Shown in pieces: positions 1 through 28,929 of a stretch of 28,929 nt of DNA. Below the pieces are notes generated by a model. That model searched no databases. It was not told the origin of the DNA and worked only from the letters and a program-made list of their open reading frames with translations. This stretch comes from Candidatus Iainarchaeum sp. (GTDB lineage Archaea; Iainarchaeota; Iainarchaeia; Iainarchaeales; DTGL01). How positions within the stretch are numbered: position 1 is the first letter of the stretch; each line of letters begins with the position of its first letter. Position numbers and translations under genes: made by a program. The stretch is taken from positions 1 through 28,929 of the forward strand of contig JAGHBI010000092.1 in assembly GCA_021161055.1 (NCBI GenBank), given 5' to 3'.

Positions 1-83
1 ATTAATTCTAGTTACTTATTTAAATATTGAGTTATATATTATTATTTGGAGGCACTATTATTTATTTCTACCCCTGTGATTCC

Positions 84-1049
84 ATGAATCCGGAAAGCAT
101 TAAAAAAGGTATTTTTCTTGGAGTGCTTTTTCTTTTAGTTGCCGCTCTCTTCGCATTTTACTTCAGCCTGCCCCTGTTGCAGATGTTTGCAAGCGATATA
201 TTCTGGCTTGCTGTTCTTGTGCTGGTGCTTATTGCGCTCTGGAAAACAAAGGCTTTTCACAATATTCTTATAAAACTCAGGGATTATGAGCGCGCAGTGA
301 TATTTCGCTTCGGTAAGTTCAACCGCATCGGAGGTCCTGGCTGGGCCCTAATGATTCCATTTATTGAATCCTATTCCCGCGTGGATCTGCGCACAAAAAC
401 TTTGGACATAGAGAAGCAGGATGTTATTACCCGCGATTCTATTGAGATAAGGATCGATACCGTTATTTACCTTAGGGTGGAAAAAGACAATGAAAGTGTT
501 GCTCGCTCCGTTCTTGAGGTTGAGAACTTTGAGGAGGCTTCGCGCACATATGTGATGTCTGCTTTGCGTGATATAATTGGTGAGATGACACTGCCAGAGG
601 TTATTGCAAACATAGATAAAATAAATAAGCACCTGCACGAGTCCCTGTCCGCAGTTGCTGAAAAATGGGGTCTGAACGTAATTGCTGTTCAGATAAAGGA
701 TGTTGATCTGCCGGATGTTGTGCTGAAGGCGATGCACGAGCAAAAAGCAGCCGTGCAGGAAAGACTTGCCAGAATGGAGCGTGCCGAAGCAAGCAAGATT
801 GAGATAAACGCTGTAAAGGAAGCTACTGCTGACTTGAGCGATAGGGCTCTGAACTATTACTATATAAAAGCTCTTGAAAAAATCTCCGATGGTCGGAGCA
901 CCAAGATAATATTCCCTCTGCAGTTCACATCGTTGGCACAGTCCATAAGTGAAAAGCTGAGCGCAGGCGAAGCAGAAAAGCTTGTTCCCTTGCTCAGAAA
1001 AGCTCTCGAAATAAATGTGGGAAAGGCAGTTGCAAAGGCAAAGAAATAG
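84..1049 (+). CDS. SPFH/band-7 (stomatin/prohibitin-like) membrane protein
   Basis: Two N-terminal hydrophobic helices, then YERAVIFRFGKF..GPG...IPFIE, VDLRT, KQDVITRD and a C-terminal coiled coil, all typical of SPFH. Start moved to ATG 84, downstream of an AT-rich promoter region. Confidence 0.9.
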   Translation: MNPESIKKGIFLGVLFLLVAALFAFYFSLPLLQMFASDIFWLAVLVLVLIALWKTKAFHNILIKLRDYERAVIFRFGKFNRIGGPGWALMIPFIESYSRVDLRTKTLDIEKQDVITRDSIEIRIDTVIYLRVEKDNESVARSVLEVENFEEASRTYVMSALRDIIGEMTLPEVIANIDKINKHLHESLSAVAEKWGLNVIAVQIKDVDLPDVVLKAMHEQKAAVQERLARMERAEASKIEINAVKEATADLSDRALNYYYIKALEKISDGRSTKIIFPLQFTSLAQSISEKLSAGEAEKLVPLLRKALEINVGKAVAKAKK

Positions 1050-1072
1050 TCCTTAAATCAAAGGGATAAAAT

Positions 1073-2005
1073 TTATTCCACTTTAATTACCGCAATAACC
1101 AGTGCAATCATATAAACCATGGAAAGGCTTAACGCAAACAAGTTCATTCCTGCTTTGGAGCCTGCTTCTATGGCTGCGCCAAATATCAGCGAGATAACTG
1201 CTGCAGCAAGCAGAATGGCTGAGTCTGCTGCTATACGCTCTATTTCATGCGTGAAATGCCTCTGCTTTGTAACAGCTATCGAAATCAGGCCACCTGCAAT
1301 CGCTCCCAAAAAGTAGCCCACAAACTCTGGAATGCCATGAGGCAATAAACCAAAAAATTTGAAGTGGTCGCTTGCCAGAAGGGTTTTTCCCACCCATGTG
1401 CCAACAACGCTCGCGTTCCAGGATATGAGAAAGATCGCGCCCGCACCAAATATGAATGAGAATATAACAGCCGCAACAAGCACACTTAAATTGTTCACAA
1501 GTATTATGCTAAACCAATAGAAAAATTCGCCTAAGCGCGAACTCTCAATATCGAAAACCTTTCCCGTGCTCTGGCTTATCTGTGCTATATAGCTCAGCGT
1601 CTTTTCCTGCTCAGCAAACGCTTGAGCTTTACCTGCTATCGACACGCATATATGAGACGCACAAACTTTAAGCTCCTGTGATGGAAGCAGCAAATACATT
1701 GAGGCATAGCCTATGATCACACCCAAAGTGAAAAACGTATATATCGCTATAAGCTGAACGTTTCTTTCAAGGAATCTTTCGCTCAGTATGGGCACTCTAG
1801 CCTCTTCGCTCTCCTCCCGAACAAAAACATTGTGGATTACAGGCATCACCGCTATTGTTATGAATGCAATCGCAAGCAGGCCGGCGTCGCTGAAGAATAT
1901 ATGCACAACCATGGTTGAGCACCAGCTGAGCACAATGCCCAAAAAGAGCATGAGATAAGGCTTTTTCATCACCTGAGCGCTGCCAAAAATCGATTCCAGA
2001 ACCAT
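1073..2005 (-). CDS. Stage II sporulation protein M (SpoIIM/DUF95) family integral membrane protein
   Basis: Multiple TM helices, NNL..., W-NASVVG and the PHGIPE motif typical of the SpoIIM/DUF95 family; AAGGTG SD before the ATG. Confidence 0.75.
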   Translation of the reverse strand: MVLESIFGSAQVMKKPYLMLFLGIVLSWCSTMVVHIFFSDAGLLAIAFITIAVMPVIHNVFVREESEEARVPILSERFLERNVQLIAIYTFFTLGVIIGYASMYLLLPSQELKVCASHICVSIAGKAQAFAEQEKTLSYIAQISQSTGKVFDIESSRLGEFFYWFSIILVNNLSVLVAAVIFSFIFGAGAIFLISWNASVVGTWVGKTLLASDHFKFFGLLPHGIPEFVGYFLGAIAGGLISIAVTKQRHFTHEIERIAADSAILLAAAVISLIFGAAIEAGSKAGMNLFALSLSMVYMIALVIAVIKVE

Positions 2006-2100
2006 ATGCGCACCTTGGTAACAATTTAAATAACTTTGCGAATTTAATTATTTCTGTTAAATAATATAATTTTGCTGTTTTTATTCTTTGTGGCGATAGT

Positions 2101-2664
2101 ATGCGTAAGAAGGTTGTAATTCCTGGCGAGATGCTTGCAATAGCAGAAGAATTTACCGCTTGCGAAAATGCCTTTCAGGAAGGTGAAAAGATATACGCAA
2201 GCACCATTGGTGTAGCGGAATACGACCGAAAGACTCATGAGGTTAGTGTGCAGAGCAGAAAGAACGTTAAGCCATTTGCTCCCGGCTGCAAGGTCATTGG
2301 TCAGGTGCTTGCGGTGAGAAAGTCAAGAGTGCTCGTAAAGTTATTCGAAGCAATGGAAGGCCCGGAGCCAAGAGTGCTCACGCAAAGCTATGCAACACTA
2401 TTCATATCCAATGTGGATAATCGCTTTGTGGAGGACCTGACGCAGGAATTTAAGATCGGCGATATAATTGCTGCTGAAATAGATTCAATAAAACCTTATG
2501 GCATATACCTGCGCACAGATAAGCCTTCACTTGGTGTGATAAGGGCTTACTGTTCGAAGTGCAGAGCACCGCTTTACCTCAAGGATAATAAGCTTTTCTG
2601 CAAAAGATGTGGTAGTATTGAAAAAAGAAAACTCAGCGTTGAATATACGCTTACAATAGATTAA
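2101..2664 (+). CDS. csl4: Exosome complex RNA-binding protein Csl4
   Basis: N-terminal VIPGE.L, S1 domain (FKIGDIIAAEI), LGVIRAYCSKC...CKRCGSIEKRKLS zinc ribbon; lies next to rpoL as in many archaea. Confidence 0.92.
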   Translation: MRKKVVIPGEMLAIAEEFTACENAFQEGEKIYASTIGVAEYDRKTHEVSVQSRKNVKPFAPGCKVIGQVLAVRKSRVLVKLFEAMEGPEPRVLTQSYATLFISNVDNRFVEDLTQEFKIGDIIAAEIDSIKPYGIYLRTDKPSLGVIRAYCSKCRAPLYLKDNKLFCKRCGSIEKRKLSVEYTLTID

Positions 2665-2681
2665 GACGTGAGGTGTTTTGC

Positions 2682-2957
2682 TTGCAGATAGAGGTTTTGG
2701 AATCGGGGCAGAATTTTCTTGAGTTTAAGATAAAGGGTGAGAGGCACACATTTCCACAATTGCTCAAGCATTACTTATTGAAAAACCCGAATGTGGAGTT
2801 TGCATCGTATAAGCTCGAACATCCGCTGGACAAAGATGCTCTGTTCATAGTTAAAACAAAAAAGGGCAAACCGATACAGGCGCTTCGCGAGGCAAATAAA
2901 AGTATGCTTGCTGACATTAAAGAATTTAAGAAAAAGGTTGAGGAAGCGTTTAAGTAA
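2682..2957 (+). CDS. rpoL: DNA-directed RNA polymerase subunit L (Rpo11)
   Basis: GERHT...LL, V.FASY...HPL motifs. TTG start at 2682 follows SD GAGGTG (2670-2675). Confidence 0.92.
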   Translation: MQIEVLESGQNFLEFKIKGERHTFPQLLKHYLLKNPNVEFASYKLEHPLDKDALFIVKTKKGKPIQALREANKSMLADIKEFKKKVEEAFK

Positions 2958-2964
2958 TTAAGTG

Positions 2965-3546
2965 ATGGCTTTGCCATATATAAAGGAAAACATCCGCGCG
3001 ATCGGTATTGACGATGGCTACTTCAAACCCAGAACAAAAGGCAGTACAAAGATTGTTGCGGTTCTGCTGCGCGCTGATTGTCGCTTGGAAGGTATTTTAT
3101 GCGAAGAGATAACCATTGATGGTCTTGACTCAACAGCTCGCATAACCAAGATGCTGAAGCAGAATGAGGAAAAATTCCTGAAGCAGGCCAGCGTGCTCTT
3201 CCTTGATGGTGTGAACTTTGCAGGTTTCAACATAGTTGACGTAGATGCTTTGCATTCTGCATTAAAGCTTCCGATAATTATAGTGTTCAGGAGGATGCCA
3301 AAAATGCGGGAAATATTCGCTGCTCTGGAACGTTTTGAGGACCGCAACCTAAGAATGCGGCTGATTAAAAAAGCAGGCGAGATCCATAAAGCAGATAAAA
3401 TATTCTTTCAATGCAGGGGCGTAGAGGCAAGCACCGCAAAGCAACTCATAAAAAAATTTTCAATACACTCGCACTTGCCAGAGCCTGTGAGGATTGCACA
3501 CCTGATTGCCAGCGCAGTAACACTTGGCAGGAGCACAACCCCCTAA
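2965..3546 (+). CDS. DUF99/UPF0215 family protein (endonuclease V-like fold)
   Basis: IGIDDG, IDGLDST, FLDGVNFAGFNIVD and PEPVRIAHLIAS motifs. Confidence 0.88.
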   Translation: MALPYIKENIRAIGIDDGYFKPRTKGSTKIVAVLLRADCRLEGILCEEITIDGLDSTARITKMLKQNEEKFLKQASVLFLDGVNFAGFNIVDVDALHSALKLPIIIVFRRMPKMREIFAALERFEDRNLRMRLIKKAGEIHKADKIFFQCRGVEASTAKQLIKKFSIHSHLPEPVRIAHLIASAVTLGRSTTP

Positions 3547-3636
3547 ATCGCACCCATTTTAAGAATTTTCCCCTATTTTTTCCTGTATCAAAGCGAGCTC
3601 ATTGTAGTGGGCATATATAACGCAAGGGGAAAAGGC

Positions 3637-3840
3637 ATGAAGTTTAAATATGATAAGGAAACGGATATTCTGATGATAATACTTTCCGAAGAAAAACCAG
3701 ATTTTGGTGAGCAATCTGGGGATATAATAACCCATTATAATAAAGATGGCAGACCCATCGAGATTGAAATACTGAATGCCAGCGAGAACGCATTAAATAT
3801 AATCAAACCAATATTGGCCGCAAGGAAGGCGGTTGCCTGA
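3637..3840 (+). CDS. DUF2283 domain-containing small protein
   Basis: MKFKYDKETDILMI...D....G.PIEIEILNAS matches the YD...D.L.I / G....IEI pattern of DUF2283. Confidence 0.8.
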   Translation: MKFKYDKETDILMIILSEEKPDFGEQSGDIITHYNKDGRPIEIEILNASENALNIIKPILAARKAVA

Positions 3841-3908
3841 TGCCTGCAGAACTGTAAAACTGTTTTGCAGAGCAATTCCTTAAATTACTTTTTCCTTATG
3901 GTGTTTTT

Positions 3909-4757
3909 GTGGGCAAGAGGGAAAGACTCAGGCCGGGAAAGCCGCTGAAGAAATCAAAGCAAAGCGTGCTTTCAGTTATTGGGAAGAACCTTCACATGCT
4001 GGACCCTTTCACCTACGCTGACATTTTGCTTGAACGTATAGGCCAGAGGGAAAACAAGCTTGTTGCATGGCCTGTTTATTTACTCACCGCTTTTCTGAGC
4101 GCATGGCTTATTTACACTGTTCTCGGGATTATTCTGGGCACAAGAGCGCCGGCAGTTGTTGTGGTAAGTGGTTCTATGGAGCCAACCTTTTACAGAGGGG
4201 ATATAATGGTGCTCACAGGCGCAACACCAGAGAATCTAAAAGCACAGACAGTTGAGCTTCCGTGCGCTCTGACCAGTAAGAATATTTATGAGTATGCAGA
4301 AACGTACTGTGCGGTAGAAGATATTAATGAGCTTGTTGAATGTAAACAGATAATTCCCTATGCAAAGAAAGGTTTAATACCGAGCTCAAAATTTGTAACA
4401 AAGCGCATATGCTTTCCAAGCATAGATAAATGTATTGAACTTAATAAGAAGGGAGATGTTGTTGTTTACACCTCAGACAGCCCAAGGTATTATGGAAAGC
4501 AGATAATCCATAGAGCTGTCGTTAAGATACGCGCTAATGATGGCACATTTGTTCTTACAAAAGGCGATTCGATTTACAACCCGCTCATCGATCAGGAGGC
4601 AGGCTTAGCGAGCAGCGCAGTTCCCATAAACAAACTTGAAGGGAAAGTATTTTTCATGATTCCAAAGCTTGGCTATATAAAGCTCATTATACTGGATGAT
4701 ATCCCATGCATACTTTTGCACCCCCTTGATTTCATGGAGAAGTGCGAACTTCCATAG
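3909..4757 (+). CDS. Signal peptidase I, archaeal/ER type (S26B, Sec11-like)
   Basis: TM helix followed by VVVSGSMEPTFYRGD (catalytic Ser), IIHR (catalytic His) and TKGD..N. GTG start after GGTG. Confidence 0.9.
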   Translation: MGKRERLRPGKPLKKSKQSVLSVIGKNLHMLDPFTYADILLERIGQRENKLVAWPVYLLTAFLSAWLIYTVLGIILGTRAPAVVVVSGSMEPTFYRGDIMVLTGATPENLKAQTVELPCALTSKNIYEYAETYCAVEDINELVECKQIIPYAKKGLIPSSKFVTKRICFPSIDKCIELNKKGDVVVYTSDSPRYYGKQIIHRAVVKIRANDGTFVLTKGDSIYNPLIDQEAGLASSAVPINKLEGKVFFMIPKLGYIKLIILDDIPCILLHPLDFMEKCELP

Positions 4758-4854
4758 CTTGGTTTCCTTCAGCTCTAAATTCAAAAGGCTGCACGAAACG
4801 TGCGTGCTGTTGCTACCGCTCATTTTAAAACCAGATTTGTTCAAATTTATTGCT

Positions 4855-5205
4855 ATGGAAGAACCGGTAGATGTTGAAATCCAGCCTAAACGGGTTCCCG
4901 CAAGAGAATGCTTCATAAATGAAATAAAAGGGAATGAAACGCGCGTTGCAATTGTTGTGAGCGTTGTTTCTCTGAATAGGGCAGCAAAAAACGCTGTTGT
5001 TTCAGATGGTAGTGGTGAAGCGGTGCTCACATTTGATAATACTGCAAAGATGCGTGGCATCGCTGAAGGCATGGTTTTGAGGGTTATTGGAAAACCGCTA
5101 GCAACAAAGCCCTTAACGCTCGAAGTTGAACTAACACAAGAATTAAAAGATTTTGATGCTAACTTATTCAAGAAGGTAAAAAATCTGTGGGCGAAGCTCC
5201 GATAG
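4855..5205 (+). CDS. Replication protein A small subunit (RPA14/Rpa3-like OB fold)
   Basis: KRVPARECFINEIKGNETRVAIV..V, SDGSG, VLRVIGK and EVELTQEL.DFD..L resemble Thermococcales RPA14 (RRKPAVERKISEIREEDTRV...DDGTG...VRVIG, recalled from memory). True start is ATG 4855; the ORF-track extension overlaps the signal peptidase. Confidence 0.72.
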   Translation: MEEPVDVEIQPKRVPARECFINEIKGNETRVAIVVSVVSLNRAAKNAVVSDGSGEAVLTFDNTAKMRGIAEGMVLRVIGKPLATKPLTLEVELTQELKDFDANLFKKVKNLWAKLR

Positions 5206-5213
5206 GTGGTACT

Positions 5214-5960
5214 ATGAAACTCGTGATTGGGAACGCGAGTAGCTTTAAAAAAAGCGTAGATGCAATTGCCGCTCTTATAGACGAAGCCGAGTTTATTGTA
5301 AATGAGAATGGTCTGACCCTGAAAGCTACAGACCCGAGTCAGATAGCGATGGTGGATTTTGAGCTGCCAAAGAGTGCTTTCAAAGAGTTTGATGTCAAGG
5401 GGGAACTCACAATCGGCATCGATATGGATTATCTGAGGCAGGTTATTTCAAGAGCAAAAAGCGATGACACGCTTATTCTCGAACTAAACCCCGGAGCCAC
5501 AACCCTCAATATAACATTCAAAGGAAAATCACAGCGTAGCTTTTCAATACCTCTAATCGATGTGTCCAAAGGGCAGATTCCAAACCCGAAGATAGAGTTT
5601 GAAGCGGACGTTAAAATGAAAGCGTGGCTCCTGCAGGATGCGTTGAAGGATGCCGAACTCATTTCCGGGCATGTTGTTTTTGGCGTCACTTCTGATTGCT
5701 TTTATGTGAGCGCAAGTAGCAGCAAGGGCACACTTAGAAACGAAACAAAGAAAGATGAAGATGCGATAATAAAGTTTGATGTGAAGAAAGAATGCAAAGC
5801 GATGTTCCCATTGGATTACCTAAAGGATATGCTCAAAACGCCGAGTAGTGATGATGAGCTAACAGTGCATTTGCGCACAGATGCGCCAGTGCGCATAGAT
5901 TTCAATATCGATAAGGCGCGCGTTACATACTACTTAGCTCCAAGAATCGAAGCAGAGTGA
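5214..5960 (+). CDS. pcn: DNA polymerase sliding clamp PCNA (canonical-looking copy, PCNA-1)
   Basis: GL.LKATDPSQIAMVDFEL, IPLID interdomain loop, LQDALKDA, F.LDYL and C-terminal YYLAPRIE. SD AGGTGG before ATG 5214. Confidence 0.96.
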   Translation: MKLVIGNASSFKKSVDAIAALIDEAEFIVNENGLTLKATDPSQIAMVDFELPKSAFKEFDVKGELTIGIDMDYLRQVISRAKSDDTLILELNPGATTLNITFKGKSQRSFSIPLIDVSKGQIPNPKIEFEADVKMKAWLLQDALKDAELISGHVVFGVTSDCFYVSASSSKGTLRNETKKDEDAIIKFDVKKECKAMFPLDYLKDMLKTPSSDDELTVHLRTDAPVRIDFNIDKARVTYYLAPRIEAE

Positions 5961-5963
5961 TTG

Positions 5964-6836
5964 CTACAGTAACAGCATTACTCCGAAAGATGCCAGGAGT
6001 GCACCCACAACCTTTATTGTAATGCTTTTTCTATCAATAGCCTCCCTGAATAGAGAAGGTGCAAACTTGCTCACCATAAGCGCTAACGCCAATACAATGA
6101 AAGGTTGTAATGCGCCAATAGCGCTTACCAATGATACATACCTAATTGAGAGGGCCATGAGCTCCAGTATATAAGCCACAAAATAGCTGCCTGCGCTCAA
6201 AAACCCAAACGCTAACAATCTTGGCTTTGCAACAATAGCCCCTCTCAGCTCTTTAAAATAAAGAGGCAGCGCAATCGCATACACGCTTAAAGTAATGAAT
6301 GAGCTCCAGAGAAACAAGCTCCAATAATCTATGCTGCCTAAAAGATACTTTGTTATGATTGCTTCCATAGCCCACAAAAGAGAACACAGAAAAGCGGTCA
6401 GCGCCCACTTATTTTTGCCGAGCTTTCCATCGGATACAAGTATTGAAGCAACCACTATACTTATGATTCCAAATATCTGTGCATAGCTAAGCGCTTCACC
6501 CAAAAATATTACTGCGAGCACAAGCACGAATAGTGGCAAGCTCTGCAAAGCCACCACTAAGCGAGACGGCTCCGCTTTCTGCATCGCTTTGAAGTATAAC
6601 AGCACACCTGCAATGCCAAAAAGTGTTGCTGTGAGCAGCATAAGGAATTCATCTATTTTTAGAATTTCTGGAGGGCTAAGCAAGAACGCGATAGCGATAA
6701 CCGGTATCATTGTGATGTCGCATACTATAGTTCCAAGAAGCGGATTCTTGAGGTACCCATTCACAAGTACTTTATCGCTTATATTCACAACCGAGTAAAG
6801 TACTGTTGAAGCTAATGCCAGAAGGAACCAGAGCAT
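5964..6836 (-). CDS. EamA/DMT family transporter
   Basis: About 10 TM helices in two repeats; LYFKAMQKAEPS.......Q..PLFVLVLAVIFLGEALS...IFGI. Start moved to ATG 6836 to avoid overlapping the next gene. Confidence 0.9.
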   Translation of the reverse strand: MLWFLLALASTVLYSVVNISDKVLVNGYLKNPLLGTIVCDITMIPVIAIAFLLSPPEILKIDEFLMLLTATLFGIAGVLLYFKAMQKAEPSRLVVALQSLPLFVLVLAVIFLGEALSYAQIFGIISIVVASILVSDGKLGKNKWALTAFLCSLLWAMEAIITKYLLGSIDYWSLFLWSSFITLSVYAIALPLYFKELRGAIVAKPRLLAFGFLSAGSYFVAYILELMALSIRYVSLVSAIGALQPFIVLALALMVSKFAPSLFREAIDRKSITIKVVGALLASFGVMLLL

Positions 6837-6908
6837 AATCACAAACCTATAGGCAAACAATTTAAACCCTTCCCTATTTATTTTAATTAATCTCTTCGCG
6901 GTGCCTGT

Positions 6909-7631
6909 ATGATTCGCATAACCAGAGTTCAGCCATTCCAAAGCGCCATAAGAGCAATAGCTAATTTTATCTCTGAGGGAAACTTCAGATTCAACGAAAA
7001 AGGTCTTTCCTTCAAAGCAGTTGATCCGAGCCAGATAGTGCTTGTAAGCTACGAGGCTGGCAGAGATTTCTTTGAGCGATTTGATGTGGAGCCGAGCCTT
7101 GTAGGCGTTGATATAGATGAGTTGAATAAGGTTGTGAGGCGTGCATCAGCAAGCGATGCTATTGAACTGGAGCTTGAGGACTCCTACCTTAAAGTGGCAA
7201 TAATCGGCAGCCTTGAAAGAATCTTCAGATTGCCTCTCATTGATGTGCTTGAAGAAGAGCCCGAAGTGCCTGAGCAGAGCTATGATGTAACGATTGAGAT
7301 TGGGGCAAGGCTCTTACAGGAGGCATTGAAAGATGCTTCGCTCTTTGAGAGCAGTGTTGTTTTTAGGGTTGAAAACTCAAAGCTTTTCATAGAAGCGAGG
7401 GGCTCGCAAGGGATGCTTCGCACGGAAGCGAAGCAGCAGGATCTTGTGAAGGTAAGGGCAAAGGCCGATGTTGTTGGCAAGTACTCGCTCAACTTCCTTG
7501 AGAACATCGTTAAGGAGGCCGAACCATCCGAGAGTATCATTCTTGAGCTGAAGAGCGAGGCTCCAATGAGAATAACATACAATATAGGCTCAGCGAAGCT
7601 TCAATTTCACCTGGCGCATATGATTCTATAG
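6909..7631 (+). CDS. pcn: Second, divergent PCNA paralogue (PCNA-2)
   Basis: KGLSFKAVDPSQIVLV, LPLID, LLQEALKDA, KYSLNFL and APMRITY align over the full length with PCNA-1 (about one third identical by manual alignment). C-terminus is LAHMIL. Confidence 0.93.
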   Translation: MIRITRVQPFQSAIRAIANFISEGNFRFNEKGLSFKAVDPSQIVLVSYEAGRDFFERFDVEPSLVGVDIDELNKVVRRASASDAIELELEDSYLKVAIIGSLERIFRLPLIDVLEEEPEVPEQSYDVTIEIGARLLQEALKDASLFESSVVFRVENSKLFIEARGSQGMLRTEAKQQDLVKVRAKADVVGKYSLNFLENIVKEAEPSESIILELKSEAPMRITYNIGSAKLQFHLAHMIL

Positions 7632-7682
7632 CGGAAACCTGCTCTAAAAGATTTTAAAATCAGAACGCTGCAAAACTTTCTT

Positions 7683-8678
7683 ATGATTGAATTCTCGCTC
7701 GAGGATTTGCAGTTTGCTGCCCGTTATCCTTTTTCCAATACGGCAAAGCGCATAGTGCAGCGATCAAATTTGGCTATTGATGATATCGATATCACAATTA
7801 AGGATATTGCAAAAGGTGCTTTGAAGGCTGCGCTCGCTAACGAAGCCTATCCTGTGTGCGAACACAGGGATAAGGAGACTTTAGCGAGGTATATACTCGC
7901 ATATCCCGTTGCAAGAGTGCTTGTTTCCTTTCTCGAGAACCCCAAATATTATTTCTACTTTGCCCGCGCAATTTACAGGGCAGCACTGGCTTCTCTTCAA
8001 AGGGCACATAATGGGGTTGAGGAAGCGAAAAAGCTGGCGAACGATTTCGGCATAAGTTTTGGTTTCAATGGGTACTTTGAACTCGACCTTATGGAATTCC
8101 TCAGGACTCCAAGCAAGGATGAACTTCTGAAGCTTGTGAACCAGAAGGTTCATTCCGGCACCGTTTTTCTCAGCCCGAACCGATTTTCCCGCTTCCTGGC
8201 AGAAAGGGCACAGCAAAGCGTACTTTCCACACTGCCTGTTAGTACGCAGGGCTTGCCTTCAGAGCTCAGGGAGCTAGCTTTTGAAACACTTGAGGAATCG
8301 CTTGAGAAGACCAAGGCAGAGATAAGCACAACAGCAAACCTAAGTGCACTGCCACCATGCATAGAAAAGATATATTCTGAGCTGCTTGCCGGCAATAATA
8401 TTCCGCACATGGCAAGGTTTGCCCTGGCAACATTTCTCAATGCGATAAACGTTCCTGAGGAGAAGATTATAGAAGCATTTTCCCATGCACCAAACTACAA
8501 CGAAAAGATAACCCGTTACCAAGTGTCAAGAATAGTGCATGGTAGAGCAGGCAAGCGCTACAGGCCATTATCCTGCGCAAAGATGCGCAGCTATGCATTA
8601 TGCAATGCGAACTGCAATGTAAAAAACCCGATGCAGTATTATAGAAAACAGCTTGCAACAAGCTCCAGAGGTGGATGA
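7683..8678 (+). CDS. priL: DNA primase large subunit PriL
   Basis: YPF, LVNQ.V..G.V.L, PPC, H.ARF.LATFL, APNYNEKITRYQV and Y.P.SC.KM....LC...C (four cysteines for a 4Fe-4S cluster). Confidence 0.95.
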   Translation: MIEFSLEDLQFAARYPFSNTAKRIVQRSNLAIDDIDITIKDIAKGALKAALANEAYPVCEHRDKETLARYILAYPVARVLVSFLENPKYYFYFARAIYRAALASLQRAHNGVEEAKKLANDFGISFGFNGYFELDLMEFLRTPSKDELLKLVNQKVHSGTVFLSPNRFSRFLAERAQQSVLSTLPVSTQGLPSELRELAFETLEESLEKTKAEISTTANLSALPPCIEKIYSELLAGNNIPHMARFALATFLNAINVPEEKIIEAFSHAPNYNEKITRYQVSRIVHGRAGKRYRPLSCAKMRSYALCNANCNVKNPMQYYRKQLATSSRGG

Positions 8679-9941
8679 ATGCAGGGGGATTTTCAAAAAG
8701 AAGAGGCCTTTCTGAGAGAAAAGTTTAGGGAATATTATTCAAAGCACAAGGTAACAAGCGTGCCTGAAATAGATAAGCGGGAGTTTGGAATAGGCAATTT
8801 TGGCAAGAAGATTGTTAGAAGGCACATGAGCTTTGGTGATTATGCCGAACTGAACACCTTTCTGAGAAGCGAAGCACCGCTTTTTATCTCATACTCTGCA
8901 GCTTACTATAGGGATGCTTCTGCTCGGCCCATGGAAAGGAAGGGCTTGCTCGGCGCTGACTTAGTTTATGAATTCGATGCTGGTGATATCCCCACAAAAT
9001 GCAAAGAGAAGCATGATTTCTGGATTTGCCCAAAATGCAATAGCACGGGCAAAGGCTCAGTGCCAAAATGTCCCAAATGTTTTGCCACAACCAAACAGTA
9101 TGAGTTTCCCTGCAAGCGTTGCATTGAAGAAACAAAGAAACAGGTGATAAAGTTGCTTAATATTCTGGAAAGCGAACTTGGATTAACGCAAGGCATAAGC
9201 ATAAATTTCTCGGGGAATGCAGGCTATCACGTTCATATAAGAAGCGACACCATAAGGCATTTATCGCAGGATGCAAGGATAGAGCTTGTGGATTACCTTA
9301 CACTTTCCGGTTTCGTGCCTGAACATAATGGCTTTGATCTTTCTACAAAAATGTTAAAGTGCCCTGAGTATGCAGAATTGAAAGGCGCTCAGGCGCGGGT
9401 GATGCAGCACATGATAAAGTTTATAATGAATGCAAACACCGATGAGCTTGCGCAGTATGGCTGCATATCTCTTCCAAGCAGGAGAAAGCGCGAGGGCTTG
9501 AAGCTCGCCTCCTACATCCATGAAAACAAAGAAAGTGTTGTGGCTCGCATAAAGAAAGGCACACTGTTTTACATCGGTTCACGCACAGTTGCTTCTGCAT
9601 TTTGGAGGGCAATTATTGAGCATGCTGTGCGTTTGGCTTCCATAAAGCTTGACAGGCAGACCTCAATCGATATACACAAGATTGTTCGCGTACCCGATTC
9701 GTTGCATGGCTCATCTGGCTTTATTGCAAAAACCGTGCCATTGGATGAACTTAAAGAGTTCGATCCATTTGAGCATGCACTCGCGTTCGACAGCGGGCAA
9801 ATAAAGGTTTTTATTAATAAGGCACCAGAATTTAAAATAGCTGACGATACTTTTGGACCGTTTGAAAATGAGCAGGCTGAGCTGCCAACGGCTGCAGCTC
9901 TATACCTTGTAGCAAAAGGTGTCGCAAAGCTTTGTGATTGA
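8679..9941 (+). CDS. priS: DNA primase small (catalytic) subunit PriS, divergent active-site motifs
   Basis: REFG, RH..F, YS.AYY..., GADLVYEFDA, FSGNAGYHVH and IDIHKIVRVPDSLHG motifs; directly follows priL and precedes GINS. Confidence 0.92.
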   Translation: MQGDFQKEEAFLREKFREYYSKHKVTSVPEIDKREFGIGNFGKKIVRRHMSFGDYAELNTFLRSEAPLFISYSAAYYRDASARPMERKGLLGADLVYEFDAGDIPTKCKEKHDFWICPKCNSTGKGSVPKCPKCFATTKQYEFPCKRCIEETKKQVIKLLNILESELGLTQGISINFSGNAGYHVHIRSDTIRHLSQDARIELVDYLTLSGFVPEHNGFDLSTKMLKCPEYAELKGAQARVMQHMIKFIMNANTDELAQYGCISLPSRRKREGLKLASYIHENKESVVARIKKGTLFYIGSRTVASAFWRAIIEHAVRLASIKLDRQTSIDIHKIVRVPDSLHGSSGFIAKTVPLDELKEFDPFEHALAFDSGQIKVFINKAPEFKIADDTFGPFENEQAELPTAAALYLVAKGVAKLCD

Positions 9942-9942
9942 T

Positions 9943-10494
9943 ATGAATTTTGAGGAGCTGCGCAAGCTTCACAGAATGGAGAAAAACTCCTCACAGCTCG
10001 CCAGCATAAACGAGGATTTCTTCATCGAGCTCAAAGCGTTCCTCGCCGAAAAAAAGGAGCAATATCTGGAACACTTAAAAAAAGGTTCACTTGCAAGTGA
10101 GGACTTTTCAAATATAGAACGCATGGCAAGAGAGCTTCTTGAGATAAGGGAAAGGAAGATACTGAAGAAGGCCTTCCACGCTGCGATGACGGCCGAAACA
10201 GCAACGCCTAGCCTTTGCAGTGAAGAAAAAAAGCTTTTCAACAATATCTATAAAGCAGTCAGCGAGTACAAAAAGGTGTTAGACCGTATGTTTGCATTAG
10301 AAACCAAAAAGCCAAAAAAGCCCAGCGAGGAAAAGGATTTAAATACAGTTCGCATGCAGATTATTGAGGACGTACCAGCCTTTGTTGGCGCAGATATGAA
10401 GGAGTACGGCCCTTTCAGAAAGGGCCAGCTCATTGAGCTTCCAGCTGAAACAGCTGAAATCCTGCTCGCTAGAAAGCTTGCTGTTAGGCAATAA
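9943..10494 (+). CDS. GINS complex protein (Gins51/Gins15-type: helical A domain then C-terminal B domain)
   Basis: L..L.R.EK....L..I.EDFF, R.RKI..., EEK.LF and C-terminal VPAFVG.DMKEYGPF.KG....LP...AEIL; conserved position after priS. Confidence 0.9.
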   Translation: MNFEELRKLHRMEKNSSQLASINEDFFIELKAFLAEKKEQYLEHLKKGSLASEDFSNIERMARELLEIRERKILKKAFHAAMTAETATPSLCSEEKKLFNNIYKAVSEYKKVLDRMFALETKKPKKPSEEKDLNTVRMQIIEDVPAFVGADMKEYGPFRKGQLIELPAETAEILLARKLAVRQ

Positions 10495-10510
10495 TTTTGC
10501 AGGTGGTTCT

Positions 10511-10699
10511 ATGGAAGAGAACTTTCAGCCAAAATACAACAAGTTTTGGCGTATAAAATGTAAAGCATGTGGCAATGAGCAGGTAGTTTTCTCCTGCGCA
10601 TCCAGAGACATACTTTGCAATGTGTGCAATGCATTGCTTGCTGAGAGCACAGCACATAGAATAAGGCTAAAGGATGCTAAGAAAATCAGGGAGTATTGA
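10511..10699 (+). CDS. rps27e: 30S ribosomal protein S27e
   Basis: F.RIKCKACGNEQVVFS.AS....CNVC zinc ribbon; conserved position upstream of aIF2-alpha; SD AGGTGG. Confidence 0.9.
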   Translation: MEENFQPKYNKFWRIKCKACGNEQVVFSCASRDILCNVCNALLAESTAHRIRLKDAKKIREY

Positions 10700-10711
10700 T
10701 GGGGTGTTTGC

Positions 10712-11482
10712 TTGCCCGAATGGCCAGAGATAGGCGAGATAGTTGTTGTGAAAGTAACGAAGGTTCTGCCTTATGGCGCTTTTGTGGAGCTGTTAGAATA
10801 CGATAACCTCCAGGGTTTTATTCATATCTCACAAGTTGCTTCGCGCTGGGTTAAAAACATCCGGAACTATGTGAGGCCAAACCAGATAAGAGCGGCGCAG
10901 GTAATTCACATTGATAGAAACAAGCACCAGATAGATCTGTCGCTCACAAAGGTTTCCGAAGCCCAGGAGAGAGCGAAAATAGAGGAATGGGAACTTTCAA
11001 AGAGAAGCCGCAAGCTTCTCGAGGTATTTGCAAAGCAACAAAAGAAGCCATTCAAAACTGTCTGGAAAGAGGTTGCAGAGCCCCTCCTTGAAAGGTACAA
11101 TAATCTGATGGATGCCTTTCAGGAGGCACTTCTCGAAGGCGAGAATGCTCTGCAAGGAATTCCAAAAAGCTATGTAAAACCACTCCTTGCAATGCTTGAG
11201 AAGAGTATAGAGATACCGAAGAAGCGCGTCCGGGGTGTTCTTAAAATAAAGAGCTACGAACCCTATGCTCTGGATACAATAAAAAATGCACTTATTGCAG
11301 GGCTTAAAGAAGCGAAGGATGCAGAGGTTACAATAAATTATGCAGGCGGTGGCAAATACGTTGTAACAAGCACCGCTTACGATTACAAAACCGCTGAGCG
11401 CAACCTGCGAGCGGTAAGCGAAAAGGTAATGGATGAGGTAAAAAAGGCGAAAGGTATGGCAACCTTCGAGAAGGTGGAATAG
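10712..11482 (+). CDS. eif2a: Translation initiation factor 2 subunit alpha (aIF2-alpha)
   Basis: WPE.GE.V...V..V..YGAFV.L.EY....GFIHISQVASRWVKNIR S1 domain, IDLSL, and YAGGGKY...; TTG start. Confidence 0.96.
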   Translation: MPEWPEIGEIVVVKVTKVLPYGAFVELLEYDNLQGFIHISQVASRWVKNIRNYVRPNQIRAAQVIHIDRNKHQIDLSLTKVSEAQERAKIEEWELSKRSRKLLEVFAKQQKKPFKTVWKEVAEPLLERYNNLMDAFQEALLEGENALQGIPKSYVKPLLAMLEKSIEIPKKRVRGVLKIKSYEPYALDTIKNALIAGLKEAKDAEVTINYAGGGKYVVTSTAYDYKTAERNLRAVSEKVMDEVKKAKGMATFEKVE

Positions 11483-11537
11483 TTCCTATGCAATCTTTTT
11501 AAAACGATTTTCAGAAAAAAAGAATCTTGGGTTGGCT

Positions 11538-12323
11538 ATGCATACTACAGTTGAATTTGTATGGAAAAAGAAAAAACTCAATAACCCTGTGTTATTTACC
11601 GGTCTGCCTGGTATAGGGCTTGTTGGTAAGATTGCAGTCGATTATATGCTCAAGCAGTTTAAAGCCAAGAAAATCGCCAATATCTATTCCGACTCATTCC
11701 CGCCAAGCGTTTATATAACCTCTGGAATTCTGGACCTTATAAGGGACGAATTATTCCTTTACAGGTTCAAAAACCGCGACTTTTTATTCTTAGCAGGGCC
11801 TGTGCAGCCAGCCTTAGATGTAAGGTTTTCGAGCCTTCAGGACCACTATGAGTTTGCCACAACGATTGTGAAAACGGTTAAGGCACTTGGCGTTAAGGAA
11901 ATATATACGTTAGCCGGTATAAACATTGGCGAGGCTCGTCTGCACAGAGAACCTCACATAGTTGCTGCAGCAACAGATAAGAAAATACTTGAAGAGCTCA
12001 GGGCGTTAGGTGCAAAAACGAATATGAAAAGTGGCTTGATCTCTGGTGCTGCAGGCCTGATCCTTGGTGTTGGCGCCAAGCGCGGTATTAAGGGCGCATG
12101 CCTGATGGGCGAAACAAGCGATAAGCTTATCTATGGCGACCACGGCGCTGCAAAGAAGATACTCGAGCTTCTGATAAAGCGCTATGGTTTCGAGCTCGAT
12201 ATGAGCGCTATTGCAAAGGAGGCGCGCAACATAAACAGAGCATTCAAACAGATAATCAATGAGCTTGCAGCGAGGAGTGCAGAGATAGCTGTGCCTGAGG
12301 AAAGCCCGAGCTATGTGCGTTAG
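11538..12323 (+). CDS. Proteasome assembly chaperone PAC2 family protein
   Basis: GLPGIGLVGKIAVDY, GLISGAAGLILG, GACLMGET and DH.AAKKIL; usual position after aIF2-alpha. Confidence 0.9.
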   Translation: MHTTVEFVWKKKKLNNPVLFTGLPGIGLVGKIAVDYMLKQFKAKKIANIYSDSFPPSVYITSGILDLIRDELFLYRFKNRDFLFLAGPVQPALDVRFSSLQDHYEFATTIVKTVKALGVKEIYTLAGINIGEARLHREPHIVAAATDKKILEELRALGAKTNMKSGLISGAAGLILGVGAKRGIKGACLMGETSDKLIYGDHGAAKKILELLIKRYGFELDMSAIAKEARNINRAFKQIINELAARSAEIAVPEESPSYVR

Positions 12324-13585
12324 AATTCATTCAATGTTTTCTGTCCTCTGAACGAGCTTCTGCACTCAAGCACATCGCTGAGCTCAATCTTTTTTCTTTC
12401 AAGCTCCTCCTCAGAATCGCAGATTATGGGTTCGCCGTATTTGCCTCCGCCGCCACCGATGTAAAGAACGCGTTTTTCTCTGAACGATTCTATCTTGTTT
12501 GCAACCTGTTCATTTATTTCTGCAATATCAATGATTGGCACATCTACGAGAACCTTTATTTCAGAACCGAAGTAGCTGACAAGCTCATGCCACAGGTTTT
12601 GGACAGCCAGCGCATTTATATTCTCAACATTCAACGCGAGCTTTATGATTTCTGCAAGCGGTATTATGTGAAGATATTCTGGCCTGAATGCAGGATGTAC
12701 CTCCTCACTAAAGCTTGCAAGCTCCAGTATTCTGTCACGAACCCCTTTTTTAATAGTGCCTCCGCAGCGCGGACAGCGCCACCTCAGCTTAACAGCATTC
12801 TCAAGGGTGTACTTTGAATAGCATCTGTTGCATGCTGTGCAATGGTATTTGCCTTCCCTTGGGTCCAAACCAACATTGAGCCGTATTCGTTCCCTTTCTT
12901 TTAAGAGAGCCTTTTTGAGCTCACCGAAGGAAGGCTTTTTCATTTCGATCCTTGTGAACTCTCTTCCCATGCGATAAGGCCAGGGCGAATGGGCATCGCT
13001 GCATGTTAAAAATGCCCGTTTGTGATTCTCTTCAATAAGGTCAGCGAAGTATGAATCCGCACTCAGCCCAAGCTCAATAAAGCTTATATCTTCAGCAAAA
13101 TCCCTGTAGCAGTGCTTTAATGAATCGAAATGCGAGAATACCGAATAATAAGGGGTGAACGCATGTGCAGGTCCTAGTATGCCGCCGCATTCTATAATAA
13201 GCTCCGCAATCTGATAGGCATGGAGAGCTAGCGTGGGTCTGCCAAATCCATTTCCGTCAAGCCTACCAAAGCGCATAACCCTGCTTCTCAGCTCCTCAAC
13301 GCTTGCAAAGTCCGGCATAAAAAATATATGGTGAACATTGTCAGCATCATTTATTTCGCCCGCTAACACAAAATAGGTTCCGGCTTCTTCCTCCTTAAAA
13401 CAGCCGTTCTCTTCAATCAGATGCTTTTTCAGATGTTCCAACCATTCCTTATTCAATATATCGCCTGCTGCCACAAGTTGCAAGCCTTTCAACTGGGCCT
13501 GTTTGCTTATGGTTGGAATGGTCATATTGCTGCTTGTTCCGCCTGAATAAAGCCCATGTATGTGCAGATCGCAGTCATAAAGCAA
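12320..13585 (-). CDS. Endonuclease Q (PHP-domain, TIGR00375-like) deaminated-base DNA repair endonuclease
   Basis: DLHIH, VHH, GPAHAFTP, ELGLSAD, SDAHSP..RMGREF, GLDPREGKYH.TAC.RC...CP.CGG.IKKGVRDR and GGGGKYG match Thermococcales EndoQ. C-terminal PIP-like QKTLNEF. TTG start. Confidence 0.9.
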   Translation of the reverse strand: MLYDCDLHIHGLYSGGTSSNMTIPTISKQAQLKGLQLVAAGDILNKEWLEHLKKHLIEENGCFKEEEAGTYFVLAGEINDADNVHHIFFMPDFASVEELRSRVMRFGRLDGNGFGRPTLALHAYQIAELIIECGGILGPAHAFTPYYSVFSHFDSLKHCYRDFAEDISFIELGLSADSYFADLIEENHKRAFLTCSDAHSPWPYRMGREFTRIEMKKPSFGELKKALLKERERIRLNVGLDPREGKYHCTACNRCYSKYTLENAVKLRWRCPRCGGTIKKGVRDRILELASFSEEVHPAFRPEYLHIIPLAEIIKLALNVENINALAVQNLWHELVSYFGSEIKVLVDVPIIDIAEINEQVANKIESFREKRVLYIGGGGGKYGEPIICDSEEELERKKIELSDVLECRSSFRGQKTLNEF

Positions 13586-13656
13586 GCAAACACCTCAACA
13601 ATTTAAAAACAACAGCCTAACATTATATGGGAAAAATCAATTAAAATGGTGTGGGA

Positions 13657-14685
13657 ATGAAAGAAGCAAGGTTCTACAAAAAACTGCCTCAGGCATTTGT
13701 TCAGTGCACAGCTTGCAATCGCTTCTGCAGAATTGCAAACAACAGCACGGGCTTTTGCAGGGTGAGAAAAAATGTGAACGGAACGCTCTATTCCCTTGTT
13801 TACAACAAAACATTAACACTTACAGCAGACCCTATAGAAAAGAAACCATTGTTTCATTTCATGCCCGGCACATACTGTAATAGCATAAGCACCTATGGCT
13901 GCAACTTTTCCTGCCCCTTTTGCCAGAACCACGATATTTCGCAGGATTTTACAGAAAAGGATATCGAGGCTGTGCAGGAAACAACCCCTGAACAGATTGT
14001 TGAAAATACTATTGAAAGGGGGCTTGAAGGAATCGCTTATACCTACGTTGAGCCCACAGTTTTCATAGAGTATGCGATAGATACTATGAAACTTGCAAAG
14101 AAGGAGAAGCTTTACAACGTATGGGTTAGCAATGGTTATATGAGCGAACAGGCAATAGGAAAGCTTGCAAAGTATTTGGATGCTGCAAATATCGACCTGA
14201 AAGGCGATGCGAAGTTTTACAAAAAGTTGTGCGGCAATGTAAATGTTGAATTGGTTAAGAAGAGCATTCAGTTGCTGTACAAAAAGCGCGTGCACGTTGA
14301 GGTAACAAACCTCATTGTTCCAGGTTATAATGACAATGCCGACCAGATAAGGGAAGTTGCAAGCTTTGTTGCGAGCATAGATAAAGGCATGGTTTTGCAT
14401 TTCTCAAGGTTTTTTCCTCATTATAAAATGCTGGACACGCCAGTTACGCCTCTCACAACTCTCAGGCAGGCATATAGTATTGCAAAGCAGCAGGGCTTAC
14501 ATCACGTTTACCTTGGCAATGTGCCCGAAGCCCAAAATACTTATTGTCCAAAGTGCGGTAGCCTAGTGATAGAAAGGGAGGGCTATACCGTAATGCTGCT
14601 GGCTCTTGATAAAAGGGGCAGATGCAAGCATTGTGGCTATGATTTGGGGATAAAGGTCAGAGAATCCCAAAGAACTTCAATATGA
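13657..14685 (+). CDS. AmmeMemoRadiSam-system (PflA-like) radical SAM enzyme
   Basis: N-terminal C..C.R.C......GFC.VRKN, DPIEKKPLFHF.PG, GCNFSCPFCQN (CxxxCxxC), AYTYVEP, NIDLKG and C-terminal TYCPKCG..VIER.GY. Confidence 0.9.
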   Translation: MKEARFYKKLPQAFVQCTACNRFCRIANNSTGFCRVRKNVNGTLYSLVYNKTLTLTADPIEKKPLFHFMPGTYCNSISTYGCNFSCPFCQNHDISQDFTEKDIEAVQETTPEQIVENTIERGLEGIAYTYVEPTVFIEYAIDTMKLAKKEKLYNVWVSNGYMSEQAIGKLAKYLDAANIDLKGDAKFYKKLCGNVNVELVKKSIQLLYKKRVHVEVTNLIVPGYNDNADQIREVASFVASIDKGMVLHFSRFFPHYKMLDTPVTPLTTLRQAYSIAKQQGLHHVYLGNVPEAQNTYCPKCGSLVIEREGYTVMLLALDKRGRCKHCGYDLGIKVRESQRTSI

Positions 14686-15007
14686 GCAAGGTGCCAACCC
14701 CTGCTAGGCCAAAAAGTATGCTTACAACAAGGCTCGCCATAAAAGGGAGTTCCACATGAAAGTAGTATTTGAGTACCGCCCAAGCAATCAGTCCGAGAAT
14801 GGAATTGATAACAATCCTCTTTATTAAAAACAGCACCACAATAGCGATTATAACAAGGGCTATACCTATTGCAAGCACCTCGGGTCTGCCAACAAGGCTT
14901 GTGATGAGTTCTGTTGCTCCTTTGCCAGCCTCTTTGCCAAGCTCTGTCATGTGCTGAGCGGCTTCACCCGCTAGCTGCTTGCCTATTTCTTCAGCCTGAA
15001 TACCCAT
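14657..15007 (-). CDS. Small membrane protein, BofA-like
   Basis: Three hydrophobic helices with NSILGL...P......S..FGL.GV..L.IL, resembling BofA-family proteins. Start (ATG 15007) is uncertain. Confidence 0.5.
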   Translation of the reverse strand: MGIQAEEIGKQLAGEAAQHMTELGKEAGKGATELITSLVGRPEVLAIGIALVIIAIVVLFLIKRIVINSILGLIAWAVLKYYFHVELPFMASLVVSILFGLAGVGTLLILKFFGIL

Positions 15008-15129
15008 TGCGAACGAAAAAAGCCCCATACAAAAACTGTGAGTCAAAACATTTTAAACAGTTTTCAGCCTTCGAAACTATAGGAAAGATATATAAAACAT
15101 TCAACACCCTCTTTTTGTAGGTGCATTAC

Positions 15130-15771
15130 ATGCCTTTGTTTAATTGGTTGCAAAAGAAGGTAGCTCATGTGTTGCTTAGCGGACCAAGGAGTATAGAGGA
15201 ACTAAGCAAGATTATTGGTGAAAACCCGCTTGAGATCGAAAAAGCACTGAAACACATGGTTGAATTGAAGGTAGTGAATGAAAACGCTGGCATGTTTTCA
15301 CTATCTGAAGAAGTGAGCAAGCAGTTTCATGAGAGACAGGAGTTAAGAGAGAAGGAAAGACCCAAGCTGGACTTGCAAGCATACATTGAGGTAAGTGGTA
15401 TAAGCAAAAAGGCTGTTTTGAATCAGCTAGAGCGCATAGAGAAAGCATTGAGAAATAACGCTTCCATAGTTATTTATTCCATCGAGCACGCCAGGCCGGC
15501 AAAGCACAACGACCTTTATACAAGTCATATAGAGCTCACTTTTGGTGTGAAGGACTTTCTTGCATTGGTAAGGTTCATGTATTTATATGGCCCAAGCGCT
15601 GTTGAGGTTATAAGACCTGCCAAATCTGAGTTCACAGCTTACGAAATTCAGGAAGGCCTGAATGAGATGGCGGATTTTATATTCAAATACAATAATTACA
15701 TTACCATGCACCTTAAAAAGGCAGAAATCGACGAGTTTTACAAAAAGCTGTTTCAGGGAATGAAGAAATGA
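15130..15771 (+). CDS. Hypothetical protein: N-terminal winged HTH fused to an uncharacterised alpha/beta domain
   Basis: GPRSIEELSKIIG....IEKALKHMVELKVV....GMFSL is HTH plus wing. C-terminal IEVSG...Y.SHIEL....KDF..L..FMY.YGPS.VEV..P resembles a hypothetical family I recall from DPANN genomes. SD AGGTG before ATG 15130. Confidence 0.65.
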   Translation: MPLFNWLQKKVAHVLLSGPRSIEELSKIIGENPLEIEKALKHMVELKVVNENAGMFSLSEEVSKQFHERQELREKERPKLDLQAYIEVSGISKKAVLNQLERIEKALRNNASIVIYSIEHARPAKHNDLYTSHIELTFGVKDFLALVRFMYLYGPSAVEVIRPAKSEFTAYEIQEGLNEMADFIFKYNNYITMHLKKAEIDEFYKKLFQGMKK

Positions 15772-15865
15772 AAATGCCTTTTCGCAAATCGACGAAAGGG
15801 GGTTCAACAAATCATATAATTTTTACCCTTGATGCGTTTCCAAATTGCTGCAATTAGGCTCCAAA

Positions 15866-15883
15866 CCGAAAAATATTTAAATA
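15866..15883 (+). promoter_or_regulatory. BRE/TATA promoter of the S-layer gene
   Basis: ccGAAAAATATTTAAATA: purine-rich BRE followed by TTTAAATA, about 85 bp upstream of the start codon; strong SD GGTGAGGTGA at 15951-15960. Confidence 0.7.
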
Positions 15884-15938
15884 AAGGCTTCTATATGGAA
15901 TAAATAGAAGCCTTCTCCTTAGCTTTATGGGAAGGCTT
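15884..15938 (+). repeat. Overlapping inverted repeats in the S-layer promoter/leader
   Basis: AAGGCTTCTAT (15884-15894) / ATAGAAGCCTT (15904-15914) is a perfect 11-bp IR; AAGCCTTC (15908-15915) / GAAGGCTT (15931-15938) is a perfect 8-bp IR. Confidence 0.85.
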
Positions 15939-15968
15939 TTTTAAAAATAAGGTGAGGTGAAAGGCCTT

Positions 15969-18881
15969 ATGAGAAAAATAAATGTAAAGAGACTTGCAGC
16001 TTTAGGTGCAGGTATCGCACTTCTTGGTGCAGCTTTGGCGCCAGCGGCTTCAGCAATAACCTTGAGCAGGGGCGACATCATAAATACGACCAACGGTATG
16101 CCTGCTGTTGATATCGTTGTTGGTGCAAATGCTAAACCCAGTGATGCTGTTTGGGCTGGGAACATAGCAGCAAAGATAGCGCAGCTTGCTTATACCGAGA
16201 GACCGGTAAGTGCCACTCCGCAATGGAAGGAAGGCGCTGCTCCTGGTGAAGGTGTTACGCCAGAGGTCTCAGTTAGTGACCTTAGTGTTGACTTGGTGAT
16301 AGGCGGCGAAACTACATATGCTGCAGGAACAGCATACGTATTTGATGACAACTACCTTGATTCTGTAAGCTCTCAGCCAGAGCTTAACAGTGCAGAGTAT
16401 GGTCAGTCAAAGTTGAGCAGCTTGCTCAACGAAACATGGAGCTATACATACAACGGTTCCAGCTATACGCAGACAGTTAAGGAGTACATCGGCATAAGTG
16501 CAGATGCAAAGTTCGAGGAACACAAGGACGTAAAGGACCTGGTCCTCTACCTGGATGACGAGGGTGACTTCTACTATAAAGTAACATTTACTGCAGGTAT
16601 TCCGTATCCGTTTACAAAGGCGGACCAGAACACAATAACAATACCGTTCTTCGGTAAGAAGTACACTGTGCTTAGCGCATCCAGCAGCGAGGTAAAGCTT
16701 ATTGACGAATCTAACAAGTATACATACTACAACGGCGAGCGCATCACCGGCCTCACAGGAAAGGGTAGCTATGCTGGCCAGAGCCTTGAGGTTGAGTTCG
16801 TAACATTGACATACAATCAGGCGCAGGGTACATACTATGCAAAGTTTAACCTCTACGACAGCGAAGGCAACCTGATTGATACAAGAGACGGTATTAGCTC
16901 AGATACATTCCTCGAGAATGTATTCTACGTAAATGGAGAGTACCCGCTGGAAACCTCTATATACATCCAGTCTCTGGGTAAGGAAGATGTCAGTGGCAAG
17001 GGCTATATCGTCGTCACTATAGGTACAAACACAATCCAGCTCAAGGATGGCGACAAATATCCATATGATCCAACAGTAACATCAAGCAGTAAGAAGTACT
17101 GGAAAGTTGACTTGCATACAGGCACAGGCACTGTGGGTAACGAATCCAGCAGGCCTGTAATAGACTACATAAAGATCTACAACGCCGGTGTTGAAGGCTA
17201 CAGCAAGTGGGACAGAAAGATGCCAATCTATGCAGAGACAGATAGCCTCACAGGCCACAGTGAGGATAGCGTAGCAGTATTCCTGAACGGCGAGCCTGAA
17301 GATACCTTAGGTTATGGCTTCGCCAAGGTAAGGTTCTACGGTTTCAAGCACAACGAAACCACAACAGAGCTTAAGATCGCAGACCACAAGATTTACTACA
17401 CAGATACAGGCGATACAAAGCACGAGATTCCACTGTACATCAGCGGTTTGGATAGCACTTCAGAGGAAGAGTTCGTCTTCGACAAGTCCGGCAACAAGAA
17501 GTACTACTTCAGAATACACACAAGCACGCCAGACGTAAACGTCTGTGACGGCAACTACCTCAACGGCATAGAAGTCCACTTGGAAGATCATAACAGCGAC
17601 GGCGAACTGGAAATATTGACTGACAGCGGCTGGAAGAGCCTTGTTGGAGGTCAGTCATGGGACATCAATGGTGTGAAGTGGGTTATTACCGATACCAACT
17701 ACAACGCCAGTTGTGTAACCTTGGATACAAACGGTTACTTCGAGATCTGGGACGAGTCGTTTGATAGCGGTTCATCTTCGAGCAACTCAGTCAGCGGTTA
17801 TAACGGTGCTCCACTGAACTACAAGTTCTACTTCGATGCAGAGTCAGCTCCAGACGAGAGCACAAACTTTGCAGTTGTAAAGCTTGAGGGTGACAACAGC
17901 CAGAACTACTACTATGCATACTTCTATGACGCAGACACAGGCGAGGTATGGTTGCTCTACGACAAGAAGAACGAGCTTGCAGAGAAGAACAGCTATGACT
18001 TGGACTTCGCAGGCACAGACACAGACGAAGACAGCAACTTGACAATAGATGTCTATGCATATGTGCCTAACGAGACTGAGCTTGGCGGTGGTTCAAGTGG
18101 AAGCTATTACACAGCAAAGTTCACTCTGACAGAGCCAAGCAACGCGGGTACAGGCTATATCTACATTGATACAGACGACGGAAGCCTGGCTCCATTCGGT
18201 AATACAAACTACACCCCGTCAGGCTATGAGTTCGACTACACCAACAACAACACGGGCCAGACCTTGCAGATGACAAACTACAACGAGGCAGACAACATCC
18301 AGGTTGCTTGGTCTGATTACGGCAGCAAGTTCGACATAAGCAACGATTACTTCGTTGCTGTAATCCCAGAGAACAGAGAATACATCAAGCTTGCTGTTGA
18401 GGGTCCAGAGGCAACAGTTGAGATTAGCGGTGAAGAGCTCAGTGCTGCTGAAGGTGAGACAGTAACAACGAGCGGCGGTACAAAGATAACCGTTAAGAAG
18501 ATAAACTACACTGCTAGCGTGACACCATCGGTATGTCCGGCAGGCGGCGTATCGCTTGATGACATAGAGGTCACAGTAGAGCCAGACAAGGTGAAGACTC
18601 CTGTGCCTGTTGGCCAGCTAGTGTACACAGATGAGGAGGCCTTTGGCGATAAGCCACACATCTTGATTGGTGGCTGGAAGGCTAACAGGCTGGTCGCAGA
18701 CAGGCTTGACGAGATATTGCTGAGCGATGGCAAGAGGCTTGACGAGAAACTTACAAAGCCAGGTGAATACGTCGTCGAGAAGCTCGAAACCGGCGATATC
18801 ATTGTTGCGGGTTATACAGCAGCAGACACTGTAGCAGCAGCCAAGGAGCTCATAGCAGAGCTTGAAAGACTATTAGAGTAA
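15969..18881 (+). CDS. S-layer protein (major cell-surface glycoprotein, S_layer_N/S_layer_C type)
   Basis: Signal peptide MRKINVKRLAALGAGIALLGAAL; IVVGANA..SD.V.AGNIAA N-domain; ILIGG..ANRL and IIVAGYTAADT..AA C-domain; acidic S/T/Y/D-rich core; about 11 N-x-S/T sequons; strongly C-ending codon usage. Confidence 0.9.
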   Translation: MRKINVKRLAALGAGIALLGAALAPAASAITLSRGDIINTTNGMPAVDIVVGANAKPSDAVWAGNIAAKIAQLAYTERPVSATPQWKEGAAPGEGVTPEVSVSDLSVDLVIGGETTYAAGTAYVFDDNYLDSVSSQPELNSAEYGQSKLSSLLNETWSYTYNGSSYTQTVKEYIGISADAKFEEHKDVKDLVLYLDDEGDFYYKVTFTAGIPYPFTKADQNTITIPFFGKKYTVLSASSSEVKLIDESNKYTYYNGERITGLTGKGSYAGQSLEVEFVTLTYNQAQGTYYAKFNLYDSEGNLIDTRDGISSDTFLENVFYVNGEYPLETSIYIQSLGKEDVSGKGYIVVTIGTNTIQLKDGDKYPYDPTVTSSSKKYWKVDLHTGTGTVGNESSRPVIDYIKIYNAGVEGYSKWDRKMPIYAETDSLTGHSEDSVAVFLNGEPEDTLGYGFAKVRFYGFKHNETTTELKIADHKIYYTDTGDTKHEIPLYISGLDSTSEEEFVFDKSGNKKYYFRIHTSTPDVNVCDGNYLNGIEVHLEDHNSDGELEILTDSGWKSLVGGQSWDINGVKWVITDTNYNASCVTLDTNGYFEIWDESFDSGSSSSNSVSGYNGAPLNYKFYFDAESAPDESTNFAVVKLEGDNSQNYYYAYFYDADTGEVWLLYDKKNELAEKNSYDLDFAGTDTDEDSNLTIDVYAYVPNETELGGGSSGSYYTAKFTLTEPSNAGTGYIYIDTDDGSLAPFGNTNYTPSGYEFDYTNNNTGQTLQMTNYNEADNIQVAWSDYGSKFDISNDYFVAVIPENREYIKLAVEGPEATVEISGEELSAAEGETVTTSGGTKITVKKINYTASVTPSVCPAGGVSLDDIEVTVEPDKVKTPVPVGQLVYTDEEAFGDKPHILIGGWKANRLVADRLDEILLSDGKRLDEKLTKPGEYVVEKLETGDIIVAGYTAADTVAAAKELIAELERLLE

Positions 18882-18886
18882 ATCTG

Positions 18887-18927
18887 AAAAGAAAGGCTGA
18901 ATGCCTTTCTTTTTTATTTTATTTTTT
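18887..18927 (+). terminator. Hairpin plus T-tract terminator after the S-layer gene
   Basis: AAAAGAAAGGC-tgaat-GCCTTTCTTTT perfect 11-bp stem (18887-18913) running into a long T-rich tract, 6 bp after the stop. Confidence 0.85.
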
Positions 18928-18997
18928 ATATGCTAATTCTGAACTGTACCGGACACAATTTTTTAAATGTCTTCTCTGCTTAAAGGTGTTGAATACT

Positions 18998-20023
18998 ATG
19001 CATATGCTCAAAAGGGTAAAGCATAGAGCCTTGGAAAGCTTTAAGAAGGCAATAATCGCACTTATCCTTCTAATAGCTGTTTTCACAGTTGCTGTTCTCA
19101 CCACCGGTTCTATAGGCGAGCTGGGGAAAGCAAACGTTTTCATTGTAGCATCAGCCTCGCTGGCTTTTTTAACTTCCGTGTTCTTCTGGGTATTTTCGTG
19201 GGCGTGGGTGTTAAAGAATGAGCATAGCCTGCGCCTTCGCGAGATGCTTGTTGTAGGCTTTTCTTCAATCTTTGCCTCTCTCACACCGATGCAGCTTGGC
19301 AACGATGCGTTGAGAGCCTACCTCCTGAAAGAAAGCTATAATGTTCCATTCTCAAAAGGGATAAGCGCAAGCATGCTTGTAAAGGGTTTGAAGTTTTTTT
19401 CTTTACTCATTGTTTCGGTGTTTGTGCTCTTTTTTCTGATTATGAATGCAGGGCTAAACCCTGCACTCTTTTTGTTTTTACTGAGCGGATTATCAGTAGT
19501 TTTCGCTGCTGCACTTCTGTTTTTGCTTCCTCTTAATAGAAAAGCAGCAATGTTTATATCGCAATTGTTCAGAAAATTCCCGGTTAAAAAAAGTGCCTTC
19601 GAACAGCTCTCTGAATTTTTCCTAAAGTACTCCGATTATCTGAAGAATGGCAGCGTTAGTTTCTTTTCCCTGCTCCTCTTGTGCATAATTTCCTGGTTCT
19701 TCGAATTCTTGGCCTTCATACTTTCCCTAGCGTCATTAGGTATTTTTATGCCTTTGAGCAGTTTTGTTTTGCTCTTTGTTGTAATCGCCATTCTTGAAAG
19801 GGTTCCTTTTACCCCAAGAGGTTTGCTCTTTGTTGAGGTTACAGGTTACCTGTTGCTCTCCGGTCCGTTTGCAAACCTGAGCCAGCAGCAAATAATATCC
19901 TTCCTTGCAATATTTGATATCGTGCGTATCGTTGTTCCCGTAACTTTATCCCTGCTCTTGTTTTCTTTATGGTATCGGAAGTTTAATGGCTCAAATAAGC
20001 ATGTACCAAAGGAGACAGTTTAG
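18998..20023 (+). CDS. Flippase-like / lysylphosphatidylglycerol synthase TM domain protein (UPF0104)
   Basis: Multi-TM protein with W...L, TP..LG.DALRAYLL and P.TP.GL...E motifs. Start (18986, 18998 or 19004) is uncertain. Confidence 0.8.
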   Translation: MHMLKRVKHRALESFKKAIIALILLIAVFTVAVLTTGSIGELGKANVFIVASASLAFLTSVFFWVFSWAWVLKNEHSLRLREMLVVGFSSIFASLTPMQLGNDALRAYLLKESYNVPFSKGISASMLVKGLKFFSLLIVSVFVLFFLIMNAGLNPALFLFLLSGLSVVFAAALLFLLPLNRKAAMFISQLFRKFPVKKSAFEQLSEFFLKYSDYLKNGSVSFFSLLLLCIISWFFEFLAFILSLASLGIFMPLSSFVLLFVVIAILERVPFTPRGLLFVEVTGYLLLSGPFANLSQQQIISFLAIFDIVRIVVPVTLSLLLFSLWYRKFNGSNKHVPKETV

Positions 20024-20923
20024 AATTACAACACACCATATAATCAGCACAAGTGTGCGCTCACTTTTTGGTCCAAAAAGCAGAATCAATAGCTTTGCAA
20101 AATCCAGCTTCCTGCTTTCAGGTATTTCAAGTTTGCCCTCTTCGTTGAGCACATAGGGGTACTCCTTCCTCTGGCTTGGGTCTTGAGGATTGGTTGCTAT
20201 TTTAAGGGTAAAGTCTATAATGTGCGGGAGAAAAAACAGAAATGTCATGACCATCAGATGCAATGAGGACTGCATTATTATAAGGCCGGCCATGGCAGAG
20301 CCTATTAGCAGCGTTCCCGAATCGCCTGGGAAAACCTTTGCAGGGTAGCGATTAAGGAACAGTAAAGCAAGTACCGATGCATTTAAAGCTAGCGCAAGCG
20401 GAAAAAACGTTGTGCGAAAAAGTATAAAGGCTATAAAAAGAGATATTATGAAGCCCGAGCCAACCTCCCAACCATTCAGTCCTGCAAACGTATTCTCAAA
20501 ACTAGCAGCGCCCGCGAGGTAAAGCGAAGTCAAAACCACAAGTAGCAGGTCTCCTTCAAAAAACAGGAACGAGAACAGAAGCGAAATAACTGCTATTATC
20601 ATCGCTCTTAGTTTCCACGGAATTGTTCTGGCAGAAAACTTGTGCTTGGTGTCATCTATAAAACCGACAATCGAAAACCCGCTTACCATGGTCACCCAGG
20701 CAAGGAAGGCTGCGTTGTTGGTATTAATAAACATAAAAACTGCCACCAGCCATAGTGGGAGAAGCAACGCTATGCCCGTGCTTTCGGGCAGTGCTGGCTT
20801 ATCTTTCTTGTTTATATCTATGCCAACGATTCCAGCCTTTTTGTTGTAATGCGAAACTATTTTTATTGCGAGGTATGCAATCAGCACGCAGCCGACATAA
20901 AGAGCTGCAAGTTCGTAGTACAT
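19991..20923 (-). CDS. MraY/GPT-family polyprenyl-phosphate GlcNAc-1-phosphotransferase (AglH-like)
   Basis: G.DINK..KP.LPE..G, GFIDD, AGLNG.E and PAKVFPGDSGTL.IG motifs. Confidence 0.85.
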   Translation of the reverse strand: MYYELAALYVGCVLIAYLAIKIVSHYNKKAGIVGIDINKKDKPALPESTGIALLLPLWLVAVFMFINTNNAAFLAWVTMVSGFSIVGFIDDTKHKFSARTIPWKLRAMIIAVISLLFSFLFFEGDLLLVVLTSLYLAGAASFENTFAGLNGWEVGSGFIISLFIAFILFRTTFFPLALALNASVLALLFLNRYPAKVFPGDSGTLLIGSAMAGLIIMQSSLHLMVMTFLFFLPHIIDFTLKIATNPQDPSQRKEYPYVLNEEGKLEIPESRKLDFAKLLILLFGPKSERTLVLIIWCVVILNCLLWYMLI

Positions 20924-20974
20924 CCCATCACCAGATGTTAGAATTCTGTTACAAAAATATTTAAATTGCAACCG

Positions 20975-22231
20975 CTAACATACCCTGCTCTGTTTCGTTA
21001 TTTCTCTCAGCACAATTGTAGCATAGCAACCCTTTTCAAGTGTAAACCTTATTGTGCAGAATTTTTTACCCTCAAAAAATTCATCATCAGCTATTTCCAA
21101 CAGCTCCATATCCTTAGGAAACATAACAATCTTCCTCCGCGAACCCGCGCTTGAGCATTCCTTAAGCACCTTCACCTTGAAGTCTGCAAAGGTTATTCCA
21201 TGCTCTTTGAGAAGTTCGCGCTCCAGCGTTCCAATAATGCCCGGCGAAAACTTCGAATCATAGCCTGGCAAAAGGCCTAACGCTATGCCATCCTCGCTTG
21301 GTTCATTTTTGACCGGATTCAGTCCAATCCCGTGCTCAATCCTTTTATTTATGAGCTCATTGAAAAGATATGCTTGGTAAGCGTGTGTGAACAGAAAGAG
21401 TATCTTTCTTGGAAGCTTTCTAAGCGCACCGATAAAATCATTGTTGCGTGTAGCAAGGTGATGAAGCATCATCCTTTCGTACCTGTACTTTATTGGGAAC
21501 GCATTCAGTGCTTTTTTGAATTCGTGCTGAGCTGCCAGTGCGCGAGCATTTTTTACTTCCTCACTTTCTTCCGGCGCAACCGCTGACAGATAGAGCATAA
21601 CCGCATTTTCATAGTTTCCTTTTATTATTTCCTTTCCAACAAGGTGGCTTACCTTTCTTATGCCACCAAAGCGCTGTGCACCAAAATAGTTCCCTATGCC
21701 TTTTTCCATCTCCTCAAAACAGCTCTGCACCCTTTTCTTAATTTCCTCCTCTTCAAGCTCTATGTTTCTTATCGTTACAGTGAACCGATTGCCTTTGAGC
21801 ATACCCAAATCTATGGCTGTGCTGTGCCACTCGGCCTCTCGCAACGCAATACTATTACTTCTAAAACTCTTAAGTCTTTCCACATCCGGCTTCCATATGC
21901 TTATTCTCTGGCACGTGATAGCTCGCTTATCCTTTATGCCCGCATATCCTATTCTGTTCGTGCTGCAGTGCAGAAACCTTGATATCTGCCTTATAGCATC
22001 GTGCAGATCTCTATTTATCTTTTCAAGGTTTACGTGGAGATATTCCAGCTTTTCTTTGTTTTCAGGCACAGCAAGCTGTTCGTCTTTTGTAAGCTCTTTG
22101 CTTTTTACAAAGCGCTTCACTTCACATATGCGTTTTTCCAGTATCTCCTCAACGATAAAATCGGAATAGCGGTGCTTTATTTTACCTCCGATGCCAGCGC
22201 TTTTTGTGAAGAAGTGTTTTATGTCCGTCAT
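20975..22231 (-). CDS. truD: tRNA pseudouridine(13) synthase TruD
   Basis: GGKIK....DFIVEE, GYAGIKDKRAITCQ (catalytic Asp), GNRFTVTIR, NYFG.QRFG, AYQAYLFN and F.L.KG.YAT. ATG 22231 lies just after the aRF1 stop. Confidence 0.95.
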   Translation of the reverse strand: MTDIKHFFTKSAGIGGKIKHRYSDFIVEEILEKRICEVKRFVKSKELTKDEQLAVPENKEKLEYLHVNLEKINRDLHDAIRQISRFLHCSTNRIGYAGIKDKRAITCQRISIWKPDVERLKSFRSNSIALREAEWHSTAIDLGMLKGNRFTVTIRNIELEEEEIKKRVQSCFEEMEKGIGNYFGAQRFGGIRKVSHLVGKEIIKGNYENAVMLYLSAVAPEESEEVKNARALAAQHEFKKALNAFPIKYRYERMMLHHLATRNNDFIGALRKLPRKILFLFTHAYQAYLFNELINKRIEHGIGLNPVKNEPSEDGIALGLLPGYDSKFSPGIIGTLERELLKEHGITFADFKVKVLKECSSAGSRRKIVMFPKDMELLEIADDEFFEGKKFCTIRFTLEKGCYATIVLREITKQSRVC

Positions 22232-22235
22232 CAGA

Positions 22236-23474
22236 TCACTTAAATCGCAATATTCCACCTATGCCGCCAAACGTCTTCCAGAACTGCTGTCCCTCATCCG
22301 TTTCTGTGCTTATGATTCTTGTTTCCGTTCCTGATTTCTTTGCCTTTTCCATAAGCGCTTCCACGTAGTCCTTCTCTTCAACCACTTCCATTGCAGAGCC
22401 ACATTTTTCGCATGTGAGTTCAGGCTCCTTATTTTCATCAAGCACAACAGTTTTTTTATGGTGGCAGTGAGAGCATTCTAAATAGTATGCGGTTTTATTA
22501 ATCTTATCGCTTATCAACAGCACCGCAACTTTGCCCATTTCAAGCGCTTCTATGGTTTCCTTCTCCCCGTAAACCGCAAGGCCGGTTTTTATCACATGTG
22601 TTAGGAATTCATTCACGATCTCTTTCTCTTTTATGATTGCGGTGTTCTTGAGTAAATCTTTGCTTCGCTCTATCGCTTCTTTAATTCCATACTCATCAGT
22701 GTAAGCGGTGCTCACTGTGCCAAGTATTTTGTTCTTGAGCCTGTAATCCAAGAAGCCTTTCTCCAAAAATGTTTCCTTTGTAAGTCCCGGGCCTGCGATT
22801 ATAAGCCCATTGAGTCTATCCACATAAGGCACAAATGCTTTGTTTGCTGCTTCGCTAACCTTCTTATAGAAGTTGTGTTCTGCTTCTTGTCTTAAGTGTT
22901 CAAATCGCTTTGCTGATTGCCCGCCAGCACGTTCTTTGCCTGCTACATTGCTTCTGAAGTGCCCCACAATCTCATAGCTCTTGCCCTTGAGTATTGCAAT
23001 CGTTGCTTCGTTTTTATCTATTGTTATGAGCCCATATATTTCTGTAGGTTTTATCATTTCCTCAAGCGGTGCGAGGTTGAACTCAGAATCGCACCAATAC
23101 AATTTGGTTTCAAGTCTCCTTATCGGAACGACAGTAAAAAGCTTTATGTCTGATTTGCCCTCCTGCCTCGAAACATTCCCGCAAAATATCGCCAATCCAT
23201 TTTTGGGAATGTTGAAATCTATCTGCTTCAGAAGGTTTATGATGCGCCTTAACGCACCCTGAACGTTCTTTCTGGTGTTGGGGTCCTTTATGTTCGAGCT
23301 CTGGCTTTTTTCGTTTATGAGCTGTGACATTATAGCACTTCTATCGCTACCGTAGGGTATGTAAAGCGATATAAGCTCTGTACCGCTGCCTTTGAATGAC
23401 CTGAGCTTTCTGAGCTTTTTGTTGAAAAGATTAAGCTCAGCCTCGTCAATCTCCTCTATAAAGTCAGTTCTCAT
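22236..23474 (-). CDS. prf1: Peptide chain release factor aRF1
   Basis: GTELISLYIP, NIKD (NIKS position), YWCDSEF (YxCxxxF), AGGQSAKRF, zinc-ribbon insert and FGGIGGILRF. Confidence 0.97.
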   Translation of the reverse strand: MRTDFIEEIDEAELNLFNKKLRKLRSFKGSGTELISLYIPYGSDRSAIMSQLINEKSQSSNIKDPNTRKNVQGALRRIINLLKQIDFNIPKNGLAIFCGNVSRQEGKSDIKLFTVVPIRRLETKLYWCDSEFNLAPLEEMIKPTEIYGLITIDKNEATIAILKGKSYEIVGHFRSNVAGKERAGGQSAKRFEHLRQEAEHNFYKKVSEAANKAFVPYVDRLNGLIIAGPGLTKETFLEKGFLDYRLKNKILGTVSTAYTDEYGIKEAIERSKDLLKNTAIIKEKEIVNEFLTHVIKTGLAVYGEKETIEALEMGKVAVLLISDKINKTAYYLECSHCHHKKTVVLDENKEPELTCEKCGSAMEVVEEKDYVEALMEKAKKSGTETRIISTETDEGQQFWKTFGGIGGILRFK

Positions 23475-23602
23475 ACCGCTCACTCACGATGTAAAATCAG
23501 TTATGCATGTAAAATGTATGCATAATTGCACCTGGGCTATTGCGTAGGTTTTAAATATAAAAATGCCCAATTAAATATTAAAAACCTTAGGAAGGTGCTT
23601 AT

Positions 23603-24403
23603 ATGTTTGATGAAGGTCTTTTTAAAATATTCTCTGAAGAGCCCGAACAGCAATCCGAACAGCACAGCAACTCTGATGTTAGAGAAATCGAAAGCGTAGA
23701 TTTTGGAAAAAAAACAGTAGTGCTCTCTGTTGGTGGCTCTCTGGTTGTGCAAGAAAAGCCAAATACCTCTTACATCGCAAAACTTGCAGAGCGCATATCA
23801 AACCTGTATAAATCAGGCTATAGGTTTGCGATAGTAGTTGGTGGCGGCATTGTTTGCAGAAACTATATCGCATCAGCAAAAGCATTGGGTGCAAACAACT
23901 TTTTGGCAGATTCTATAGGGATAAGAATTACAAGGCTCAACGCTATGCTCATGATTCAGGCTTTGGAAAATGCATATCCAAAAGTGCTTACTGATGTATT
24001 TCAAGCAAAGTCGATAATTGATTCCGGTAAGATTCCTGTTTATGGCGGTTTGCTGCCAGGCATTACCACTGATTGCGTTGCCGCACTTGTTGCCGAATAC
24101 CTCGATGCAGAATTTATAAACCTGACAAATGTTGATGGTGTATATTCCGCGGACCCCAAAGTGAATCCGCATGCTAAGTTCTATCCAGAGATTTCGTACG
24201 ATAGACTTCTCTCTCTAATAAAGCTTGCCGGAAGCAAACCGGGGCAGAATGTTGTTCTGGATCTGCCGGCATGCCTAATCCTTAAGCGTTCCAATATCCC
24301 TGCAATAGTTCTCAATGGAAACGACCTGGATAACTTTGTTGCGGCAGTAGAGGGTGGCGAATTTAGAGGTACGCGAATAATTGGTGAGGAAAATAAGTTG
24401 TAA
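23603..24403 (+). CDS. pyrH: Uridylate kinase
   Basis: VLSVGGS, VVGGG..CRNYI, D.IGI..TRLNA, PG.TTD.VAA, TNVDGVYSADPK and GT.I motifs. Confidence 0.93.
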   Translation: MFDEGLFKIFSEEPEQQSEQHSNSDVREIESVDFGKKTVVLSVGGSLVVQEKPNTSYIAKLAERISNLYKSGYRFAIVVGGGIVCRNYIASAKALGANNFLADSIGIRITRLNAMLMIQALENAYPKVLTDVFQAKSIIDSGKIPVYGGLLPGITTDCVAALVAEYLDAEFINLTNVDGVYSADPKVNPHAKFYPEISYDRLLSLIKLAGSKPGQNVVLDLPACLILKRSNIPAIVLNGNDLDNFVAAVEGGEFRGTRIIGEENKL

Positions 24404-24432
24404 TTAGTTAGTATGTTTTATTAGGTTTTAAT

Positions 24433-25203
24433 ATGGCTGCACGTGGCAGAAGCCGAAGACCTAGAAAGCTCGCACCAATTAGAAAAAAGAGCCCATCGCA
24501 AGCCAAAGAGCCGGCGATAAAGACTGTGGCTGACAGAAAAAAGGAAATTTATGAGGTGTTAAAAGCTAGAGAGTTGAGTGAAAGCAGAAAGGCAAACCGC
24601 TTAGGTAGGCTTGTTAAAAAGTTGTGTGAAGCAGCCTTCAGAGAGGCAAGAGAGATCTATCTGAGCGCTCAGCCTCCAAACCCCCAGCCAGCATATACAA
24701 AGCCTTTAATTGATGCCCTTCGAATTCTCAGAGAGCTCCAAGACAGCAAAATCGTGATTGAAAATCGCTCTCTTTTCGAGCGCATAGAGCATGCGATAGA
24801 ATTTGTAATTGCTATGCAGAATCCGGAAAACTTACGCGAGAGAATAATTTTTGGAAAAGGCAAGAGGGAAGGAAGGCTAAAAACATCAAAGGAAATTATA
24901 GAAAAGTTGCGAGCGATCTTAGCTAGCGAGAAAATAAGCGAATCTCAATTAACAGATGTAAAATCCTTAGTATCAAATCTTGTTTGGAGAAGATCGAGGG
25001 AAGCGGCAAGGCTCTATATGCAAGGCGTGCCTTACGAAGATTCGCTGAGGGAAGTGCTTGCCATACTGAGAAAATTTCAAAAATTAGAGCCAGTAAAAAG
25101 AAACAGGGAATTGAGGAAATGGTTCATCAAACAAGACGGTTTTCTAGTTGCGCTTTGCAATCCTGAAAGGATGAAACGCTGGGTAGAGGAAAGAATCCGC
25201 TAA
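24433..25203 (+). CDS. Hypothetical basic helical protein with two internal ~100-aa repeats
   Basis: 256-aa ORF filling the gap between pyrH and dph2. K/R-rich N-tail, then two alignable repeats. No family recognised. Confidence 0.7.
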   Translation: MAARGRSRRPRKLAPIRKKSPSQAKEPAIKTVADRKKEIYEVLKARELSESRKANRLGRLVKKLCEAAFREAREIYLSAQPPNPQPAYTKPLIDALRILRELQDSKIVIENRSLFERIEHAIEFVIAMQNPENLRERIIFGKGKREGRLKTSKEIIEKLRAILASEKISESQLTDVKSLVSNLVWRRSREAARLYMQGVPYEDSLREVLAILRKFQKLEPVKRNRELRKWFIKQDGFLVALCNPERMKRWVEERIR

Positions 25204-25216
25204 TTTAATCGCATTT

Positions 25217-26173
25217 CTATTTCCCAAATATAAGCTGCAATTCTTCAAACCCTATCAAAGGTTTTTTCCAGTACGGAGCGTCATCCGCCAACCTGGGGCA
25301 CGCTATAGCAACAAAACAATCGAGATTGAAATCGAGTAATGCATGCTCTGTTATATCATCAGCTGCAATAAGCACAGCTTCTTTACCGTTAGCTTCGAGA
25401 ATCCTTTTAGCTTCGAGAGCAAGCTTCTCATTAAACTGCCCGGGCTTTACGCTCAGCACTATTCCAAACCTCTTAGCTTGCTTTGCCTTGAAGAGCGTTG
25501 CAATGCGCTTCTTCTCGATCTCTCTGAGCTTTTTTTTCTCGAGCCAGCGCACATGCTTTGCCAGAGGGTTCAGTATAAGCACACTCTTTTTTTCAGCTTT
25601 TGCAATGCCTATCGCATGAAAGACCCCATCACCAACAAAAACAATCGCTTCGGCTTTCGAGCGTGCAGCAGATGTTTCGCATCCAAGCACCTGCCCGGCA
25701 ATTCCATACTTGCTTTTTTTCAGAACTATTTTAATTCCATGCTTGGCCGCCTCTTTTGCAATCCACTTGAGCAATTCGATGTACTGTATTGTTGCCACAC
25801 CGCACGCCTTTCTAATTCCCTTACTTTTGAGCTCCTTTATTAAGAGCTTCAACAGCATCGCCTTTTCCTTTTTCGAAAATTCGTACTGTAGTGGAAAATA
25901 GCTGATGTTTTGCAATGCAAGCATCTTCGCATGCCCTATATGCAAAACCAAATCTGGTTTTAGAACCTTTATAGTGCCTATCGGAATATCGCATGCCCCA
26001 AAGCAGCTGTCTGCAGAGAGAAATATTTTCGCGTTAGTTTTTCTTTCAAGCTTTTGAACAATATCTGCGATTTTCCTCTTCAAACCGGCAGGTGCTTGAA
26101 TCAGAACCTTCTCCGCTTTTTTCTTTATTATTTCCTTTGCAAGCTTTCTCGAATCTATGGTAAGCCTTACCAT
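25217..26173 (-). CDS. dph2: Diphthamide biosynthesis enzyme Dph2
   Basis: Q.P.GLK, SCFGACD, H.GH, GQVLGC, G.FHA, K.GQ and ACPR: the three 4Fe-4S cysteines are present. ATG 26173 follows the ppsA stop. Confidence 0.93.
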   Translation of the reverse strand: MVRLTIDSRKLAKEIIKKKAEKVLIQAPAGLKRKIADIVQKLERKTNAKIFLSADSCFGACDIPIGTIKVLKPDLVLHIGHAKMLALQNISYFPLQYEFSKKEKAMLLKLLIKELKSKGIRKACGVATIQYIELLKWIAKEAAKHGIKIVLKKSKYGIAGQVLGCETSAARSKAEAIVFVGDGVFHAIGIAKAEKKSVLILNPLAKHVRWLEKKKLREIEKKRIATLFKAKQAKRFGIVLSVKPGQFNEKLALEAKRILEANGKEAVLIAADDITEHALLDFNLDCFVAIACPRLADDAPYWKKPLIGFEELQLIFGK

Positions 26174-26177
26174 ACAA

Positions 26178-28880
26178 TCAGCTTTCTTTACCTTTTTCAA
26201 TAAGGAGTTGCTTTAGGCTTTCAAGCAGAAGCTTCTTTTCCTCTCTCAGCACTATGCTCCTAACCTTCTCAACGCTATCTATGTTAGCGGATATCGAATC
26301 TATGCCATACCTTACAAGGGTTTTTACCATCTCCGGGTTGTTCGCTGCCTGGCCGCATATCGATGTTTGAACGCCAGCCTTTTTGCATGCATCTATAACC
26401 ATCTTTATCTGCTTGAGAACGGCAGGATGCATTTCGTTGAAATGCTTCTGTATGCGCTCATTGTTTCTATCTATCCCAAGGGTTAATTGCGTCAGGTCAT
26501 TTGTTCCAAACGAGATAAAGTCTATGCCTTCAGCGATTATATCCTCTATTGTGAGCGCAGCTCCAGGTACCTCTATCATCACACCGAATTCAAGCCTGCC
26601 TTTCTCCTGCCTTAAACCAACCTCTTCAGCAATCTTCTTTGCCTGCCTCACCTGCTCTGCTGAATGCACAAACGGGAACATTATACCAATGTTTTCATAG
26701 CCCTCTTCTAAAAGTTGCTTTATCGCTAAAAACTGTGCTTTAAGCAGTTCTGGCTGATCCAAGTCGCGCCTTATTCCATGCCAGCCAAGCATTGGATTCT
26801 CTTCGTGTGGTTCATACTTTCCGCCTTCAAGGTTTCTGTATTCGTCTGTGCGCGCATCAAACGTTCTATACCAAACTGGCTTGCCTTTGAACTCCTTCAG
26901 TACTTTTTCTATACCATCGTGCACTACCTTCACAAGCTTATCGAGCTCACCACGCCTTATATATTCTGCAGGGTGCACGTGGTTTGCTGTTATCATGTGT
27001 TCTGCTCTCAATAAGCCAACGCCATCAGCCTGTGTTTGCGCAGCCCTTTTTGCAGCCTCTGGCAGTGCAACATTCACCTTAACCTTGGCAGATATTTCTC
27101 TGAGCAGGTCGGTCAGCATTCCCAGCTCCTCTGCAAGCTCCTCTTTTGTGAGCTCTTCTGCCTTTTTATCACCAAATTTAGCCAGAATCTCCCTAGCTTC
27201 TTCCCTAAACTCCCTTATTTTGTGCCTTTCTTCGCGTCCCCTCTCAATAGCCTCCTTCATCTTTGCAATCTTTTCCTTCAGTTCTTTTGTCCTATGCCTT
27301 TCACCTTTAAGCTCCTTCAGAGTTTCTTTTTCTTCTTTTACCTGTTCAGCGATTCCATGAAGCCCTGGTTTTGGTCTCACATAAACCGCTTCTTTTTGCA
27401 GTACTTTGAACCGCTCTTTGGATTCACTCTCAAGCTCGAGTTTTATGGCTTCTTCGAGCAGATCAACCTCTTCAAGCTTTATTATCTTATCGTGCGTTTT
27501 TTCAGGCATCTTTACCTGAACAGCACCCTTGTAAACATACCCGTTATATCCGTCCACAGTTACGAGCATACCATCCTTAAGGGCTTTGGTAGCATTTTCA
27601 GTGCCCACTATGCATGGAATGCCAAGCTCCCTGCTCACTATTGCTGCATGGCATGTTGTGCCACCCTCATCCGTAACTATGGCTGCACACTTTTTCATAA
27701 TTGGAACCCAATCCGGATTTGTCATTTTGGTTACGAGAATTGTGCCCTCTTTCACCTTACCAATGTCCTTAATTGTTGGCACAACAGCAACCTTGCCCGT
27801 AACAATCCCTGGGCTTGCAGCTAGGCCATCAACAATAACCTCTTTTTTGAGTTTCTCTACCTCTGCTCTTCTCTGAGCTCCTTTTACAACTTTGTCCTTT
27901 AATGAAAGCGTCGTTATGGCTCTGCTCTGGAGTATTTTTATTGTATTATTTTCTATGGCCCACTCTATGTCTTGCGGTGCTTTGTAGTGATCCTCAATCT
28001 GTTTGCCGAGCTTCGCAAGCTCCAGTATCTTATCATCGCTTATCTTTTGCTTGGAACCCTTCGCCATTGTAAGTGTAAACTTCTTTGTTTTGCCAGCATC
28101 CCTCTTAAGCATCCATTCCTGATAGCGCACTTTTTTTTCAATAATCCTCATAGTTTTTTTATCAACAATATAGGTATCGGGCGTTATGCTGCCCGAAACT
28201 ATCGCTTCACCCAGACCAAAGCATGCTTCTATTATTATTTTGCTTGTATCGCCGGTTGGGTCTGCTGTGAACATCACACCGCTCTTCTCAGAATTCACCA
28301 TTTTTTGCACAATAACAGCAATACCAACCTTTTCCGTTGGAAATCCCTTCTTCCGCCTGTAAAATACAGCTCTTGCTGTGAAAAGTGATGCCCAGCAGTT
28401 TTTCACAGCCCTTATGAGTTCTTCCCTGCCGTGGACATTGAGGTAGGTTTCCTGCTGTCCTGCAAAGCTCGCTTCTGGCAGATCCTCCGCTGTAGCAGAG
28501 CTTCTAACAGCAACATACGCCTGTTCACTTGAAGTAAGCCAAGCTAGGCGATGCTCGCTAAGTTTGCTATACGCGGTTATAATTTCTCTTTTGAGTTCCT
28601 CATTCATAGGTGTCCTTCTTATGAGCCTGCGTACTTCTGCAGAAACCTTCCTCAATTCAGCAGTATCATCAACATTTAAGCTATCTATCTTCTCAATAAT
28701 CTTTTTCTTAATCCCTGTGCTTTCAATAAAATCAAAATATGCCTTTGATGTTACTATAAAGCCTGACGGCACTGGAAAGTTCGCATTCACGAGCTCGCCG
28801 AGGTTTGCACCCTTTCCTCCAACAAGGGCAACATCCTTTGCACGAACCTCGTGAAACCAAACAATGTTGCGCAATTGCAT
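26178..28880 (-). CDS. ppsA: Phosphoenolpyruvate synthase with a long coiled-coil linker insertion
   Basis: VGGKGANLGEL, AVRSSATAEDLP.ASFAGQQET, DIEWA, GG.TCHAAIVSRELG (phospho-His), GVGLLRAE, SFGTNDLTQ and SICGQ (catalytic Cys). Confidence 0.96.
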   Translation of the reverse strand: MQLRNIVWFHEVRAKDVALVGGKGANLGELVNANFPVPSGFIVTSKAYFDFIESTGIKKKIIEKIDSLNVDDTAELRKVSAEVRRLIRRTPMNEELKREIITAYSKLSEHRLAWLTSSEQAYVAVRSSATAEDLPEASFAGQQETYLNVHGREELIRAVKNCWASLFTARAVFYRRKKGFPTEKVGIAVIVQKMVNSEKSGVMFTADPTGDTSKIIIEACFGLGEAIVSGSITPDTYIVDKKTMRIIEKKVRYQEWMLKRDAGKTKKFTLTMAKGSKQKISDDKILELAKLGKQIEDHYKAPQDIEWAIENNTIKILQSRAITTLSLKDKVVKGAQRRAEVEKLKKEVIVDGLAASPGIVTGKVAVVPTIKDIGKVKEGTILVTKMTNPDWVPIMKKCAAIVTDEGGTTCHAAIVSRELGIPCIVGTENATKALKDGMLVTVDGYNGYVYKGAVQVKMPEKTHDKIIKLEEVDLLEEAIKLELESESKERFKVLQKEAVYVRPKPGLHGIAEQVKEEKETLKELKGERHRTKELKEKIAKMKEAIERGREERHKIREFREEAREILAKFGDKKAEELTKEELAEELGMLTDLLREISAKVKVNVALPEAAKRAAQTQADGVGLLRAEHMITANHVHPAEYIRRGELDKLVKVVHDGIEKVLKEFKGKPVWYRTFDARTDEYRNLEGGKYEPHEENPMLGWHGIRRDLDQPELLKAQFLAIKQLLEEGYENIGIMFPFVHSAEQVRQAKKIAEEVGLRQEKGRLEFGVMIEVPGAALTIEDIIAEGIDFISFGTNDLTQLTLGIDRNNERIQKHFNEMHPAVLKQIKMVIDACKKAGVQTSICGQAANNPEMVKTLVRYGIDSISANIDSVEKVRSIVLREEKKLLLESLKQLLIEKGKES

Positions 28881-28929
28881 CACCTTATAAAAGAAATCTT
28901 AAGCTATTTATTAAACTAACGTTCTATCG

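Follow-up and report, generated by a model that had tools for sequence, protein, structure and literature searches.

Two divergent PCNA genes encoded by Candidatus Iainarchaeum sp. form a pair that is old, vertically inherited, and neither viral nor recent, and both copies evolve at an equal rate and under equal constraint. The pair was identified in the window, by which we mean the whole 28,929-nucleotide stretch of DNA that was analyzed (contig JAGHBI010000092.1). We place at roughly even the chance that an ancient tandem duplication gave rise to two separate homotrimeric rings that would be served by a single RFC and would divide clients between them.

The clamp genes and their neighborhood

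PCNA-1 (A type; 5214-5960, + strand) encodes 248 aa and PCNA-2 (B type; 6909-7631, + strand) encodes 240 aa. Both ORFs are intact, comprise two domains, and exceed the Pfam cut-offs for PCNA_N as well as PCNA_C, and they account for all PCNA matches in the 826-kb assembly (85% complete). An earlier, sequence-only reading of the window had described two PCNA genes on the same strand, about 950 bp apart, with an inverted EamA gene between them, and had estimated their identity at about 30-35%. These coordinates proved exact, the gap measures 948 bp, and BLASTP returned 35% identity across 241 residues (E 2e-49). The gap contains a single EamA-family transporter gene on the - strand (5964..6941 as called; Pfam EamA, E 5e-18), the true start of which is likely an ATG near 6836, with the Pfam match beginning at residue 37. 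The EamA gene occupies the same gap in eight sampled relatives, and in others the gap holds 0 to 7.9 kb of different content.

Directly 5' of PCNA-1, a position that it occupies in 16 of the sampled loci, is an RPA3/Ten1-like OB-fold gene (4855..5205, + strand; 116 aa from an internal ATG). Its product has a weak Pfam OB-fold match (E 0.0086) and Atlas feature matches (0.94-0.96) to archaeal 'replication protein RepA family', Rep_fac-A_3, and Ten1 clusters. The gene ends 8 nt before the start of PCNA-1, suggesting that the two are probably carried on a single transcript. An A+T-rich, TATA-like box followed by GGTG was recognized by eye at 6876..6890 (+ strand), approximately 20-33 nt 5' of the PCNA-2 ATG, and probably represents a promoter belonging to the PCNA-2 operon itself.

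The sequence-only reading had placed PCNA-2 upstream of primase and GINS genes, and PriL (7683-8678; Pfam DNA_primase_lrg), PriS (8679-9941; Pfam DNA_primase_S), and Gins51 (9919-10494; Pfam Gins51_C and Sld5) indeed follow it directly, all on the + strand and tightly packed (7683..10494). Genes for ribosomal protein S27e and aIF2-alpha (10433..11482, + strand; Pfam Ribosomal_S27e, EIF_2_alpha, and S1, and synteny in relatives) extend this conserved archaeal replication/translation cluster. Pfam annotation of the neighborhood revealed no mobile-element, integrase, or viral genes near the PCNA pair, the surroundings being core housekeeping genes, which bears out the claim that mobile-element context is lacking. 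The 'EndoQ' named in that reading was not seen; the nuclease near the clamp genes is a match to Pfam Endo_dU.

Distribution and descent of the pair

Exactly two PCNA matches were detected in 140 of 151 sampled Iainarchaeota genomes, and each sampled pair comprises one A type and one B type. The sequence-only reading had proposed an old duplication with two native copies and had treated absence of PCNA-2 from close relatives as contrary evidence. The pair is instead phylum-wide in the Iainarchaeota and vertically inherited, and 39 of 41 relatives, representing 29 families, have two PCNA matches. Across the sampled loci, the gene order is PCNA-1, a variable insert, and PCNA-2-PriL-PriS-Gins51, and PCNA-2 is followed by PriL in most relatives. 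Only the A type was identified in two deep lineages, namely genome G041 (94% complete) and family f37, and in both of these a non-PCNA gene lies upstream of PriL. The occurrence of such A-only lineages indicates that the A type functions alone.

In a quick tree, the A clade (SH-aLRT 95) and a monophyletic B clade (SH-aLRT 97) were recovered; in a careful tree, the core B clade was supported at 99/91 and A and B were sisters, with weak support (66/89). The AU test did not reject A and B together (p-AU 0.993). The deep topology of the quick tree, in which B fell outside A and the other archaea (support 34), was set aside because the free search had missed a better tree; in the AU test, a tree with A and B together was better by 150 log-likelihood units. 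B shares F151 with the A-only genomes and with the deep A lineages, and the outgroup has V or I at this position in 102 of 121 sequences; the outgroup clusters that could be named were few (Pyrococcus, Theionarchaea, and Thermococci). Mean pairwise identity is 51.4% in the A clade and in the B clade alike, and the pairwise identities of A and B correlate (r 0.79). The nearest solved relatives of both types are homotrimeric PCNAs of the Thermococcales, with Sulfolobus subunits being weaker PDB matches.

Partner-binding edge, ring interface, and candidate clients

On its sequence features, PCNA-1 is the canonical copy. It scores 121 bits against TIGR00590, above the 99.1-bit equivalog cut-off, and its C-terminal tail LAPRIEAE (5934..5957) conforms to the canonical LAP[KR][IV]E edge of the PIP-binding groove (LAPRIE). 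Its interdomain connecting loop (residues 112-129; 5547..5600), given in the sequence-only reading as IPLIDVSKGQIPNPKIEF and present as written, as is LAPRIE, has a near-invariant PxPKIEF core. In P. horikoshii numbering, which is used for residue positions throughout the A/B comparison, P124 and P126 of the A-type linker are found in 37/37 aligned sequences, K127 in 35/37, and I128 in 33/37, and P245 and R246 of the tail in 37/37. The corresponding outgroup tail has P in 118, R in 107, and E in 98 of 121 sequences.

PCNA-2 departs from this edge. Its chain ends immediately after LAHMIL (7611..7631, including the stop codon), a motif that was again quoted correctly, as was its linker, LPLIDVLEEEPEVPEQSY (residues 108-125; 7230..7283). 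The clade form of the tail is LAHM[IL]L, with changes of P to H, R to M, and E to L (H245 in 31/36, M246 in 35/36, and L248 in 33/36 B-type sequences), and all B-type chains stop there. The linker is acidic, with a mean net charge of -3.8 in B versus -1.25 in A, and is variable across the B clade, where P126 alone is conserved. PCNA-2 also has shorter loops at three positions, and its TIGR00590 score of 88.4 bits is under the cut-off. The earlier suggestion that the PIP pocket of PCNA-2 had changed holds for the C-terminal edge and the linker, but not as a loss of the pocket, the hydrophobic positions and the DPSQ centre loop of which are retained. Among 26 sites that are conserved but different between the two types (three B tail changes included), the outgroup state is found in A at 13 and in B at 4. 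By these residue comparisons, PCNA-2 is the derived copy. It is nonetheless predicted to be a real DNA-encircling clamp subunit: the ring-closing residues R82, R109, E143, and D147 are each present in 35-36 of 36 B-type sequences, and the inner helices are lined by K78, K146, K198, and K209. K146 and K209 occur in both paralogues, and PCNA-2 also keeps or gains K78, K142, and K198.

Across both clades, R82, R109, D/E143, and D147 are found in 35-38 of 36-38 sequences, except at position 143 of A, where D or E is present in 31/37. Ion pairs at the P. furiosus interface were reportedly described by Matsumiya et al. in 2003, and we take the pairing of individual interface residues to be that of this structure. 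Identity of these core ion-pair residues in both paralogues makes cross-assembly chemically plausible. Other positions have changed within each paralogue in a coordinated manner. At the 75/151 pair, B and the A-only genome G041 have E/F where main-order A has Y/I, and the two positions are never both aromatic among 44 A-type sequences. The charges at the 84/139 pair are (+, 0 or -) in 30/38 A and (0, +) in 31/36 B sequences, such that a mixed interface would be (+, +), a combination found in just 7 of 121 outgroup sequences. Collectively, these coordinated changes lean toward two homotrimers. The A type of the deep lineages with two PCNAs (G048, G075, G141, and G014) retains a B-like F151, and insulation at 75/151 would therefore not apply there. 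The coupling of 75 with 151 may trace to just one or two events during evolution. Residues 75 and 150/151 both appear in the interface lists of a co-fold that combined one PCNA-1 and two PCNA-2 chains, their putative contact being read from these lists and from the P. furiosus arrangement, not from coordinates.

C-termini of the form Qxx[L]xx[FY] were identified in DP2, PolB, RNase HII, a Hef-like helicase, and a Nudix protein. A search for clients specific to PCNA-2 identified none, and no non-canonical clamp motif is common to the ends of PriL, PriS, Gins51, and the OB-fold protein. A single Rep_fac_C match points to one RFC small subunit, and in this 85% complete assembly neither a second clamp loader nor RFC-L nor Fen1 was found. 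We propose that the PCNA gene was duplicated in tandem, anciently, within the Iainarchaeota lineage and that both duplicates have since been maintained by purifying selection of equal strength. PCNA-1 would be the general clamp that receives the canonical C-terminal PIP boxes of PolD DP2, PolB, and RNase HII, and PCNA-2 would be a ring subunit with a rebuilt partner-binding edge (LAHM[IL]L end and acidic linker), for which a different or modified partner set is to be expected. The two would form separate homotrimers, loaded by a single RFC, that share out the clients. Stated in full, as two insulated homotrimeric clamps from one tandem duplication, one a general PIP-box hub and the other a clamp with a rebuilt Q-pocket edge, an acidic linker, and distinct clients, with a single RFC, we judge this scenario to have slightly less than an even chance of being correct.

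An arrangement that we consider less likely is a single ring of mixed composition (2:1 or 1:2, whether obligate or facultative) with two canonical PIP sites and one special site, which would make it a two-gene analogue of the crenarchaeal heterotrimer. The co-fold, which covered the one stoichiometry given above, gave an ipSAE of 0.67 versus 0.01 for the best control, and three runs shared 89-96% of contacts, on canonical head-to-tail faces (pLDDT 88); of 78 solved complexes 51 attained the ipSAE mark, as did 2 of 108 mismatched pairs. Nothing in the model thus stands in the way of a mixed ring, which is also favored by the shared ion-pair residues, the ancestral adjacency of the genes and their joint retention in almost all genomes, the equal rates and correlated identities, and the finding of one RFC small subunit. 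However, a co-fold pass inside one family is a measure of likeness and not of which member binds which. A two-gene ring with three positions also needs at least one homotypic interface, so that pure rings would be unhindered, and the A-only lineages likewise tell against it. Judged by the changes at 75/151 and 84/139, either mixed interface looks less favorable than the pure ones, and the genes are usually split by unrelated genes, here one on the opposite strand, which argues that their transcripts are probably separate.

It is improbable, in our estimation, that PCNA-2 is no longer a sliding ring and serves, as a monomer or dimer, in an adaptor or regulatory role, perhaps for the primase-GINS genes that it precedes. 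Its conserved position directly 5' of PriL-PriS-Gins51, its score under the equivalog cut-off, and its shortened loops and altered tail and linker are consistent with such a role, but its ring-closing residues are nearly invariant, its DNA-facing basic residues are kept or increased (K78, K142, and K198), and the co-fold builds a normal ring interface. Adjacency to PriL, PriS, and Gins genes is the ancestral location of the ordinary archaeal PCNA gene and hence is not specific to PCNA-2. Extra PCNA copies in Euryarchaeota are often derived from mobile elements or viruses (PMC3914693, PMC3504372), which would be the precedent for PCNA-2 as a mobile-element- or virus-derived extra copy of the T. 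kodakarensis PCNA2 type or, failing that, a redundant and decaying duplicate. This is refuted as far as the data allow, and we assign it almost no weight. The sequence-only reading had regarded grouping of PCNA-2 with viral or plasmid PCNAs as decisive against a native pair, but tblastn against phage and plasmid collections recovered nothing but PCNAs of haloarchaeal viruses and plasmids, and their 21-27% identity is below the 35% that PCNA-2 shares with its own PCNA-1. The absence of integrase or viral genes nearby and the fixed position of the gene in 140/151 genomes argue in the same direction. A recent or decaying duplicate is ruled out by the equal rates of the two copies, the phylum-wide presence of the pair, and the finding of zero stop codons in any PCNA-2 copy.

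Known clamp systems and implications

The crenarchaeal system, exemplified by the Sulfolobus PCNA1/2/3 heterotrimer and the S. tokodaii PCNA2-PCNA3 heterotetramer, resembles that of the Iainarchaeota in that old, native paralogues with differentiated partner-binding surfaces are kept lineage-wide (PMC3914693, PMC3504372). The crenarchaeal heterotrimer, however, comprises three paralogues rather than two, and the Iainarchaeota duplication is independent of it, given that A and B group together and share F151. Since the interface of each Iainarchaeota copy has remained self-complementary, there is no indication of an obligate heteromer. The arrangement favored here is closer to that of T. kodakarensis, a non-crenarchaeal archaeon with two PCNA genes and two separate homotrimers; according to PMC3504372, which cites Ladner et al. 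(2011), PCNA1 and PCNA2 assemble into separate rings, with the subunit interface as the main site of difference. Yet the PCNA2 gene of T. kodakarensis is part of an integrated viral-type element, is lineage-confined, and is dispensable (PMC3914693), whereas Iainarchaeota PCNA-2 is phylum-wide, is located in a core replication cluster without mobile context, and is unique in how its C-terminal edge has been rebuilt. Eukaryotic PCNA and 9-1-1 offer a further parallel as a general clamp beside a second PCNA-fold clamp with different clients, but 9-1-1 has three distinct subunits and its own loader, and the genome studied here has a single additional gene and yielded only one RFC small subunit. 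This likeness is one of function only and not of descent.

No description of an Iainarchaeota two-clamp system was found in the literature searched. Recent surveys still treat PCNA as an archaeal gene that is for the most part present in one copy (PMC12680538, PMC3914693), and multiple native PCNAs have hitherto been regarded as a crenarchaeal hallmark. Here, a whole DPANN phylum with genomes of approximately 1 Mb has retained a second clamp throughout its history, and a clamp so retained must do what the first cannot. If the two-homotrimer reading is true, it would represent a division of labor between archaeal clamps whose origin is independent of the crenarchaeal heterotrimer and also of the split between PCNA and 9-1-1 in eukaryotes. 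With two proteins of 240-250 aa, one RFC, and PolB plus PolD, the system is small and tractable, and it provides natural experiments both in how duplication of a homomeric ring leads to insulation or merging of the paralogues and in how a PIP-binding groove is retuned. Moreover, where PCNA serves as a single-copy marker in replisome phylogenies, Iainarchaeota sequences need to be sorted into A and B types beforehand.

Two PCNA genes in a replication locus

PCNA-1 (5214-5960, + strand, 248 aa) and PCNA-2 (6909-7631, + strand, 240 aa) are both open reading frames with Pfam PCNA_N and PCNA_C domains, and they share 35% identity (E 2e-49). The window that carries them spans contig C74 from end to end. 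The sequence-only reading had reported two PCNA genes, and this observation was confirmed, with every motif found exactly as quoted. Against NCBIfam TIGR00590, PCNA-1 scores 121 bits, above the equivalog cut-off of 99.1, whereas PCNA-2 scores 88.4 bits and falls below it. An opposite-strand EamA transporter gene (Pfam) occupies the 948 bp between them. Genes for PriL, PriS, Gins51, S27e, aIF2-alpha, and a PAC2 protein lie 3' of PCNA-2, a neighborhood that we take to be the conserved archaeal replication/translation cluster and the usual home of an ordinary PCNA gene. An A+T-rich box and a GGTG 5' of PCNA-2, read by eye, together with the inverted EamA gene, suggest that PCNA-2 may be the first gene of its own transcript.

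Upstream of PCNA-1, a gene for a 116-aa OB-fold protein with likeness to RPA3/Ten1-type small subunits (4855-5205, + strand) stops 8 nt short of the clamp gene and occupies the same place in 16 sampled relatives. This spacing and conserved position suggest that PCNA-1 shares a transcript with a gene for a single-strand-binding accessory subunit. The preceding gene (3909-4757, + strand) encodes a 282-aa S26 signal-peptidase-like membrane protein that contains SGSMEP and matches Peptidase_S26 weakly (E 0.06). Most of the relatives sampled also have it upstream of PCNA-1; it is probably the archaeal signal peptidase, an odd constant neighbor for a replication cluster. The nuclease gene farther upstream (2962-3546, + strand), implied to be EndoQ by the binding test proposed earlier, is instead a match to Endo_dU (Pfam E 4e-56). 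The Endo_dU gene recurs upstream of PCNA-1 in 12 sampled relatives, including G041, a genome with a single PCNA.

Distribution and origin of the pair

A profile search covering 29 families returned two TIGR00590 matches in 39 of 41 relatives. Among 151 genomes sampled from the phylum, 140 had two matches, four had three, six had one, and one had none. For comparison, 40 loci were fetched from 37 genomes and typed by best match as A (PCNA-1) or B (PCNA-2); named homologs and loci, among them Ca. Iainarchaeum andersonii and AR10, assign the genome to the Iainarchaeota (Diapherotrites). Every fetched two-copy genome encodes one A type and one B type, with A always upstream of B on the same strand and B followed by PriL. 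The prevalence of two matches and this constant order bear out the proposal of an old native pair. In genome G035 the single match, of B type, lies at the start of a contig, and the absence of an A copy is therefore an assembly artifact. By contrast, G041 (94% complete) and family f37 possess a single PCNA gene of A type, with a non-PCNA gene upstream of PriL.

Between A and B lie 0 to 7.9 kb of sequence with unrelated genes. This interval is an insertion hot spot (5961-6908 in the window; loci L032-L071) with gene content differing by family, and the inverted EamA transporter fills it here and in eight sampled relatives. B-type PCNA of the Iainarchaeota kind (49-53% identical) was also encountered on five contigs (L102, L107, L111, L120, and L144) with record titles naming Chloroflexota, Chloroflexi, Methanosarcinales, Falkowbacteria, or Thaumarchaeota; mislabeling or contamination of the bins is the probable reason.

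The window contains no mobile-element genes and the phage and plasmid collections no PCNA closer than 27% identity, in agreement with the earlier claim that mobile-element context is lacking. In a quick tree of 204 sequences, B and A were each monophyletic (SH-aLRT 97 and 95, respectively). The deep topology of that tree was rejected as unreliable, since a tree holding A and B together was 150 log-likelihood units better in an AU test (p-AU 0.993). A careful search with 102 sequences recovered a weakly supported sister relationship between A and B (66/89). This placement agrees with an independent character, Phe at position 151 (P. horikoshii numbering throughout), which is common to the B clade, deep A lineages, and A-only genomes; the residue there is Val or Ile in 102 of 121 outgroup sequences. 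We conclude that the pair arose by tandem duplication in the Iainarchaeota lineage.

Divergence between the paralogs

Across the same 36 genomes, A and B have equal mean pairwise identities, 51.4% each, indicating that neither copy is decaying. At 26 sites conserved within each clade yet different between clades, the outgroup state is found in A at 13 and in B at four. Among the B-specific changes, the sharpest lie along the C-terminal edge of the PIP groove (P245 to H, R246 to M, and E248 to L), right after which the chain stops in 36 of 36 B sequences. The interdomain linker of A has an almost invariant PxPKIEF; that of B has one conserved proline, is otherwise variable, and is more acidic (charge -3.8 versus -1.25 in A). 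Three short deletions in loops also set B apart, and at positions 78 and 142 it has the ancestral Lys where A has Gln.

B retains the lysines of the inner helices and the ring-closing residues R82, R109, E143, and D147. The DPSQ center loop and the pocket hydrophobics at 41, 46, 48, and 226 are also intact. With pocket, ring, and inner-helix residues kept and the groove edge altered, PCNA-2 looks like a functioning clamp subunit whose partner site has been retuned, and unlike a clamp lacking a PIP pocket.

Ring composition and partners

Whether the two proteins share a ring was evaluated from a co-fold and from interface positions. One PCNA-1 with two PCNA-2 gave an ipSAE of 0.67, versus 0.01 for the best control, using canonical faces; the ipSAE mark is attained by 51 of 78 solved complexes and two of 108 mismatched pairs, and a pass cannot tell which family member binds. 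To the model, a mixed ring is structurally acceptable. Interface residues lean the other way. Positions 75 (N-face helix) and 151 (C-face helix), both in the co-fold interface lists, are E/F in B and in A-only G041 and Y/I in A of the main order. Both are aromatic in 0 of 44 A-type sequences (Fisher 1e-8, not corrected for phylogeny and perhaps reflecting one or two events). This coupled change within one paralog argues for A-to-A contacts, and mixed interfaces would be mismatched in both directions, Tyr against Phe one way and Glu against Ile the other. Similarly, position 84 is positive in 31 of 38 A sequences and never in B, and position 139, presumably its neighbor as in the P. furiosus structure, is Arg or Lys in 31 of 36 B sequences. 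A mixed A-to-B interface would thus juxtapose two positives, a combination found in seven of 121 outgroup sequences. A-only lineages show that the A type can serve by itself. We give two separate homotrimers about an even chance, regard a mixed ring as less likely, and consider roles other than these improbable.

A canonical Qxx[L]xx[FY] box, of the kind fitting the canonical PCNA-1 groove, stands at the C-terminal end of PolD DP2, PolB, RNase HII, a Hef-like helicase, and a small Nudix-like protein; a search of the termini of PriL, PriS, Gins51, and the OB-fold protein for a motif marking PCNA-2-specific clients found none. The Hef-like protein (519 aa; contig C55, 1353-2912, + strand) has a helicase-like N-terminus by eye and a PIP-like QETLAKYV end behind a basic stretch. 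Only one RFC small subunit was located in the genome. No Fen1 (XPG_I) match was present in the whole assembly (826 kb, 111 contigs), and PolB is split across the ends of contigs C31 and C19; at 85% completeness, this probably reflects an assembly gap and not a genuine absence. The Nudix-box-like protein (145 aa; contig C94, 13447-13884, - strand) carries a C-terminal PIP box, QRSLGDFF, followed by G, and a Nudix hydrolase tethered to the clamp would be unusual.

Our literature search found no description of two PCNAs in Iainarchaeota/Diapherotrites. A 2014 survey infers a single PCNA outside Crenarchaeota (PMC3914693), and a 2025 replisome survey handles PCNA as mostly single-copy (PMC12680538). 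Among known systems, the crenarchaeal heterotrimer and the pair of separate trimers in T. kodakarensis come closest (PMC3504372). The two-paralog interpretation advanced from the sequence alone is partly supported: the native, specialized copy stands, and the 75/151 and 84/139 states and the A-only lineages lean toward two clamps over one heteromeric ring.

Follow-up and report, generated by a model that had tools for sequence, protein, structure and literature searches.

The metal ligands of archaeo-eukaryotic primases (AEPs) are treated as fixed, and reviews give the first of them as an aspartate only. The consensus for motif I is written hhhDhD/E, with Asp at the first acidic position and a choice between Asp and Glu at the second position only (PMC4538821; PMC10250227; bioRxiv 10.1101/2025.10.19.683342); thus, a primase that reads ExD falls outside the textbook motif. 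The stretch of Candidatus Iainarchaeum sp. DNA analyzed here (28,929 nucleotides, hereafter the window) encodes a protein of this kind. In its PriS, the small catalytic subunit of archaeal primase, motif I has a glutamate in place of the first metal-binding aspartate, and motif II has an alanine in place of the usual basic residue. Does this gene encode a working replicative primase with an altered metal site, or a protein that has given up some or all of its catalytic role? We favor the first answer, at a probability of roughly 0.78: the protein is probably the single active catalytic subunit of the replicative primase, acting with PriL, and its metal site would be Glu98-Asp100-Asp325 instead of Asp-Asp-Asp.

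An orthologous PriS in a replication gene cluster

The PriS open reading frame (ORF) matches the Pfam model PF01896 (DNA_primase_S) at 49.2 bits (cut-off, 26.8; E 1e-12), and its best sequence match among solved structures is PriS of Saccharolobus solfataricus (Sso; 1zt2_A, E 3e-32). With 60 homologues as input, AF2 gave a model with a pLDDT of 96.2. The top Foldseek matches of this model were 5of3_A, 1zt2, 9f28, 1v33, and 1g71, from Sso and Pyrococcus, followed by human and yeast PRIM1; the Sso protein was the best fold match (E 6e-23). Model and Foldseek together identify the PriS fold. The gene lies in a cluster with the order PCNA, PriL, PriS, Gins51, S27e, aIF2-alpha, and PAC2 (Table 1). 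PriS and PriL are a textbook pair, and a PriL partner with Fe-S cysteines is encoded directly upstream: its alignment to Sso PriL (5of3_B) spans the cysteine stretches PPC, SCAKM, and LC..C. Because the Pfam match, the fold, and the synteny all point the same way, the orthology of this PriS is not in doubt, and an earlier note on this DNA was right to describe the gene as intact and embedded in a priL-priS-GINS cluster.

Table 1. Features of the PriS locus, with positions in the window
Feature	Position	Strand	Remarks
PCNA	6909..7631	+	PF00705 and PF02747; upstream in the replication cluster
PriL, large primase subunit	7683..8678	+	PF04104, E 3.7e-23; stop codon directly followed by the PriS start codon
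PriS, catalytic small subunit of archaeal primase	8679..9941	+	420 aa, intact ORF
Motif I strand, D94-L-V-Y-E98-F99-D100	8958..8978	+	E98 in place of the first metal-binding Asp
Cys-rich zinc-ribbon insert between motifs I and II	9000..9122	+	C108, C117, C120, C131, C134, C145, C148
Motif II, S178-G-N180-A181-G-Y-H184	9210..9230	+	Ala where Arg/Lys is usual
Motif III region, L324-D325 (third metal ligand), R326, D331, K334, R337, H343	9651..9707	+	
Gins51	9919..10494	+	PF22090 and PF05916; downstream in the cluster

Two further features of the cluster were recorded. The listed GTG start of Gins51 (position 9919) gives a 23-nucleotide overlap with the end of PriS, and an alternative ATG is found at position 9943, two bases past the PriS stop codon; the two genes are tightly coupled under either start. 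Directly after PAC2, a 421-amino-acid ORF on the reverse strand (12320-13585) contains H-x-H in its N-terminal part as well as a CxxC...CxxC pair, and it had no Pfam match at E 0.01.

Active-site motifs of the window PriS

Residues were compared across 272 PriS sequences, of which 159 are of the ExD type and 113 of the DxD type. In the window, the motif I codons are GAA for E98 (8970-8972), TTC for F99, and GAT for D100 (8976-8978). Aligned with Sso PriS, E98 takes the position of catalytic D101 and D100 that of D103, and the model places residues 95 to 100 in a beta strand. Two acidic residues at positions i and i+2 are therefore present on the motif I strand, the first of them being Glu and not the Asp of the published form. 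Both are invariant among the ExD sequences: Glu occupies position 98 in 159 of 159, and D100 is found in all 272 sequences. The codons, the alignment, and the homologues thus agree with the E98-F-D100 reading of motif I in the earlier note.

Motif II differs in a second canonical position. A181 (codon GCA, 9219-9221) aligns with Sso R176, and H184 aligns with Sso H179. The AEP definition of this motif, sxH, is represented by G182-Y183-H184, and S178, G179, G182, and H184 are present in 272 of 272 sequences. The basic residue of S-G-x-[RK]-G, which is typical of PriS and lies outside the AEP definition, is absent from the window, where the two positions are N180-A181. Lysine or arginine occupies position 181 in 112 of the 113 DxD-type relatives (R in 101, K in 11; Ala in none), in keeping with the earlier view that the window motif lacks its canonical basic residue. 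The 159 ExD sequences are more varied at this position, with A in 83, K in 63, and R in 11. Taking the neighboring position into account, 74 of them have K/R at 181, 32 have K/R at 180, and 53, including the family of the window, have neither.

Around motif III, the window PriS is less unusual than the earlier note had held. Although the string that it read there is accurate, the residues that it flagged vary normally in canonical PriS: position 334 may be H, K, or R, and position 340 varies freely. The Asp to which it pointed, D331, corresponds to Sso D241; the third metal ligand of Sso PriS, D235, aligns with D325 (in L-D-R-Q), which is invariant in 272 of 272 sequences. L324-D325 supplies the hD/E form of motif III, H343 is found in all 272 sequences, and R337 is found in 270.

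The Cys-rich insert between motifs I and II aligns with the zinc-binding segment of Sso PriS; in the homologue alignment, C145 and C148 are invariant and C108 is nearly so. One PriS from the order of the window (locus L019 in genome G010, family code f7) has two cysteines only where the window has CxxC...CxxC, and it has seemingly lost the zinc insert.

Distribution of the ExD motif

Among the closest 120 database clusters and the query (40 to 98% identity), E98 and D100 are present in 121 of 121, whereas position 181 varies (75 have Ala, 42 Lys, and 2 Arg). When 151 genomes of the phylum (Iainarchaeota/Diapherotrites) were scanned with Pfam models, PriS was found in 147, and motif I was read in representatives of every family code of the phylum. 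Motif I is E-[F/Y]-D in all 24 sampled families of the order to which the window belongs. In other Iainarchaeota orders, three families combine E-F-D with the motif II arginine (S-G-N-R-G); two families keep DxD as D-L-D or D-I-D. Both glutamate codons are in use among the relatives (GAG in 19, GAA in 16), which indicates that selection acts on the amino acid.

Outside the phylum, a search with the DxD-type Iainarchaeota PriS, whose matches include Micrarchaeota, Marsarchaeota, and Asgard proteins, gave DxD in 111 of 119 sequences, with R/K at position 181 in 118 of 119 and Ala in none. A locus search in Bathyarchaeia and Asgard returned DxD in 78 of 78, a count biased by a search pattern that itself contains D-x-D. 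The earlier note had asked whether ExD and the loss of the arginine are clade-wide, and the answer differs between the two. ExD spans the whole order and most of the phylum, and it recurs in a second group (see below); among these sequences, motif II arginine loss is limited to the order of the window, where the residue is Ala or Lys. The note had also proposed that its suspicion of an impaired enzyme would fall if ExD and SGNAG proved common in active orthologues. ExD is indeed common among orthologues, which are predicted to be active from their sequence conservation.

Recurrent exchange of Glu and Asp in motif I

One ExD outlier in the out-of-phylum set, P0223, groups with DxD proteins on the tree. 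A search from it recovered about 30 further clusters, all of which have E-F-D and retain both the arginine of motif II and the V-T-x-D context of canonical PriS. One ExD PriS of this second group is encoded in a 0.7-Mb genome within the cluster PriL-PriS-Gins51-L44e-S27e-aIF2alpha-Nop10-PAC2, and its place beside PriL and Gins51 indicates that it is a chromosomal primase there too. In this second group of small-genome archaea (31 genomes), motif I is EFD in 12, DLD in 11, and DFD in 5. In an IQ-TREE phylogeny, one EFD protein is sister, with a support of 100, to four DLD proteins, to one of which it is 67% identical. The best tree has four E/D state changes, of which at least two are forced by well-supported branches, and some of the switches separate fairly close relatives. 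The tree thus implies that EFD and DLD have been exchanged more than once; the direction could be either way.

The residue between the two acids goes with the first of them. Of the 159 ExD sequences, 158 have F at position 99 and one has Y; of the 113 DxD sequences, 110 have L or I there and three have F. Independent contrasts for this E98-F99 coupling number two that are well supported (four on the best tree) and run in the same direction throughout, which is too few for significance. Across the 272 sequences, DFD forms occur and Glu with L or I in the middle is absent, a pattern that fits Phe at position 99 being permissive for Glu at position 98, as may be the case.

Possible chemistry of the altered metal site

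We infer that Glu98 binds metal and that the enzyme is active, the latter from sequence conservation alone. On this reading, E-F-D would be a functional alternative to D-[L/I]-D that selection has fixed in almost all of the phylum. The aromatic residue beside the glutamate may reposition the strand and so keep the metal within reach of the longer side chain. The motif II arginine normally contacts the triphosphate of the NTP. In the order of the window this residue would have been given up, to Ala or Lys, and Arg326, Lys334, and Arg188, which are fixed in the order, could have taken over the contact and compensated for the lost charge.

The comparison offers partial indications of such a handover. 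Arg326, which adjoins Asp325, is present in 83 of 83 ExD sequences with Ala181 and in 62 of 63 with Lys181 and is absent from 9 of 11 with Arg181, a reciprocity that reflects one evolutionary event. The pattern is consistent with the triphosphate-contacting positive charge having moved to a new place in the site. When the 159 ExD sequences were scanned for a gain of a basic residue specific to those with none at 180 or 181, no clear candidate emerged, and no compensating residue was replicated across independent events.

The same residues bear on whether the substitutions changed what the enzyme does. An active PriS whose chemistry is materially altered by its Glu ligand and by the lack of the arginine, through use of Mn2+ over Mg2+ or through NTP/dNTP affinity or choice, in line with the changed metal or NTP/dNTP preference suggested in the earlier note, would represent an adaptive retuning and not a near-neutral equivalence. 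We regard this as a possibility of perhaps secondary weight, and well short of probable. In its favor, the change from D to E in Iainarchaeota is accompanied by fixed residues near the site (Y97, F99, R188, R326, Q327, T328, and S329), and position 334 is K/R in 100% of ExD sequences but in 39% of DxD sequences; with the exception of F99, these associations come from one lineage and are hence unreplicated. The basic residue of motif II, moreover, is lost in only 1 of the 113 DxD relatives. In human PrimPol, the Glu of the DxE motif is reportedly critical for Mn2+-dependent activities (so the title of a 2019 study by Calvo et al. has it), although that Glu occupies a different position from the one in ExD. 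Against a retuned chemistry stands the ease with which the two states appear to interchange: relatives with EFD and DLD can be 67% identical, and the second group carries E-F-D while keeping both the VT.D context and the arginine. Nor does any sequence feature predict a preference for metal or sugar.

A broader form of the idea is more doubtful still. E-F-D and D-L-D might be evolutionarily switchable settings of the metal site that differ in cofactor or nucleotide behavior, after which the order of the window rewired triphosphate binding by losing the arginine and fixing Arg326. If true, this would help to make the start of replication in Iainarchaeota biochemically distinct from that in other archaea.

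Other primases encoded in the genome

The earlier note raised the options that the enzyme has low activity or a partly structural role, with priming supplied in another way. The assembly (826 kb in 111 contigs, 85% complete) contains a single match to PF01896, the PriS itself; at this completeness, a second primase could be missing from it. The search for a second PriS or a DnaG that the note had recommended also recovered one ordinary DnaG, a Toprim protein of 379 amino acids on contig C60, and, in addition, a Prim-Pol/AAA protein of 872 amino acids (L049:3452-6067, reverse strand). The latter lies on a 7.6-kb contig, C4, together with a tyrosine integrase with a zinc ribbon (L049:191-1381) and five small ORFs that have no Pfam match; this contig is probably an integrated plasmid or virus.

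A PriS that is catalytically weak or mainly structural, with DnaG or the Prim-Pol making the primers, could draw on these two genes and on the change of two canonical active-site residues, yet we consider it very unlikely. The other scored active-site residues are invariant in 272 sequences, which a noncatalytic protein would not keep, and the glutamate is itself invariant among the 159 ExD sequences, with both of its codons used. The Prim-Pol sits beside an integrase and occurs in 3 of 101 genomes of the order; so sporadic a protein cannot be the primase of the lineage. DnaG, for its part, is common to archaea whatever the type of their PriS, and its presence is therefore uninformative. The earlier note also raised the objection of sequencing errors. 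Such errors, or faults in the assembly of this metagenome-derived genome, might seem plausible given that D to E takes a single third-position change (GAY to GAR) and that the assembly is fragmented into 111 contigs, but the homologue survey excludes them: identical motifs are found in a 98% identical protein from a different source and in over 150 relatives.

Relation to known primases

With these alternatives weighed, the E-F-D PriS is most likely a working enzyme variant rather than a broken gene, as judged from the conservation of its active site. It refines an enzyme family and is not a new system. Like it, Sso PriS (1ZT2, 5OF3), its closest structural relative, has a zinc-binding insert and a PriL partner that carries Fe-S cysteines; the S-G-x-x-G-[YF]-H motif, the R-x-P-x-S-L-H-G segment, and the third Asp (D235 in Sso, D325 here) are also common to both. 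The two differ in motifs I and II, where Sso has D101-I-D103 and R176 and the window has E98-F-D100 and A181, and in length: the window PriS exceeds that of Sso by 90 amino acids, and its model shows an additional helical region around residues 236 to 320. Pyrococcus PriS (1G71, 1V33, 9F28) resembles it in the fold, the catalytic motifs, and a helical domain of similar size. Unlike the window PriS, it has DxD in motif I and always a basic residue in motif II. The Pyrococcus motif II, S-G-R-G-Y-H, is one residue shorter, and its basic residue follows directly on S-G, as it does in the S-G-[KR]-A-G members of the order of the window.

A further comparison is provided by the DxD-type PriS proteins of Micrarchaeota, Asgard, Bathyarchaeia, and the two DxD-keeping Iainarchaeota families, which are orthologous, lie in the same gene cluster, and are 34 to 42% identical to the window PriS. 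These have D-[L/I]-D and the motif II arginine, and the second Asp of their motif III region is preceded by V-T, compared with T-S in the window PriS.

A glutamate among the metal ligands of an AEP is not without parallel. The primase-polymerase ORF904 of pRN1 has one, in a DxE motif. So does human PrimPol, whose DxE motif places Glu among the three metal ligands and offers a precedent for Glu in this role (PMC12294863). In both of these proteins, however, the Glu is at the second acidic position, whereas in the window PriS it is at the first, and both are monomeric primase-polymerases of other AEP families and not PriS orthologues. A full-text literature search found no earlier description of ExD in archaeo-eukaryotic primases, and the literature consulted on Iainarchaeota and primase contained no description of the motif.

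The distribution described above thus adds natural replicative primases with Glu at the first position, across most of one phylum and part of a second group. If DxD were demanded in annotation or in calls of activity, such ExD primases would be wrongly flagged as dead. The close EFD/DLD pairs amount to a natural experiment on the tolerance of the metal site for a longer ligand, on the role of the aromatic neighbor, and on the dispensability of the motif II arginine.

Atypical PriS genes

Several PriS genes depart from the common arrangement. The DxD-type PriS of one genome of the phylum (L003 in G004, family code f25) groups with Micrarchaeota-like proteins, apart from its own phylum, on both trees, a placement that may reflect either gene transfer or a deep branch. 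In two other genomes, PriS lies inside frames of 766 amino acids (L150:286-2586, G130) and 605 amino acids (L147:885-2702, G134), the latter overlapping the end of the PriL ORF. The long N-terminal extensions of these two frames have no Pfam match, and they could be real or merely open upstream frames. Finally, an extra short PriS-like gene, with frames of about 266 to 375 amino acids and a Pyrococcus-style F-S-G-R-G-F-H motif, is present at L042 and L043 (G046 and G118) and, in the second group, at L189 and L190; in G046 and G118, it shares a contig with the main PriS, at a distance of about 10 kb.
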